The notes: generated by a model from the sequence alone, not told the origin. A stretch of 63,916 bases of DNA, filler included, from 12 parts of 12 records of this genome joined end to end with filler, not necessarily neighbours in it, one strand, 5' to 3'; counted from the whole stretch's first letter, positions 1 through 63,916 are shown. Numbers and translations: made by a program.

Positions 1-3000
1 GATCCTGATGTGTTATTGGAATGTATTCTGAGCCTTGTTGCAATTCGCTGTCGACTTCAAGCCACTCAGTGTGCCATAGAACCTTCATTCGTTCTTGCTG
101 CTGATTGCGCTGCCAGTCCAATTTGCCTGTTGGCAGACAAATCACAGCAGCGCCTACCATCTCACATATCAGGCTGCCTGTGTCGTCGTATACGTTGATG
201 TCACCATCTTGCATACATTGCGACTGTACTGGCTTTGCGAAAGTTTTAGCCAAGGCTGTGAGCCTACACTCATTTAACCCCGAAAACACGTATGGCCGGC
301 CTCCGTGCAATCCATCTTGCAGCACTATTGCCTGGCCACACGCATCAGTGGATGCGATGCACTGCGTGGAGTGATGCTCGCAATGATCCAGGTCGCCCGA
401 TGGTGCACTCGAATCATTTACTCTCACTAAAAGACCATCCTGGTCATCTGATGCCCCGATCGTCTGTACTATTCTAAACCCCCCTCGATAGTCATTGCCA
501 ACGCTGGCATAAAATGCAGAGCCGCTGAGAACGATTGCGTCAGCCGAGGCAGAACTATGTCTTATTGCTCCATGAGGTTTCCCAGAACTTGAGCGCACAA
601 GCATGGCTGCGTGGCATTGCAGAGTATCGCTTCCGTGGAAAGACAGCACCTCAAATGAATCGGTACTCAGGTTCATCTGGGATCGAACGGTTGGCGTCGT
701 GCTTGAATTGTCCAGAAACAGAAAGTCTGTGATTTCTATGTCGGTCACAGTCAGGTCTTCTGTCGCTGACGGCCCAGCAAGCGCAGCAAGCTGGAAAAAG
801 TAAGCACCTGGTGTGACAGGAGTACGACCCACGCAATGGTCGGCCATGAACATCATTGTGGTCTGTGACCAAGTGTATTGCCAAACGGTTACTTCGCCGC
901 TCGGCACTTGCATTGTCCCCAGTACAGGCCACTCTTTGCTTTCTGAACTCTCCCACCATGAAAATGCCATGCGCTTAAAGCGCAAGCCTGGTCGAGCAGA
1001 ATGCTGTTTTGTGCTTAATGTGCTCTCCAGAATCATGTGAGCGTTTGTCCCTGTGTAACCGAACGAACTGGTTCCGAGACGCACGCCATTGAGCATCGAA
1101 ATCTGCGATGAAAGCAGGCCGCCAAAATCTAGGATATCGAGGAAAGGGTTGGGCACTTTCAGGTGGAGGTTGCTCGTCAAAACCATATTTTGTATCACAG
1201 ACGCAGTTTTAAAAATGCTGACGGCTCCTGCTGCGATCTCCAGGTGACCAAAGCACGACTTCAGAGCTCCAACTGTCCATGGGTGCTGCCAAGAAGCGCT
1301 GTCAAAGACCTGACGAAGTGCTCCCATTTCAATGGGGTCACCTAATTCTGTCCCAGTCCCATGTGCTTCCACACCGTGTGATTCTTCACCAACTAAATCG
1401 ATGGCCTTCCAGATGACATTCTGCTGAGAGGGGCCATTGGGCGCCATCATGCTAGCACTTCTTCCATCTTGATTGATGGCAGAGGCCCTCAGCTGGACGC
1501 CGGCTCTGTTGCTTTCGATGACAAGCGATACGCAGCCTTCGCCTCGCCCAAACCCATTAGCGCTTGTGTCGAATGTCTTACACTGACCATCGGGTGAAAG
1601 GGCATGCACGGCACATAGAGCCGTCCACACCCAAGTTCCACACTCAAGCATCACTCCTGCACACGCCATTGCACTGCAGGTCCCAGCCTTCAAGCCGAGA
1701 TGCCCGACATCGAGGGCAACCAGAGAAGACGAGCATGCTGTGTCGACAGTCATGCAAGGGCCGGTCATTCCAAGAAGATACGACAGGCGACCAGAGGCGG
1801 CAGCTGGATGCTTTCCGTGAGCAGTGTACACGTTGACTACGCTATCCATTGGTTCCCAGCCGCAGTACGAGTAGCCAATGCAAATCCCAATACTAGAGCC
1901 ATGAAGTGCACTCTGACTATGTCCAGCAGAGCTGAGTGCCTCATATGTCGACTCAAGAAGTATACGCTGCATAGGATCAGTATTCATCACTTCAGTTTTG
2001 CCCATATTAAAAAGCTCTGCGTCGAACATCTCTGCACCACAAACAAAGTGACCTCCAGCTACATAGAGTGCAGCCTGGGTCTGCGAATCGCATCGTGAAC
2101 CAGGTATACTTGCAAGACTGCTATCTGATGACAAGAGGGAAAGCCACGTTTTGGATGACTGTCCGTTGTCTGGAGTGCGGCTGTGAGCCCCAGTAAGGGC
2201 AACAGCTACACTTGAAACTGGTTCTGTCGCGGAGGTTACTTTCTGGGGGGCACGCCGTGAGGTGCTTGTGGAAGAGCGGATGTAGTTGATGATTGCATAC
2301 GGCGTAGGATAATCGAATACTAGCGTTCGTGGTAGACGAGGTGCAGACGGACCGAGAGCTTCTTGCAAGGAATGGCTCAGCCGGACTGCACCCAGTGAAG
2401 TGACACCAGCTTCAATCAACGACAAAGAAAGTGGTATATCAAACCCCGTAAACTCTTGTATGTGCGCAAGAACTTCCATGGCTGTACTGTCTTCATTTAA
2501 GCTCTCAGACGAGGTTGGGCTGTCATCTAGGCTTAGCTGACCATGATTCTGATCTGTGTCGAGTTGAGACGGACCCCCGTCTGGCCATTCAGCTAGTATA
2601 ACGATATCGTGAGGAACCATATGCTGCGGGAGATGGGCTTTGCATTTCTCTAGAAGTTTGCTTCGTGTAGTAACCCAAGTACTACCTGTGCTTCCTGGCG
2701 TATCCACAAATCGCCCCCTTGTATCCATTGGGTATGGAGGAATCGAGTCACAACGAGTCTTTCCCATCTCTTCGACAAACTTGGAACTTACCATGTCAAT
2801 GAAAGACTTCACGTCAGGAAACTTGGTCAACAAGATTCGCTTCGCTCCAGTCAGCAGGCTGTCGACAAGACGTGCGAGTTCAGGAATGTCTTCGTAGTCC
2901 CATTGCTGCTCGATCCAAGTGCACAGCACAGAAGAACTTGACTGCCATCGTGTCATTGCTGCTTTGAAAACGTGCGGGTTTCTCATCATCAGTAGCTGCA

Positions 3001-6000
3001 TGCGAGAAACCATTCGTGCAAGCATAATGTTGGAGAAGGACCCGCCTTTTGGAGTCACATGCATCAAGCTTTGTCGGAATACCTCTGGGTTCTCTAGATG
3101 TTGACGTTGGTGCAGTTGGTATTGTGGATCACAAGTAAAAGTGCACGCGGGACTTTTGTTCAAGAAAACAAAGTTACGTGTATCAAAGCTTGGCATGATT
3201 CCTTTCAGATCTGGTAATTTCCATCCAATGCACTTGATAAAAACATCACAAGCTAGAGTATCACCGCTTCTTTTGAGCACTACGCTGGGAGGGGATGAGA
3301 TACAAGCGTCCACAGCGTCTTTGCGCACTCTCAAAAGGCCAACCCGGTGGGCTCCAAATATGAAGTCGGAGATTGAGGGTTGTGCACACGTTTCTCCCGA
3401 CATGAAATGGCCCATTGCCTCTTCCCCGAGGGCATCTGATGTCATGCCAGCCCACTCCTTCCATCCTTCGTAGATCTCCTCAATCTGTCCAAATGGTATT
3501 CCACCTAATGAGGTGAGATAGTTCACCACACGTGGCCAGACTTGAAACCCACGTCGAAATAGCAGAGTTGCATGTGCAGCACCGTGCGTGAGGACAATAC
3601 GCACATTCTCCGTAGCAAATGCGCCATTACCGACTATTATAACCCGTTTGCCATCAAGCCGTGTGGTGTCAATGTCTCCGCACGTTCCATAACCCACTTG
3701 CGTGCCTGACACGGCTTCAAACTCAGCTTCACCTGGCCAAACCAATTGACGGGGCACGTGCTGTGCTCCAATGGCTACGAAAATTCCACGCGCAATTATT
3801 GTGCAGACTTTGTTCGTTTCGACATCACAAAACGAAATTTCCACGCGCGGCGTGTCAAATGTATTGTCGCAATGAATGTTTGTCACTTCCCTGCCATAGG
3901 AGATCGTTTCATTGAGTCCTTGCTGTTCGATGAAGCTAAGGCCATGCTCCACCAGACTTTTCTGCGGAGTGTAATCGGGCAGGTTGGATGCAGGAAAGAA
4001 ATGATACGTAGTGGACGTCACAGCAACATGAGAAGATGGGTTGGCAGCAGCAGTAGTTTGCCAACACCCCAGGGGACACATTCGCTTCTCGAGCACACGC
4101 ACAGATAATCCAGCTTGCTTGAATTCATCAGCAGCTACAAGACCCAGATTCCCGGCACCAACCACTACCATGTCTACATCAAATCCATCCAAGGGTTCGA
4201 AACCAGCACCGATCTCGCTTGTAGAGGTAGATGAACAGCCGAGAAGCTCATCTCTTCTTGTGGAATCTTTGATCTGAGCTTTTACTTGCTCTAGCGCGGT
4301 TTGCATGATGGGCTGTTGCTGTACAACAACATAAGCCCGAATCTGTTTCTTACCACTTGCCTCGTGTTTGCTAATGTAAACATCATTTACACCCGGTACT
4401 TGCCTAATGATCCTATCGACCTGTTCGAACGAAGCAGGACAAGTGGGACGATTGGACTTAACGTGAAGCGCTGCGCGATCGATTTTCCCAGAAACAGTCA
4501 TCGGCCACGCACTCAAGGTAGACACAATAGACGGAACCATGTAGACTGGCAGAACATCAGAACAGCGTTCCCTTATGGCTTTGATGTCAACATCCTCAGG
4601 AACAACAAAGGCTTCCAGCCGATCGTTGCCTGATTTCGTGTGATGCATTCGGACTATGGCCCCTCGAACTTCGTTCACTTCTCGAATCACGGCTTCGATT
4701 TCTCCGGGCTCAATGCGCTGGCCATGAAGTTTAAGCTGGAAGTCCATCCTGCCGCAATACTCTAGCTTACCACTTGTTGACCACCGTACACGGTCGCCTG
4801 TACAGTACATTCGTTCGAGCTGCCCTGATTCATGTGCAAACGCTCTGACGGACGCATCTGGCGCATTGACATATCCGCGCGATAGATGCACACCTCCAAG
4901 CATAAGCAAGCCCATGACGTTGCATGGCAGGGGCAATCGGGTCACTGGATCCAACACAAGACAGCAGACATTAGGCAATGGATCACCAATTGTGATGCTG
5001 GCTGATGACCCAGTGTTGTCCAGCTCGTCACTCATGCACACGCCGCTAGCATACGCAGCTGCTTCAGTTTGGCCATACAGATTCCAAATACGTGAGCCAG
5101 CAAAGGATTGTTCATTCGAAATCCGACTGGCCATCTCGAGGCTGACTGATTCCCCGCTGAGAACTAGATTGCGTAAGGGCAAACAGGCTTCCTCTCGCCA
5201 ATGCTCAAGCAAGAAACTGCACAGGGAAGGCACAAAAGACGCGTGGTCGACAACATTATGAGTCAAGATGAGATGCAGCCTGCTGGGGTCCATCAGAATA
5301 TCTGGATTTGGAATCACAAGTTGAGCACCCATGGTCAGACTGGCCACCAGCAACAAAGTACAGTCAACAAAGGTATAGGTTGTCGCGTGAAGCACGCAAT
5401 CCACAGAAGTGATGCAGAGCTTAGAAGTGACGCCTGAGGCTGAAGACATCAACGAACTGTGTTCCAATGCTGCAGCTTTCGGTGCTCCGGTTGAACCACT
5501 GGTAAAGATCACACAGGCGACATCTGCAGATGAAGTTTGGGCAGAAAAGACCCTTTGATTACGATCTGGTGCAGTGGGACAAATCTCGATGACCAAAACT
5601 TGCACAGCTTTCATTGATGAGAGCTTCTCCACAAACTGCTGCTGAGCCAAAATCAGACTGCATTCGCATTGCTGGAACATGTAAGCTAGCCGTGGTTCTG
5701 GGAACTTAGGATCCAATGGTACGTATGACATTCCTGCACGCAGGATGCCAATCATACCCTGGACTTCACGAAAACTTTTCTCGGTCGTTAAGCCAACAAT
5801 GGCCCCTGGCCTTGACGCTGTGCAGCAGCGTGATGCGAGCTGAGACGTTAAGCTTTCCAAGTGAGAGTATGTGATATGTTGAGCTCCATTCAAAGCAACA
5901 GAGAGCCCTGGGCAGAAGCAGTTTTCTTCGAATCCTCCATGAACCGTGCTGGAGGCAGATAAAGGCGCAGCCGTGGCAGTCCACCGTGACAGGATTCCGG

Positions 6001-9000
6001 CATCGGTCTCTAGCATCGCGGGAATGAGAGAGAGAGGCCTGCCAGGTGCTGACGTGACGGCTGTGTTGAATTCGTCAAGATAGCGAGCTAGACGTACCAT
6101 CGAAGACGGCGCAAAAATCTCGGAATTGTAACAGATTACCCCACAGAGTCCCTTCCCAGAAATAGGGGACACATACAGCTCAATTTCGAATTTCAGAAAG
6201 CCACGATAGGCCTCAGCCCAAGGTTGTAGAAACCTGTGAAGAGCCGCCTGCACACCAACCGGGTCATGGCTTCATTCAAAATGACACACCTCTGTGTCGT
6301 CGCAACAAGGCTCGGGCTGAAGGCCATCCATTGCACATTCAGAGTTGCTCCAGCCTGAAGCAATCCAATTCAAGATTGCTTGACACAGGAGTGGACGATC
6401 GCGATAGCGATGCTTTGGATCCAGCACGGCGTAGACCACCTCAGCAAAGGGAGTCTCGCCGTGGTCAAGGGACGCTAGTGTTGCCTCAGCAGCGTTCGCA
6501 ACTGTGTATCGAAAGCATTGCTCTTGATGGAGATGAAGGAGGACAGGAACAGTATTCACAAAATATCCGACCACGTCCCTCAAGGCTGGATGGCCCCGAT
6601 TGACAAAATGCGTGCCTACCACCACAGAGTGTTGTGCGCCGAATCTGCAGAGCACTGTGGACCAGAGTGCCAGCACACCATGCATCAAGCTAGCATTCCC
6701 TGCCATACAGAGCGCTTCGAGGTTGCTTGATGCCCTGATTCGTATCTCTACGAAATCTGAGTGCCCTCCAGGCGTTGAAGGCCGAGAAAAGTCTGTCGGC
6801 AGTTGTAGCACTGGTGGGTCTCTCAGGTGTGACTGCCACCACGCTAGCTGCTCTTTGAGTTGATCTCCCTTTAAAAAGTATGAGTGTTGCCAAGTCGTGT
6901 AGTCGGCATATTGAACAGCAGGTTCGAGCAACTTTGGCTCCTCGCCGAAGACGAGACTGTTGTAAGTATCGCTCAGATTTTTCCGCAGCCATAAGGCTGA
7001 GACCCCATCCATAGCAATATGATGCATGTAGAGACCGATAAGGTGAACTGGTTCACTTTGCATGTGAATGATTGCCAAACGTACTGCTCCTAACTCAAGA
7101 ATGAAGGGGGTTTGCATCTCTCCCAACAAAAGCTGTAACATCCATGGGACATCAGACACGACATTTTCCCTGAAAGGTGCACTCCACGAGAGATCTGTAC
7201 AAGCTGTGGGAAGCATATCGTTCTCATATTTGTAATGAGTCCGTAAGACATGCTGTACCTGTGAACAGAGCTCTAGGGCATCCACCAATGCGCTGGTGTG
7301 TAATGAGCCTCTCACCCAGTCGAGCCACACTGGCTGACTGTAGGTTGACGAGCTCTTGTCCATCTCATAAAGCGCCCACAAGGACTGCTGTTGGTAAGAC
7401 AGCAACTGTGGCTCGGCAGAGTCCACCACGCGCACTAATTCTGGCCCCTGTGTATCGTAGACCCTGGGAGAGTGGCTAGCCGAGTCGATCATACCGATCT
7501 GGCTGGCGATGAAATCTACGATAGCCGATGCAGTAGGATAGTCAAAGACGAGCGTGCTCGAAATCTTGACAGCCGAGCCAAAGTCATGCTGGAGAGCACT
7601 ACGGAGCTCTACTGCCTTTAACGAGTTCACTCCGCTGGCCATCAAGGGTGCGTCTGCACTGGCACTTGTCCCAATTATCTGCTCAACTCTCTGAAGCACG
7701 GTTTCTTCGATCAACTTATGAAGGCCCTTTCCTTCTGGATTAGCTATGCTTGCGACCAGTGCTGTACAGCTGTCTTTTTCAAGGTTCCTGCTTTGTTGCT
7801 GTTTCATGGTGCGAGCAAGCAAGCTTAGAACTGCTAGAGCGGGACGGTGGGTCCTGAGCAGTACAGGCCAGTGTAGGGGAACAAATGCAGTGACCGGGGA
7901 CGTGGTACAAAGTGCAGTCCGCAAAGCACGCATCGCTTGGTCCTCAGTCACACGTCCTAGTCCATGTTCAGTAAAATGAGCCACACCTGCCTGCCCAAAT
8001 ATATCAGCTCTTGCCCAGACTCCCCACTGGATACAAGCTGCGGGAAGTCCGTCACTGGATCTTAACCTTGCAAGCGCATCCAGAGATGCACTGGCCGCAG
8101 CGTGGCTGGCTTGTCCTGAAATACCGATCGACGCCGCTATCGAGGAAAATAACACAAAAATCTGCAGACTAGCGCATTCACCACTAGCCTTGTGCAGGCT
8201 CCATCCAGCGTGTGCCTTTGGCAACCACACGTTCTGTATGCGTGCCTGTGTTTGCTTTGTTATAGCCGCATCTGTGAGGACACCGGCCGTGTGCACCACG
8301 CCCGCTGTCCTGGTGCCTTCTCGTTCAAGCGTTTTGTGCACCTCCTCAGTCTCTCTGATGTCGCACAGCTCCGTCATCAAACTGGCCTGCGTTGACCCGG
8401 AACCAGAAAGCTGCTGCCAAGACTGCGCAGAGTCTGAGGCTGTCACCCCGAGTCCCAGGAGCACCAGTTCGCCAATGCCATATCGCACGAGCCAGTTGGT
8501 CACACACAGACCCAGCGGACTGGTTCCGCCGGTCACGATACAGCTGACTTGCATGCTGTTAGCTCTCCATGCCGTGCCGCCGTTCATACTTACCACCACC
8601 TTGCCAATGTGACTAGCCTGTTGCAAGAACCGGAATGCTGCTACCCCATTGGCAAGTAGATCGAAGGCATGACTCGGCAGAGCTTGAGTTTCACCTTGAC
8701 TCGCTGATTGACGAAGCGAGGTGAGGACGCCCTGGACCCACCACTTATCATCAAGGGTGCGAAGGTCAAGCCGTACGACTTCATAGGCCAAATCCGGCCT
8801 CAACTGTGCGGTTCGGTGCACAGTCCATACGTCCCTTTTACCCAGCTCGATGAACTTTCCGCCCGACCGAAGTGCAACCATGGATGCCGGAATGTATGTT
8901 CCATGTGATAGGCTGTTGAGCACAGCATCTAGCTGGCTGGGACCCATCATATATTGTATTGACGCCTCAAATCGATGTGCATTGCGAGTAGTACTAATAA

Positions 9001-11194
9001 GGTTGACACCTAGAGATCGCAGGAAGTGCTGTTTGTCGAGGTGGCCAGCTGTTGCATAGACGCTGAAGCCGCCTTGCACGGCACGGCACACTGCGAGGAG
9101 TCCAACTCCACCCGTTGCAGCATGGACTAGAATGGAGCCACCAGCTCCCAAAGCAAAATACTCTTCGAGCGAGGTAAACATGGTCGACCACGTGCTCGGC
9201 ATTGTGCTTGCTGACTCGTAAGTCCAGTCCGTAGGCTTGGTAGCAAGCATTGCAGCATTGGCTGTACTGAAAGAGGCAATGCCTGAAGCAAGTCCAAATA
9301 CTTGACTCCCAAGGTCATGCAACTGACTTGAAGACTGTACAACTATTCCAGCGCAGTCACTACCTGGTCTCTCATCTGCCTGAAGCGCAGGAGTTAATCC
9401 CATAACAAGCAACAAGTCGCGGAAGTTAAGTCCAACAGCCAGGGTTTGGAGGACAATTACACTGACTGAAGGAGCCTTGACGAGCCTAGATTGTAGGTCC
9501 ACTGTTAGTGCATTGACAGAGCCTTTGTTGCGCGGACAACAGAGCTCCACTGGTCTCCTGGTCGTGCAGATAGCAGTATTTTGTAGCCGTGGCACCAGGC
9601 GAGCTCCATCCTTTTTCAAGGCTACCATGTCGTCATCCAGATGGGCATGGTCCATAGTTGCAATCAACTCGGCCACACGTGATGCAATGCAGGCTTCCTC
9701 GATCGAAATCAGTAAGCATTGACTGAGGCAGCTCTCAACAGTAATAGTTTTGACCAGGCCGGAGAGTCCAATGCCAGCGTGCACTCCAGTATAGGTGCGA
9801 TACACTATCCACAGAGGAATAGTGGTTGACAGAAGTGACTGCACCGTACGTAGGGCGTTGCAGATGGAGGAAAAGGCCTTGGAGTGGTCACTGCATAGGA
9901 GCAGCACACCATCAAGGGGGCTACCTGCTTTGAGCTCCTGCACGTTGGGCTTATCTGGGGATATGCACAGCACAGTGTGTGGTCCTAGCATCGCTTGCAA
10001 GTCAAAGTGCCAATCTGTATCGTCTAGAGCGTCTAGGCTGTATACAAGCACGCGGTGGAACTCTTGGCGCGCGTTCTCGAGGGGCTTCAGAGCCTCCCAA
10101 ACGACGTCATAGAGCTTTTCTTCACGCACTACGTCGCTTTGTAGTGGTCCGGAGTCAGTTATACAGTGCTGCCAGCACGGTTGTAGGACCGAGCTATAAT
10201 GGCAGCCCGCAAGAGCAGGCATGCTCAGAACTAGGTGAGCATTAACACCACTCACAGCATGCGCATGGATCGTGAGGAGAGAGGGCTTGTTGCTCTGCTC
10301 TCGGGGCACCGTAACCGGCTCTGATGGCACAGTGACACTGTTGCCGCAGAGCATGTCAATAGGCCGAGCAAGGTGAAGCACAGCAGGAGCCTCACTAGCG
10401 GTACAGCATACCTTCAACAGAGCAAGTATGCCAGCCGCTGTGTAGGTGTGTCCGGCGTTTGCCTTGTATGAACCAGCGACCAGAGGGAGCCGTTGGCTCT
10501 GATCAGCTCCAGCAATACTGCTGAGCACAGCTCCCATTTCCACAGCATCTCCCAAGCGGGTGCCCAGCCCATGCATTTCAGTATAAGCCACTCGAAAACT
10601 AGAAGCTTGTGCATTTTGCAACGCCCCTGAAATCACCCTCTCCTCGGCATCTTGGTCAGGTTGTCCAGGCTGCAAGCTTGTATCATCAAAATTCGTATCG
10701 GAGCCAAGGATGGCAACTTTCGCTAAAGAGCACACGTCACTGAGGCGAAGCAGCATACCACCACAGGCTTCACCTCGAACGAGCCCATCCGCATCCTTAT
10801 CAAAGGGACGTGACTTGCCAGAGGGGGAAAGGATGCCAAAGCCATCGGTGACCATGCTTGTTTCTGGGTTTAGCAGCAGCAAAGTGCTACCTACAACGAC
10901 AGTCCGTGCCATTTGCGATCGCAGGACACTGCATGCACGGTGTGTTGCTACATGGCTGCTGGAGCATATTGTGTTGATGTTCTCAAAGTGGCCACAAATT
11001 TTGAACAGATTTGCCATTCGACGTGGTGCCATAACTTCATATGATGCATGCTGTCTATAGTCGGTGGAAGTCACTGATGTGATGATGGCTGCATGACGAA
11101 ACTCAGGATCATGAAGGCCACAACCTGCATCAGAAATTGCTTCCATCAAGACTTGGGATAGTACACAATCTGTAGGATCTAGCATCCGTGCTTG
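1..11194 (-). CDS. Hybrid AT-less type I PKS-NRPS, partial at both ends: KS-(psiKR)-ER-KR*-ACP-C-A-(Asub/FMO)-ACP-KS-DH
   Basis: One reading frame from 11194 to 2, broken only by a TGA inside a 42-nt GT-AG intron (6248-6289). Motifs: KS1 NTICSSS/HGLGT/GHTY; ER GLNFRD, HAATGGVG, HIGKVV; KR VTGGTSPLG, AGVLTD; ACP GVNSL..VFDYPT; C domain HHIAMDG (~7000-7030); A domain YVPLDP, IFTSGSTGAPK (~5480-5510), NLYGQTE, YCTGD, GRMDFQLKLHGQRIEPGEIE, GKIDR (~4475-4490); FMO GAGNLG (~4142-4160), GNGAFA (~3613-3632); ACP GVTSL..VFDYPT (~2290-2450); KS2 DTACSSS (~1725-1745), HGTGT, GHLE; DH DHCVGRTPVTPG (~805-843) and DACGQ. Confidence 0.95.
6248..6289 (-). other. 42-nt spliceosomal intron in the PKS-NRPS C domain
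   Basis: GTGTGT...ATGAC...GTGCAG, phase 0, contains the in-frame TGA. Its size matches the other introns in the window and removing it restores the open frame. Confidence 0.8.
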
Positions 11195-11294
11195 NNNNNN
11201 NNNNNNNNNNNNNNNNNNNNNNNNNNNNNNNNNNNNNNTTAATTAATTAANNNNNNNNNNNNNNNNNNNNNNNNNNNNNNNNNNNNNNNNNNNN
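11195..11294. other. Artificial contig-joining spacer (first of 11)
   Basis: N-run/TTAATTAATTAA/N-run, 100 nt. The same spacer occurs at 17055-17154, 20178-20277, 23837-23936, 29190-29289, 32941-33040, 37740-37839, 47086-47185, 51237-51336, 55458-55557 and 60798-60897. Confidence 0.99.
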
Positions 11295-12140
11295 CGCCTC
11301 GCACAGCTCAGCGAGCTCTTCAATAGGGTCGACCACACCATGCGGGAAGCTGGGCGCAGAGGCGTACACCGCCACCGTCCGCGGGCAGATGGCCTTGGCC
11401 ACCGCCGCCGGAGGCAGCTGCTGGGTGGCCGGGTCGGCCGGAAGCTTGAGTAGTTCTATCCCGAAGTAGTGGCATGCCTTATCCAACGCGGGGTGCGCCG
11501 TGATGCAAGCAACCACCTTGGGCGCCTCCACCCCGCGGGCTAGGGCCTGCTGCCGGTAGGCGTGCATCGCGATCAGGATCGACTCGGTCCCGCCGGACGT
11601 CAGCAGCCCGACCGCCCCCCGGTCGGCGCCGTGGAGCAGATCGACTGCCATTGCAACGATCTCGGCCTCGAACTTTCTGACAGACGGGAAGGTGCCGGGG
11701 TAGAGCGCGTTGGAGTGGTTGAACTGCTCGAACATCTCGCACTGGACCGCCTGCAGCCCGGCCCGCCCGGCCCCCTCCCGGTAGTCGTGGTACACCCCGC
11801 CCCACTTGAGTCCAGACTCGAACCCGGTCTCCTTGGCCTTCAGCTTCTTCACCAGCCCCCGGAGCGCGCGCGGGGCCAGGCCGATCGACGGGATCCGGGT
11901 CACCGCGTCGGGGTCGCCCGAGCCGAGCATGTTCCTCTCGATCCCGGCCACCTCCTTGGCGAGTGCCCCCGCCACTGGGTTAGCCGCCGCGGGGAGGCTG
12001 GCCGCGGCTTGGACCAGCAGCCCCAGGACCGACTTGAAGGCCCCCCGGATCCCGCGCCGCCGCAGCCACTGGAGCCCCCGGAGCACGTACCAGACCGCCA
12101 CCGCGTTCGAGAAGAGACGCCAGGCCCTCGCCGTCGGCAT
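11295..12140 (-). CDS. SGPL1: Sphingosine-1-phosphate lyase (PLP-dependent), 3' partial
   Basis: N-terminal hydrophobic anchor; motifs GGVYH, NALYPGTFPSVRKFEAEIVAM, TSGGTESI, TAHPALDKACHYFG, SAPSFPHGVVDPIEEL. Confidence 0.92.
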
Positions 12141-12174
12141 TGTTTTCCGTTACGTTTCACTGCGTCCGCGCGAC
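12141..12174. promoter_or_regulatory. 34-nt bidirectional promoter region containing CCGTTA (12147-12152)
   Basis: Lies between divergent ATGs at 12140 (-) and 12175 (+). It carries the motif that recurs upstream of many other genes in the window. Confidence 0.55.
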
Positions 12175-12971
12175 ATGTATGCGACTCGCGCCGTGTGGCA
12201 GCAAGCTGCCCGGCGGTGGGCCAGCGTGGGCGGGTGGTCGCGGGTGTCCGGAAAGCGGCTGGTGAGCTCGGGTAGCGGCAAGGGCGGCGGGCTGCTCGAG
12301 GGCTACTCCCGGCTGCTCGACTCGCATCCGCTGGCCACCAAGGTGGTCACCAGCGGAGTGATCATGGCCGTAGGCGATACAATGTGCGCCCCAGGCCGGC
12401 CCAGGGGCTGACGTGGCCGGGCAGCGTCCAGACGACCGTCGAGGAGAAGTCGGTGACAGAGCTCGACGTGGAGCGCACGGCGATCATGACCACTTTGGGC
12501 TGCGGGCTGATCGCTCCGGGGCTGCACGTCTGGTAGGCCGTCGCAACCGGTGGCCCAGCGGCTGACGCCGGTGCGCAGGTTTGGCACCCTAGCGCGGGCA
12601 GTGAGCGGCCTGACCGGCCCGACCAAAGTGGCTGTGAGCCTGGCCGCCGATCAACTGGTGCGGCCGCTGCCCGTCAGGCGCCAGCCGAGGGCCAGATCTG
12701 GGCGCCGCCGTTCATCGCGGCGTTCATGTCCGGGGTGATGGTGCTGGAGGGGCGGTCGGGGGCCATACGGGAGGAGCTGGAGGCCAAGATGTGGCCAGCG
12801 CTGCAGACCAACTGGATGATGTGGATCCCGGCTCAGCTGATCAATCTGTCCGTGGTCCCTCTCAAGTACAGAGTGCTGGTGGCCAACGGGGTCGGGTTCG
12901 TGTTCAATATGTACCTGTCCTGGGCCACTCACCGCGAGATCGAGCCCAGCGCCCGCGAGACCGAGAACTAA
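12175..12971 (+). CDS. Mpv17/PMP22 family membrane protein (3 introns)
   Basis: YSRLLDSHPLATKVVTSGVIMAVGD..Q, DQLIWAP, WIPAQLINLSVVPLKYRVL. Introns 12384-12424, 12533-12578 and 12658-12695 restore the frame. The Arg/Ser-rich N-terminus resembles a mitochondrial presequence. Confidence 0.9.
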
Positions 12972-13280
12972 CATGAGCAACGCGACTGATAAGAACTTTG
13001 TGAGCAATGGAAGCAATACGGTGTCTACACACGTCTATTCGCTCAATAAATGCATTGCCTACATGCCAAGCTGTAACGAGCTGTAACTACTGTGCTAGCC
13101 GCAATTTAAGCAGAGCTGGTAGTAACTATGCGGTTGCACCGATACCGTTGCAGATTGCAAGGACCGCCAGATAGAACATGGAATCGGTGTAGACATATGT
13201 AACGAGACAACGGCACGGGCCAGCCCGCGGGGTCAGGGGTCGGCACGCCGGTTGTGCACTTGCAACGGTGCTGACTAACA

Positions 13281-13294
13281 TACTCGTACGAGTA
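13281..13294. repeat. 14-bp palindrome TACTCGTACGAGTA (copy 1)
   Basis: Perfect palindrome in an AT-rich 3' intergenic region. An identical copy is at 55781-55794. Confidence 0.85.
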
Positions 13295-13332
13295 CGAGTA
13301 ATTAAGCTTATAATTAATATTGTACGACGCAG

Positions 13333-13928
13333 TCATGGCATCACATGCAGGCTCGGGTTGGTGATCAGACCTCCCAGTTGCGCGGGGCCTCGTCGCGCAC
13401 CGCCATCCCGGTCTCCTCGTCCTGCGCCCCGCCGCTCGCCCAGCCTCAGCCCCGCCCGCACCACGTGCCACCGCCCGAAGTTCCCTGCATAGTAACCGCC
13501 CGGCTGCAACGGCGCGTCCCTCCGGTAGCCGCGCTCGGGCCGATTCGGCTGCCGGCTGCCCGCCCGGCCTCGGCCGGCCGCAGGGGAGCGGGGGCGCACG
13601 CGCGGTCGGTCTGCCAGCTGGCGTTCTTGCCGGTGCTCACTTTCCAGCGGCGCGTCGGGCTCTCGGGGGGCTGCCGGCCGGCGGGGGGGCTGAGCCAGCC
13701 GGGCTGCGTGCTCGGGAGGATCCACTGGCCGCCCCAGGTATCCGCCCAGCTCCGCTCGGCCGCCAGCGGGATCTGGTGCGAGCGGTGCCCGCCCTGCCGG
13801 TCGGCCGCTGCGCAGTCCCGGTGGCGGCGGGAGGGGAGCGGGCGGAGTCCGGTGCGGAAACACTGGTCGGCGTGGCTGGTGCTGCAGCCCTTGTCCAGCT
13901 CCGCGCACCGCGCCCCCTTTGACGTCAT
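13333..13928 (-). CDS. Hypothetical protein, probably spliced
   Basis: ATG at 13928 is divergent from the enoyl-CoA hydratase. GC-rich coding-like frames end at 13333, followed by AT-rich UTR-like sequence. No recognisable domain, and the exon structure is uncertain. Confidence 0.35.
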
Positions 13929-14000
13929 CACCTCTCCAGCCCCGCACCACCTCCGTCCGCTTGTGTGCTCGAAAGGCACGCGACCCAACCCGACGGCGAC

Positions 14001-14962
<962 letters not shown>

Positions 14963-15311
14963 GCATCCCCCTGGCGGCGACTGCTCTACGAATGCGCCGG
15001 TCAATCGGTCTGACCGGGTAACTAGCAGCAATCTGTATCGGGCCAATCGAGTGCTATTTGGCTGTGTATCATTTGTGTGCATTTAAATTGAGAATCAACT
15101 TTCGATTCGTCGACTGTTCGTCGATTTGCTAGTCAGTTCGCGCATGAGTTCGCGCCGGCGTTGAGGTACAAGCGCTCGTCCCGCCCCGACCAGCAAAAAC
15201 CGGCTTGCGCACGCACATATGCTTGCCCGCACTGCTGGATGCGCGTTTGTTGTTCTTGATCGATCATTTTCGGCACTATTTCGGCACAATGACCGTTGTG
15301 ATTGTCGGGCC

Positions 15312-16834
15312 ATGCATGGAGTGCTGGGGGTGTCGCTTGCGCTGGCGGCCCTGGCCAACGCGGGTCACAACCCGGAGGACAGCTGGGAGGAGGCCTCGCT
15401 TTCCAGCCTGGCGCCCCGGCTGGGGGACGGCACGGCGGTTGACTGGTTCTTCGCCTTCAAAATGAACGCGGCCAGTTTCCCCGGCTGTCGGGGCGAGGTC
15501 GCGTGTATCTTCGGAGGGACCCCCCAGCAGTACCCGCACGGGTACTCGCTGCAGGCAGCGGTGAGCTACCGGCTGAACGGGCGGACCTCGCGGATGGCGC
15601 TGGAGCCGGGTTGCCTTGGGAGCGGGGCTGACCCTTTGGCCAAGACGTTCGCACAGGTGTTCGACGGCACCGCGGACAACTACGTCATATGGAACGATCA
15701 GTTCTACCAGGACCCTCAGCCGCAGGTGAGCCCGGCATGCGCCTGGGAAGGCCGACCGTCCAATGGCTGCTCGAGCCCCTGGGGCCACAGCAAGGGGGTG
15801 ATCGCCTGGGGTGCCGACGGGGCCGGGTTTGTTATGCAGACCACCACACCAGATTGGCCCGGGAACGGGGACAAGAACCGGCCGCGCCGCACCCAGGGCA
15901 ACACGCTCGGGTGCATCAAGGACGATAACGTCATGGTCTCTCAGCAAATCTTTGCCCTCAAGCTCGAAAGCGCCGCCGACACGACCGCCGTACTCCGGGC
16001 GCTTGCGCACGCCTCAGTGGTAACAGACCCGGCCAATTCGCAGCTGATGAAACTCGGGCGCGGTCCTGCCGAGCTAGCCGAGCTTGCTAGGGCGCTCGGG
16101 CAGATTTCGACGGCACAGGCCCCACTGGTGCAGCAAATAGGTTCGGTGCAGCTCCTAGCAAAACCGTCGGCGCTGCACGTGCCGCCCTGGCAGATGGTGA
16201 GTGCGCTGCTGGGCGGGATAGCGCTCCGAGTTGCCTCGTGGTGGAGCTACCCGGAGATCCTGTCGGAGGAGGCCGGCACGCCTGGCTGCTGGAGTGACAT
16301 GTTGGGTAAGGCGGGCCGTGTGGAGATAGCGACCACCGGGCGCTGGGGCGACACTGTCTTGGGGCTCAAGGGGTGCCGGCGGGGGCCGGGCTGGGCTGAG
16401 CCGGGGGCAGCGGTCTCGGACGGGACTACAACCACGCCAAGATCGGGGTGGCTACCGGGCCTGCGGGCAAGCCGCTCTCAATCATGGGCGATATGAACCA
16501 ACAAGGAAGTTTCTCGCCCGATCAGCGCTTCTGTGCCTCCTCACAGAACGGTCGCGGAGGACTGTTTTACGTCGTCTCAGACCCGGTGCTGCACGAGGAC
16601 CTGACCCAGTTGCTGGGCGGCCAGTCAGCACCATTCGCCAGCCCTGCTTCTGGGGAGCAGAGCCGGAGACGCCGCTCCAGGGGGCAGTGCTGCTACTACA
16701 GTGCGGCGAGCTGCCCGAGTGGGGCGCGGTGCTGCTCCGGATCAGGGGCAGGGTATGGGAGCGAACGCATCTGCAGCCGGTACGGCGCCAAACATGGGTG
16801 CACTTGGGACGGCAGCCAATGCACCGTGGCCTAA
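15312..16834 (+). CDS. Secreted deoxyribonuclease II (PLD superfamily) with C-terminal 8-Cys extension (1 intron)
   Basis: Signal peptide, VDWFFAFK, WNDQ, first HxK motif GHSKG, second HxK motif NHAKIG after intron 16373-16410, GDMN, QNGRGG. Confidence 0.88.
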
Positions 16835-17154
16835 GATGAGTAAGAATTAGATCCATGGATCCTCGCGACCCTCGGGGATCAAATTAAGTACGTTCATGTA
16901 ATACAGTAATAGTACGTTCATGTTGCTCTAATTAAGGAGGACCTGATGGAGCAGCTCGAGGGGCTCGGGATGGGAGGGCAGATGTTCAACAGGGATCAGC
17001 TGCTTGCTGGCGAGCGATTGACCGTCTGACGATGACGGTGATGATGACGAGTTGNNNNNNNNNNNNNNNNNNNNNNNNNNNNNNNNNNNNNNNNNNNNTT
17101 AATTAATTAANNNNNNNNNNNNNNNNNNNNNNNNNNNNNNNNNNNNNNNNNNNN

Positions 17155-20080
17155 CGGGGGCGCCGCCTCCAGGGGCGATGCAGTCTGTTGGTCAGACCGC
17201 AGCTGTACCCAGTTTTTACAATCCCAAAGCTGAGCTTTCAGCCGGCACAGCGCCTCAGGCGCTTGCTCCGAAGCCTCAGTCTGAAGCTGATCCCAAGGGG
17301 AAACCATCGGTATGTATGCTTCCTGATCCTCTGGTGCCCGGCTCTGACATTATGTGTTGTAGGGCGGTAATGAGCCACGGCGGGCAAGCAATGGCAAATC
17401 AAGGATCGATCCTGCACAAATTCCACGTCCTGCAAGTTCAAACGAGCACAAGGCGCTCAGAAAACTGCAGAAACCTAAAGTGGACCCCGTAGATTCCAAC
17501 CCCAATGTCATGTCTGCAGAACCAGCCACAGCCAACTGTTCTCCATCTTACATGCGAGCTACTCTCAACCAGATAGGCAATGCTGAGACAGTGGCAAAGC
17601 CGACCATGTTGCCTCTCGGTGTAATCGTGAAACCCCTACAAAATGATGGCCCAGAAGAAGATGCAGTAGGACTAGTAGATTCTGGACTGATCAGATGTAA
17701 GGCCTGTATGGGCTACATGAATCCATTCGTGCGGTTTGCTGATAACGGGCACACCTGGATATGTAACTTATGCTTCACAAAGAACACTGTTCCCCAGGTG
17801 AGTTTTGAGAGAATCACCCAATCATCCGTGTCTAGATTGCCCCACGTCTGCTCAAGAATTTGTGTGACTCCTCCTCTGCAGGAATACTACTGTGGCTTTG
17901 ATGGTGCTGGCCGGCGTTATGATGTACAACAGAGGCCTGAGCTGCGGTATGGCCTGGTGGAGTGGATTGCACCTCCAGAGTTCAGCAAGCGGCCCGCGCA
18001 ACAGCCGAATTATTTGTTTGTGGTTGATGTATCTTATGTGGCAGTGTCGTCAGGTGTGCTTGGCATGTGGTTCTCTGCCATTCAGGAGGTGCAATTATGC
18101 CTCCCTAGCAAATCGCACAAACAGCCAATGACCACACAAATCGTGGCAGGTCCTAGACTGCATTCAGGATCCGAGGGCGAAAGTAGGGTTCATCACGTTC
18201 AACCGGTTTGTGCAGTTCTACCACTACAGCAGCAATTCAACTAGGCTGAGATGTACAATTGGACACCAGCTCGACCAGGTGCCTGCTCCAGCCAATATCA
18301 GTCCAGGCTGACGCATTCTGGCCACCAGGTTGGGAGCCCAGTGCCTCACGGCATTCTGTTCAGCCTGGCCAATGAGAGGTTTAAGGTTGAACAGATCATG
18401 AGCACAATCCAACAGACAGAAGGGGCGAACCCTGTTGCCAATGCATGCACTGGAGCTGGAATCCTGGCAGCCGCTTCTGTGCTGGACACTCTAGGTGGAA
18501 AGGTGATGCTGTTCACAGCGTCAGGGCCCAGCTGCGGCCCTGGTACAGGACCTAAGGGTTTCAACGAGAAAACCATTGTTGGGACTGTTGATGAACGGAA
18601 GCTATACCAGCCTCAGGATGGATATTGGCGCAAGCTTGGCCTTGCATGTGTCAAGCGATTTGTATCCGTAGACATATTTGCAGCAGATTCGGTGACCAAT
18701 ATGGCCAGCCTATCACATGTGTCCAAAGTGACAGCTGGACAAGTATATCGTGCCACCTCTTCAGGGCTGCACTATCGGAATACAGTGATGATGAACCTGC
18801 GAAGAAATCTACTCAGAAAGCAAGGCTGGGAGGCAGTCATGCGGATCCGGGTCAGCAAAGGGCTGGAGATTTCCAACTACTATGGCAACTTCAACATGTG
18901 GACTGAGCATGATATGGAAGTTGTGGCCATTGACTGTGACAAGGCTGTGGCAGTGCAGTTCAAATATACGGCTGATATACTAAAGAATCCTGTGTGCATT
19001 CAGGCTGCTATGCTTTACACAAACCAGGTGCTCTGCAGTGCTGCCACTATTGTACTCTCGAGCTGATAGTGGCATGTGACAGAGAGGCGAGAGACGTATC
19101 CGGGTGCTGTCGCAGCAGTTGTCTATCACCTCACAGCTAGCCAACGTGTTCCGCGGTGAGTCTCATCTTGCTGCTGAGGTGTAAACTTACTGTCCTGGTA
19201 GGTGCTGATGTTGACGCAATCATGAACTTCTCGCTTCGCGGATGCTTGCAAGCTTGCATCAGCTCCACCATACAAAATGCCAGGGACGTTGTGCTAAAAC
19301 GAACCATCAGTTCACTGCATGCGTATCGCAAGTGTGTCCCTGCTGTATTGTGAGAGGCTCACTGCCCTACCTGCAGGTCTTGTGCTCAGAGCAGCTCACT
19401 AGCTCAGCTCATTCTGCCCGAATCGCTCAAGCTGTTACCACTGTACTCTCTGGGTCTGCTCAAGACTACCCTGCTTCGCAAAGGTAGTGAAGTGAGCTTT
19501 GATGAGCGATCTTTCCTCATCGCTGCATTCAACAGCATGCCTATTGTCACAGTGATCCGCTACATGTACCCTATGCTCGTTCCACTACACAACTGTAATG
19601 AGGTTGACAGTTGTGGGACCATTCTAGAGGACAAGGTTGCAGCCTTATCCCCACTGGACATTGACATTTGGGTAGGTTACCATGGCCATGCCCGGCTTTG
19701 TGTCGACCTCGTCTGAGAAGCTGGAATCGGATGGGATCTATCTGCTGGACACTGGGCTTGCGCTCTACATCTGGGTTGGGCGGCATGTGAGCGCCCAAGT
19801 CCTACAGGGCATGTTTGGGGTGATAGCATTTGAGGATGTGTTGTGTGATGCATTCCCACTGCTTGAGACGCCGCTGTCGCAGACCGTAAACAGAATCCTG
19901 AACTATGTACAGGAGCAGGGCCAGTTCTGGCGACCAGTGGAAGTGCTCAAGCAGAAGAGCCCCCAGGAGGTCAAACTGTATGCTTCAATGGTGGAGGATA
20001 AATCTGCCCCGGGTTACAACTTCAGCTACGTCGAGTTCCTCTGTCATATTCATACGCAAATACAACAAAAGCTAAAGTAA
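17155..20080 (+). CDS. SEC24: COPII coat subunit Sec24 (C/D-like), 5' partial, multi-intron
   Basis: RIDPAQIPRP, NCSPSYMRAT, zinc finger RCKACMGYMNPF..WICNLC, FVVDVS, GWEAVMRIRVSKGL, QAAMLYT..GERRIRV, QLILPESLKLLPLY, SYVEFLCHIHTQI. TAA at 20080. Confidence 0.95.
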
Positions 20081-20277
20081 TTAATTTTAGGTCTCGAAAA
20101 CAGTTGTGGCAGATGATTAATGCGGCGATCTTCCAATCGGGGATGCCGTTACCATGTGCTGTAATGAGGTGAGCCTANNNNNNNNNNNNNNNNNNNNNNN
20201 NNNNNNNNNNNNNNNNNNNNNTTAATTAATTAANNNNNNNNNNNNNNNNNNNNNNNNNNNNNNNNNNNNNNNNNNNN

Positions 20278-23200
20278 GAACACAGCGAAACCGGGACTCT
20301 TTCGGTGCAGGCCGACCCGGCGGCGGTGGGGGCGGTGATGGCGGTGCTGCCCCAGGAGAGCGCGGCCAGGGTGGAGACGGCGCTCATTTCCAATGGGAAT
20401 GACAGCCAGGCTGCCATCGACGAGCTGCTTCGCAACCCTGCCGCCGCCGCTGCACACACTGCACCGGCGGCCCCGGCGGCCCCGGCGGCCCCGGCGGCAC
20501 CGGCGGTCTCCTCCAACCCGTTCGACGACCCACTGCCGGAGCCGAGCGAGCCGATCGATCCGCCAGCCGTCGAGAGCGAAAGCGCGCACGCCGGGGACTT
20601 TCGATCGCAGAAAAGCTCTGAAAGTCTGCTCGACACTCCGAACCAGCCGCCGGCCGAGCCGATCGACCTGCACACGGGGGGCGATCTGGTCGGGCTGGCC
20701 GTGTCCTCCGCCGGGGACTGGGGGAGCGGTCCCGGCGAGGAACCCACTCCGAGCCCGAGGCTGTCTGCAGAGAGTGGGGCGAGTCTCAGTGCGGATCCTG
20801 CGGAGCCGGCCAAGGCGCCTGTGGCGCAGGAGAAGAAGCTGGCGGTGCTCAAGAAGGCCTATCTGAAGCTGGAGCAGGAGGCTCAGCAGCTCCGAGACTC
20901 GTTCGAGACTGAGAAACAAGCGAGGGCTGCAGCCGAGGCTGCGCGCACCAGGGCGGAGAGCGAGTTGGAGGCCGCCCAGGCGACCCGGTCGGCCGAGGCC
21001 GAGGAGCTGCGGGAGAGCCGTGACCGGCTCCGGGCGGAGCTGACAGCGGCCGATGAGCGAGCTGTGATGGCGAATGAGTCATGGTGGGTTAGAGCTGAGC
21101 GGGTCTCGGCTGAGCTGTGGGGGTAGCGGGGTAGCAGCGATGCGGGAGGGGCTTGCAGCGCTGTTGGACTCGCCGCAGCTGAGTGATGTGCAGGTGGGCG
21201 GTGAGTGACGGTGGTGGGTGAGTTTGGGTGGCAGTTCCTGGTAGAAGGGAGAACATTGTGGGCTCACAGGGCTGTTTTAGTCATGTTTGGTGGGAGCTTT
21301 GCGGATGATTGGAAGGCTACGGACCCTGGCGAGCCGATCGAGCTGGTGGTGCCCCGGGTGCGTGTCACACGGCGCCGGTTTAGGAAGGCGTTACGCTATG
21401 TTACACTATGTTACGCTATGTGTTACGCTATCGGCAGGTGCGGTACGAGGTGTTTCGGCGGATGCTCGAGTGGATGTACACGGATGCGGCCGGTTTCGAC
21501 CCAGCCCAGGCGCTCGAGCTGCTCGAATTGGCCTACAAGTACCACCTTGCCCCGCTGATCAAGCTGTGTGAAGAAACAGTGGTCAAAGGCAGTTCCGTGG
21601 ACTCGATTGTCGACGTACTCAGCTCGGCCGATCGGCTGCAGAGCGAGGCGCTCAAGCGGCACTGCGCAGGTGTTAACCCCGCCTTCCCGATTAGGAAGGC
21701 GTGTTAACCTATCCGCAGGGTTTATCAAGGAGAATTACCAGCAGTTACTTGACGGAAAGGCTTTTGTGGACCTTAGCGCGGCGCTCACGAGGGAGATATT
21801 CGAATCGATATCTCCCGATTCTCTCCATTTAGCTATAGAGAACGAGCGTGTAGACGTTGTAATGCTCATGCTGTACAGCGACGCTGACATCAACGCGACC
21901 AGCTCGCGGGGTCGCCTCCCTCTCGAGACGGCGCTCGCAAACCACACCCTGGCGACAGCTGACCGACTGGTTAAACTCAACGCCAACGTGGACATGCCAA
22001 CGGCGAGTTCAGGTGGGCTGACTGGCGGGGTTGGCCGATTTGGGCCAGGGGCTATGTTACTTGAGTTTTCTAAAAAGGGCGATGAGGAGGCAGTCGGTTT
22101 TCTGGTCAAGGTTGGTGGGAGCTTGGCTGGTTAGTTATGGAGTGTGTGGCAGCACGGAGCTAACAAGGACGTGTGCGACGATGACGGGCTGATGGCGTTA
22201 GACCTGGCATGTATGAGCGGTCAGGATGGGGTGAGTGGCCTAGGATTTTGGAGCGCGGAATGCGCGATTTGGTTTGAATGTTGATTATTTGTTTGTATTA
22301 GGTGATGATGAAATTACTCGAGATGAAGTGCAAGAGCAGATTCCAGGATAGCGATGGCAACTCCATCTTGCATCTGGCATGCTACGAAGGAGCTGAGAGC
22401 AAGATCCTCTTGGCACTGGATGCTGTAGACAACATCATGCTGCCCAATGGCCGTGGCGAGACGCCTCTGCACGTGGCAGCTGCCCAGGGCTGTTCGGCCG
22501 CTGTGTTCCACCTCCTTGACAGGTGATTAATTCTTTATTCATAGCAAGAGCTAATCAGCAGCAGGGGGCATTTGGCCGACCCTACTGATGACTCCGGATG
22601 GACGCCGCTCCGACATGCGTTGTGGAAGGGGCATCTGGAGGTGGCAACGATACTGTGTCAGGTGCGTTGCTCAGTGGCCTGGGGACGAGGGTTTGAATTT
22701 GAATTTCTAGGTTGGCGCGAATTTGAATTTAGCAAGTGAAGACGACGGGGAAGAGGGCGACACCATGCTGCACTTGGCCTGCATGCAAGGGCTCGAAGAA
22801 GTGGCGCTGTTTCTAGTCACCCAAGGCGCCAATGTGAACGCCAGATCGGTAACAGTGAGAGTACTAGGAGTGTGAGCTCAATGCTATAATAGTAGCACTA
22901 TATGATTTAGCAGTGAGAGGGCTAGATGGGCATCAGCTGGTCGCAGGTGCTTGGACAGTACCCTGTGGACATGTTTTGCTCCAACCGCAAGATGTACATG
23001 GATGACAAGCTCCTGCTGGCCATGCTCGACAAAGGCAATACTACTAGCACTGCTATTACTGTAGTAGTACTACTGTAACTGTAGTAGTAGTAACTAACGC
23101 TCGATGTAGGTGGCTCAAGCTCGTTTGTTGACGAGAATGGCAACACCCTGCTCCACCTGGCCGCCATCCAAGGCAGCGAACAACAAGTCGAGCTGCTCCT

Positions 23201-23836
23201 TCGGAACAGCCAGGCAGAAGACGCTACCAACGTGCCCGAAACGCCCCGCGTTGGCTGAGCGGTTCCGCAGGGGAGTGCAAAGGCTGTGGCGCTTGTAAAT
23301 GCTTCGATGGAGCAGCCGCTGCATCTGGCTGCCGCTCATGGCCAGTACAAGGTGGTCGCCACGATGCTTCAGCACGGCGCCGACTGCAACGCCAGAGATC
23401 GGCTCGGCCGGTATTACTACTGTAGTACTGCTATATTACTAGCACTGCTATTACTAGCTACTACCTGTACTGTAGTACTACTACTGTAACTAACGCCAGA
23501 GATCGGCTCGGCCGGTATACAATCACCTCTGCGCTAGTCAATATGCAAGGCGAGTGGCTGAGCGCCGCTGCAGGACTCCTCTGCACATGGCGGCTCCATT
23601 TCAGAACATTTGCGTCGTCCTGCTCACTATGGGCAAAGGCGTCGATGTCAACGCCAAAGACAACGGTCGGCCGCTGGTCTTGAGCTGCTTGAGCGAGTTG
23701 GTGTGCAGAGGGCTGCACACCGCTGATGCTCGCGGTTAGTAGTGAGAAACCCGTCAAGACTTGCCGGCTGCTTCTTGAGAGAGACGCGGACCCCAACGCC
23801 ACAAACAACGTCGGAAAGAGCCCGTTGCACTACGTG
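20278..23836 (+). CDS. CUE/UBA + coiled-coil + BTB/POZ + ankyrin-repeat protein (Rabankyrin-5-like architecture), partial
   Basis: VLPQESAARVETALISNGNDSQAAIDELL (CUE-like); coiled coil; BTB LSDVQFLVEGRTLWAHRAVL..FRRMLEWMYTD..LLELAYKY; many G.TPLH.A ankyrin repeats across short introns. Confidence 0.8.
21391..21430 (+). repeat. Intronic tandem repeat of ~10-nt unit TTACGCTATG (about 4 copies)
   Basis: ttacgctatg ttacactatg ttacgctatg tgttacgcta. Confidence 0.8.
23388..23518 (+). repeat. 27-bp direct repeat flanking a 77-bp TAC/TAG-rich intronic insert
   Basis: AACGCCAGAGATCGGCTCGGCCGGTAT at 23388-23414 and 23492-23518. Confidence 0.9.
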
Positions 23837-23936
23837 NNNNNNNNNNNNNNNNNNNNNNNNNNNNNNNNNNNNNNNNNNNNTTAATTAATTAANNNNNNNN
23901 NNNNNNNNNNNNNNNNNNNNNNNNNNNNNNNNNNNN

Positions 23937-24405
23937 CTCGATCGTGCAGGGCCAGACCACCGTGTGGGTGTATGTGCCGGTGGGGGACGGGCAGACCGAG
24001 CCAGGGGTCGGGCTGCAGATGGCCTCGTACCAGTACCCGATCCTGCAGACATACATCGACGTCTGCCTGCTCGGCTGCCTGGAGCAGGGCGAGGCGTGCG
24101 CGGCCGAGTTCATCCGGAGCACACGCGGCTGGGAAGGGCCCTGGCTGGACGACCGACAGACCCCGCGCCGGCCGTGGATCCACCAGCCGCAGTATAAGCT
24201 TATCGATAAGATCTTGAGGGACGTGATTCCCGAGCAGTTCAAACAGCGGATGCTGCCCGAGGATATGGGCACCGCGCTGGCCAAGCAGTCGCTCGAGCAA
24301 GCCGAACCCAAGCCGGCCAGCTCGCTTGCCGACTGTTGCAAGCTCCGGATGAGCGAGCGCAACTTTTGGTTTGACGATGCCAACTCGCGCAGCCACGAGT
24401 GGTAG
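23937..24405 (+). CDS. Gamma-glutamylcyclotransferase-like protein, C-terminal part
   Basis: VWVYVP..YPILQTYIDVCLLGCLEQGEACAAEFIRSTRGW..WLDDR..PRRPW resembles the C-terminus of GGCT-like family proteins (recalled, not searched). Confidence 0.6.
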
Positions 24406-24756
24406 ACGAGCACCCGACTGCCACACTTGGATCAACAACCAACAGAGTAGCTCACCATGCCGTAACCATCCATGCCACATCGGTCGCACAATGATCATGA
24501 TGGTTGGAGTCAGCTCATGTTATGTACAATCACATTGATTTGTCACATTGATCTGTGACGTAATTTTAAGCATGGCATATAATATGCGTATCAGTATTTT
24601 TCGTACTCAATCTTATTTTTCATATTTGCCTAGGCCCAGGCTACTTAGATCCACTCGTCCACTGGCTCGTGTTATTGTCTCCAAGAACGCAGTGCCGTTA
24701 TTCTCGATTGACGGTCAGGAAGACTCCAACTGGCGGGCTGATCGCGACCCCGAGCA

Positions 24757-25791
24757 ATGCCGCGCGAGGTCAAGATCGGGGACGACGCCAAGGAGGCACC
24801 GCAGTACTACCAGGCGCTTGCGGCCGATGCGCACCGTCTGACTGTACGGCAGGGGATCTTGCTCCCCGCGGTGCTCTGCCGGCCTAAAGCAGTCCGCGGG
24901 CTGTGCCATCAGCAGTTCACCGTCGAGACCGGCGACCGCGAGGATCACCTGTTCAGCGGGATCATGTTCGATATCCGGTGCTCGCCCCGGTTTCCGATCC
25001 AGAACATCGAGGTCTCGGCGCTCTGGGTGCGCGGCAGGCTCGGACCCGAACTGACCGTCTGGTATCGGCCGGGTGGCCACGGCGAGCGTGGAGGTGCCGG
25101 GTGGGCCTGCCTGCACCGGGCGGCGCACCTGCCGTCGTATGACGAGCTGGTGCGCGTGCCGCTGGACGAGCCGATTCTCCTCAAACCTGGGGAAGTGGCC
25201 GGGCTATATGTGCACTCCAATTCTGAGAGCGACGATGGGATAGTATACGATAACCAGCACGGGCAGACCACTTCGGACGATGGGGTGATCCAGCTGCTCC
25301 CGGGACTGGCGCACATCTCATCGCAGCCGTTTGGACGGAATGGCTATTGGGGTGGTTCAGCTTGGCGGCAGAATCGGCAGTTCGTAGGCCGAGTGGAGTA
25401 CGGTACGCGCTGGCTGCGCTGGAACCCGGAGGTGAATGATAACTTCCCGCCGAGCTTCCAGCTGGTGGCCCGGCACCTGTTTGCGGGGCTCAATCAGCCC
25501 GGGTGCGTGTTTGGGCGGCTCTCGGAGGAGTGCATGATGTTTATAATTAACAAAGTGCCGTGGAACGCATTTGGTGAGCAGATGGAGCCAGAACAGCCTG
25601 CTGCCGCCCAGCCCCCTAGTCAGCACGAGCACCCGGGCCTGGGTTCGTGGGCCTATGATTACGCGGGCTCTTCGGATGATTATGGGCATGCATTTGCGTG
25701 GGACGACGATAGTTCGGATGAGGAGGGCCAAAACCCAGCACAAGACGAGACGGATTCGGACACAACCGACGACGAGCCGGATTGGCCATGA
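24757..25791 (+). CDS. Hypothetical protein, 344 aa, intronless, acidic C-terminus
   Basis: Long ORF with strong GC3 bias, CCGTTA at 24695 upstream and an AT-rich 3' flank. Confidence 0.75.
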   Translation: MPREVKIGDDAKEAPQYYQALAADAHRLTVRQGILLPAVLCRPKAVRGLCHQQFTVETGDREDHLFSGIMFDIRCSPRFPIQNIEVSALWVRGRLGPELTVWYRPGGHGERGGAGWACLHRAAHLPSYDELVRVPLDEPILLKPGEVAGLYVHSNSESDDGIVYDNQHGQTTSDDGVIQLLPGLAHISSQPFGRNGYWGGSAWRQNRQFVGRVEYGTRWLRWNPEVNDNFPPSFQLVARHLFAGLNQPGCVFGRLSEECMMFIINKVPWNAFGEQMEPEQPAAAQPPSQHEHPGLGSWAYDYAGSSDDYGHAFAWDDDSSDEEGQNPAQDETDSDTTDDEPDWP

Positions 25792-26002
25792 AGATGACTC
25801 TAAAATTAAGATGCCAATGATGATGGCAACCTAAATGACCGCATGCCTAATTAATAAAGTAGCTATTATATTCGGATTCTTGTACACTCACTTACAATGT
25901 CATGTCAAGCTTGGACAATACTTGAAGGCTACTAAGTAGATTTGAACATTTACACTGCTTGTATGTGCACGTACGGCGGCGCGAGTATCCATCTGCCAGA
26001 GT

Positions 26003-26030
26003 CGGTTACGTCATAACGGATGTGTCCGTT
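26003..26030. promoter_or_regulatory. Cluster of Myb-type motifs upstream of katG
   Basis: CGGTTA 26003-26008, TAACGG 26014-26019 and CCGTT 26026-26030, about 40-65 nt before the ATG at 26069. Confidence 0.5.
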
Positions 26031-26068
26031 CGCCGGGACCAGAAGCCCTCCACCACAGCTCTACAGCC

Positions 26069-28180
26069 ATGGCCCAGACAGCAAGATGCCCGTTCTACAT
26101 GGACATGGCGCCCAAACCGCCGGCCCAGCTCAACCTCAAGGTGCTCCACCCGGTGACCAACTTCAGCGAGCAAAACTACGCCGAGGCCTTCAAGACGCTC
26201 GACCTTCCGGCGGTCAAGCAGGATTTGGTCACCCTGATGACCGACAGCAAGGAGTGGTGGCCGGCCGACTATGGGCACTACGGCCCGCTGATGATCCGGC
26301 TGGCCTGGCACTCGGCCGGCACCTACCGCACCTCGGATGGCCGCGGCGGGGCCAACTCGGGCAACATGCGATTCGCGCCGCTCAACTCGTGGCCGGACAA
26401 CGGCAACCTGGACAAGGCTCGCCGGCTGCTCTGGCCGGTCAAGAAGAAGTACGGGAACAAGCTCTCGTGGGGCGACCTGATGATCCTGGCCGGGAACGTG
26501 GCTCTGGAGGACATGGGGTTCGAGACCTTCGGGTTCGCCGGCGGACGTGTGGACATCTGGGAGAAGGAGGAGGACATCTACTGGGGGCCCGAGGACACCA
26601 TGCTGGCCGACGAGCGGCACCACGAGGGCCAGCTTGAGACCCCGCTCGGGGCCTCCCAGATGGGCCTGATCTACGTCAACCCCGAGGGCCCGGGTGGCAA
26701 CCCTGATCCTCAGGCGGCAGCCGATGCGATCCGGGTCACCTTCGGCCGGATGGCCATGAACGACGAGGAGTCGGTCGCGCTCATCGCCGGCGGGCACACC
26801 TTCGGCAAGGCGCACGGGGCGGCACCCGGCAGCCACCAGGGCCCTGCGCCCGAGGGCGGCAAGATCGAGGATCAAGGCTTTGGCTGGAACTCTGACCACG
26901 GGAGCGGCAAGGGGGTGGACACGATCACCAGCGGGCTGGAGGGGGCCTGGACCGCCGAGCCGACCAAGTGGGACAACGGCTACTTCGAGAACCTGTTCAA
27001 GTACGAGTGGGAGAAGACCACCTCACCGGGAGGAGCTACCCAGTGGAAGCCAACTGACCCGGCCGCCGACGGGCTGGTGCCGGACGCGCACGACGCCAAC
27101 CAGCGGCACCCGCCGATGATGTTCACCACCGACTTGGCGCTCCGGACTGACCCTTCTTACCTGGAGATCTCAAAGCGGTTCCGTGAGCATCCGGACCAGT
27201 TCAAGGATGCTTTTGCACGCGCCTGGTACAAGCTGACACACCGGGACATGGGCCCGATCTCGCGCTGCCTCGGGCCGGAGGTGGCCCCGGAGCAGCTCTG
27301 GCAAGACCCGGTCCCCAAGCACGAAGGCGGGCTGGTGAGTGATGCCGAGATTGCGGAGCTCAAGCAGCTCGCGAGCAAGGCAGCGCCCGGACCGCAGCTG
27401 ATCCGGACCGCCTGGGCCGCGGCCGCATGCTTCCGAGTGACCGACTTCCGTGGCGGGGCTAATGGGGCCCGGCTCCGCCTGGCGCCCCAGAAGGACTGGG
27501 AGGTCAACAACCCGGCCGAGCTGGCTGAGGTGCTTGCCAAGCTTGAGCAGCTCCAGGCAGAGTTCAACGGCAGCCACCAGAACAAAATATCGCTCGCCGA
27601 CATGATCGTGCTCGCAGGCTCGGCCGCAGTCGAGGCCGCCGCCGCCAAGGCCGGGCAGAGCGTGAGTGTGCCAGTGCGGCCGGGGAGGACGGATGCCTCG
27701 CAGGAGCAGACCGACGTCGAGTCGTTCGGGGTGCTCGAGCCGAGTTCGGACGGGTTCCGGAACTTCAACGCCACCATGCACCAGCTGGTCGACAGGGCCC
27801 AGCTGCTCGGGCTCTCGGCCACGGAGATGACCGTGCTGGTCGGCGGGCTGCGCGTGCTCAACGCCAACCACTCTGAGTCGCCGCTGGGAGTGTTCACCAA
27901 CAACCCGGAGGCGCTCACCAACGATTTCTTCGCCAACCTGTTCGACATGTCGGTCAGCTGGGAGCGATCGGCCGCGTGCGAGCACCTGTTTGAGGGCAAG
28001 TGCATGCAGTCCGGCGAGGTCAAGTGGCGTGGGACTGAGGTAGACCTGATGTTCGGATCCAACGCGGAGCTGCGCGCGATCGGCGAGTACTATGCGTGCG
28101 ACGACGCCCAGGAGAAGTTCGTGAACGACTTTGTGGCCGCCTGGTGCAAAGTGATGGACAACGACCGATTCGAGCTCTAA
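26069..28180 (+). CDS. katG: Catalase-peroxidase, intronless
   Basis: [43 protein letters not shown] (Met-Tyr-Trp adduct residues), [22 protein letters not shown], duplicated C-terminal domain. Confidence 0.98.
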
Positions 28181-28591
28181 GACCGGTTGCCTCCCTTAGG
28201 CATTGATCAACACTCGAGCAGCAAAGACAATATGTCAGAGGCTCTTCCAACACTTACTCACGCCAAACTAAAATATAACAATCCATGTCGCAGCACTCCA
28301 TGTGTTGGACAACATTTATTGTGGATGCATTGGCGGAGCGGTCATGACCATTTCATGACTATTATCATGATAATATATCATGATACATAATGTATGGAAC
28401 TAGTTAAGTTATTTTAACAAAAAGCCTAATCTCGAATAGTTATGCAGTCAACACTATTTGATTGTTTGAACTGACTGTTGTCTATTTCTAAAGTAACCCA
28501 TAACCTTTGGCACGTCCAGAAGAGCCTACTACTGCCTGCAGATCTGCGGAACCTCCGCACACAAGCGTGGCTCAGCTACATCACGAATACA

Positions 28592-29189
28592 TCACGGAGA
28601 GCCCTCCTCCGAAGACAAGACCTCACTGATCCTGGCCTCCTTTCAGCCCACCCACTGGCCCTGCACACCTGCGTATGTCTTGCTTGAGCTTGGGGCTCAT
28701 CAGCAGATCGTCCGGTACCAGGTCGTCCATGCTGTTGGTCGCGCCCGCCTGGGCCAGTGGCGACATGCAATCGAGCAGCTCGTCAGTGGGCGGTGAAGTC
28801 GGCGAGGCAGCTTCCCTCGCCTCCCTCTCCGCCTTTTCCTTCCAATAGTCGTTCCACTCGCGCTCTTTATCAAACTGGAGCTGCTCGCTGGTCTTGGTCT
28901 GCATGTCGCCCAGCATGGCCTTACAGAATGTCTGCAGGCTGTCCGCGATCTCCTGGCCTTCCAGGGTGCGGAACTGGTAAACTTGCCGCCGTTGCTTGGC
29001 CCGGTGCTGTCCCGAGGTAGGGCTGCATCCCTCTCAGTCTGCGGCCGGATGGGCCACCACCTGCGTATCGGGTCCTCCGCCATCTCCACCAGCCTGAAAT
29101 AGTCCTTGGACTGGCCCCAGCCGAGCACTGCGAAGTAGCTCATCGTCCGGATCGGTCGGTCCCCGTCCCGCAGCCCGTTCTTGCGCACC
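28592..29189 (-). CDS. C-terminal part of a protein with a FERM C-lobe/PH-like domain (2 introns)
   Basis: Spliced translation IRTMSYFAVLGWGQSKDYFRLV..VYQFRTLEGQEIADSLQTFCKAML resembles the F3 lobe of FERM domains (F.T..GEEI). TGA at 28592-28594. Confidence 0.55.
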
Positions 29190-29289
29190 NNNNNNNNNNN
29201 NNNNNNNNNNNNNNNNNNNNNNNNNNNNNNNNNTTAATTAATTAANNNNNNNNNNNNNNNNNNNNNNNNNNNNNNNNNNNNNNNNNNNN

Positions 29290-29577
29290 GGGCTTGTTGA
29301 ATTCCATGCGTACGGCACTGCTGTTAAGAGGATGGACCAAGCGAGTAGAATAAGCAATCGGTCAGAGATGCTTCACCCGCAGGCGTATATGGTTGCTCGC
29401 AAGGCATTGACCGAGGTTGATGGTGGGAGGCATGTCGGAGGAGACGGCGGAGGATCGGGCGCTGCCAAACAAGCACAAAATTCCAGCGTGTCCTCGGCTC
29501 AGGCCGAGGCGGGATGGAAGGGGATATCAGTTGTTTTGGGCGTGATTCTCAAGCTGCTCTTTCCGGGCCGCAAGTGA
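29290..29577 (+). CDS. 3' end of an unidentified protein
   Basis: Open frame from the contig edge to TGA 29577, with a possible in-frame GC-AG intron. No confident domain. Confidence 0.35.
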   Translation, partial: GLVEFHAYGTAVKRMDQASRISNRSEMLHPQAYMVARKALTEVDGGRHVGGDGGGSGAAKQAQNSSVSSAQAEAGWKGISVVLGVILKLLFPGRK

Positions 29578-29818
29578 GGTACAAGTGAGGCTAGCTATTG
29601 CACCAGTTGTGACGTTGTGAGCAGAGATGTATCATTGCATCTGATTCAACATAATATTGTAGACGCTCTGGCTTGCTCTGAGGACTCCCACTTTACTCCC
29701 ACTTAAATAGTTTATTCCGCACAAAAGGTTTAACTTCACGCTGTATAGTGACGTCCTCGAGTTCCGTTACAACTGCGACGACCGAGATCGAGGGCATCCC
29801 ACGACCAGAGAACCAGCC

Positions 29819-31222
29819 ATGGAGTCCTACAAGATGCTCATAAACGGCGAATTGGTGGAGGCGCCGACCACGTTCGGGGTGACCAACCCGTCCACCGGCG
29901 AAGTGTTCGCGCAGGTCCCGGACGTCACGCAGGAGCAGGCGGACCAGGCGGTGGCGGCTGCGAAGGAGGCGTTCAAGGGCTGGAAGAACACCACTCACGA
30001 GGAGCGCAAGGCCGTGCTGGCGAAGCTGATCGAAGTGACTGGGGCCAACATGGCGGGGCTGTGCAGCTGCCTCGTCCGCGAGCAGGGCAAGCCGATGTCG
30101 GGTGCGCAATTCGAAGTGGGCGGCTGCTGCGCGTTCCTGCAGGGATTTAGTGACCTGAAGGTCGAGGACACGGTGATCGTGGACAACGAGACCGAGAAGG
30201 TGATCGAGATGCACGTGCCGCTCGGTGTGGTCGCCGGGATCGTGCCCTGGAACTTTCCATTAATGATGGCCGTGTGGAAGATCGGGGAGGCTCTAATGAC
30301 GGGCAATACGATCGTCATCAAAACCTCGCCCTTCACCCCACTCGTTACTAACATGTGGGCGGAGCTCGTCGCGGAGCACATCCCCAAGGGTGTCGTCAAC
30401 ATCATCAGTGGAGGCAACGACGCCGGCGCGTGGCTCGTGAATCACCCAGACGTCGCCAAGATCAGCTTCACGGGCAGCGTGGCCACTGGCAAGAAGATCC
30501 AGGCAGCCGCCGCCGCTACTCTCAAGCATGTCACCCTTGAGCTTGGAGGGAATGATGCTGCTTTCGTTTTGGACGATGCAAAGCCTGCGGAGGTGGCCCC
30601 CCAAATCCTCCAGCATGCGATGGCCAACTCCGGACAAGTGTGCATTGCTGTCAAGCGATGCTACGTCCCGAGGAGCCAGTATGACGAGTACATCTCGGCC
30701 TTCAAAGAGGCGGCGGCTGGCTGCAAGGTGGGCGATGGGTTCGAGGAGGGTGTCACGATGGGGCCTCTGAACAATAAGATGCAATTCGACAAGGTGAACG
30801 AGCTCATTGAGGACGCCAAAGCCAACGGGGCCAAGATCGAGGCCGGGGGAGCCGCGCTCGATCGTCCGGGCTTCTTCATCCCGCCCACGGTCTTCAGCAA
30901 TGTCACTGACGGCATGAGGATTGTGGACGAGGAGCAGTTTGGGCCTGTCTTGCCAGTCATCCCTTACGACAACGAAGACGAGTGCTTGGACAGGGTCAAC
31001 GCCAGCCTCCTCGGTCTGGGCGGTTCGGTGTGGGGCGAACCTGAGCATGCTGCCAAGATTGCGGCTCAGATCGACTCTGGGACTGTTTGGGTGAATAGTC
31101 ACATGACTCTCTCACCGGATGTTGCATTTGGAGGGCGGAAGGAGTCAGGTTATGGGCGCCAGATGGGTAGCGGCACCATCGCGGGATACACTGATACCAA
31201 AGTCATTCGGATACCCAAGTAA
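29819..31222 (+). CDS. NAD(P)-dependent aldehyde dehydrogenase, intronless, bacterial-like
   Basis: PWNFP, FTGSVATG, LELGGND, NSGQVC (catalytic Cys), EEQFGPVLP, FGGRKESGYGR. CCGTTA at 29764 upstream. Confidence 0.97.
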   Translation: MESYKMLINGELVEAPTTFGVTNPSTGEVFAQVPDVTQEQADQAVAAAKEAFKGWKNTTHEERKAVLAKLIEVTGANMAGLCSCLVREQGKPMSGAQFEVGGCCAFLQGFSDLKVEDTVIVDNETEKVIEMHVPLGVVAGIVPWNFPLMMAVWKIGEALMTGNTIVIKTSPFTPLVTNMWAELVAEHIPKGVVNIISGGNDAGAWLVNHPDVAKISFTGSVATGKKIQAAAAATLKHVTLELGGNDAAFVLDDAKPAEVAPQILQHAMANSGQVCIAVKRCYVPRSQYDEYISAFKEAAAGCKVGDGFEEGVTMGPLNNKMQFDKVNELIEDAKANGAKIEAGGAALDRPGFFIPPTVFSNVTDGMRIVDEEQFGPVLPVIPYDNEDECLDRVNASLLGLGGSVWGEPEHAAKIAAQIDSGTVWVNSHMTLSPDVAFGGRKESGYGRQMGSGTIAGYTDTKVIRIPK

Positions 31223-31333
31223 TACCGTTTGGCAATAGGATAGTGGATGTGATGCACACAGAACAATTATCACAATTGAATATTTAAATCTAAGTGAGTC
31301 AATCGCAATTGAAATTCATCACTTAGTCACCAC

Positions 31334-31867
31334 TCATATCACGACCGGCATGTCGACAACTGTTAGATTAAGCTCTTCGTCTTGGTCTGGCCCTGAAGCA
31401 ATCAGCCCCATGGTTGGCAGTTCGTCATGTGGCTTGCTCAATTTGAAGTCTTCATCTGTGAAGACTTCAGCGGCGGTGAGAGAATCTTTGCTCTCGTTGT
31501 GATCAGCAATCGATTCGCGCATCCGTGCACAATCGAGTGCAAGTCTCCAATGTGCAACTTTGACGCACTGTGCAAGTCTATCCACGATTGTGTCAAAGTT
31601 TGGCCGCTCAATGGGGTTCTCTTTAAAGCAGTCGGTTAGTATGTGTACAACATCATCCGGTGGAGAGCCCCATGGCCCGTCCAGCTCACCTCGCTCGAGC
31701 ACTGTGGGTGCCAAGTCCCCGGAGCGGGCCGCGTGCAGCTCGGCCACCAGCAACGGGATGAAAAACTCCCACAGCCGGTCAGCGGCGCAGCGCAGCGCGT
31801 GGATGGCGTACAGACGGCGCCTAATGACACCTCGGGTGTACTCAGACGTGTATAGCTCTTTGGGCAT
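31334..31867 (-). pseudogene. Chimeric ORF: ferroportin-like N-terminus joined to the C-terminal end of a protein kinase
   Basis: RRRLYAIHALRCAADRLWEFFIPLLVAEL (ferroportin TM1-2-like), then a GTGAG donor at 31689, then PDDVVHILTDCFKENPIERPNFDTIVDRL (kinase subdomain XI-like). GC content drops across the junction. Confidence 0.55.
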
Positions 31868-31931
31868 CTCCGCAGCCCGAAGCCGTTCGGTGGGCAAAAC
31901 TAACGGACAATCAGTGTGCTGGGGCCCCGCG

Positions 31932-32940
31932 ATGGCGGGCCGGGCCGTCACACTGGAGCACGTGCTGGCGCACTCTAACGCCTACGACATCCTGGGGCTG
32001 CCCCGCCGGGCCTCGCTCAGCGAGATCAAGGCCGCTTACCGCGAGCTCTCCCGGGCGCTGCACCCGGATAAGAACCAGCACCCGCAGGCGACCGAGGCCT
32101 TCCAGGCGCCTCATCCCTCCGCCTCGCCCTGACCCCCCGCCGCTACAGAAGCTGCAACACGCGCACGAGCGCCTGCAGGATCCACTCAAACGGTGCGGTG
32201 GCCGGCCTTAGAGCTGCCAGCCCGGGCGCAGGCACCTAGAGGCCGAGCAGAAGGCCCATCACTCGCCGTGCTCGCCGGATGCGTACCAATCAGCCCGGAG
32301 TACCGCAGAGGACCTGCTCCGACAGGCCAAGCAGTCAACTGAGCCGCGAAAGGCCCCGCCGCCGCCACGCGGGGCAGCGCCGCCTCGCCCGGCCAAGCGG
32401 GCCGGCCGAAGGTCGAGCTTTCAGCGGGAGCGGGACATGCCAGCCGCCGGCCGGCGGTCTGCCGATCCCGGGGGCAACGGGACCGGCTCGGAGCAGCAAG
32501 ACGAGCTCGAGCTGCTCCGGGAGGAATTGGGCGAGGCCAAGAAGCGGACGGAAGCAGTGGAGACGGCGGCCAGGCTGGAGCTGGATGCCGCCTGGGACAA
32601 GCAGTACGCGGCCGAGCAGGCGGCCAAGCAGGCCAAGCAGGCGCTGGCTGAGCGTACGGCCGAGCTGGATATGCTGCGGAGCAAGGGGTGCCTGGAGGAT
32701 GAGCTGGACACGCTGCGGGCCGAGAAGCAGGCGGTGGCCACAGAGGCGAGCGGGCAGCTGGCCGACCTGGAGGGCAAGCTGGAGCGGGCCGAGCATGAGC
32801 TCCGGCAGGCCGAGCAGCAGGCCGAGCAGCTTAGAGCGCAGCTGGCCGAAGCGAGGGGCGACACGGAGGGGGCGCGCGGGGCGGCGACCGCGGAGATCGG
32901 GTCGCTGAAACAGCAGCTGGCTGAGGCGAGGGGCGACGCT
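31932..32940 (+). CDS. J-domain (DnaJ) protein with C-terminal coiled coil, 3' partial
   Basis: NAYDILGL..EIKAAYRELSRALHPDKN..AFQ|KLQHAHERLQDP. Needs GC-AG intron 32106-32148 and a second GT-AG intron. Confidence 0.88.
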
Positions 32941-33248
32941 NNNNNNNNNNNNNNNNNNNNNNNNNNNNNNNNNNNNNNNNNNNNTTAATTAATTAANNNN
33001 NNNNNNNNNNNNNNNNNNNNNNNNNNNNNNNNNNNNNNNNCTTGGTTTAGTTGCGAGTTGCTTTATTAAAAGCGGCTTATACTTTTAAACCTAGCGCTCG
33101 AGAGTCGCTGTCCTCGGATACCGGGACAAGCATGATGTCCCCATGTATTGTCTTTAATCTAACCTGACTCTAGACACTATGGAACACACCTGACTATACA
33201 CCGCTTCGCGACTCCCCCCCGGAACTTGGATTATTATTATTCATCGAG

Positions 33249-36200
33249 TTATTTACTCGCAGCCTTTTTCGGCCAAGTGATGTACGGCTCGGCTAGGGAC
33301 CCCTCCTTATTAAAGTATTTCTGTTTCAGCACCTCTTTATAGAACTTTGCGGCAACATCGCCCGGCCTGTGGAGAAGTATGTGCGCCATCACATCTTGGA
33401 CTATAGGATCCTGGATCACTCATGTCAGATACGCATGCAGGCCGATGCAAGCACCCGGCACTTGTGATATCGTTTGATTAGGTCCTCAGATTCGAACGAC
33501 ATAAACTTCAAGACTTGGTGGCCCAGCTGCCGCCGCGCAATTACACGGCCAGCCACTCCAAGGAAGGGCAGGCCAACACAGCCAGCAGCTACCTCATCTA
33601 CGACCTCGTCCACATCACCATCCGAGAGCCCAGAGGAATTGTCCTGGCTGACTGCAAAGAATTTCTTGATTTGCAATATGTCGGCATCAATCAGTTCATA
33701 GTCACCCACATCAAACCATCGGTTAGGGCCTGCAACAAGCGTTGGGTGGGTTGCAACAGCCAGGCTCACCGCCGTAGTAAAGAACCCGCCGCATCTGAGA
33801 CATAACGGACTTAAGCAAACCAAACAAAAACGGGTACATCACCTGCCCTGAGCCGTTAGCGTACGTCAAGCCAACTCTGAGGATATATTGCAAATAGAGT
33901 GGCGGGCAAGCACCATTTCGTCTAGATGGTCATAGTATTCGCCCAGCGAATGGTTGAGTGCGTTATACACCGTAGTAGAGAATCGGCTCTCGGTCACTGT
34001 CATGTCTGTCCACAACGCTAGCAGCAGGCAGCGGGGTACAATAAACCGGGCGGCTTCTGCACATATAGCTGCTCAAACTCGACGGCCATGTCATAGAATA
34101 CGATCCGGTTGGCTACGTTGTTGCACGCCTCCTGCAGGTCGTCGTGCAGGTCATTCTCAATGTCTTGGAACGCGGTGCTCAGAATCTCTTCAACTTTGCT
34201 GTTCAGGTTCGGATCATTTGGAAATTCATTGGCTGTCGACATTTAACAGTGAGCACCAGGCCTGGCGCTGGGTTGGGGCGCCTGTGGCATCGCACGTGGC
34301 TTTCATCACGCTGCGCATCTCGTCAAGGTGCTCGATTGCGCCTTGCAGGTTGTTGAGGCACATGGCCAGTTTCCTGATCTGATTTGACTGCTCTTGCTCC
34401 GAGGCCTGCCACATGACACTCACGCTACAGCTGCCCCAGGGCCACCTGGGCTTGAACTCCGCCCGGTGAAGAGCAAGGTCGACCTTCTGTGTCTAAGATC
34501 GGAGGTGGCTCTGTCAGCTCCTCGCCTGCAAGGCCGATCAGCAGCTAGTGCTAAGAGGTGGTTACCGCCCCCGAAGCGACCCGACTTGAGCACGCGTTTG
34601 AAGGCGTGTCTGGGTGGCTCGAGCACCACGCCGACAATGTTCTTGATGTGCGTGCAGTAGTCGTTCACAGCCGGTGTGATGCATTCCATCTCAAACCTCT
34701 GCGAGTCCCAGATACACTGCGGCAGCCTCACTCCAAAGAACTTCTCTATCGAAGCGGTCAGGAAAGTGAACACATCTTGGACCGAAGAGCTCCAGCTGTT
34801 CCTGCCAGACTTCTCCCAGGTCTCCTCAGCGAACACTCGTGGGATCAGAGCCTCGATCTTCTGGGTCTCCACCGTGATAAAATCGTCGAGCATCCGTTGG
34901 GACCAACGCATCGTGTCTAGTCCGAGGTGGCACTCGCCCTGAGCGTACGCGCGGAGGGCGATCTCAAACTGCTGCAGCCGGCGAAGCAGCCTGAGCAGCT
35001 GCTCGTTGTGCACGGAGTACTGTCGGGCCAGAGCTGCCGAGTTCTCTGAGTTGGAGAAGAACACGTCTTGCTCCAGAATAAACTCATTCAGCGCTTGACC
35101 GATCGCCTCCACGAATGGCGTGCAGTTACCTTCAGCCAGGACAGAGTCAATTGGCTCTAGCAGGCACGGCTGGGCACCCTGGCTTAGGGCTCCGAAGAGG
35201 GACGAGTCGCAGTATTTGCTCACGTTTGCTTCAAGGCAGTCGACAAAACTGACTGCGTTGAGGATCCGCATATCGTGAAGGGACAGGTCGTGCATACTCT
35301 GGCCTTCACCCACAGCCTCCTCTTTGGCCTCCTCTTTGCTCTCCTGCATCACACGCATGGCCGCTTGCAGCAGAATCACTGCGCGCTCGTCATCCTGCAT
35401 GCACAATCAGTGCTCTAACCCAGCCGCAGCGCACCTCAGTGTGAGGACTGGGCCGGCCCATCAGGCTGGCCGCGTCTTCGGTGGACGCGAAATCTAAATG
35501 GGCCTCAAGCAGCTGCTCCACGTCGCGAGCTCCCCAGCCCATGGCCACCAGCTCGCTCTGCAACCGGGTCAAGTCCCGGCCAGGTGCACACTCCACCTCC
35601 GACGCGGCGAGCACCGCGATTGTTTGGCTGACTAGCTGAGAGAGCACGCTCTCCCTGTAGAGTAAGGACATTTGAGTCGAGAGCACGGCGCCCGGCTCGA
35701 TGTCGGCCTCGAGGGCCTGGTCCAAGTAGCTGTACATTCGGACAAGGAATCCGGCGTCGTGGTACTTGAGGTACTGATCGAACTCGACCTTGGCGTGACA
35801 CAGTGCATGCAAGTCCGGAGAAATCCCGAGCACCGTGCACACAGCGCCCCGGTACGCTGCAATTGCTACATCGCCCTCGTCGATCATAGTGCCTAGCAGC
35901 AGGTGAGCGGGTGGTCGGGCCATGCACAGACCGTCCTCGTCTTCGCTGTTCTGATAGAGGATGGTGAGCATGTGCTGGTAGAGCAACACATTCAGCGGCC
36001 ACTCGACCACTAGCCAGTTCCTGCCACGAGGGTGTGCCCAAGCCAACAGCCATGCCCACCGGCCCTCGGTGAATCCATCCTCGGACCAGACGTCTAGCAG
36101 CCGGAAGCAGCAATGGCAGTACGCAGCAAAATCGTCCCTGCAGCATTGTACAGTCACTACCAGAGCCAATCCGGATCCACCGTGCATCGATCAGGTCTTG

Positions 36201-37612
36201 CTGCCAGCCGTGATCGTGCAGGCTCTTGGTCTCACGGGCCACTTGGACCAGGTGCTCGCCCGATCCTATCAGCTCGTGCCGCGCGTGGCTCTGATTGACC
36301 ACCTGGTTGCACGCCTCGCACTAGACTGCCAATCCAGCGCACCTCGCGGATCACCGAGTCTTCGTCTTCCATGTCCGGCTTGTACACCACGGCCTTATCG
36401 TTGTGTTGGTAGATCTTGAGCGCGTGCTGCCCTCCGAATCGCCCGCCGGCCACCCAGAGGCCTCACCTGGAGCGCAAAGCACACCAATACAACCCGCCTC
36501 TCCACCCAATCGCCAAACTGATCCACCTGGCCCTTCGGACCGGTCAGACTAGTGACGGAAACTAACAGACCTCGAATAGCGTCTGGCTCGGCGGCCGCCA
36601 CGGGTCTGTCTCGAGCAGCAGCTCCAAGTGGTAGTCCACATCGAGCACGTGAGGGTCGGCCTCAGGCTGGGATGGGTTGATTCCTAGCCGCTTGGCGAAC
36701 AAAGCCGCCTCCTGATCCTCGTGCTCCCAGCCCAGCTGGGAGCCCATCATGTAGTACACCACAGTGGTGATCTGCTCCACTGAGCTCTCGTCAACCGATG
36801 GATTTGCCGCCATCGCGAGCTGAAGGTACTCAAACGCCAGCAGCTGGGCCTGGCTAGCCTGCTCCAGCCCGAGCCCGCTCTCAGGCAGTTGCGGCTCCGG
36901 CAGCAGCTGCCCCCACAGATGAGCGGCCCTCCCTGGCAGCTGGACGCACCAGCATCTGGCTGAGTGTGGTGGGTCGGCAAGCGTGATTCCGAGTGCTCAG
37001 CAGCTGCGCCCTCCGCTCCGTCAGCTGTGCGTCCTTGAGCTCCTGTTGGGCCGCCAGCCAGCTATCGCCCCCAGCCCGCTTCTTCTTGGGCGGCGCACTC
37101 GCCGCAACTTTCCGTAGGTCAGCCGCCCCGACCGCACCGCCTGACGCACCGGGCGGGGCCCTGCTCACCGGCACCGGCTCCGGCTCAGAATCACAATCAT
37201 CCTCGGGCTCGTCAAACGAGCCCGGGGTGTCGTGCTCGCCCGGGGTATCGTACACCGGCTCCAGGGCCGGCTGCCTTCGCCCGAACGCAGGCGGCTCCTC
37301 CCGGGGTGGCGGCGGGGCCGGCCTGTCTCGCCGGGGTTGGTCCGAGTCCAAGAGAAAGTCGGCGTGCCCGGGGAGCACCGTGGCTTGCTCCCGCTCGGCC
37401 TGCAGCACCGCCTGCACGTCGGTCCGATCCAGCTCGGCCGCCGGGATCCTATTGACGGAATCAATTCCGGGCGGGAGCGCCAGCAGCCCCTTCTGGTCCA
37501 GCCCGGACAGCAGGTGCCGCAGGAGATCCCGTCGGTCTTCCTGCAGCTCGGCGTTCAGCTCGGCCGCCTCGGCCAGCTTGGCGGTCGTCACGCGCTGGAG
37601 CAAGCCCTCCAT
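33249..37612 (-). CDS. Munc13-like / PATROL1-type DUF810 (MHD1/MHD2) tethering protein, multi-intron
   Basis: RRDLLRHLLSG, LELL..W.ERR, WPLNVLLYQHML, LGISPDLHALC..EFDQY, RVFAEETWE..SSSVQDVF..IEKFF, MCLNNLQ, RIVFYDM, GPNRWF..DYELIDAD...KKFF. These match the order of conserved blocks I recall for plant PATROL1. TAA at 33249-33251. Confidence 0.8.
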
Positions 37613-37839
37613 CTTGCGGCTTCGAGAGCCTGGCCTTTCGGCTTCGTATATTTCCGTTATTGTCCTGCACATCCTACAGTTCTAAAGGAAGAGTGTGCGC
37701 GGCGCGACGGCGCGAGAAATTTTTCGGAGAGAGATTTGANNNNNNNNNNNNNNNNNNNNNNNNNNNNNNNNNNNNNNNNNNNNTTAATTAATTAANNNNN
37801 NNNNNNNNNNNNNNNNNNNNNNNNNNNNNNNNNNNNNNN

Positions 37840-39066
37840 CTCGGCCTGCAGCTGGGTGTGCTCAAGCTCATTTCTCAGCCCGTACTGGGCTGCCTTGATG
37901 GTCTGCAAGCCAGCCCTGATGCGCTCCTCGCTCTTCTCCACGTTTTCATGTCTTACCTTTGGGTGGTTGAGCTGCAATTCGCCGCGCCCCTGCGGTGCAG
38001 CCTTGCTCATCCCCACCGCCTGTACCGGCTGCAGCGCATGCAGCTGGTTGAGTTGTAAATGCGCCTGGTCCCGTAGCCCCGAGACCTCGGCCTGTGACCG
38101 CACCCTACTCGGACCACCTCGGACCCCAGCTGACGCCATCTTAGCCTGCACCTGGTTCATCACGTCCAGCTTGGCCGCCGCCACCGCCCGGTCCATCACC
38201 GGTCCATCACCAGCGGGCCCGAAGTTGCGGCTCTGGGCTTGCAGCCGGCTGATCTCCTGCCTGTTCTGCTCAATCTGCGCCATGGCTAGCTTGAGCTCTT
38301 GCTGCAGTCCGCGCGACTCCCGGTCAATCTCACTCGCCTCTCCGTCCAAGATGTCGCACAGCCGTCCCTTGCTTCGCTCTATATCCACCACAGCAGCGTA
38401 CAGCCGTCGCTTCAAGTCGGGCGCCTCGCCGGGTGGATCCAGCAGCCCTCTCAGCTGGCCCTTGCTCCGATCGATCTCGTCAACCGCCAGCTGCAGCCGC
38501 TGCTTGAGCTCCTCGCTCAGCCCCGCGGCCCCGCTATGCACCAGCTCCGCCCGGGACCCGCCGGCCGGCTGCTCGGCCTGCCGCCTACCCCGCTCCACCT
38601 CGGCGGTGGCTGCGGCCAACTGGCGGCACAGCTCGCGGTTCTCGGCCCGCAGCCGCTCCTCGGTCGGAACTGGCGGGGAACTCGGCGGCTGCTCGGGCGG
38701 GTCGTTGCCCCGAGGTCCGGTCAACACGCTGCGGTCTCGCGGCGGCTGCTCGGGCGTGGCGAACGAGCCGGCTGGCTGCGGGGCGGCCTCGAGCGCGGAG
38801 AGCTTGGCTGGTTGGCCGGCCTGGAGCCTCTCGTAGAGCCCGTTGAGCGACCGATCCAAGTCGGCCTGCCGCTTGGGCACTGGCTGGCCGGAGACTAGCC
38901 AGGGCAGCAGGAACTGACCTCCGGTGGCCGCCCCGCCCACTTGCCCGGGCTCCCCCGCCGGTCCAGAACTCACCGGGGCGTGGGCCGCTGGGGCGCGCGG
39001 GGCGTGTGGCCGGTCCGGCGCCCGCGGGGCGCCGGGGTTCGTCCACTCAGTCCACCCGATCGGCAT
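37840..39066 (-). CDS. Hypothetical coiled-coil protein, 3' partial
   Basis: Open frame of >400 codons with a Pro-rich N-terminus and heptad-like repeats (LQLAVDEIDRSKGQL / LYAAVVDIERSKGRL). Divergent from the next gene. Confidence 0.65.
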
Positions 39067-39138
39067 TCAGCCCTCAACAAGAATCTCGAATCCCAACTTA
39101 CGGAAGTAACAAACGGTAACAGGGCTTCAGGCTGGGAA

Positions 39139-42100
39139 ATGCGCCTGGCCTGGTGGGTCAGCTGGCTGCTGCCCTTGGCGGCCGGGTTGGCGTTGAACGA
39201 CACGCTCCTGCCGGGCCAGCCCCGTCAGTACCTGCTCCGCCCGGGTGAGATCGCACTGGCCCGGTTTGCGAGCTGCAGCGGGAACGAGGGCTTCCTGGTG
39301 CGGCTGCAGATCATCACAGGCGAGGCCGACCTTCTGGGCTGGAACCAAACCAATCTGGGCGAGGATCAGGCCTTCGCCCAGTCGAGCAACCCGAGCGGGC
39401 TGGACATGATCACAGTGCCGAGCATGCTGGGCCATCGCGGGTACACCTTTGGGGCCAAGAACACCGGATTCTTCACGGCCAAGGTGGAGCTGGTGCTAGA
39501 GTGGGTAGCCACCCCTCTCAGCCTGGGGCTCAACACCCTGGTCGGGACGAGCGAAGGCTGCGACTCGTTCTTCAGCGTGGATCTAACTGACCCGGCCGTG
39601 CAGCAGCTGGTGCGCGGCCGCGGAGGGGGGGGGGGCTAACTGGCGGCAGGTAACGATCGTGCAAGGTGTCGACGACCAGTTCCAGCCGTTTCATCTATGG
39701 AACTCGGAGGAACTGTACCAGCTTCCGGTGGGGATCCTCGCCAACGAGACCGTCGACAACACCACTTCGTTCAACACGATCACGCTGCCTGCCAGCATTG
39801 GGCTCAGCCGCCGGTGAGCCCGCCCACCCCCCGCGGAGGCCTGAGCCGAAGACAGGCACTACACAGTGCGCCAGCAGGCGCGCCCCCGCATCTCGCTCGA
39901 CGAGCTGTGCGACGCGTGTGCGGGTATCCTCTGCGAAGAGTGCGAGGAGTTCGACTCGGCGATGATCACGAGCACCAACTCGTTCGACCAGGTTCGCATG
40001 TGCACTGGGGACTACGGCACTGCGCCACTACGGTACACACTGGGCGGACTTGATGGGTTTATAAAGCCAGGGTACGAACTGGTCGAACCGTGCTACAGCG
40101 ACTACGATTGCATCGAACGCGATGAGGACAGGCGGATAAGCTCTGGTTCATCTCAAGCGTCGAGCTGCATCCCCGTGCGGCAATGCTATACCGGGCCGGC
40201 GTACGGCAGCGGGCTGCTCCCCGGGACCGTGTGTGGCTCGTCCACAGATTGCTGGCAGTTGGACCCTCTCGACTTCCGCTGTGACCAGCAGTCAGCCAAG
40301 TGTACTTTCCGGTCCCCAGGATATTCTTCGTTCAGGGTGATCGAACACTGGACAGGGCTCCAGTGTAACGTCAACAGTGACTGCTCCGCCCCGGCCCTCC
40401 AAGCTGCGCAGGTATGCTCTGGCCCGTTCTTCAATATCCAGGCACAGCCGGTCAAATATGGCAGAATGAATCACGAGCCAGTTGAGCTCAAGGCTAAGCC
40501 AAATCAAATCGCAACTCTGGTGACTCCGACCTGCGTGGAGAAGCCCGTGGTGGATTTGCAGATATCGGTTCCGGGCACGCCGCACCCTGACACGTGGCTG
40601 CTTGCGAGCTCGCATATGAGCCTCGGATCTGAACTCACCAAGTCAACTTTCTGCCTGGGCAACGACTGCTACTGCTACGCCGCCGACGACAAGGCATTGG
40701 GTGGCGGGCGGCTGTTCGGATCGCGGTGTGAAAGCCACTGGGACTGCAGTTCAATAGGCAGATCCGAGCTGCGATGCCACCCAATGCCTGTGAACGGGGT
40801 CAGCGAGACCCCGCCCAGCTGCCAGTATTACTCCGAGGAGCTCGCAGACTGGCGGGACATTGGCGTGCCCCCGAATCCCACAACAGCCGCCTACACCTGC
40901 ACTGACGACAGCGACTGCCACGAAATTCTCAACAACATTTGGTGCAAAAATGTGCCAAGGTGCAAGATTGGTGAGATTTTCGGTGGAGGATACCTGCCAC
41001 AGGTGAGCTGCCTGTCTGATAGTGACTGCTTTTCGCTGTACCAAGACCAGTTCCGATGCTCTGATCCAGACGGCGAATGCCAGTTCTCATACAAATGGCA
41101 GTCAGAAGAGGAACCAGGCACCTTTGTCGCCATACCCAATCTGCTGGTGCCTCAGTTCCCCATATCATAGCTTCTAAGTGGCTGGCAGGTGGATGATCAA
41201 AGGAAGAAGAAGGGCTGCACCAGGTACGGGCGCAACTGGTGCCTGCAATTCCGTGACTTTGGCCAACTCTCGTGTGAGCTCGACCAAAGCAACCCAGTAG
41301 CGTTCAATTTAGCCGAGCTTCACAGGCTTCAGAGCTATGCAGAGGTCGCGAAGCTCAATGCTGACGCAAATGCGCTCATTCCAGGGCGTGTCAAAGTGCC
41401 AAACACATGCATCAGCACGGCCTCCAAGGATTATGTTTACACATCGGATACCTGCGTACAGGAAGTGGGTCACAATATTGGCAAGACTGGGACCTGTACT
41501 GCTGGTGTTTACGGTGGACCACTGGCATTGGAGCTCTGCTCGACAGATGAAGACTGCTTCAATATCCCAGACGACAGGTTCATCTGCGCGGAAGGATTCG
41601 ATGTTGGAGGTAACGGGTATTCTGGCCCACTCGGATTCTGTGAGCAACTCGTGAAGGAAAAGCTACTTGACAAAAAGTACAGCATCAAGCGACAGATTCC
41701 ATCCTGGCGACAGGATATGGTCCGCTGTCAAACCGATGCTGACTGCACCACTCCTGCAATCAAGCAAGCTAGGAGATGCGAGCACCGCGCATGCCGTGTG
41801 GGCAATCAGTTTGGGGGTGGTAGGTTGCTAGGGACTGCATGCAGTTCAACCAGCGACTGTCAGTCGCTCGACATTAACAACTTCAAGTGTATGTGCGATG
41901 GGATCAATGGGCAGATTTGCACGGACCCGCTAAGCACAATTTCGGATTGTGAAGCGAATTGTGGTGGTTCAGGGAATATGCGGTGTGCTTACCAACCGAC
42001 TGGACAGCCGGACGTTTTCTACCCAATTCCTGGTTGGGATTTGGGTGTCCTGGCCTGCAAGAAAGATTCCGATTGCCAGACTCCATTTGTGCTCAAATCC

Positions 42101-45100
42101 CTTAAGTGCGAGAACTCTGTTCAAATCGAACCAACCAAACACAGCTCCTCTGGGGTTCACTATAACACAACATACATGCACTTATGGCAGCCTGCTGGGA
42201 CTGGATCGGCCAATGTCACTCTGTCCCCAACCCTGGCAAGCAATCGCGAACTACTGATGGAAAGATTTGGTGTGTACAACCAGTCTCACTTCTCACCCAT
42301 CTGCGCAACCGATCCCTACACTCTAACCAACAATGGCGACGACGTCGTCAAGTTCGAGGGTGTGAATTTGAAGTCCATGTGGGAAAATCCTGATGTTCTG
42401 GGTCCGTACTATGATACGAACGGGCAATCAGGCGCTCAAGCCAAGACGGACAGGAACGCATTCAATACCAGGCTCCAGTGTGTCTTCCAAATTGGTCTAG
42501 ACAATAGCAATCGCTCACATTGCCGGACGCCAGGCGGGTATGTACTACCAGGAACTTGCAACTACGATCAAGACTGCCGTGCTTCAGCGGTGGATAAAGA
42601 CAGCGGTGTCACCACTGGTTTCGACCAGTCCCAGTTTCTTTGTACTGGCGATGTGAGTGCCACTTCGAATGCCCGCAAGGCCAGCTGTTACATCGCCTTG
42701 GGCGCCTGGCCTCGGGAGACAGAGACGAAGACCGGTCAATCATGGGATGAACAACCATCTTACGTACCGCGAGGCCATTTTCAGATGTATCCCTTTGCTC
42801 CAGGCTTTGTATGCTCGGAATCAAGGGACTGCTTCGATCTCATTGCGGAAGTGGACAGCGATTTTGATCCACCATTTGACCTACCGACCTGTATAAATTC
42901 GACAGTTGAGCTGCTAAAGACTGATGGCAAAATGAGCGCAGATGGGGCTACAGTAGAATGTAACTCGCCAACTCTTTGCTCTGGGGACGACTGCTTGGAG
43001 AAGCCATCCACCCCTCCTGCACTTGCTTATTTGGAGCTCGAAGCTCTCATGCTCGACAAGAATAATCCAGCCCTCCTAAACTTGACCAAAAAGTACTGGC
43101 CCGACCCCAAGGTGGTCCGGACTTATTCGACCTCTCCAGTCACATGGTACAGCTCATCTCTGGTCTCACTTACGGAAGTGATGCCGCCAATTGGTCCAGT
43201 AGATGGAAACACCTCGCTGGTGCTGTCTGGAACAGGCTTTGAGGCTCGAACGAGCCCGAACTTGGAGAATCGAGAGCCCATCATAAGGACCCAGTGGGCG
43301 GTCCCCTATCCGGATCCAGGAGAAATCAGCATCAAGCTCGATGGATCAAGTACCACTGGTGCAACTCAAATACTTGATGCGCGTTTGTTCAACGGCACTG
43401 TTATGGCTCGCACCACAGCGGTTCCTACTGGACTGTACTTCGTGTCACTCTCGATGAACGGAGTTCAGTACGTCAGATCGGATGATTCTGTATTTCACAG
43501 TGCGCCTGAAGTGCTCCTGCACGCCGTGTACCCTGCAGTGGGCCCGCCAGCAGGTGGCACCGAGATAACAATCGCTGGACGTAACTTCCAATTCCTCCCA
43601 ATGCCCAGATTCACTCCAGCCCACCTCTTTAGGTGCCGGATTGGCGACCTAGTGGTGAGTGCGGCCCATGTTGCGGCTGAATTCGTTATATGCATCACAC
43701 CATCCGCACCCAATATCTACGATCCAGGTTCCGAAGCTGCTTCCGAAGAGACCTTGCCCCCCCCAAACATATGTAGAACTCCAGGACAATACACACAGGT
43801 TGTTTCACTCGAGGTAACTGAGAACAATCAGCAGTACACGTCGCTGCCAGTGGCACTGTCTAGAGCTGGGAGCCAGTTTGGTTATGTAGGCTGGCCTTGC
43901 GATATGGAAGACCTGCACCCAGTTAGCAGCCCGGCGACTGGGAACATACTGGTCAATGTCACAGGCAGGTTCTTCCATGATGTGCCCGATCCAGCAGAGC
44001 AGCGGATATGGGTCAACCGGAGTGCCAACTTTATCCTGTGCAAATTCGGAGAGCAAGCCGTTCAGGGTCGCTGGCTTAGCCAGACAACTGTGCAGTGCCA
44101 AGTGCCCCCACTACAGCACATTCTGGGCCCGCAAGATCGCCACGAGGTTCAAGTGCAGGTCACTTTGAACGGACAGCAGTATGTGACTAGCAGCACCAAG
44201 CTTCAATACTACTCCAACAATATGAGCATTGCCAGTCTCTCCACGAGATGGGGTCCAAACGCTGGCGGTACAAAGGTCGTCGTCCAAGGCGTTGGTTTCT
44301 TTGACCCAGCAGCATCAACTACATCATCAGCTCGCCGGCGCCGGGGTATGCCCGCAGCCAAGCCAGGGATTCAGTGTAGCTTTGGTGGCATCGTGAGTTC
44401 TACCCCTGGAATATTTTACCCCGAGAAAACCACCAACGGGACTACCAGCGCACCGACTCTGCCTTCAGTGGAGTGCGTCAGCCCAGCAATACACAGTTCG
44501 ACCTCAGAGCCCCAGATTGCACCGTTGCGACTGTCTTTTGACGGCGGTCAGACTTTCACTGAGAGCTCATCGGATTTCTTCATGTATGTTCCTCCGACAC
44601 TGGCAAAGGTTACGCCAAATATTGGCGTTGTCGACAGCACAACAGAGGTGACGTTCACAGGACAGGGTTTTCAACAGACCACCGGAGAGGCCACTTGTAG
44701 CTTGTCACACGGGTGCATTGACAATGCTGATGCAACGGATAAAAATGGGAAAGCTTTTTCCTGCGAGGAAGAAAAGCGGCTTGGACGATGCGACGAGGAT
44801 GAGAATAAGGGACTGTGTCTCAAGACCTGCGCCCAATGTGAACATCTGTCTCGTACGCTACCTGCTCACTTTGTCAACATGAACACAGTGGTGTGCAGCA
44901 TTCCACCCATGAGCATGACTGCCGAGGAGGCGGCAGCGGCTGTAAAGGCCGCTGAGGATGCGGCGGTGGCTGCAAAGGTTGCTGAGGAGGCAGCGGCGGT
45001 AGCCTTGGCGGCTGTAAAGGCCGCTGAGGATGCGGTGAAAGCGGCAAAGACCGATGAGGAAGAGGCAGCAGCTCAAGAGGCTGCTGAGGAGGCAACAGCG

Positions 45101-47085
45101 GCGGCAAAGACTGCTGAGGAGGCACAAGCGGCGGCAGTAAAAGCTGCTGAGGAGGCAGCGGCGGCAGGGACACATCCATACTACAACAAAACCGTCGCAG
45201 GACAGTTGCACACCGCCGCCGTGCAGGTCAGCCTCAATGGGCAGCAGTACTCTGAGAGCGTCAACTTCACATATTTCGCTGCTCCAAAGATTGTTGCCAT
45301 ATCTCCAAGCTCTGGACCATACATCGGGCAAGCAACCATAGTCACCGTGACTGGAGACAACTTGTTTGACCTGACCAAACAATCTGGAATACCTGCTAAG
45401 TGTAGGTTTTCCAACTCGCACGGAGCGACTGAACAGAGCGCTGAAGTCAGTGCAACATTTCGTGGCCTTGGCCACAGCAGCGCGACGGGAGGTGAAGGCG
45501 TCGAGACTGGGCAGCTCCTTTGTGCGGCTCCACAGTGGACAGTACCTGCAACAGTTTCACTCTCTGTCTCTTTAAATGGCGAGCAATGGTCTTCTGGCAA
45601 GTCTTACCTCTATTATGGCGTGCCTATTGTCCTGAATGCCCTGCAGCCGGCGTCGGGCCCAGTCGCAGGTGGCACAAAGGTCACCGTTGTTGGAAAGAAC
45701 TTCAGTGAAACTGAGGACGTTATTTGCCGCTTCGGGTACACTAGGAGAGGCTTCTTCTCTAGTCCCAACTTGGCATCGGGGAAGTATTTATCACCCACAA
45801 AAATCGAGTGTCCTGCACCGGTAGTCGACACAGAATATGACTGGCCCCTACAACGCACCATTCCAGTGACCAGCAAACAGGTCATTGTCGATGTAACCCA
45901 AAATGGGCAGCAATACGCGTCGGGTAGCCTGGAGTACCGGTTTTATAACAGTGACGTGCAGGGAATTTCTGTTTTCCCGAAGAATCTTCCCGTCCCAGGA
46001 CCTCCTACACTGTTAACCATTCAAGCCGAGAATCTCAGGGACACTGGCACGCTGTTCTGCCGCTTGGTGCGCAGTGGCCGGAACGAAGTTGGGCGCTCGC
46101 CAGCCATCTACATCAACAGCACCGTAGCCACCTGCATCTCGCCACAAATCACGCTAGAAGACTGGGAGGCATCGAGTCATGCGCTGAGCGCACTCAAGAT
46201 GGAGATATCACTTAACGGACAGGACTTCTCCTTCCCACCCATCACCGGTAGCGCATCCTTTGGGTTTTACAAAAAACCATCGGTGACCCGGCTTACCCCA
46301 AATTGCGGATTGGCCACTGGTGGGACAACAATATCTCTGGGAGGCGACTACCTAGGCCAGTTTTTGGATCCGGCACTACCCACTTGTCGATTTAATCGGC
46401 TTGACTCGACAATTGTCCGAGCCACCAAAATCCCAGGCTCCATAGAAACCAGCACATTTGCGTATACTTGTGTCACTCCCGACCTCAAATTCATTGGGAA
46501 TACAGTCATCGAGCTGGCTATCAATGGGGTCACGTACCAGGAGCTGACTCCTCTTGATGGGGTGGGATTCTACGCACTCCCACAGGGTGCAATTACTAGT
46601 GTGAGTCCGGCGTCTGGCCTATTCTCGGAGCAATTTACAGTGACAATCACTGGTATCGACTTCCGCTCACCAGTTGGCAACATTCAGCCGCAATGCCGGT
46701 ACGTTCCCATTCAAGTGCCTCAGCGAGTGTTTGACAGGTTTGAGACTGCTGCAAGCCAAGACGGATGGATCTACACCTCGGCGACTGTAGTAGACTTCCG
46801 CACTATCGAGTGTCAGTCGCCACAGGCGAGCTGCTTGCCCTCGTAAAGTTCTGAGATCTTATGACAGGTTACGGCGCCACAGCCTAGTGACGGAGGAGGA
46901 AGGTATGTTGCAGTCGAGGTATCACTTAATGGGCAAAACTGGGTGAGTGAGACTGATATCATGGTCAACCTCCAGCCTGAGCCGATATGCTATACATGCA
47001 ACGACACTGACGATGCAATCGGGCTCAAGCCACAGCTATGGATAGCAGCCATCATAATCGCGTTAACTTTAGGCCTCTGGTCGTA
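39139..47085 (+). CDS. Giant cell-surface protein (~2,600 aa): signal peptide, Cys-rich CxxDxDC repeats, multiple IPT/TIG domains, ShK-like domain, C-terminal TM helix; 3' partial
   Basis: MRLAWWVSWLLPLAAGLA; repeated C.SDxDC units; repeated P..GP..GGT.V.V.G..F...C.FG...VSLNGQQY; ShK-like 44714-44839; TM LWIAAIIIALTLGLW. Four short introns, including GC-AG 46826-46867. Confidence 0.85.
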
Positions 47086-47333
47086 NNNNNNNNNNNNNNN
47101 NNNNNNNNNNNNNNNNNNNNNNNNNNNNNTTAATTAATTAANNNNNNNNNNNNNNNNNNNNNNNNNNNNNNNNNNNNNNNNNNNNAGCGCAACCGCCATG
47201 GCCAACGGAAAGATCCTCTGACTGTACAATCTAATTCGTAATCGAGTTGGTCGTGTAATAGTTGAAACTGGTTCAGTGGACCCAAATTATCCAATCTCAA
47301 CACAAATTATTGGTCACTTAGGCAATCGCGAAT

Positions 47334-49175
47334 TCATGACAACAATATTGCTTCGCATAAGATTTTCTTACGTTCTAATCGGTATAGTACACATCAATAG
47401 AGGTTTGAACCGGATGGCGTTGTGTCAAGGATCGCCTCATCCTGACCCCAATATCAGCCTATCTGGATCCCAGTTAGCTGTCACCTCTTCGCGAGTAGTC
47501 GGGAACTCGGCCAGCTTCTTGCAACAGCACGCACGGAACAAGTCCAGCTGCTCTGCTTGCAGCCTACATCACGCAGTCAGTTGGGCCGGCCTCGTATGAT
47601 GCGGGGACTTGAGCCATGGCTGGTCGATGCTCAGACTGTCCAGCTGCTCGATCAAGTTCTCTGCCTCCTGCTCGCTCTTACTCACAGCCCTGCCTCCAGG
47701 TTTACTCGCAGCCATGCACGGCCACACCACAGCCACATCCTGGCCTCCGGCTCAGTATCTTGCAGGGCGAATCCAATTTTGAGCTCAACACACGCCTGGA
47801 AGTCCGCCCCTAGTCCCCTAAGCAGCTGCTTGTGCCCTGGCTGATCTGCCGACAGATCCAGCGCCACCGTCTCCTCCGGGTTGCCCGACGGCACAAACCT
47901 GCAGCTAGCGGTTAGAGCCTTTGGGTGCACTGCATCGGCCACCCAAAGTGGACGAGCCAGTATTTGTTCCGGCGGGATGTGTAATTGAGCAGGAGCTCCT
48001 CGCCTAAACCGCAATCTCAGCCAGCCTGTTGACCTGGCTAGATGCCTTGCTCCACCCTTGCGCTCGTCACAACCTCCACACAGCCGCCGCACTGCTTCAG
48101 CTCACACCCGACCGCCCGGCTCGCTTCCGAGACGCCAGTATTCATCATGTCGATCCCAGGCATAAGCGAAGTGACCACCTTGTCCTCCTCCCGATGGCAT
48201 GGCAGCGCCCGAGATAGGTATAGCCCAAAGCCCCATCGGAACCGCTCCCACGACACGTGCTCCATCGATGGAGACGGCTCGGGCGCAGACTGGGCCCGAG
48301 CCAGCAGCGCGGTGTAGTCCTCACGTAGCGGCTTGAGGAACCGCCAGTCCACCTCGTCGGCCATGACGGGATCTTGCAGCTCTGCCAGCTCCCGCTTGCT
48401 GAAGAATATAGGAAGCGAGAGCTTGCGCGGGCAGCCGTGCCGGATGTACCTGCCCGCAGCTCAGCCCGGCTGCCGGCCGGTGGACCCGCCTGTGCCACTT
48501 GTCAGCTGGCTGGCTGAAAGCCTGGCATATGGCCAAGAGGATCAGCCGCAGCCGCGACCCGTCAGCCAGCCATCTCAGCTCCGGCCGCGCCCCGGCTGCG
48601 TCTGCGTTCAGCATGCACTCCCACGGCACACGCACCACCGCCTCCCCGGCCGGGACCTCTGTCAGCGCCACCAGTCCCATCCCTGCCCCCGCCACCTCTC
48701 GTACCGCCAGCCTCCCGTCCATCCACACGCCATCCACCAGTCCTGCCGGCTCGGCTGCCGGCAGCAACCCTTCCAGCCGGCCCGCCTCGCCATAGAGCAT
48801 CTCGAGCTGCCTCGGATCGGCAGTTGGCTCCCCCCTGAAGACTTCCTCCCCGTAGCACTCAGCCGCCGCCAGCATGGCTTGGTGCGCCTCGGCCAGCTGG
48901 CCCAGCTTCTCCAGCGCGCAGCCCCGGCGGTACTGCAGCTTGCTCCGGACGAATCCCAGGGCGGTGGCATTCTCCAGGCCTGCCTGACACCGGGCCTCGG
49001 CCTCGGGCCATCGCTCCAGTCGGAGCAGCGCCATTGCGGCGTTGCTGTGGCACAGGCCGGCCTCCGAGGGGCCTGAGGCCAGCAGCCCGGCCCGGTCGTA
49101 GCAGGCCAGGGCCGCAGGGTACTCCTTCCGGCCGAAGTGCACGTTGCCGGCCGCTTTGGCCTCCTCCCAGCTCAT
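47334..49175 (-). CDS. TPR + SET-domain (Rubisco-LSMT/SETD3-like) lysine methyltransferase, spliced, with in-frame TGA near the 3' end
   Basis: N-terminal TPRs (KAAGNVHFGRKEYPAALACY), GMGLVA..GEAVVRVP, FRWGFGLYLSRA, LMPGIDMMN, C-terminal FPTTREEDEAIL..YRLERKKIL. Confidence 0.8.
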
Positions 49176-49366
49176 AATCGCACGGAGCTTTGCCAGCCGC
49201 AGAAGTCACCGAGGCGGAAGTCCGGAAGGAGTCAACAAATGAAATCTTTCGCTGCAGCTCGTTGCACTGATTACGGCAACACAAAGGTGCCAGGGCAGCC
49301 TCAACCCAAAGGAGAGCCAAGGCGTGCCACCAGCGGCCGAGCGTTCGGCTCGGCCCCTGAGCAGCC

Positions 49367-50917
49367 ATGGGTTTCCTCTGGATTATTGGTGTGGTGTTGG
49401 TGATCACCGCCTCCTCGGGGAGCTCGGTGGGCATCATCCTGATGAAGAAATCTTTCGGGGATACTGGGGAGCACCTGACGTGTTGGGACACGTTAATATG
49501 GATGGGGGGGTTAGCGATGATGATCTGCGGCGCGATCCTCGACTTTGTGGCGTTTGGGTTTGCCGCGCAGAGTCTTATCGCGCCCTTGGGCTCGGTCACG
49601 CTGATTTGCAACGTGATCCTGGCCCCGCTTATGCTTGGGGAGAAGGTCAAGGCCTCGGACTGGGTGGCCTCAATAGTGATCGCGACCGGGTGCACGGTGG
49701 CCATCGCCTTCGGGGATCACGACACCAAGACCTACAAGTTCGACGATTTGATGCAACTTTACCACTCGGCCGCCGTGATCGCCTACCTGCCGCTCGTGGG
49801 GACGATAACGGTCGCCTGTTTTGTGGTCAACTACTGCATAGAGAAGCCAGCTGTGGTGCAGGCGCAGGAGCAGCTCGATAACGAGATTGCGCTCTCCAAC
49901 GTCAAAATCGACAGGAACGAGCTCGCTGAGGAGGCAGAGGCGAGTGAAGGGGTGGAGGGGGTGGAGGAGGGGGTGCAACTAGAGCTCCCGGGCGGGTTCA
50001 TGCTTAACATGAAGGACGACCAGGAGGACGGCGCAGCGCTGGAGGAAGCGGAGCCGCTTTCGCCTACTGCCAAGGAGAGCACAGCGAAGGGCAGCCCACA
50101 GGAAGAGAAAGCAATACAGACTGATGGTGAGGAGGAGGACAGGTTCAACCTCACGCCTCAGCGAATCCTGCCGTTCATTCAGAGCAATTTGCGCCTGTTC
50201 CATGGATTCAACTATGCCGCAGCTGGAGGGCTGTCAGGCTCGTGCTCTGTTATGTTTGGAAAGTCGATCGCAGAGATAGTCAAGCCGTGCTTCACCGAGG
50301 GAGATGCGAGCGGCTGGAAGCGGTACGAGACCTACCTGATCCTGCTGGCCATGGCGTGCACGCTGTTCGTACAGATGAAGGGCTTGAACATGGGTCTCGA
50401 GTTCCACCCTGCTGTGTTCATTGTGCCGGTGTACCAGACATTCTGGATCATGGGCTCGATCATCGGCGGGGGGATCTACTTCCAGGAGTTCTCCGGCCTC
50501 GATGCTCTGTCGGTTGCGATGTTCTGCACTGGTGTCGGCTTCACAATAACAGGCGTGTACATTCTGACTTATTTCCGCTGGGACGAGGAGACAGCGAAGT
50601 TCAACAAGGAGTTCGGGCTGGCCAACGACGACAGCCAGGACACGCCCAAGCATGGGGAGGACGAGGTGGTCCCGGGTGTGGCCGTGTCTGACGACTTAAG
50701 AAGTTCGGACGACGTTGCTCCTGATCAGCCACCCACTATGGGCGGTGTAAGGATCCCGAATCCTCTGAATCCGACCCCCTCGCCGGACTCGTCGCTGACC
50801 GATTCTGAGGACGCTGCGGCTGAGAAGAAGAGCAAGGCGGAGATGCGCAAAGCGCGGCTGCTGAAATCCAAGCAGAACAAAGCGAAAGAGGAGGAGGAGG
50901 AGGAGGTTGAGATCTAA
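49367..50917 (+). CDS. NIPA-family Mg2+ transporter (DMT superfamily), intronless
   Basis: WMGGLAMMICGAILDFVAFGFAAQSLIAPLGSVTLICNVILAPLMLGE, LNMGL..FIVPVYQTFW..GGGIYFQEF. Long acidic loop. Confidence 0.92.
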   Translation: MGFLWIIGVVLVITASSGSSVGIILMKKSFGDTGEHLTCWDTLIWMGGLAMMICGAILDFVAFGFAAQSLIAPLGSVTLICNVILAPLMLGEKVKASDWVASIVIATGCTVAIAFGDHDTKTYKFDDLMQLYHSAAVIAYLPLVGTITVACFVVNYCIEKPAVVQAQEQLDNEIALSNVKIDRNELAEEAEASEGVEGVEEGVQLELPGGFMLNMKDDQEDGAALEEAEPLSPTAKESTAKGSPQEEKAIQTDGEEEDRFNLTPQRILPFIQSNLRLFHGFNYAAAGGLSGSCSVMFGKSIAEIVKPCFTEGDASGWKRYETYLILLAMACTLFVQMKGLNMGLEFHPAVFIVPVYQTFWIMGSIIGGGIYFQEFSGLDALSVAMFCTGVGFTITGVYILTYFRWDEETAKFNKEFGLANDDSQDTPKHGEDEVVPGVAVSDDLRSSDDVAPDQPPTMGGVRIPNPLNPTPSPDSSLTDSEDAAAEKKSKAEMRKARLLKSKQNKAKEEEEEEVEI

Positions 50918-51336
50918 ACTTGTATAGTAGATCAATACCAGATCTGGCCGAGGAGTGCTTATTCCAATTTGTGGCAAGAGTGGCGCAAGAATTGTTCGGG
51001 TATTTTTGGATCGATTGAGTTTGATTATCGTGTAGCTATTGCTCGTGTGAGATGATCGAATTTGGTTGAGTTGCCATGGACCGAAACAGTTCATTAAGAC
51101 GTGTGACTATTGTGCATATATTTAAATGTCATAGACTGGAAGTTTACGCTTCGTCGACGATGGGGCTTCATTGCTTTATGGAATTAACTGATTTTTAATT
51201 TGTTTATGTAGCTACTCGCCTCCGTGAGTAGCGCTCNNNNNNNNNNNNNNNNNNNNNNNNNNNNNNNNNNNNNNNNNNNNTTAATTAATTAANNNNNNNN
51301 NNNNNNNNNNNNNNNNNNNNNNNNNNNNNNNNNNNN

Positions 51337-53154
51337 AGAGCTAATCGGGCTGCTTCCTCCTCTGCCGCCTTCACTTTTGCGGTCTTCACCCTCGCTGCCT
51401 CCTCATCCACAGCAGCCCTCAGCATGGCTGCCGTCTCCAGCTGCGCCTTCAGCCGCGCGGCCTCCTGCTGCGCATACAACCGTCGCTCCTGCGCAGCTCT
51501 CAACCCATCACCAGCTTCCTCTCCAATCCGCCTCTGCTGCCCGCTCTGATCAAGTGCGCTCAGCCTCGCCGGCCCTCCTGCCTCACTACGCCCTGGGATG
51601 GATACCAGGTTCGGTACTGTTACTGGGCTGACGGAGCTGACCTCGAGTTGCAGTATCCTCTCTTGCGCCCGCTGCCGGTGCAACGCTTTACGCTCCAGTG
51701 GAGAGCGGTCTCTAGTCGTGGAGTGTTGCTCTGCACCGAGCCCTTCTTGCACAGCCCGGACTTGTACAGCCATGTCGTCTGCTCCAGTCGTCTTATGTGA
51801 GACCGGCGCTGTAGCAGCTCTGCCATTGTGTCCAGGCTGCTGCAACGAGCTCGTGGGCCGTGAAATCTCGGCCGGCCGCATTAGCCTCTTAATTTTATCC
51901 TGGCTTTCCCTGGAATCGGCCTCGATCTCGGGCTTTGCCGCTGCTGCCTCTTCTCTGGAGGACCGTTGCCCTCCTGCCTCCTCTCTGCCAGGTGTACTCG
52001 CCCGCTCGAACGCTGCTGACACCGCACGGTCTGTTGCCTCCTGCTTTGACGCCTGCTGTGCCTTTCCCAGCAGCGTCTTTGCGACCTCTGCAGAGACCTT
52101 GGGCTGTCGAATGTACTCACCGTTGGGCTCCAGTTCACCCCCAAGCCTCCCAATCCCAACCGGGCGCTCCTCAAGCCCAGCTTCTACTGAAGCTGGCCGC
52201 ACCGCATTCTCGATCTTTTCACCGCTCCTTCGCTCCGGCATCCGGCCGGCCAGAAGCAATGCCGAGGGTGGACTATCTTGAGTGTGCACTGCACCGTCGG
52301 CCGCCTCCCCCGGCTGCTGCGGCAGTGGCCTGCTCTGCAGCCGACCATTCGCACTCTTCGGTGACTGAGCTGGCTCCCCCTGGCCCGGCTGTGACCCTGA
52401 GGTGCCCAACACTGTACGGCTCCCACAGTCCGGGCGATTTTGAGAGTCTCCCGGCTGCCCCTCCGCCTTCTCCGCTCCAGCGGCCTTGCGGTAGAGTCCC
52501 TGCAGCCCGGCGATCTCGTCATCGAGCTCGGCCACGCGCCGCTCCAGCGCCTCCCACTCATCCGGCGAGTCCTCCCTCATCATCCGCTGAGCCAGCGCCG
52601 AGAGCTGCTCGTTCTTGGCCTCGATCTCGGCCTGAAGCTCCAGGCTGGACCGGCCCAGCCCACCATCCCCGGGCACAAGCTCGCTGATCCGCATAGATTG
52701 GCCGTCTGGTGGTACCGGCGGCTCTCGCCAGGCGCACGAAGGTTCGTCGCAATTGCACCGCTCGTTCCTGCCGGGCGGGCGCTGGGTGTTCAGGGTGAGC
52801 TGGTGCTTGTGGGACGAGACCATCGTGTCCAGCTGGAGCGCCCGAGTGTGCAGCCGATCCTGCTTGGCGGCTCTGGACGAGGCGGGCAGAGGCTCCTCGG
52901 ACACCCGTGCCAGGGCGGTCTCGATGTCACAGAGCTTGCTGTTGGCTTGTTGGAGCCACCGCCGGAGCTGCCCGGGGCACCATGAGGCCATCCCCGGCAT
53001 GCCAGCCTGCCCCCCCTTTGCTAGGGCAACCTCCCCCACTGATGAGCAGGTTCTCAACGGCCGGTTGTTGTTGCTCGTCTGCTCGTCTCCGTCGCAAATT
53101 GAACGGGTCACCTGGAGGATGGATCTGGCGTGTGAGCTCTGCTTGTATCGACAT
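51337..53154 (-). CDS. Hypothetical low-complexity/coiled-coil protein, 3' partial; start uncertain
   Basis: About 590-codon open frame with coiled coils and an AEEEAARL-type tail. No recognisable catalytic domain. Confidence 0.55.
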
Positions 53155-53663
53155 GGTGATCTCGAGCGGTCTCTTCAATAGCCCTCGCAGACACCTGCGC
53201 GAACCGTAAAACATGGAACAAGATGTATCTATTGGACAAAATAAAGCTCATTGGCTCGAAAAATTTGCGGCCGTTGGGGTCCTATTGCCGGTGTTGGAGC
53301 TGACGTAGGGTCAACCGGATCAGCTTTTCGAGGGTCGAATGAATCAAAGTGCGAGGAACGGTGACGACTCGGCCGAGACGGTCGAGTATGATCATCGTCT
53401 TGCGGCTATCGTCAGTATTGCCGGAGGTTGGGGGACCGCTGGAAGACTTTCTCGCTTTCTGGCCGCTCGCGCGCAGGAGCTTGCGGGCTACTTGCGGGCT
53501 CTTGCCATCTCAGATGGTGAACCCAGATCAAACTTCAGTTGGTGCCTAGCCGGGTTGCCAGAGGATGAAGATATTTCTGGAAACCATGATGCATGTCAGT
53601 GCCGTTGCTCTGCTAGAGGCAGGCGTTCACCACTTGGACGGCCGATTGTTTTAACGGATAGAT

Positions 53664-55457
53664 ATGGCGCTAAGCGCGGACGACGAGGCGCACCGGGCGG
53701 GCGCGGTGTTCGCAGCGGCGGCCGAGGGGGCGGACGGGCTGCCGCGGGCGACGCTGTCGCGGCTGACGCACGGCCGGCCGTTGCCGGAACTTCCGGAGAT
53801 CGTCAGTTTGGAACAGTTCCGGGCGTGGCTGCGCGAGAGCCCGTCGATCGCCCGGCGGCTCAACCACCTGGAGGCGATCCCAACGGAATTCAACGGAATC
53901 TGACGGCAACGGGCAGGTCCAGCTCGGGCCGTTGGACCGTCGGGTGGGCAACCCGCCGCTGACGATGCTGGCGCCGCTCAGTGAGTCGCTGCACGCGGGC
54001 TCGTGGCCCGAGCTGGTGGCCGGTGCCCGGGTCGTGGCCGACGCCTACCCCAACTCGCCGCGGGTGGCTATAAATAGACATTAACGGTAATCTCACAACG
54101 GACACAGGCGTTGCTCCTGCTGTGCGCGGGGCTGCTCAACGGACAAACAGCCGGCCGGTCCGAGCTGACGGAAGCGGTCAGAGCGGCTCGGCGGGCGGCG
54201 AGGTGTCTGTTACTGCTGCCGGGGGCGAGGCTGGGGCAGGTTGCGACCGTTAGATAAACCCGGCTGGACCTGGCTTTGCCGGGCCGGGAAGCAAGCCGAT
54301 CTGCCGCGGGTGAGTAACTGTTGGCGCCGACCCGTGACATCGCCCAGGTGGTGGTTGAGGCGACTGCCGGGCTGGTCCAGTGCTGCCCTGACGACCTCGA
54401 GGCGCGGTGCCGTTAAATCGCGCAACGGACGTTTGTGAGCCGGAGGCAGATATAACTATGCCAGGGCGTTACGAGAAACCAACCCAGCGGAGGCGATCAA
54501 GGCTTTCGAGGAATTATTAGAAATCAGCCCGGGTGTCTAACGGATTTTCCGTTGGACTGACTGAGCTGCCAGGGCACGAGCGGGCGGCATTCAAGCTGGC
54601 GGCGCTCCGATTAAAGAGCCAGGTTAACACTCTTTGATTAGTGAATAATCGTGCTGAATGGATCTGCAGGTGTCGGGAGCCGCTGCGGTGCCAGAGAAAG
54701 TGCCGCGAGCGAGTATCGAGTCGATGTACAATTGGTGACCGCCCGATTGCTTGTTTAGTCCCGATGAATTTTATTTTTAATTAATTAATCCGGCAGGTAC
54801 GCAGAGAAGTTCGACTCTCATCTGGTGGAGGCACTGGAGTGACTCAACATTTAATCCGTTAATAATCAGTTATTTAACTGCAGGTACAAGACGCCGGCCG
54901 CCATGAGCGCCGTGGTGCAGCAGGCAGCCAGCCGGGCCGGCCGGTCAGCCTTGGTTCTGACCAAGCCATTAAGCCGCTCTCTGCCAGGCTAGAGCCGTTC
55001 CGATGGAAGAAGGCCGCTGACCTCGGGTGTGGGACTGGGCTGAGCGGCGCGGCGTTCCGGGAGGTGCTGGGCGGGCCTGGCTGGTTTGACCAACCCAACG
55101 GCAGCTAGTGGAGCGGCTGGAAGGTGTAGACCTCAGCAGCGCGATGGTCGGTTATTTGAATTCGAATTTGATTTTAACCGTTTGGCGCGGCACTGAGGTG
55201 CAGCAGGTGGCCAAGGCAGCGGCGCGGGGTGTGTACGATCAGCTGGCGGTGGGCGATGTGGTCGAATACTTGACGGGCGTCACTGGATTTGATCTTGTAC
55301 TCGCGTGCGACGTCATGGTATATATCGGCAACCTGGCACCTGTGGTCGCGGCAGCCACGGCCGCGCTCGAGCCCGGTTTGAATTCAAATCCGACGGTTGG
55401 GCCTGAATTGCCGGCGGTCAGGTGGTTTCTTGGCGTTTTCGACCGAGCGAATGGAAG
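53664..55457 (+). CDS. TPR-containing class I SAM methyltransferase (COG4976-like), intron-rich, 3' partial
   Basis: Spliced motifs SMYN.YAEKFDSHLVEALEY, DLGCGTGLSG, LEGVDLSSAM, FDLVLACDVMVYIGNL, GFLAFSTE. Confidence 0.82.
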
Positions 55458-55780
55458 NNNNNNNNNNNNNNNNNNNNNNNNNNNNNNNNNNNNNNNNNNN
55501 NTTAATTAATTAANNNNNNNNNNNNNNNNNNNNNNNNNNNNNNNNNNNNNNNNNNNNCGTCGCAGGTTGCCCATCGATCCCAACGGTCTTACGTTGGGGG
55601 ATGGTGAAGCTCAGTGCGGCGACGCTGCTAGGGCTTGCCTGGCGATCTGCGGCATGGAACTCGACGGTGAACGGGACGACCGCGCCGCCGCCACATCCCT
55701 GGCCTCTGGCCGGGGTCTCAATGCACTAGGAATCAGTTGTTGGTGCGACATCGACGAGTATATTACGATAATTAATGTTA

Positions 55781-55794
55781 TACTCGTACGAGTA
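55781..55794. repeat. 14-bp palindrome TACTCGTACGAGTA (copy 2)
   Basis: Identical to 13281-13294. AT-rich region 3' of the histidine phosphatase gene. Confidence 0.85.
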
Positions 55795-55847
55795 AAAGCA
55801 CCAGCTGAATAGTGTTTGCAATAAGTTTTCTCCCTTGCAATAAGCTA

Positions 55848-57094
55848 CTAAAGCCCGAGCGCCTCTCGGAGCTTACCGGCCACCTCCACGCGAGGCAGCC
55901 GCTCATCCATCTTCACTCTAGCCGGCCTCGGCTCCTGGCTCTGATCCCCAAACACGGGCAAACTCGGGTCGGCATAGTCCCTGAATCCTTGATTCAACCG
56001 CACAACCTCACACGTCTCCGTGTCCACATACGTGAGCGACAGCATCGCCGGCGAGCTCTCGTTCCAGGCCGTGAGACTTTCCACCGCCGCGAACGCGCCG
56101 GCCTTCTCGAGGACTGCTTCCCTCACTAAGTCGACCACTCGCTCACGAGGCAGGCTGGCTAGCTCGCCCACAGGACCAAACTCGGCCTCAGCCTCGCGCA
56201 GCCCCCGGACGAGCGCCTGCTGCATCCCGAGCGCCACCTGTAGCGGGCCGCCATGCGTCTGAAGCAAGACACTACCTTCCCCCCCACCCCCCGGCAAAAG
56301 CTGACTGGCCCACACATCAACCAGCAGATAGCCCACGCGCAGGCAGACGGCCGACCAAGGCTCCACCCGGTCCCGCTGCCCGGCAAGGTTGCCATAGACC
56401 TGCCGCCGCACAGCTCAGCCTAGTCCCGCCATTTACTCACAGTGTCGAGGCCGAGTTCGGCTGGTGGATCGTGCGCCCAGCGCTGCCGGACTGCCACAGG
56501 CAGCTTGTACAGCTCGAGCAGTCGGCGGGTGCAGCCGGCCTGCTGGATCAGTCCGTCAGCCAGCCTGCCCACAGGCTGCTGGGCCGCCCCAGACGAGAAC
56601 CACCGCCCGCCCTGTCCCCCGTTAGCCAGCAGGTCGGACCGGGCGACCTGAGCCAGCACCGCCGGGTCTAACAGCTTCTCGGGCGGCAGGCTGGTGTGCA
56701 CCTCCCCGGTCTCCGGGCTGGTGAGCACGCTGGCGCCGTCCAGGTGCTCGGCGAGGCAATAGTCTACCCAGACGGCAGCCCCACGCTCGCTGGCAAACCC
56801 GGCAACGGTCTGGAGGCACCGGAGGTAAGGCGAGCAGAGGACGAGCTCGATCGGCGGCTCGGCCGACCCGAGCAGCTGCGGGGTGTAGCCGGCGGCCGTC
56901 TCGAGGCCCCGCTTGCATAAAGAGGAGCTGAACGACTTCTGGCCCTGAGACCGGCGGCCGTGCCGGAGCATGTACACGCGGGCGGCCCCTGGGGCGTGAG
57001 GGAGCAGCCGCCGCAGGTCGACCAGCTCCCGGGCTTGGGCCCCGGCGCTCTCCGGCGGCCCCGAGCTGGCGTCCACCTCAGCGCAGCATCCCAT
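55848..57094 (-). CDS. Histidine phosphatase (phosphoglycerate mutase-like) family protein (1 intron)
   Basis: VYMLRHG, LCSPYLRCLQT, LAE, VLLQTHGG. A GTGAGT..GGCAG intron joins ORFs 56420-57094 and 55848-56411. N-terminus is MGCC. Confidence 0.8.
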
Positions 57095-57169
57095 CGACTC
57101 GAGTCCCTTCTGAAGTCCGTTACTGAATCAGAGAGCAAGCGGGATCCCTTGCAGCAGGCACACAGGCGG

Positions 57170-57850
57170 ATGGGCGACCCGCTCGACTGCTCCGGGGCCG
57201 AGTTCCGTTACGCCCGGGCCGCGGTGACCAACGCGGAGGCCATGGTCCAGCAGGCCCTGGCCCAGGCCCGCCGGGCCGCCGTCCCGCCCCCCCGGCCCCC
57301 GCTAGACCCGCTCGGCCAGTCATTCACCGCCCTTCTGGCCGCCGCCCCGCCGGCCCAGCCGCCAGCCTGGCTGCTCGAGCGGGAGTACCAGCGGGAAGTC
57401 CGCCGGGTCCGGGACCGTGTCGGCTCCGACCATGCGGCCGAGCGTCGGGCCCGGCGGGCGGAGTACACCGGGCCGTACGGCCGGCACCTGTGGCGCGAGT
57501 ACGAACGGACGGCCGAGATTGTGGGCCGGCGGGTGGGCGCGGAGCAGCGGGCGCGGCAGGAGGCGGCCCGGGTGCTGTACGCCGGGATGGCCGGTGGGGC
57601 TGGGCGGCGGGAAGCCAGGCGGAGGGAGGTGGTGGCGGGGGAGAGAGTGGAGGCCCTGCGCAGGCAGATGGCCGAGGTGGTGGCCGCGACCGAGCGGCAC
57701 CGGGAGGAGCGCGAGAGCGAGCGGCGGGCGCTCGAAGAGATGCACTTGGCGCACGAGCAGGCCAGGCAGCGCGAGGCGGCGCAGCTGGCTGAGCTCCGGC
57801 GCGAGGTCGAGCTGGCCGGTGGCGATTGCGGCGACTGGAGCTCTGGGTGA
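57170..57850 (+). CDS. Hypothetical Arg/Glu-rich coiled-coil protein
   Basis: Open frame divergent from the phosphatase, with CCGTTA (57117) in the 75-nt gap. Confidence 0.55.
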   Translation: MGDPLDCSGAEFRYARAAVTNAEAMVQQALAQARRAAVPPPRPPLDPLGQSFTALLAAAPPAQPPAWLLEREYQREVRRVRDRVGSDHAAERRARRAEYTGPYGRHLWREYERTAEIVGRRVGAEQRARQEAARVLYAGMAGGAGRREARRREVVAGERVEALRRQMAEVVAATERHREERESERRALEEMHLAHEQARQREAAQLAELRREVELAGGDCGDWSSG

Positions 57851-58074
57851 GGTAGACACATGTCTGTTCGATCGAGCTTGAGCTCATTTCATCAATTAAA
57901 CGATGAAAGTGCCGCACGTTTTTGGGGGGTTTATTGGCGTACAAGGCGTAAGCTGTATTGTTGTATTGCTGCCATTTGCTGGGTGCATGACTGAACTGAT
58001 CATCCACGGCGCGTTGACAGCCGCTGATTCATTTGGCAACAGTGGCAAGGGGACGTGGCTGAACCGGCGGAGCA

Positions 58075-60623
58075 ATGCAGAACGCGGCGGAGAACATCGC
58101 GTACTACGGGTCGGCGATCGGGTCAGTGGCCGGGACGCTGGCCCAGTCGGTGGCCTCGTATGCCCAGCCCCGGCCGCAGAGCTCGCTGTGTACACTCGGG
58201 TGCGCCGAGATCCTCAAAGTGTCCCAGGCGCTTCAAGGCATCTTTGCGGCGGCCGAGGAGAGCAGCCTGGCCATGCCGGAGCTCCCGCAGATAGTGGTGA
58301 TAGGCGGCCAGAGCTCGGGCAAGAGCTCGCTGCTCAACGGAATCATGGCGGCCGACATCTTGCCGCTAGGCGAGCAGATGGTCACTCGCACTCCGCTCCA
58401 TCTGCACTTGGTCAACACGCCGGGCGGTGCCCCTCGCCCCGGGCCGGCTCACGGAGCGGCCAGCCATGCGTGCCGAGTTTGGAAGCTTTGCGCAGGGCAG
58501 CTGGGCGCCGCACTGGGAGCAAGGGCTCACTGACCCCAACCCGGCCCCGGAGGCAGCGGCGGGCAACGGATAGAACTGACGGCAGCGGACAGGAGATTGA
58601 GGCGATTCGGGCCCAGATCGAGGCCGAGACCGAGAAGCGGGCCGGCTCGTTGAAAGGGATCTCGAAAGAGCCGATCTTCCTGAAGTAACGTGCCCGGGCC
58701 TGCTGGTGGTGAAGCACGGGTCAGGATTTACTCGCCGTACGTGCCGGACCTCTCGCTCGTCGACTTGCCCGGGCTGACCATGACAGCGCTCACCGATCAA
58801 GGCCAGCCTGCTGACATCCGCGAGCAGATACAAGACATGCTGAGTGAGTATGCGAGGAGCGAGCGTTCGATCGTGCTGGCGGTGGTGCCGGCGCGGGCGG
58901 ATATGGAGGCTGATATGGCCTTGCACTTCGTGAGGGAGTTTGATAAGCGCGGCGAGAGGACAATAGGGGTGATGACCAAAGTTGATTTAATGAACGCCGA
59001 TACGGACGTATCTTGCTACGTGCACGGGTCCATCGCGAAGGCGTTGCAGCTCAAGTACGGTTACTACCTGGTCAAGAACAGGAGCACCAAGGAAGTCAAG
59101 CAAGGGATCACGGTGCGGCCCGCCCGAGGCACTGCCGAACCTGTGTGGGGCAGGTCCACCAAGGGTTTTGTGCGGAGAAGAACTTTTTTGACAAGCATCC
59201 GGTGTACAGTCGGCTGGGTCACTCAGCAAGGCTAGGTGTCCCACCGCTGGGAGAGGTGGCGGCCGAGTCTGTCCCGCAGTCACCGGGGGGCAGGCGCTGT
59301 CGGGTATTCTAGTGGAGCAGCTGCGGGTGATTGTGAGCTTCGGTGCACCGTCTGACGCTGGAGGCAGGTGCACTTGCCTTCGATTATACACGAGATCGAC
59401 GAGCTTTCAAGCTCAGCCTCCACCGATCTCGCCGCGATGGGCACGGGAGTGCCCTCGGACCCGGTATGTTCTAAATATAGCCACTCGGTGGGACTGAATA
59501 AGACATTGCGAGCAGGTGGCGAGGACCAACTTGATTCACGTGACAATAGCAGAGTTCTCTCGTGACTTTGTGGCGGCGCTCGAGGACCAGCGGGTGGACC
59601 TGCAGCACAACGTGGGCCGGGCGATCAAGGACTGCTTCATCGACTGCCGGGCCAAGATCGCTCAGATCAATCCGTTCACGCCGGAAGACTTTACCGATGA
59701 GTATATCCAGGACGGGATCCGAGACTGCGAGGGGAACCACCTCTCGTTCCCTATCCCTCCAGTAGAAGTGCTCGAAGTGCTGCTCAAAGACTCGAAGAAG
59801 CGGCCAATCCAGAAGCTGGCCGCCCCCGCTAAAGACTGCCTACAGGTGCGGCCCCGGTCGCGGGCGGCTGCTAGCTGGTTGGTAGGCGGTTTACGAGCAG
59901 CTCTGCCGGCTGGTAGATCAGCTGCTGGCTCGGGCGTCGGTGTCCCGCTTCCCTGGACTAGTGAAGCTGATCAAGGACCAAGTGATTGGCTCGGTTCTAC
60001 ACAGAGTGCCGCTCGCGCTGCTGAATCCCAACTGAGCCCCTGGCAGGCCAAGGCTGAAGCGGCGGCCGAGCTCTCTCGGCTGGTGGCTGTTTCTGCTGGT
60101 CAACCTATTAATATGCCGGTTAGGTCACTATGGAGGAGAATTACATATTCACGGACGATCCTGAATTCCTGCAACAGCTGCACTCGCTGTGTGCTGTGGA
60201 TCCACACAAGCCGAGCAGGCAAGCAGGTTTCTTCCCGGACCAGATGCGTGCCCTCCTCCAGGTGCCTCCTGCGCGGTGGGCGGGCCGAACAGTCCGTTAG
60301 GCCTACTTCCGGACGGTCCAGCTGAGCATTCAGAACTCAGTGCCCAAGGTTGCTGCCAGCTAAGTCGAAGGCGGAGGCTGGGGCAGGCGATCATGCTATG
60401 CTTTGTGAAAGCGTCGCAGCATGACCTGTGCTCGGTCATGTTTGCGGGTGTGGCCGCGCCAGGCCGGACCGCGGCCGATCTAGTGGACGAGCCTCCCGAA
60501 GTTCAGCACAAGCGCGATAGGTGCCGCCAGGCTCTGAAGGGTTGGGTGAGCCGCTGTGTCAGGCTGGCGGCCCAGCTGACGAGCTTGAATGAGGCGCACG
60601 CAGTGCTAAGCTCGCTGCTCTAG
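58075..60623 (+). CDS. Dynamin-related GTPase (no PH domain), intron-rich
   Basis: LPQIVVIGGQSSGKSSLL, MVTRTPL, LSLVDLPG, RTIGVMTKVD, KNRS, GED-like C-terminus (VPK.IM..FV..LVDEPPEV..KR). Includes GC-AG intron 58553-58592. Confidence 0.92.
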
Positions 60624-60897
60624 CTAGGAGCTTAGGTGTTCAGACTGTTGTTTCAGACTGTTGTGGAATCCCATATGGATTAGATACTGTAAAATTTCAT
60701 GCATCTCAGATGAAGATTATTATAAAAAACGATTGTACGTACATGATTGTACTCGTAATCTCGTATTTTGTAGCTGCACAATGCGGGTGTGCAGCTGNNN
60801 NNNNNNNNNNNNNNNNNNNNNNNNNNNNNNNNNNNNNNNNNTTAATTAATTAANNNNNNNNNNNNNNNNNNNNNNNNNNNNNNNNNNNNNNNNNNNN

Positions 60898-63800
60898 TTC
60901 TCACTTGCGCCCTAAGGTAGTGTAGCACACCTGGAGTTCTGAGGCTGACGTTGCTTGGAATTCGATACCTGAAGCCGGCTAGGCACTTTTCAAGGGGTGC
61001 AATGACAGCTGTGCTGATAATCGTATTGGCCACAGCCACAAAAAGCGAATTGCCAATCAGTTCGTAGCCTTCTTCCTCAGGAACATTCCGCACAAACACG
61101 AAGGCGATAACTGGAGCAACCTGCCGCAAGTTCTACTTGCTACGATGCATGGCTTAGCTATGATTACAGTCTAAGTTACCGCGAGGCAGGCAAGTGGGAT
61201 TTGAGCCAGGTAATATATAGTGATTCTTATGACTGTTCCAACGAATGTCCAGTCGTCTTCAAAGTTTGTCCTCCACTCGGCGAAAGGAAGCGCACACGGT
61301 GAGTCACTTGCACCCAAGTCGGACAACAATCGAAGCAAGCTGTTCACCCTTCTTGTCCGATCCTTGAAATCACGATGCAAGCGCAACAACAGGGCACCAG
61401 TAGCTATGGATATTAGGCTCGCAAGAACTGCCCAGCAGTAGCCATACCTGTTATCCACAATAATCGAAGTCGTTGTCATATGAAGTACTGGCCCGATCTG
61501 TCCGCCGTAGGAGTCGTAGATCCCCTCACTGAAAAAGTTAAGGACCATCAGTGAAGCCGCGACCAGTGTGACTGCGAGCAGCTTCCACTTGTCGTACCAT
61601 GATCGCCAGAGCAAATGCACATGCGCGCCTTGCTCGATTGGACCGTCAGTGCCGTATGTGGGACCGGCCAGCACAGCCGGAAACAGGTAGAGTTGAATCT
61701 GCCACGAAGAGGTCTCGTCTTCAATTTGCTCGTCTGGCCATGTCACGCCAGACCCGCATCCAGTCGTCAATGACTTATGGCTTGATGCTTGCGCTGTGAT
61801 CCGGGTCATCCAATTCGATTCGAGGATTGGACTTTGGTGGCACGTCTCGCTGTTGGCAACAGGCGCCCCTGTCTCTGACAAGCAAGACTGTCCTAAGGTT
61901 GCTTCTGGCGTTGCTTCCTGTGATGATTGCATACATGCACAGATGAGCGCCAAAAGGATGGCAGCGATGTGTGAGAGCACGATTGCTGGTAAAACAACAT
62001 AGAAGGTCTGTTTCATGGCCGCCTCCCCTGAGAACGTGCCAAACTGGCCCTGCCGGATACGGTCCCGCTCAAGCAAAAGCCTAGTGCATCCCTCAGGTGC
62101 AGCTGAAGCCAGGGGCACACACCCAGCTTTGGTTGGTGGAAGCCGCGAGGCTTCTGTCTTCAGTTGTATGTTGCCAGAGAATACTAGAGCCATCTGCCAC
62201 CCGATAGTCAATCTAGCACTACTGACTCTCCAGCCTCACATTTTGGTACGTTACTACTTGGACATTGGAGAAAGGGTTGGAGCCCGTGAGCTGCATCTCT
62301 GATCGGGGCGTCGGAGCGTCAGTGGGTGGGTATGTGGGTGCAGGTGAGGGTGGGGGGGGAGGGTTGTCTTGCCACCAACTGTTCCACCAATTGGCGATAG
62401 TGTTATACCAACCGTTGACAGTCGGCTGTGGAGTAGGAGCTTTGGTGGGCGCCAGTGTCATACCAAAATTCACAGTCTCCGTCATATCGGCGGCAACAGC
62501 CAGCCCGAGCACCACCAAGGCAGTTTCACCTGGCTCAGTGAAGGTGCCAGTTGCCAGTTCATACGCAGAATCCATTGTTGCCGCGTTTCCCGAGAAGTAG
62601 TTACCCGCTAGGAGCAAAGTTGTTAGATTAGTAGCCTCATCCAATACTAAGGTTTGTCCTTGCAAGCGATTTCTAGCGAGAGATAGCGTTTTTAGCGATG
62701 TGATTCCGCCTCGACGCTGGCTGCCCCATGTGGATGGTATGCTACCTGCACAGCAAGGTAAAGCAGTTGTTAAATGAAAGTTGTTATTATTATGGCCCTA
62801 CCGCTAAGTTTCATCCCATTTGCAAGCAGAGCGGCCAAGCGCGGTGCGAGCTCCTTTGGCAGTGTCCCACTGATCTCTGTGTTGCTCGAGAGCGTCAGTA
62901 CAGTCAGTGCAGTCAGAGTCACTAGCATTGTGTCCGGGATGGTGCCTCGGAGACCTAGACACATCATCAAACGTCCACCCCTACAAATGCCGACTCACTG
63001 TTGGAATGGAGCAGAAGGGTGTGGAGGCTGGAGGCTCTAGAGAGCTGCTGCGGCAGGGTGCCTGTCGTCGATGTATTTTGCATCAGTACCGCTTCCAGAT
63101 TTGGGCTTTTCGCGATCAGGTCCAGGTTCCAGTTGAGATCTTTATTGCCAAACAACGAAAGATATTGCAGTGAAGTCCAGCACGAGAAGCCCTCCGGAAC
63201 CACACCCTCCAACCCCATACGATCCACCGTGAATGATCTGAGTGCAGTCAGAGACTGCATTGCGGCCGGCAATGAGCCACTGAGCCGATTTTGGCTTAGG
63301 ATAAAATCCTCCAGGCTTGTCAAGGACCCCATGGCGTCCGACAGGCTACCACTTAGCCGATTCTGGTTCGATATGATCCGCTGTAGTAAGGTGAGCGAGG
63401 CAAATGTATTACCAAGGGTGCCACTGAGTGCGTTCCAGTCCCAGGATAAATAGAGTAGGCCAGTGAGCAAGCCAAACTCGCTGCCGATTATGCCAGAGAT
63501 TGCGTTATGAGCAAGCTTAAGTCGATCCAGGGAGGTGAGCGAACCGACCCAGCTGCCGATTGTGCCAGAGAGCGAGTTGTGGTCCAAAAGTAAATTCTTG
63601 AGGAGCGTGAGTGATCCCAAGCTGGGGATAGTGCCGCTGAGTTCTCGCGGAGCGTCCACTCTCGAATCGAACCACCACAAATACTCCAGGTGGCTGAGCG
63701 AGCCAAGCGTGCGCGGGATGGTCCCACTCAGCGCCATCTCGTACAACATCAAGGAATTCAAGCTTGTGAGCGAGCCCAGGTTGTTGTGCACTGTGCCACT

Positions 63801-63916
63801 GAGTGAGTTGTCGAACAAATACAAATAATTCAACGCAGTCATTGCGGACAAATCGCTCGGGATGGTTCCTGACCTGCAACAGCCAGTGAGAAGGCAGCAG
63901 CCGGCAGGCCGCACAG
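60898..63916 (-). CDS. Leucine-rich-repeat protein with Pro/Thr stalk and multiple TM segments, partial at both ends
   Basis: 24-aa plant-type LRRs (LSGTIPxxLGSLTxLxxLxLxxNx), PTKAPT/PTYPPTDAPT stalk, several hydrophobic helices between ~62000 and 60950, short introns. Confidence 0.8.

Follow-up and report, generated by a model that had tools for sequence, protein, structure and literature searches.

A marine eukaryote has a giant gene for a polyketide-peptide synthase in which a complete adenylation (A) domain is followed by a second, split copy of the adenylation C-terminal subdomain (Asub), and the two halves of this copy bracket a class B flavin monooxygenase (FMO). The domain order of the module, read along the minus strand, is C - A (complete through A10) - 14-residue linker - Asub-like N half - FMO - Asub-like C half - PCP - KS (Table 1). 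This layout, first set out in a preliminary description of the window (the whole stretch of 63,916 nucleotides that was analysed), is confirmed here: all of the motifs quoted there sit where they were placed in the minus-strand ORF 2..6253 (P0001, 2084 aa), which runs through all junctions as an open frame of 2084 codons and leaves the window at its edge. The reading that we favor, with a probability of about 0.6, is that the split copy, or pseudo-Asub, is a vestige that once carried the FMO at the a8-a9 point and that would now lie, non-catalytic, between the complete A domain and the carrier.

Table 1. Features of the module, in order of translation (window positions; residues of P0001 unless another ORF is named).
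Feature	Position	Strand	Basis and details
Condensation domain	5990..7405	-	HHIAMDG; Pfam Condensation on ORF 6272..11185, residues 1261-1590; HHxxxDG at residue 1388
Acore, A1-A7 and start of A8	4739..5926	-	Pfam AMP-binding; profile alignment; best PDB match LgrA 1245-1712
Catalytic Asub, residues 506-596	4466..4738	-	A8 hairpin, A9 LPVYMVP, A10 SGKIDRAAL with Lys590; own HMM; Pfam AMP-binding_C 518-590
Linker, 14 residues, HVKSNRPTCPASFE	4424..4465	-	Joins A10 to the second Asub-like element; translation; bridged by RNA-library contig 4366-4516
Pseudo-Asub N half, residues 611-656 by HMM	4244..4423	-	Helix, two strands and helix start after A8; helix on to ~670
Class B FMO, ~495 aa, residues ~690-1185	2699..4186	-	Pfam Pyr_redox_2 and others; AF2; Foldseek; family profile
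Pseudo-Asub C half, residues 1196-1231	2561..2668	-	Helix, A9-like LPQHMVP, strand IVILAEWP, degenerate A10 PSQLD
PCP	2279..2473	-	Pfam PP-binding 1261-1325; attachment Ser1286 within GVTSL (window 2396-2398)
Downstream KS	1160..2206	-	Cys (DTACSSS) and His motifs; Pfam ketoacyl-synt 1350-1582, Ketoacyl-synt_C 1588-1698
DH N-terminal part after KS	689-913	-	Pfam PKS_DH_N 1781-1855

The A domain proved to be complete through A10, as described: motifs A3 and A5-A10 are readable, Pfam places AMP-binding at residues 119-461 (E 1.9e-50) and AMP-binding_C over its whole profile (1-76 of 76), and our own Asub HMM gives the subdomain 92.0 bits. SGKIDRAAL occupies residues 588-596 (window 4466-4492), and the RNA-library contigs that cover this Asub (4437-4683 and 4366-4516) follow the genome sequence through A10 and on into the first flank without joints. 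By profile alignment, V D L S V S L A Y occupy the specificity positions 235-331. V-D at 235/236 is the pattern of beta-amino acids, from which a beta-amino-acid-type substrate may be tentatively assigned; a literature search on the meaning of V235-D236 returned no text. The motifs of a C-A-PCP elongation module are all present (HHIAMDG, FTSGSTGAPKA, NLYGQTE, YCTGD, LPVYMVP, SGKIDR and GVTSL), with the caveat of a single in-frame TGA at 6272-6274 that interrupts the C domain 1.8 kb upstream of the FMO and its flanks. Alignments to bacterial C domains continue through this codon, which falls in a conserved Leu column; the gene may be broken there, or the base may be wrong. The neighboring C and KS domains are putatively active, to judge from their motifs (HHIAMDG; Cys and His). 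Pfam further places Pyr_redox_2 at residues 694-898, PP-binding at 1261-1325 and the KS from 1350, and detects no AT domain in the 3,700 aa of the gene that lie within the window.

The segments flanking the FMO are complementary halves of one Asub, and their resemblance to it is far above chance. An HMM of 92 nodes, trained on 373 Asubs from 120 bacterial NRPSs and run on the unaltered protein, found exactly three domains: the real Asub (residues 506-596, nodes 1-91), the N flank (residues 611-656, nodes 13-58; 10.6 bits, E 4e-5) and the C flank (residues 1196-1227, nodes 51-82; 13.2 bits, E 6e-6). The highest score among 2000 local shuffles of residues 597-2084 was 6.3 bits, with none at 8 bits, and 181 other ORFs of the window (33,283 aa) yielded at most 3.1 bits. 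Where one full and one split match to Pfam AMP-binding_C had been anticipated, the full match was recovered, and the split copy registers only at 612-661 (profile 2-54, 16.6 bits, E 0.016), under the cut-off of the profile. Searched alone against the PDB with phmmer, each flank gave nothing significant (SrfA-C Asub at E 1.2 and TioS at E 1, amid chance GFP matches). The N flank, with EQVDRIIRQV from residue 610 (window ~4325-4426), had been called A8-like; its derivation from an Asub stands, and the A8 label does not, since the A8 hairpin (nodes 1-12) is absent and the helix and two strands after A8 are what is matched. In the C flank (CKAHLPQHMVP, from residue 1204; window ~2582-2644), which had been described as A9-like and devoid of the A10 lysine, LPQHMVP is indeed present, nodes 83-92 are unmatched, and the Gln of PSQLD aligns with Lys590. 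Both catalytic ends are lost, while LPxxMVP, which is A9-like, and positions of the hydrophobic core are retained in the flanks. Judged by its sequence, the second Asub copy is non-catalytic, and the earlier view that such an element brackets the oxygenase is borne out by the position of nodes 13-58 and 51-82 on either side of it.

Structure prediction adds a more guarded picture. AF2 renders the N flank as helix-strand-strand-helix (pLDDT 63-77, with no alignment rows there), the same order of secondary structure as in its prediction for the real Asub; the C flank and the PCP fall below pLDDT 50. Modelled as a two-chain complex, the flanks scored 0.39, against 0.02 for the best of three controls, a result that is graded as weak support and that may echo solved Asubs; at least 82% of contacts agree between runs, with a partner pLDDT of at least 62. 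In calibration, 51 of 78 solved complexes attained the mark set for such scores, as did 2 of 108 mismatched pairs, and scores of 0.60 or lower account for 5 of the 78 solved complexes and for all four passing mismatches (of 180).

The guest itself looks competent on the evidence of its two dinucleotide motifs and an AF2 pLDDT above 90. The FAD site (GAGNLG...EKR), the NADPH site (GNGAFA...FRR) and the KCIGW motif are present, with VVVGAGNLG at residues 696-704, FEAVSGTQVGYG at 845-856, VIIVGNGAFA at 871-880 and DVFIKCIG at 1003-1010; Pfam, AF2 and Foldseek together uphold its identification as a two-dinucleotide flavoprotein with a class B fold. Foldseek matched DiatB (1.4e-18) and LbmA Ox-ACP (6e-18), followed by other FMOs and BVMOs to 1e-14. 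The domain has 381 relatives, and the family profile matched LbmA Ox-ACP best in the PDB (8odw, 6.5e-34), with DiatB also among the best solved matches and steroid monooxygenase and PAMO at 1e-29 to 1e-24 over the N-terminal half only. The fingerprint FxGxxxHxxxY/W had been reported as replaced, and FEAVSGTQVGYG does stand in its place with the His substituted; moreover, the eight aligned relatives that cover the site carry F.G.I.YG-like strings without His, so that the replacement is a feature of the whole clade and not local decay. DiatB retains FAGTILHSLDY at this site, and an Asn of DiatB that has been a target of mutation is matched by Ala here. Given this Ala and the lack of the fingerprint His in the clade, the chemistry may be unusual. 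The clade goes with carrier-tethered substrates, as in two A-PCP-...-FMO proteins (P0002 and P0008), and relatives further removed are Ox domains within PKS modules, KS-FMO-KR-ACP and AT-KR-ACP-FMO-hydrolase among them.

The origin of the second copy is where the preliminary description needs most revision, in that it spoke of a duplicated subdomain. No DNA repeat was found between the two Asub copies, BLASTP of one against the other gave no match, and the module's own Asub ranks 52nd of 365 by identity to the flanks, no closer than bacterial Asubs. The degenerate copy also holds the canonical spacing to the carrier serine: node 82 lies 59 residues from Ser1286 (bacterial median 59, 5-95% range 56-61, n = 353), whereas the real Asub lies 699 residues away. 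The degenerate copy therefore resembles the resident Asub, the newcomer would be the intact A domain, and the placing of an A domain before an older FMO-interrupted Asub would fit these sequences better than duplication. No orthologue was found in the searches for relatives.

If the favored reading is correct, a complete A domain would have been placed before a resident FMO-interrupted Asub (or an old duplication would have occurred), and the redundant copy would then have decayed. We infer a scaffolding role for what is left: its halves would pack into one small Asub-like fold and clasp the ends of the 540-residue insertion, keeping the carrier on a short effective tether and presenting the FMO to the phosphopantetheine arm, with the intact Asub free to swing between adenylation and thiolation without cargo. 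The FMO would oxygenate a carrier-bound substrate, most likely by N-oxygenation of a freshly loaded small amino acid, and acylation by the upstream C domain would then yield an N-hydroxy amide; given that C domain, oxidation could not run on to an oxime, the product proposed for LbmA, without blocking condensation. A bolder and rather speculative extension treats the pseudo-Asub and its guest as a portable adaptor cassette, self-contained and insertable wherever a complete A domain meets its carrier; here it would couple an A domain of beta-amino-acid type to carrier-directed N-oxygenases that form a new clade. Were this so, the activating domain, and hence the substrate, could be exchanged with the on-line tailoring step retained, and a hydroxamate or other N-oxygenated link could be expected inside the polyketide-peptide.

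The anatomy could be shared by a different chemistry, in which the FMO acts after condensation on an acylated intermediate, and not on the free amine, by Baeyer-Villiger insertion, epoxidation or S-oxidation, in the manner of the Ox domains of trans-AT PKSs. This is a minority prospect, yet one with some substance: distant relatives of the FMO are Ox domains embedded in PKS modules, BVMOs occur among its fold matches, no AT was seen in the part of the gene within the window, and LbmC-Ox and OocK are recorded as performing Baeyer-Villiger insertion in the available text of PMC7586987. The earlier analogy to BVMO/FMO enzymes holds as to FMO class, and is weaker as to Baeyer-Villiger than as to N-oxygenase chemistry: the fingerprint is missing throughout the clade, steroid monooxygenase and PAMO match less well than LbmA-Ox and over the N-terminal half only, and the domain sits in an NRPS module just after loading, not after a KS. 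N-oxygenation of a tethered amino acid is favored because the nearest solved relative is LbmA-Ox. It is rather unlikely, in our estimation, that the flanks are a neutral fossil, decaying leftovers of A-domain replacement or duplication that act as mere linkers without a fold and that the FMO does not need. Their modest scores (against 40-69 bits per half in working interrupted Asubs), the loss of both catalytic ends, a C flank that AF2 predicts with low confidence, and the presence of such flanks in 0 of 152 FMO relatives all suit a fossil. Exact preservation of the carrier spacing, retention of the hydrophobic core and LPxxMVP, and the weakly supported pairing of the modelled flanks speak against it, as does the precedent of StsA, where such a fold can be structurally needed according to the available passages of PMC10510592.

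Only a slight chance attaches to an artefact or a dead gene, that is, a mis-assembly of two modules or a pseudogene with a functionless layout. Masked N runs occur in the window, the C domain has its TGA, and the joins from FMO to C flank and from C flank to PCP are unbridged by RNA-library contigs; against this, the reading frame is open throughout P0001, contigs of two runs span the Asub-A10-flank region (4366-4683) with 0-3 differences, C, A, FMO, PCP and KS all keep their catalytic motifs, and the region 2300-4900 holds no repeat by which an assembler could be misled.

The layout was found in 0 of 152 FMO relatives and 0 of 120 A-domain relatives, and its counterparts include interrupted A domains and the pseudo-Asub of StsA. 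In interrupted A domains, a guest lies between a8 and a9 of the Asub, before A9, and the guests named in the available passages on them are methyltransferases, oxidases, reductases and monooxygenases (PMC8949500; PMC10510592); the guest here is a class B FMO, a type that is absent from those lists. Interrupted Asubs occur in 7 of the 120 bacterial NRPSs, where N halves end at nodes 50-70 and C halves restart at 35-53 (six of seven at 49-53), and the insertion point of the pseudo-Asub (nodes ~51-58) equals theirs. Canonical examples (TioS A-M-A, PDB 5WMM; IndC with Ox) likewise hold a tailoring enzyme in the Asub at nodes ~50-60, just before A9 and the carrier. Their sole Asub, however, is both interrupted and catalytic, and nodes 1 and 92 are present in all seven bacterial cases, whereas the interrupted copy here has neither A8 hairpin nor A10 Lys, and a complete Asub stands 14 residues upstream.

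LbmA-Ox of the lobatamide trans-AT PKS, for which oxidation of a carrier-bound glycine starter is proposed in the available text of PMC7586987, is likewise a class B FMO that forms part of an assembly line, and the PDB title of its structure (8ODW) names ethyl glycinate as ligand. Nearest solved relative though it is, it shares a low identity of 16% with the FMO when aligned by Foldseek. It comes after a non-elongating KS, within a module of its own (A-PCP-KS0-Ox-ACP), has no Asub-like segments on either side, and works on a starter unit, with no C domain before it. Myxothiazol, melithiazol and corallorazine-like clusters have an MOx domain inside a glycine-activating A domain, as far as the available text of PMC11342130 goes. 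There too a monooxygenase resides within an NRPS A domain, and P0197 of the bacterial NRPS set carries PF00296 beside NRPS domains. These MOx domains are luciferase-like monooxygenases that hydroxylate C-alpha, leading to chain cleavage. They are not two-dinucleotide class B FMOs, and the text available on them describes no second Asub.

The arrangement had gone unrecognised in the preliminary description, but a published analogue exists: StsA (A-KR-PCP, PDB 6ULW) and Dol15D-M2 have a split, non-catalytic pseudo-Asub beside a tailoring domain, with the real A domain intact (available passages of PMC10510592 and PMC13643306). The pseudo-Asub of StsA is, as here, non-catalytic and in two separated pieces, the likeness here being one of sequence, with a possible common fold; its guest is a KR, with a keto-acid A domain, in place of an FMO. 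In StsA, a piece of ~30 residues is reportedly N-terminal to A and one of ~70 residues follows the KR, bracketing A plus KR, whereas both pieces here come after A10, with the FMO alone between them. The layout appears to be new relative both to interrupted A domains and to the StsA pseudo-Asub, and to be related to both kinds.

The megasynthase is encoded on a very long minus-strand frame, of which the 2084-residue ORF 2..6253 (P0001, whose residue numbers are used unless stated otherwise) is truncated by the edge of the window. Upstream of it, in the same frame and on the same strand, lies ORF 6272..11185, in which Pfam recognizes KS, ER-like, KR, ACP and C domains, in that order. In P0001 these are followed by the end of a C domain and then by A, flavoprotein, PCP, KS and DH domains, and no AT domain was found by Pfam in the approximately 3,700 residues of the megasynthase that lie inside the window. 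Every motif quoted in the preliminary description was located where it had been placed, and the A domain is, as claimed there, complete: it is covered by Pfam AMP-binding (119-461) and by the full 76-position AMP-binding_C profile (518-590), with motifs A3, A5, A6, A7, A8, A9 (LPVYMVP) and A10 (SGKIDRAAL) all readable. What follows A10 is a flavin monooxygenase (FMO) domain held between two segments that resemble the halves of an Asub, here termed the N flank and the C flank (Table).

Features of the module from the real Asub to the carrier domain (residues of P0001; nodes are positions of the 92-node Asub profile)
Feature	Residues	Profile nodes	Profile score	Remarks
Real Asub	506-596	1-91	92.0 bits	
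Linker				14 residues, from A10 to the first Asub-like flank
N flank	611-656	13-58	10.6 bits	
Two-dinucleotide flavoprotein				about 495 residues, between the first and second flank
C flank	1196-1227	51-82	13.2 bits	
Carrier domain (PP-binding)	1261-1325			attachment Ser1286; after the second flank (Pfam)

Outside the megasynthase, the content of the window is eukaryotic (Sec23/Sec24, DNase II, peroxidase, aldehyde dehydrogenase and a NIPA transporter). At 17480-19066 (plus strand), the zinc finger, trunk and beta-sandwich of Sec23/Sec24 are split over two neighbouring ORFs, which fits an intron-bearing eukaryotic gene. GC content in 2-kb windows (1-63916) ranges from 0.49 to 0.70, and the megasynthase gene, at 0.49-0.56, lies near the bottom of this range. 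At 11 places, including 11195-11294, two runs of 44 N stand 12 bases apart, and one such pair, directly upstream of ORF 6272..11185, masks the start of the KS domain.

The two giant ORFs are separated by a single stop, an in-frame TGA (6272-6274, minus strand) within the C domain. Bacterial C domains have a conserved ..KFDL.. motif here, with its Leu in the column of the TGA, and because the alignments with these domains cross it without a gap, an intron at this site (GT..AG, 42 nt) was rejected; base error, nonsense allele and read-through are all possible readings of the TGA. None of the 2084 codons of P0001 is an in-frame TGA, which argues against a code in which TGA is read as Trp. Contigs from RNA libraries of four runs labelled seawater or marine metagenome (X2, X5, X6 and X8) align to parts of the gene with 92-100% identity, mostly at least 99%, and the stretch from A10 to the first flank is bridged by two of them (4366-4516 and 4437-4683). 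Neither the TGA nor the FMO/C-flank/PCP joins, nor most of the rest of the gene, falls within the contigs used, which are uninformative about them either way. In one contig (record 5), 20 letters at the end map to 4532-4551; they were treated as a contig-end artefact.

Single-sequence comparisons of the flanks gave little signal. BLASTP produced no alignment between the real Asub and the N flank, and phmmer searches of the PDB with each flank alone returned no significant match, the best non-significant ones lying in the correct part of their targets (the SrfA-C Asub for the N flank, E 1.2; TioS 884-910 for the C flank, E 1, amid chance GFP matches). Of the two AMP-binding_C matches that had been expected, one full and one split, the full match is present in the A domain, but the split copy yields only a partial one (612-661; 16.6 bits, E 0.016). 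Since these tests were weak, we took 373 Asubs from the top 120 bacterial relatives of the A domain, made an Asub profile of them and ran it on the unaltered P0001 with all filters off. It returned exactly three domains, the two weak matches being complementary to one another and placed one on each side of the flavoprotein. By comparison, 2000 local shuffles of all sequence after the real Asub scored at most 6.3 bits, and 181 other ORFs of the window at most 3.1 bits.

Taken together as one degenerate copy, the flanks lack the A8 hairpin (nodes 1-12) and A10 (nodes 83-92), and in the profile alignment the A10 Lys590 of the real Asub is aligned with the Gln in ..PSQLD. The copy is split at the canonical split point of interrupted Asubs: in the seven of the 120 best bacterial NRPSs that carry such Asubs, the first half extends to nodes 50-70 and the second begins at nodes 35-53 (49-53 in six of the seven). 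Unlike the copy in the window, however, all seven retain nodes 1 and 92, score 40-69 bits per half and have no extra intact Asub in the module. The degenerate copy also keeps 59 residues between node 82 and the carrier serine, for which the bacterial median is 59 (5-95% range 56-61, n = 353 junctions), and the real Asub stands 699 residues from that same serine.

The preliminary description regarded the second copy as a duplicate. A recent self-duplication was rejected, as there is no DNA repeat between the two Asub copies and, in a ranking of 365 by identity to the flanks, the module's own Asub comes 52nd. A possible alternative origin is an old tandem duplication. Together with the native PCP junction, the missing repeat and the low rank suggest an ancestral A domain that an FMO interrupted in the canonical way, with the degenerate copy as its resident Asub; the complete A domain would have been set before this copy at a later time. 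On either origin, the redundant copy would then have lost its catalytic ends. The kept carrier junction of 59 residues, alongside decayed catalytic ends, looks like the dated scar of an A-domain replacement.

The predicted fold of the flanks was considered with AF2, run on residues 500-1340 with alignment rows covering the flavoprotein only, a domain that was modelled with pLDDT above 90. The N flank was predicted as helix, two strands and helix (pLDDT 63-77), in the order also predicted for the real Asub, and the C flank has one helix at about 70 and is otherwise poorly resolved, as is the PCP, so that their packing is not visible in the model. Modelled as separate chains, the two flanks scored 0.39 as a complex (best of three controls, 0.02), which amounts to weak support, with at least 82% of contacts agreeing between runs and a partner pLDDT of at least 62. 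When the test was calibrated, 51 of 78 solved complexes attained the mark, as did 2 of 108 mismatched pairs; scores of 0.60 or below accounted for 5 of the 78 solved complexes and for all 4 passing mismatches of 180. Because Asub structures are already solved, a pass in this test shows likeness rather than binding. On these models, a pseudo-Asub fold of the two flanks is likely.

The oxygenase itself has dinucleotide sites reading GAGNLG...EKR and GNGAFA...FRR, and an exhaustive search gave 381 relatives, of which 16 had E values of 1e-30 or lower. The FxGxxxHxxxY/W fingerprint, reported earlier as replaced, is indeed absent, but its absence is common to the whole FMO clade, of which we know no characterised member. 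The closest full-length relatives (P0002, P0003, P0006, P0007 and P0008) begin with A-PCP, continue with a long region in which hexapeptide repeats and membrane stretches are predicted, and carry the FMO at the C terminus. To our knowledge this is not a recognised architecture, and it again links the clade to putatively carrier-bound substrates. More distant relatives are Ox domains within PKS modules. A further relative, P0068 (2246 aa), has an AMP-binding core, an amine-oxidase-like second flavin site at about 580, an FMO at 1085-1292 and a short-chain dehydrogenase, and no Asub of at least 6 bits was found in it with the Asub profile. By FMO family profile, the best solved relative is LbmA Ox-ACP of the lobatamide PKS (8odw, 6.5e-34), followed by DiatB, and Foldseek concurs. 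For LbmA-Ox, oxidation of a glycine starter to an oxime has been proposed by authors who base this on collinearity (PMC7586987). The PDB title of 8odw gives ethyl glycinate as ligand.

The specificity positions of the A domain (235-331) read V D L S V S L A Y, plus Lys590. Asp235 occurs in 335 of 343 bacterial A domains and Val235-Asp236 in two (P0203_2083 and P0206_691). In the A4 region (TYTFVDCTLLL; window 4739-5926), Val stands at 235 with Asp shifted to 236, a shift that we take to mark beta-amino acids such as beta-alanine; text on beta-alanine specificity was not found in the literature searched. The best solved match of the domain is the second module of LgrA, which activates glycine. 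From the Val-Asp pattern and the LgrA match, a small amino acid is the likely substrate. The mechanism and product of the module we infer: N-oxygenation ahead of C-domain action would give an N-hydroxy amide.

The module would represent a natural case in which a tailoring domain is carried by a spare, non-catalytic Asub and not by the working one. Should the spare fold be a true adaptor, it would offer a template for extra tailoring steps that leave the domain-alternation cycle undisturbed, and would widen the pseudo-Asub idea beyond keto-acid/KR modules. For discovery, the case comes from a eukaryotic plankton megasynthase and concerns an FMO clade so far mostly fused to carrier-protein machinery.

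Among 152 FMO relatives scanned with the Asub profile, the only matches were six Asubs, all ordinary, full-length and part of genuine A domains, with partial flanks in the same layout in none, and a Pyr_redox/FMO Pfam family was present in none of the 120 A-domain relatives listed. Pattern matches to the layout numbered 38 in metagenome contigs and 4 in prokaryote genome contigs (closer alignment A2), none of them confirmed, and the ESM Atlas gave no usable match. No orthologue was found in the metagenome contigs, in the prokaryote genome contigs or among the FMO relatives. Nesting of tailoring domains between a8 and a9 is well documented (PMC8949500, section 3.3), MOx domains within glycine A domains are known (PMC11342130), and a split, non-catalytic pseudo-Asub stands beside the KR in StsA and Dol15D-M2 (PMC10510592, PMC13643306). 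In contrast, the window module has an intact A domain followed by a pseudo-Asub, both halves of which lie after A10, around a class B FMO, a combination not described in the main texts of the literature found on these systems. Judged from its sequence, the anatomy is real and unusual, and combines features of the interrupted A domain with those of the pseudo-Asub scaffold.
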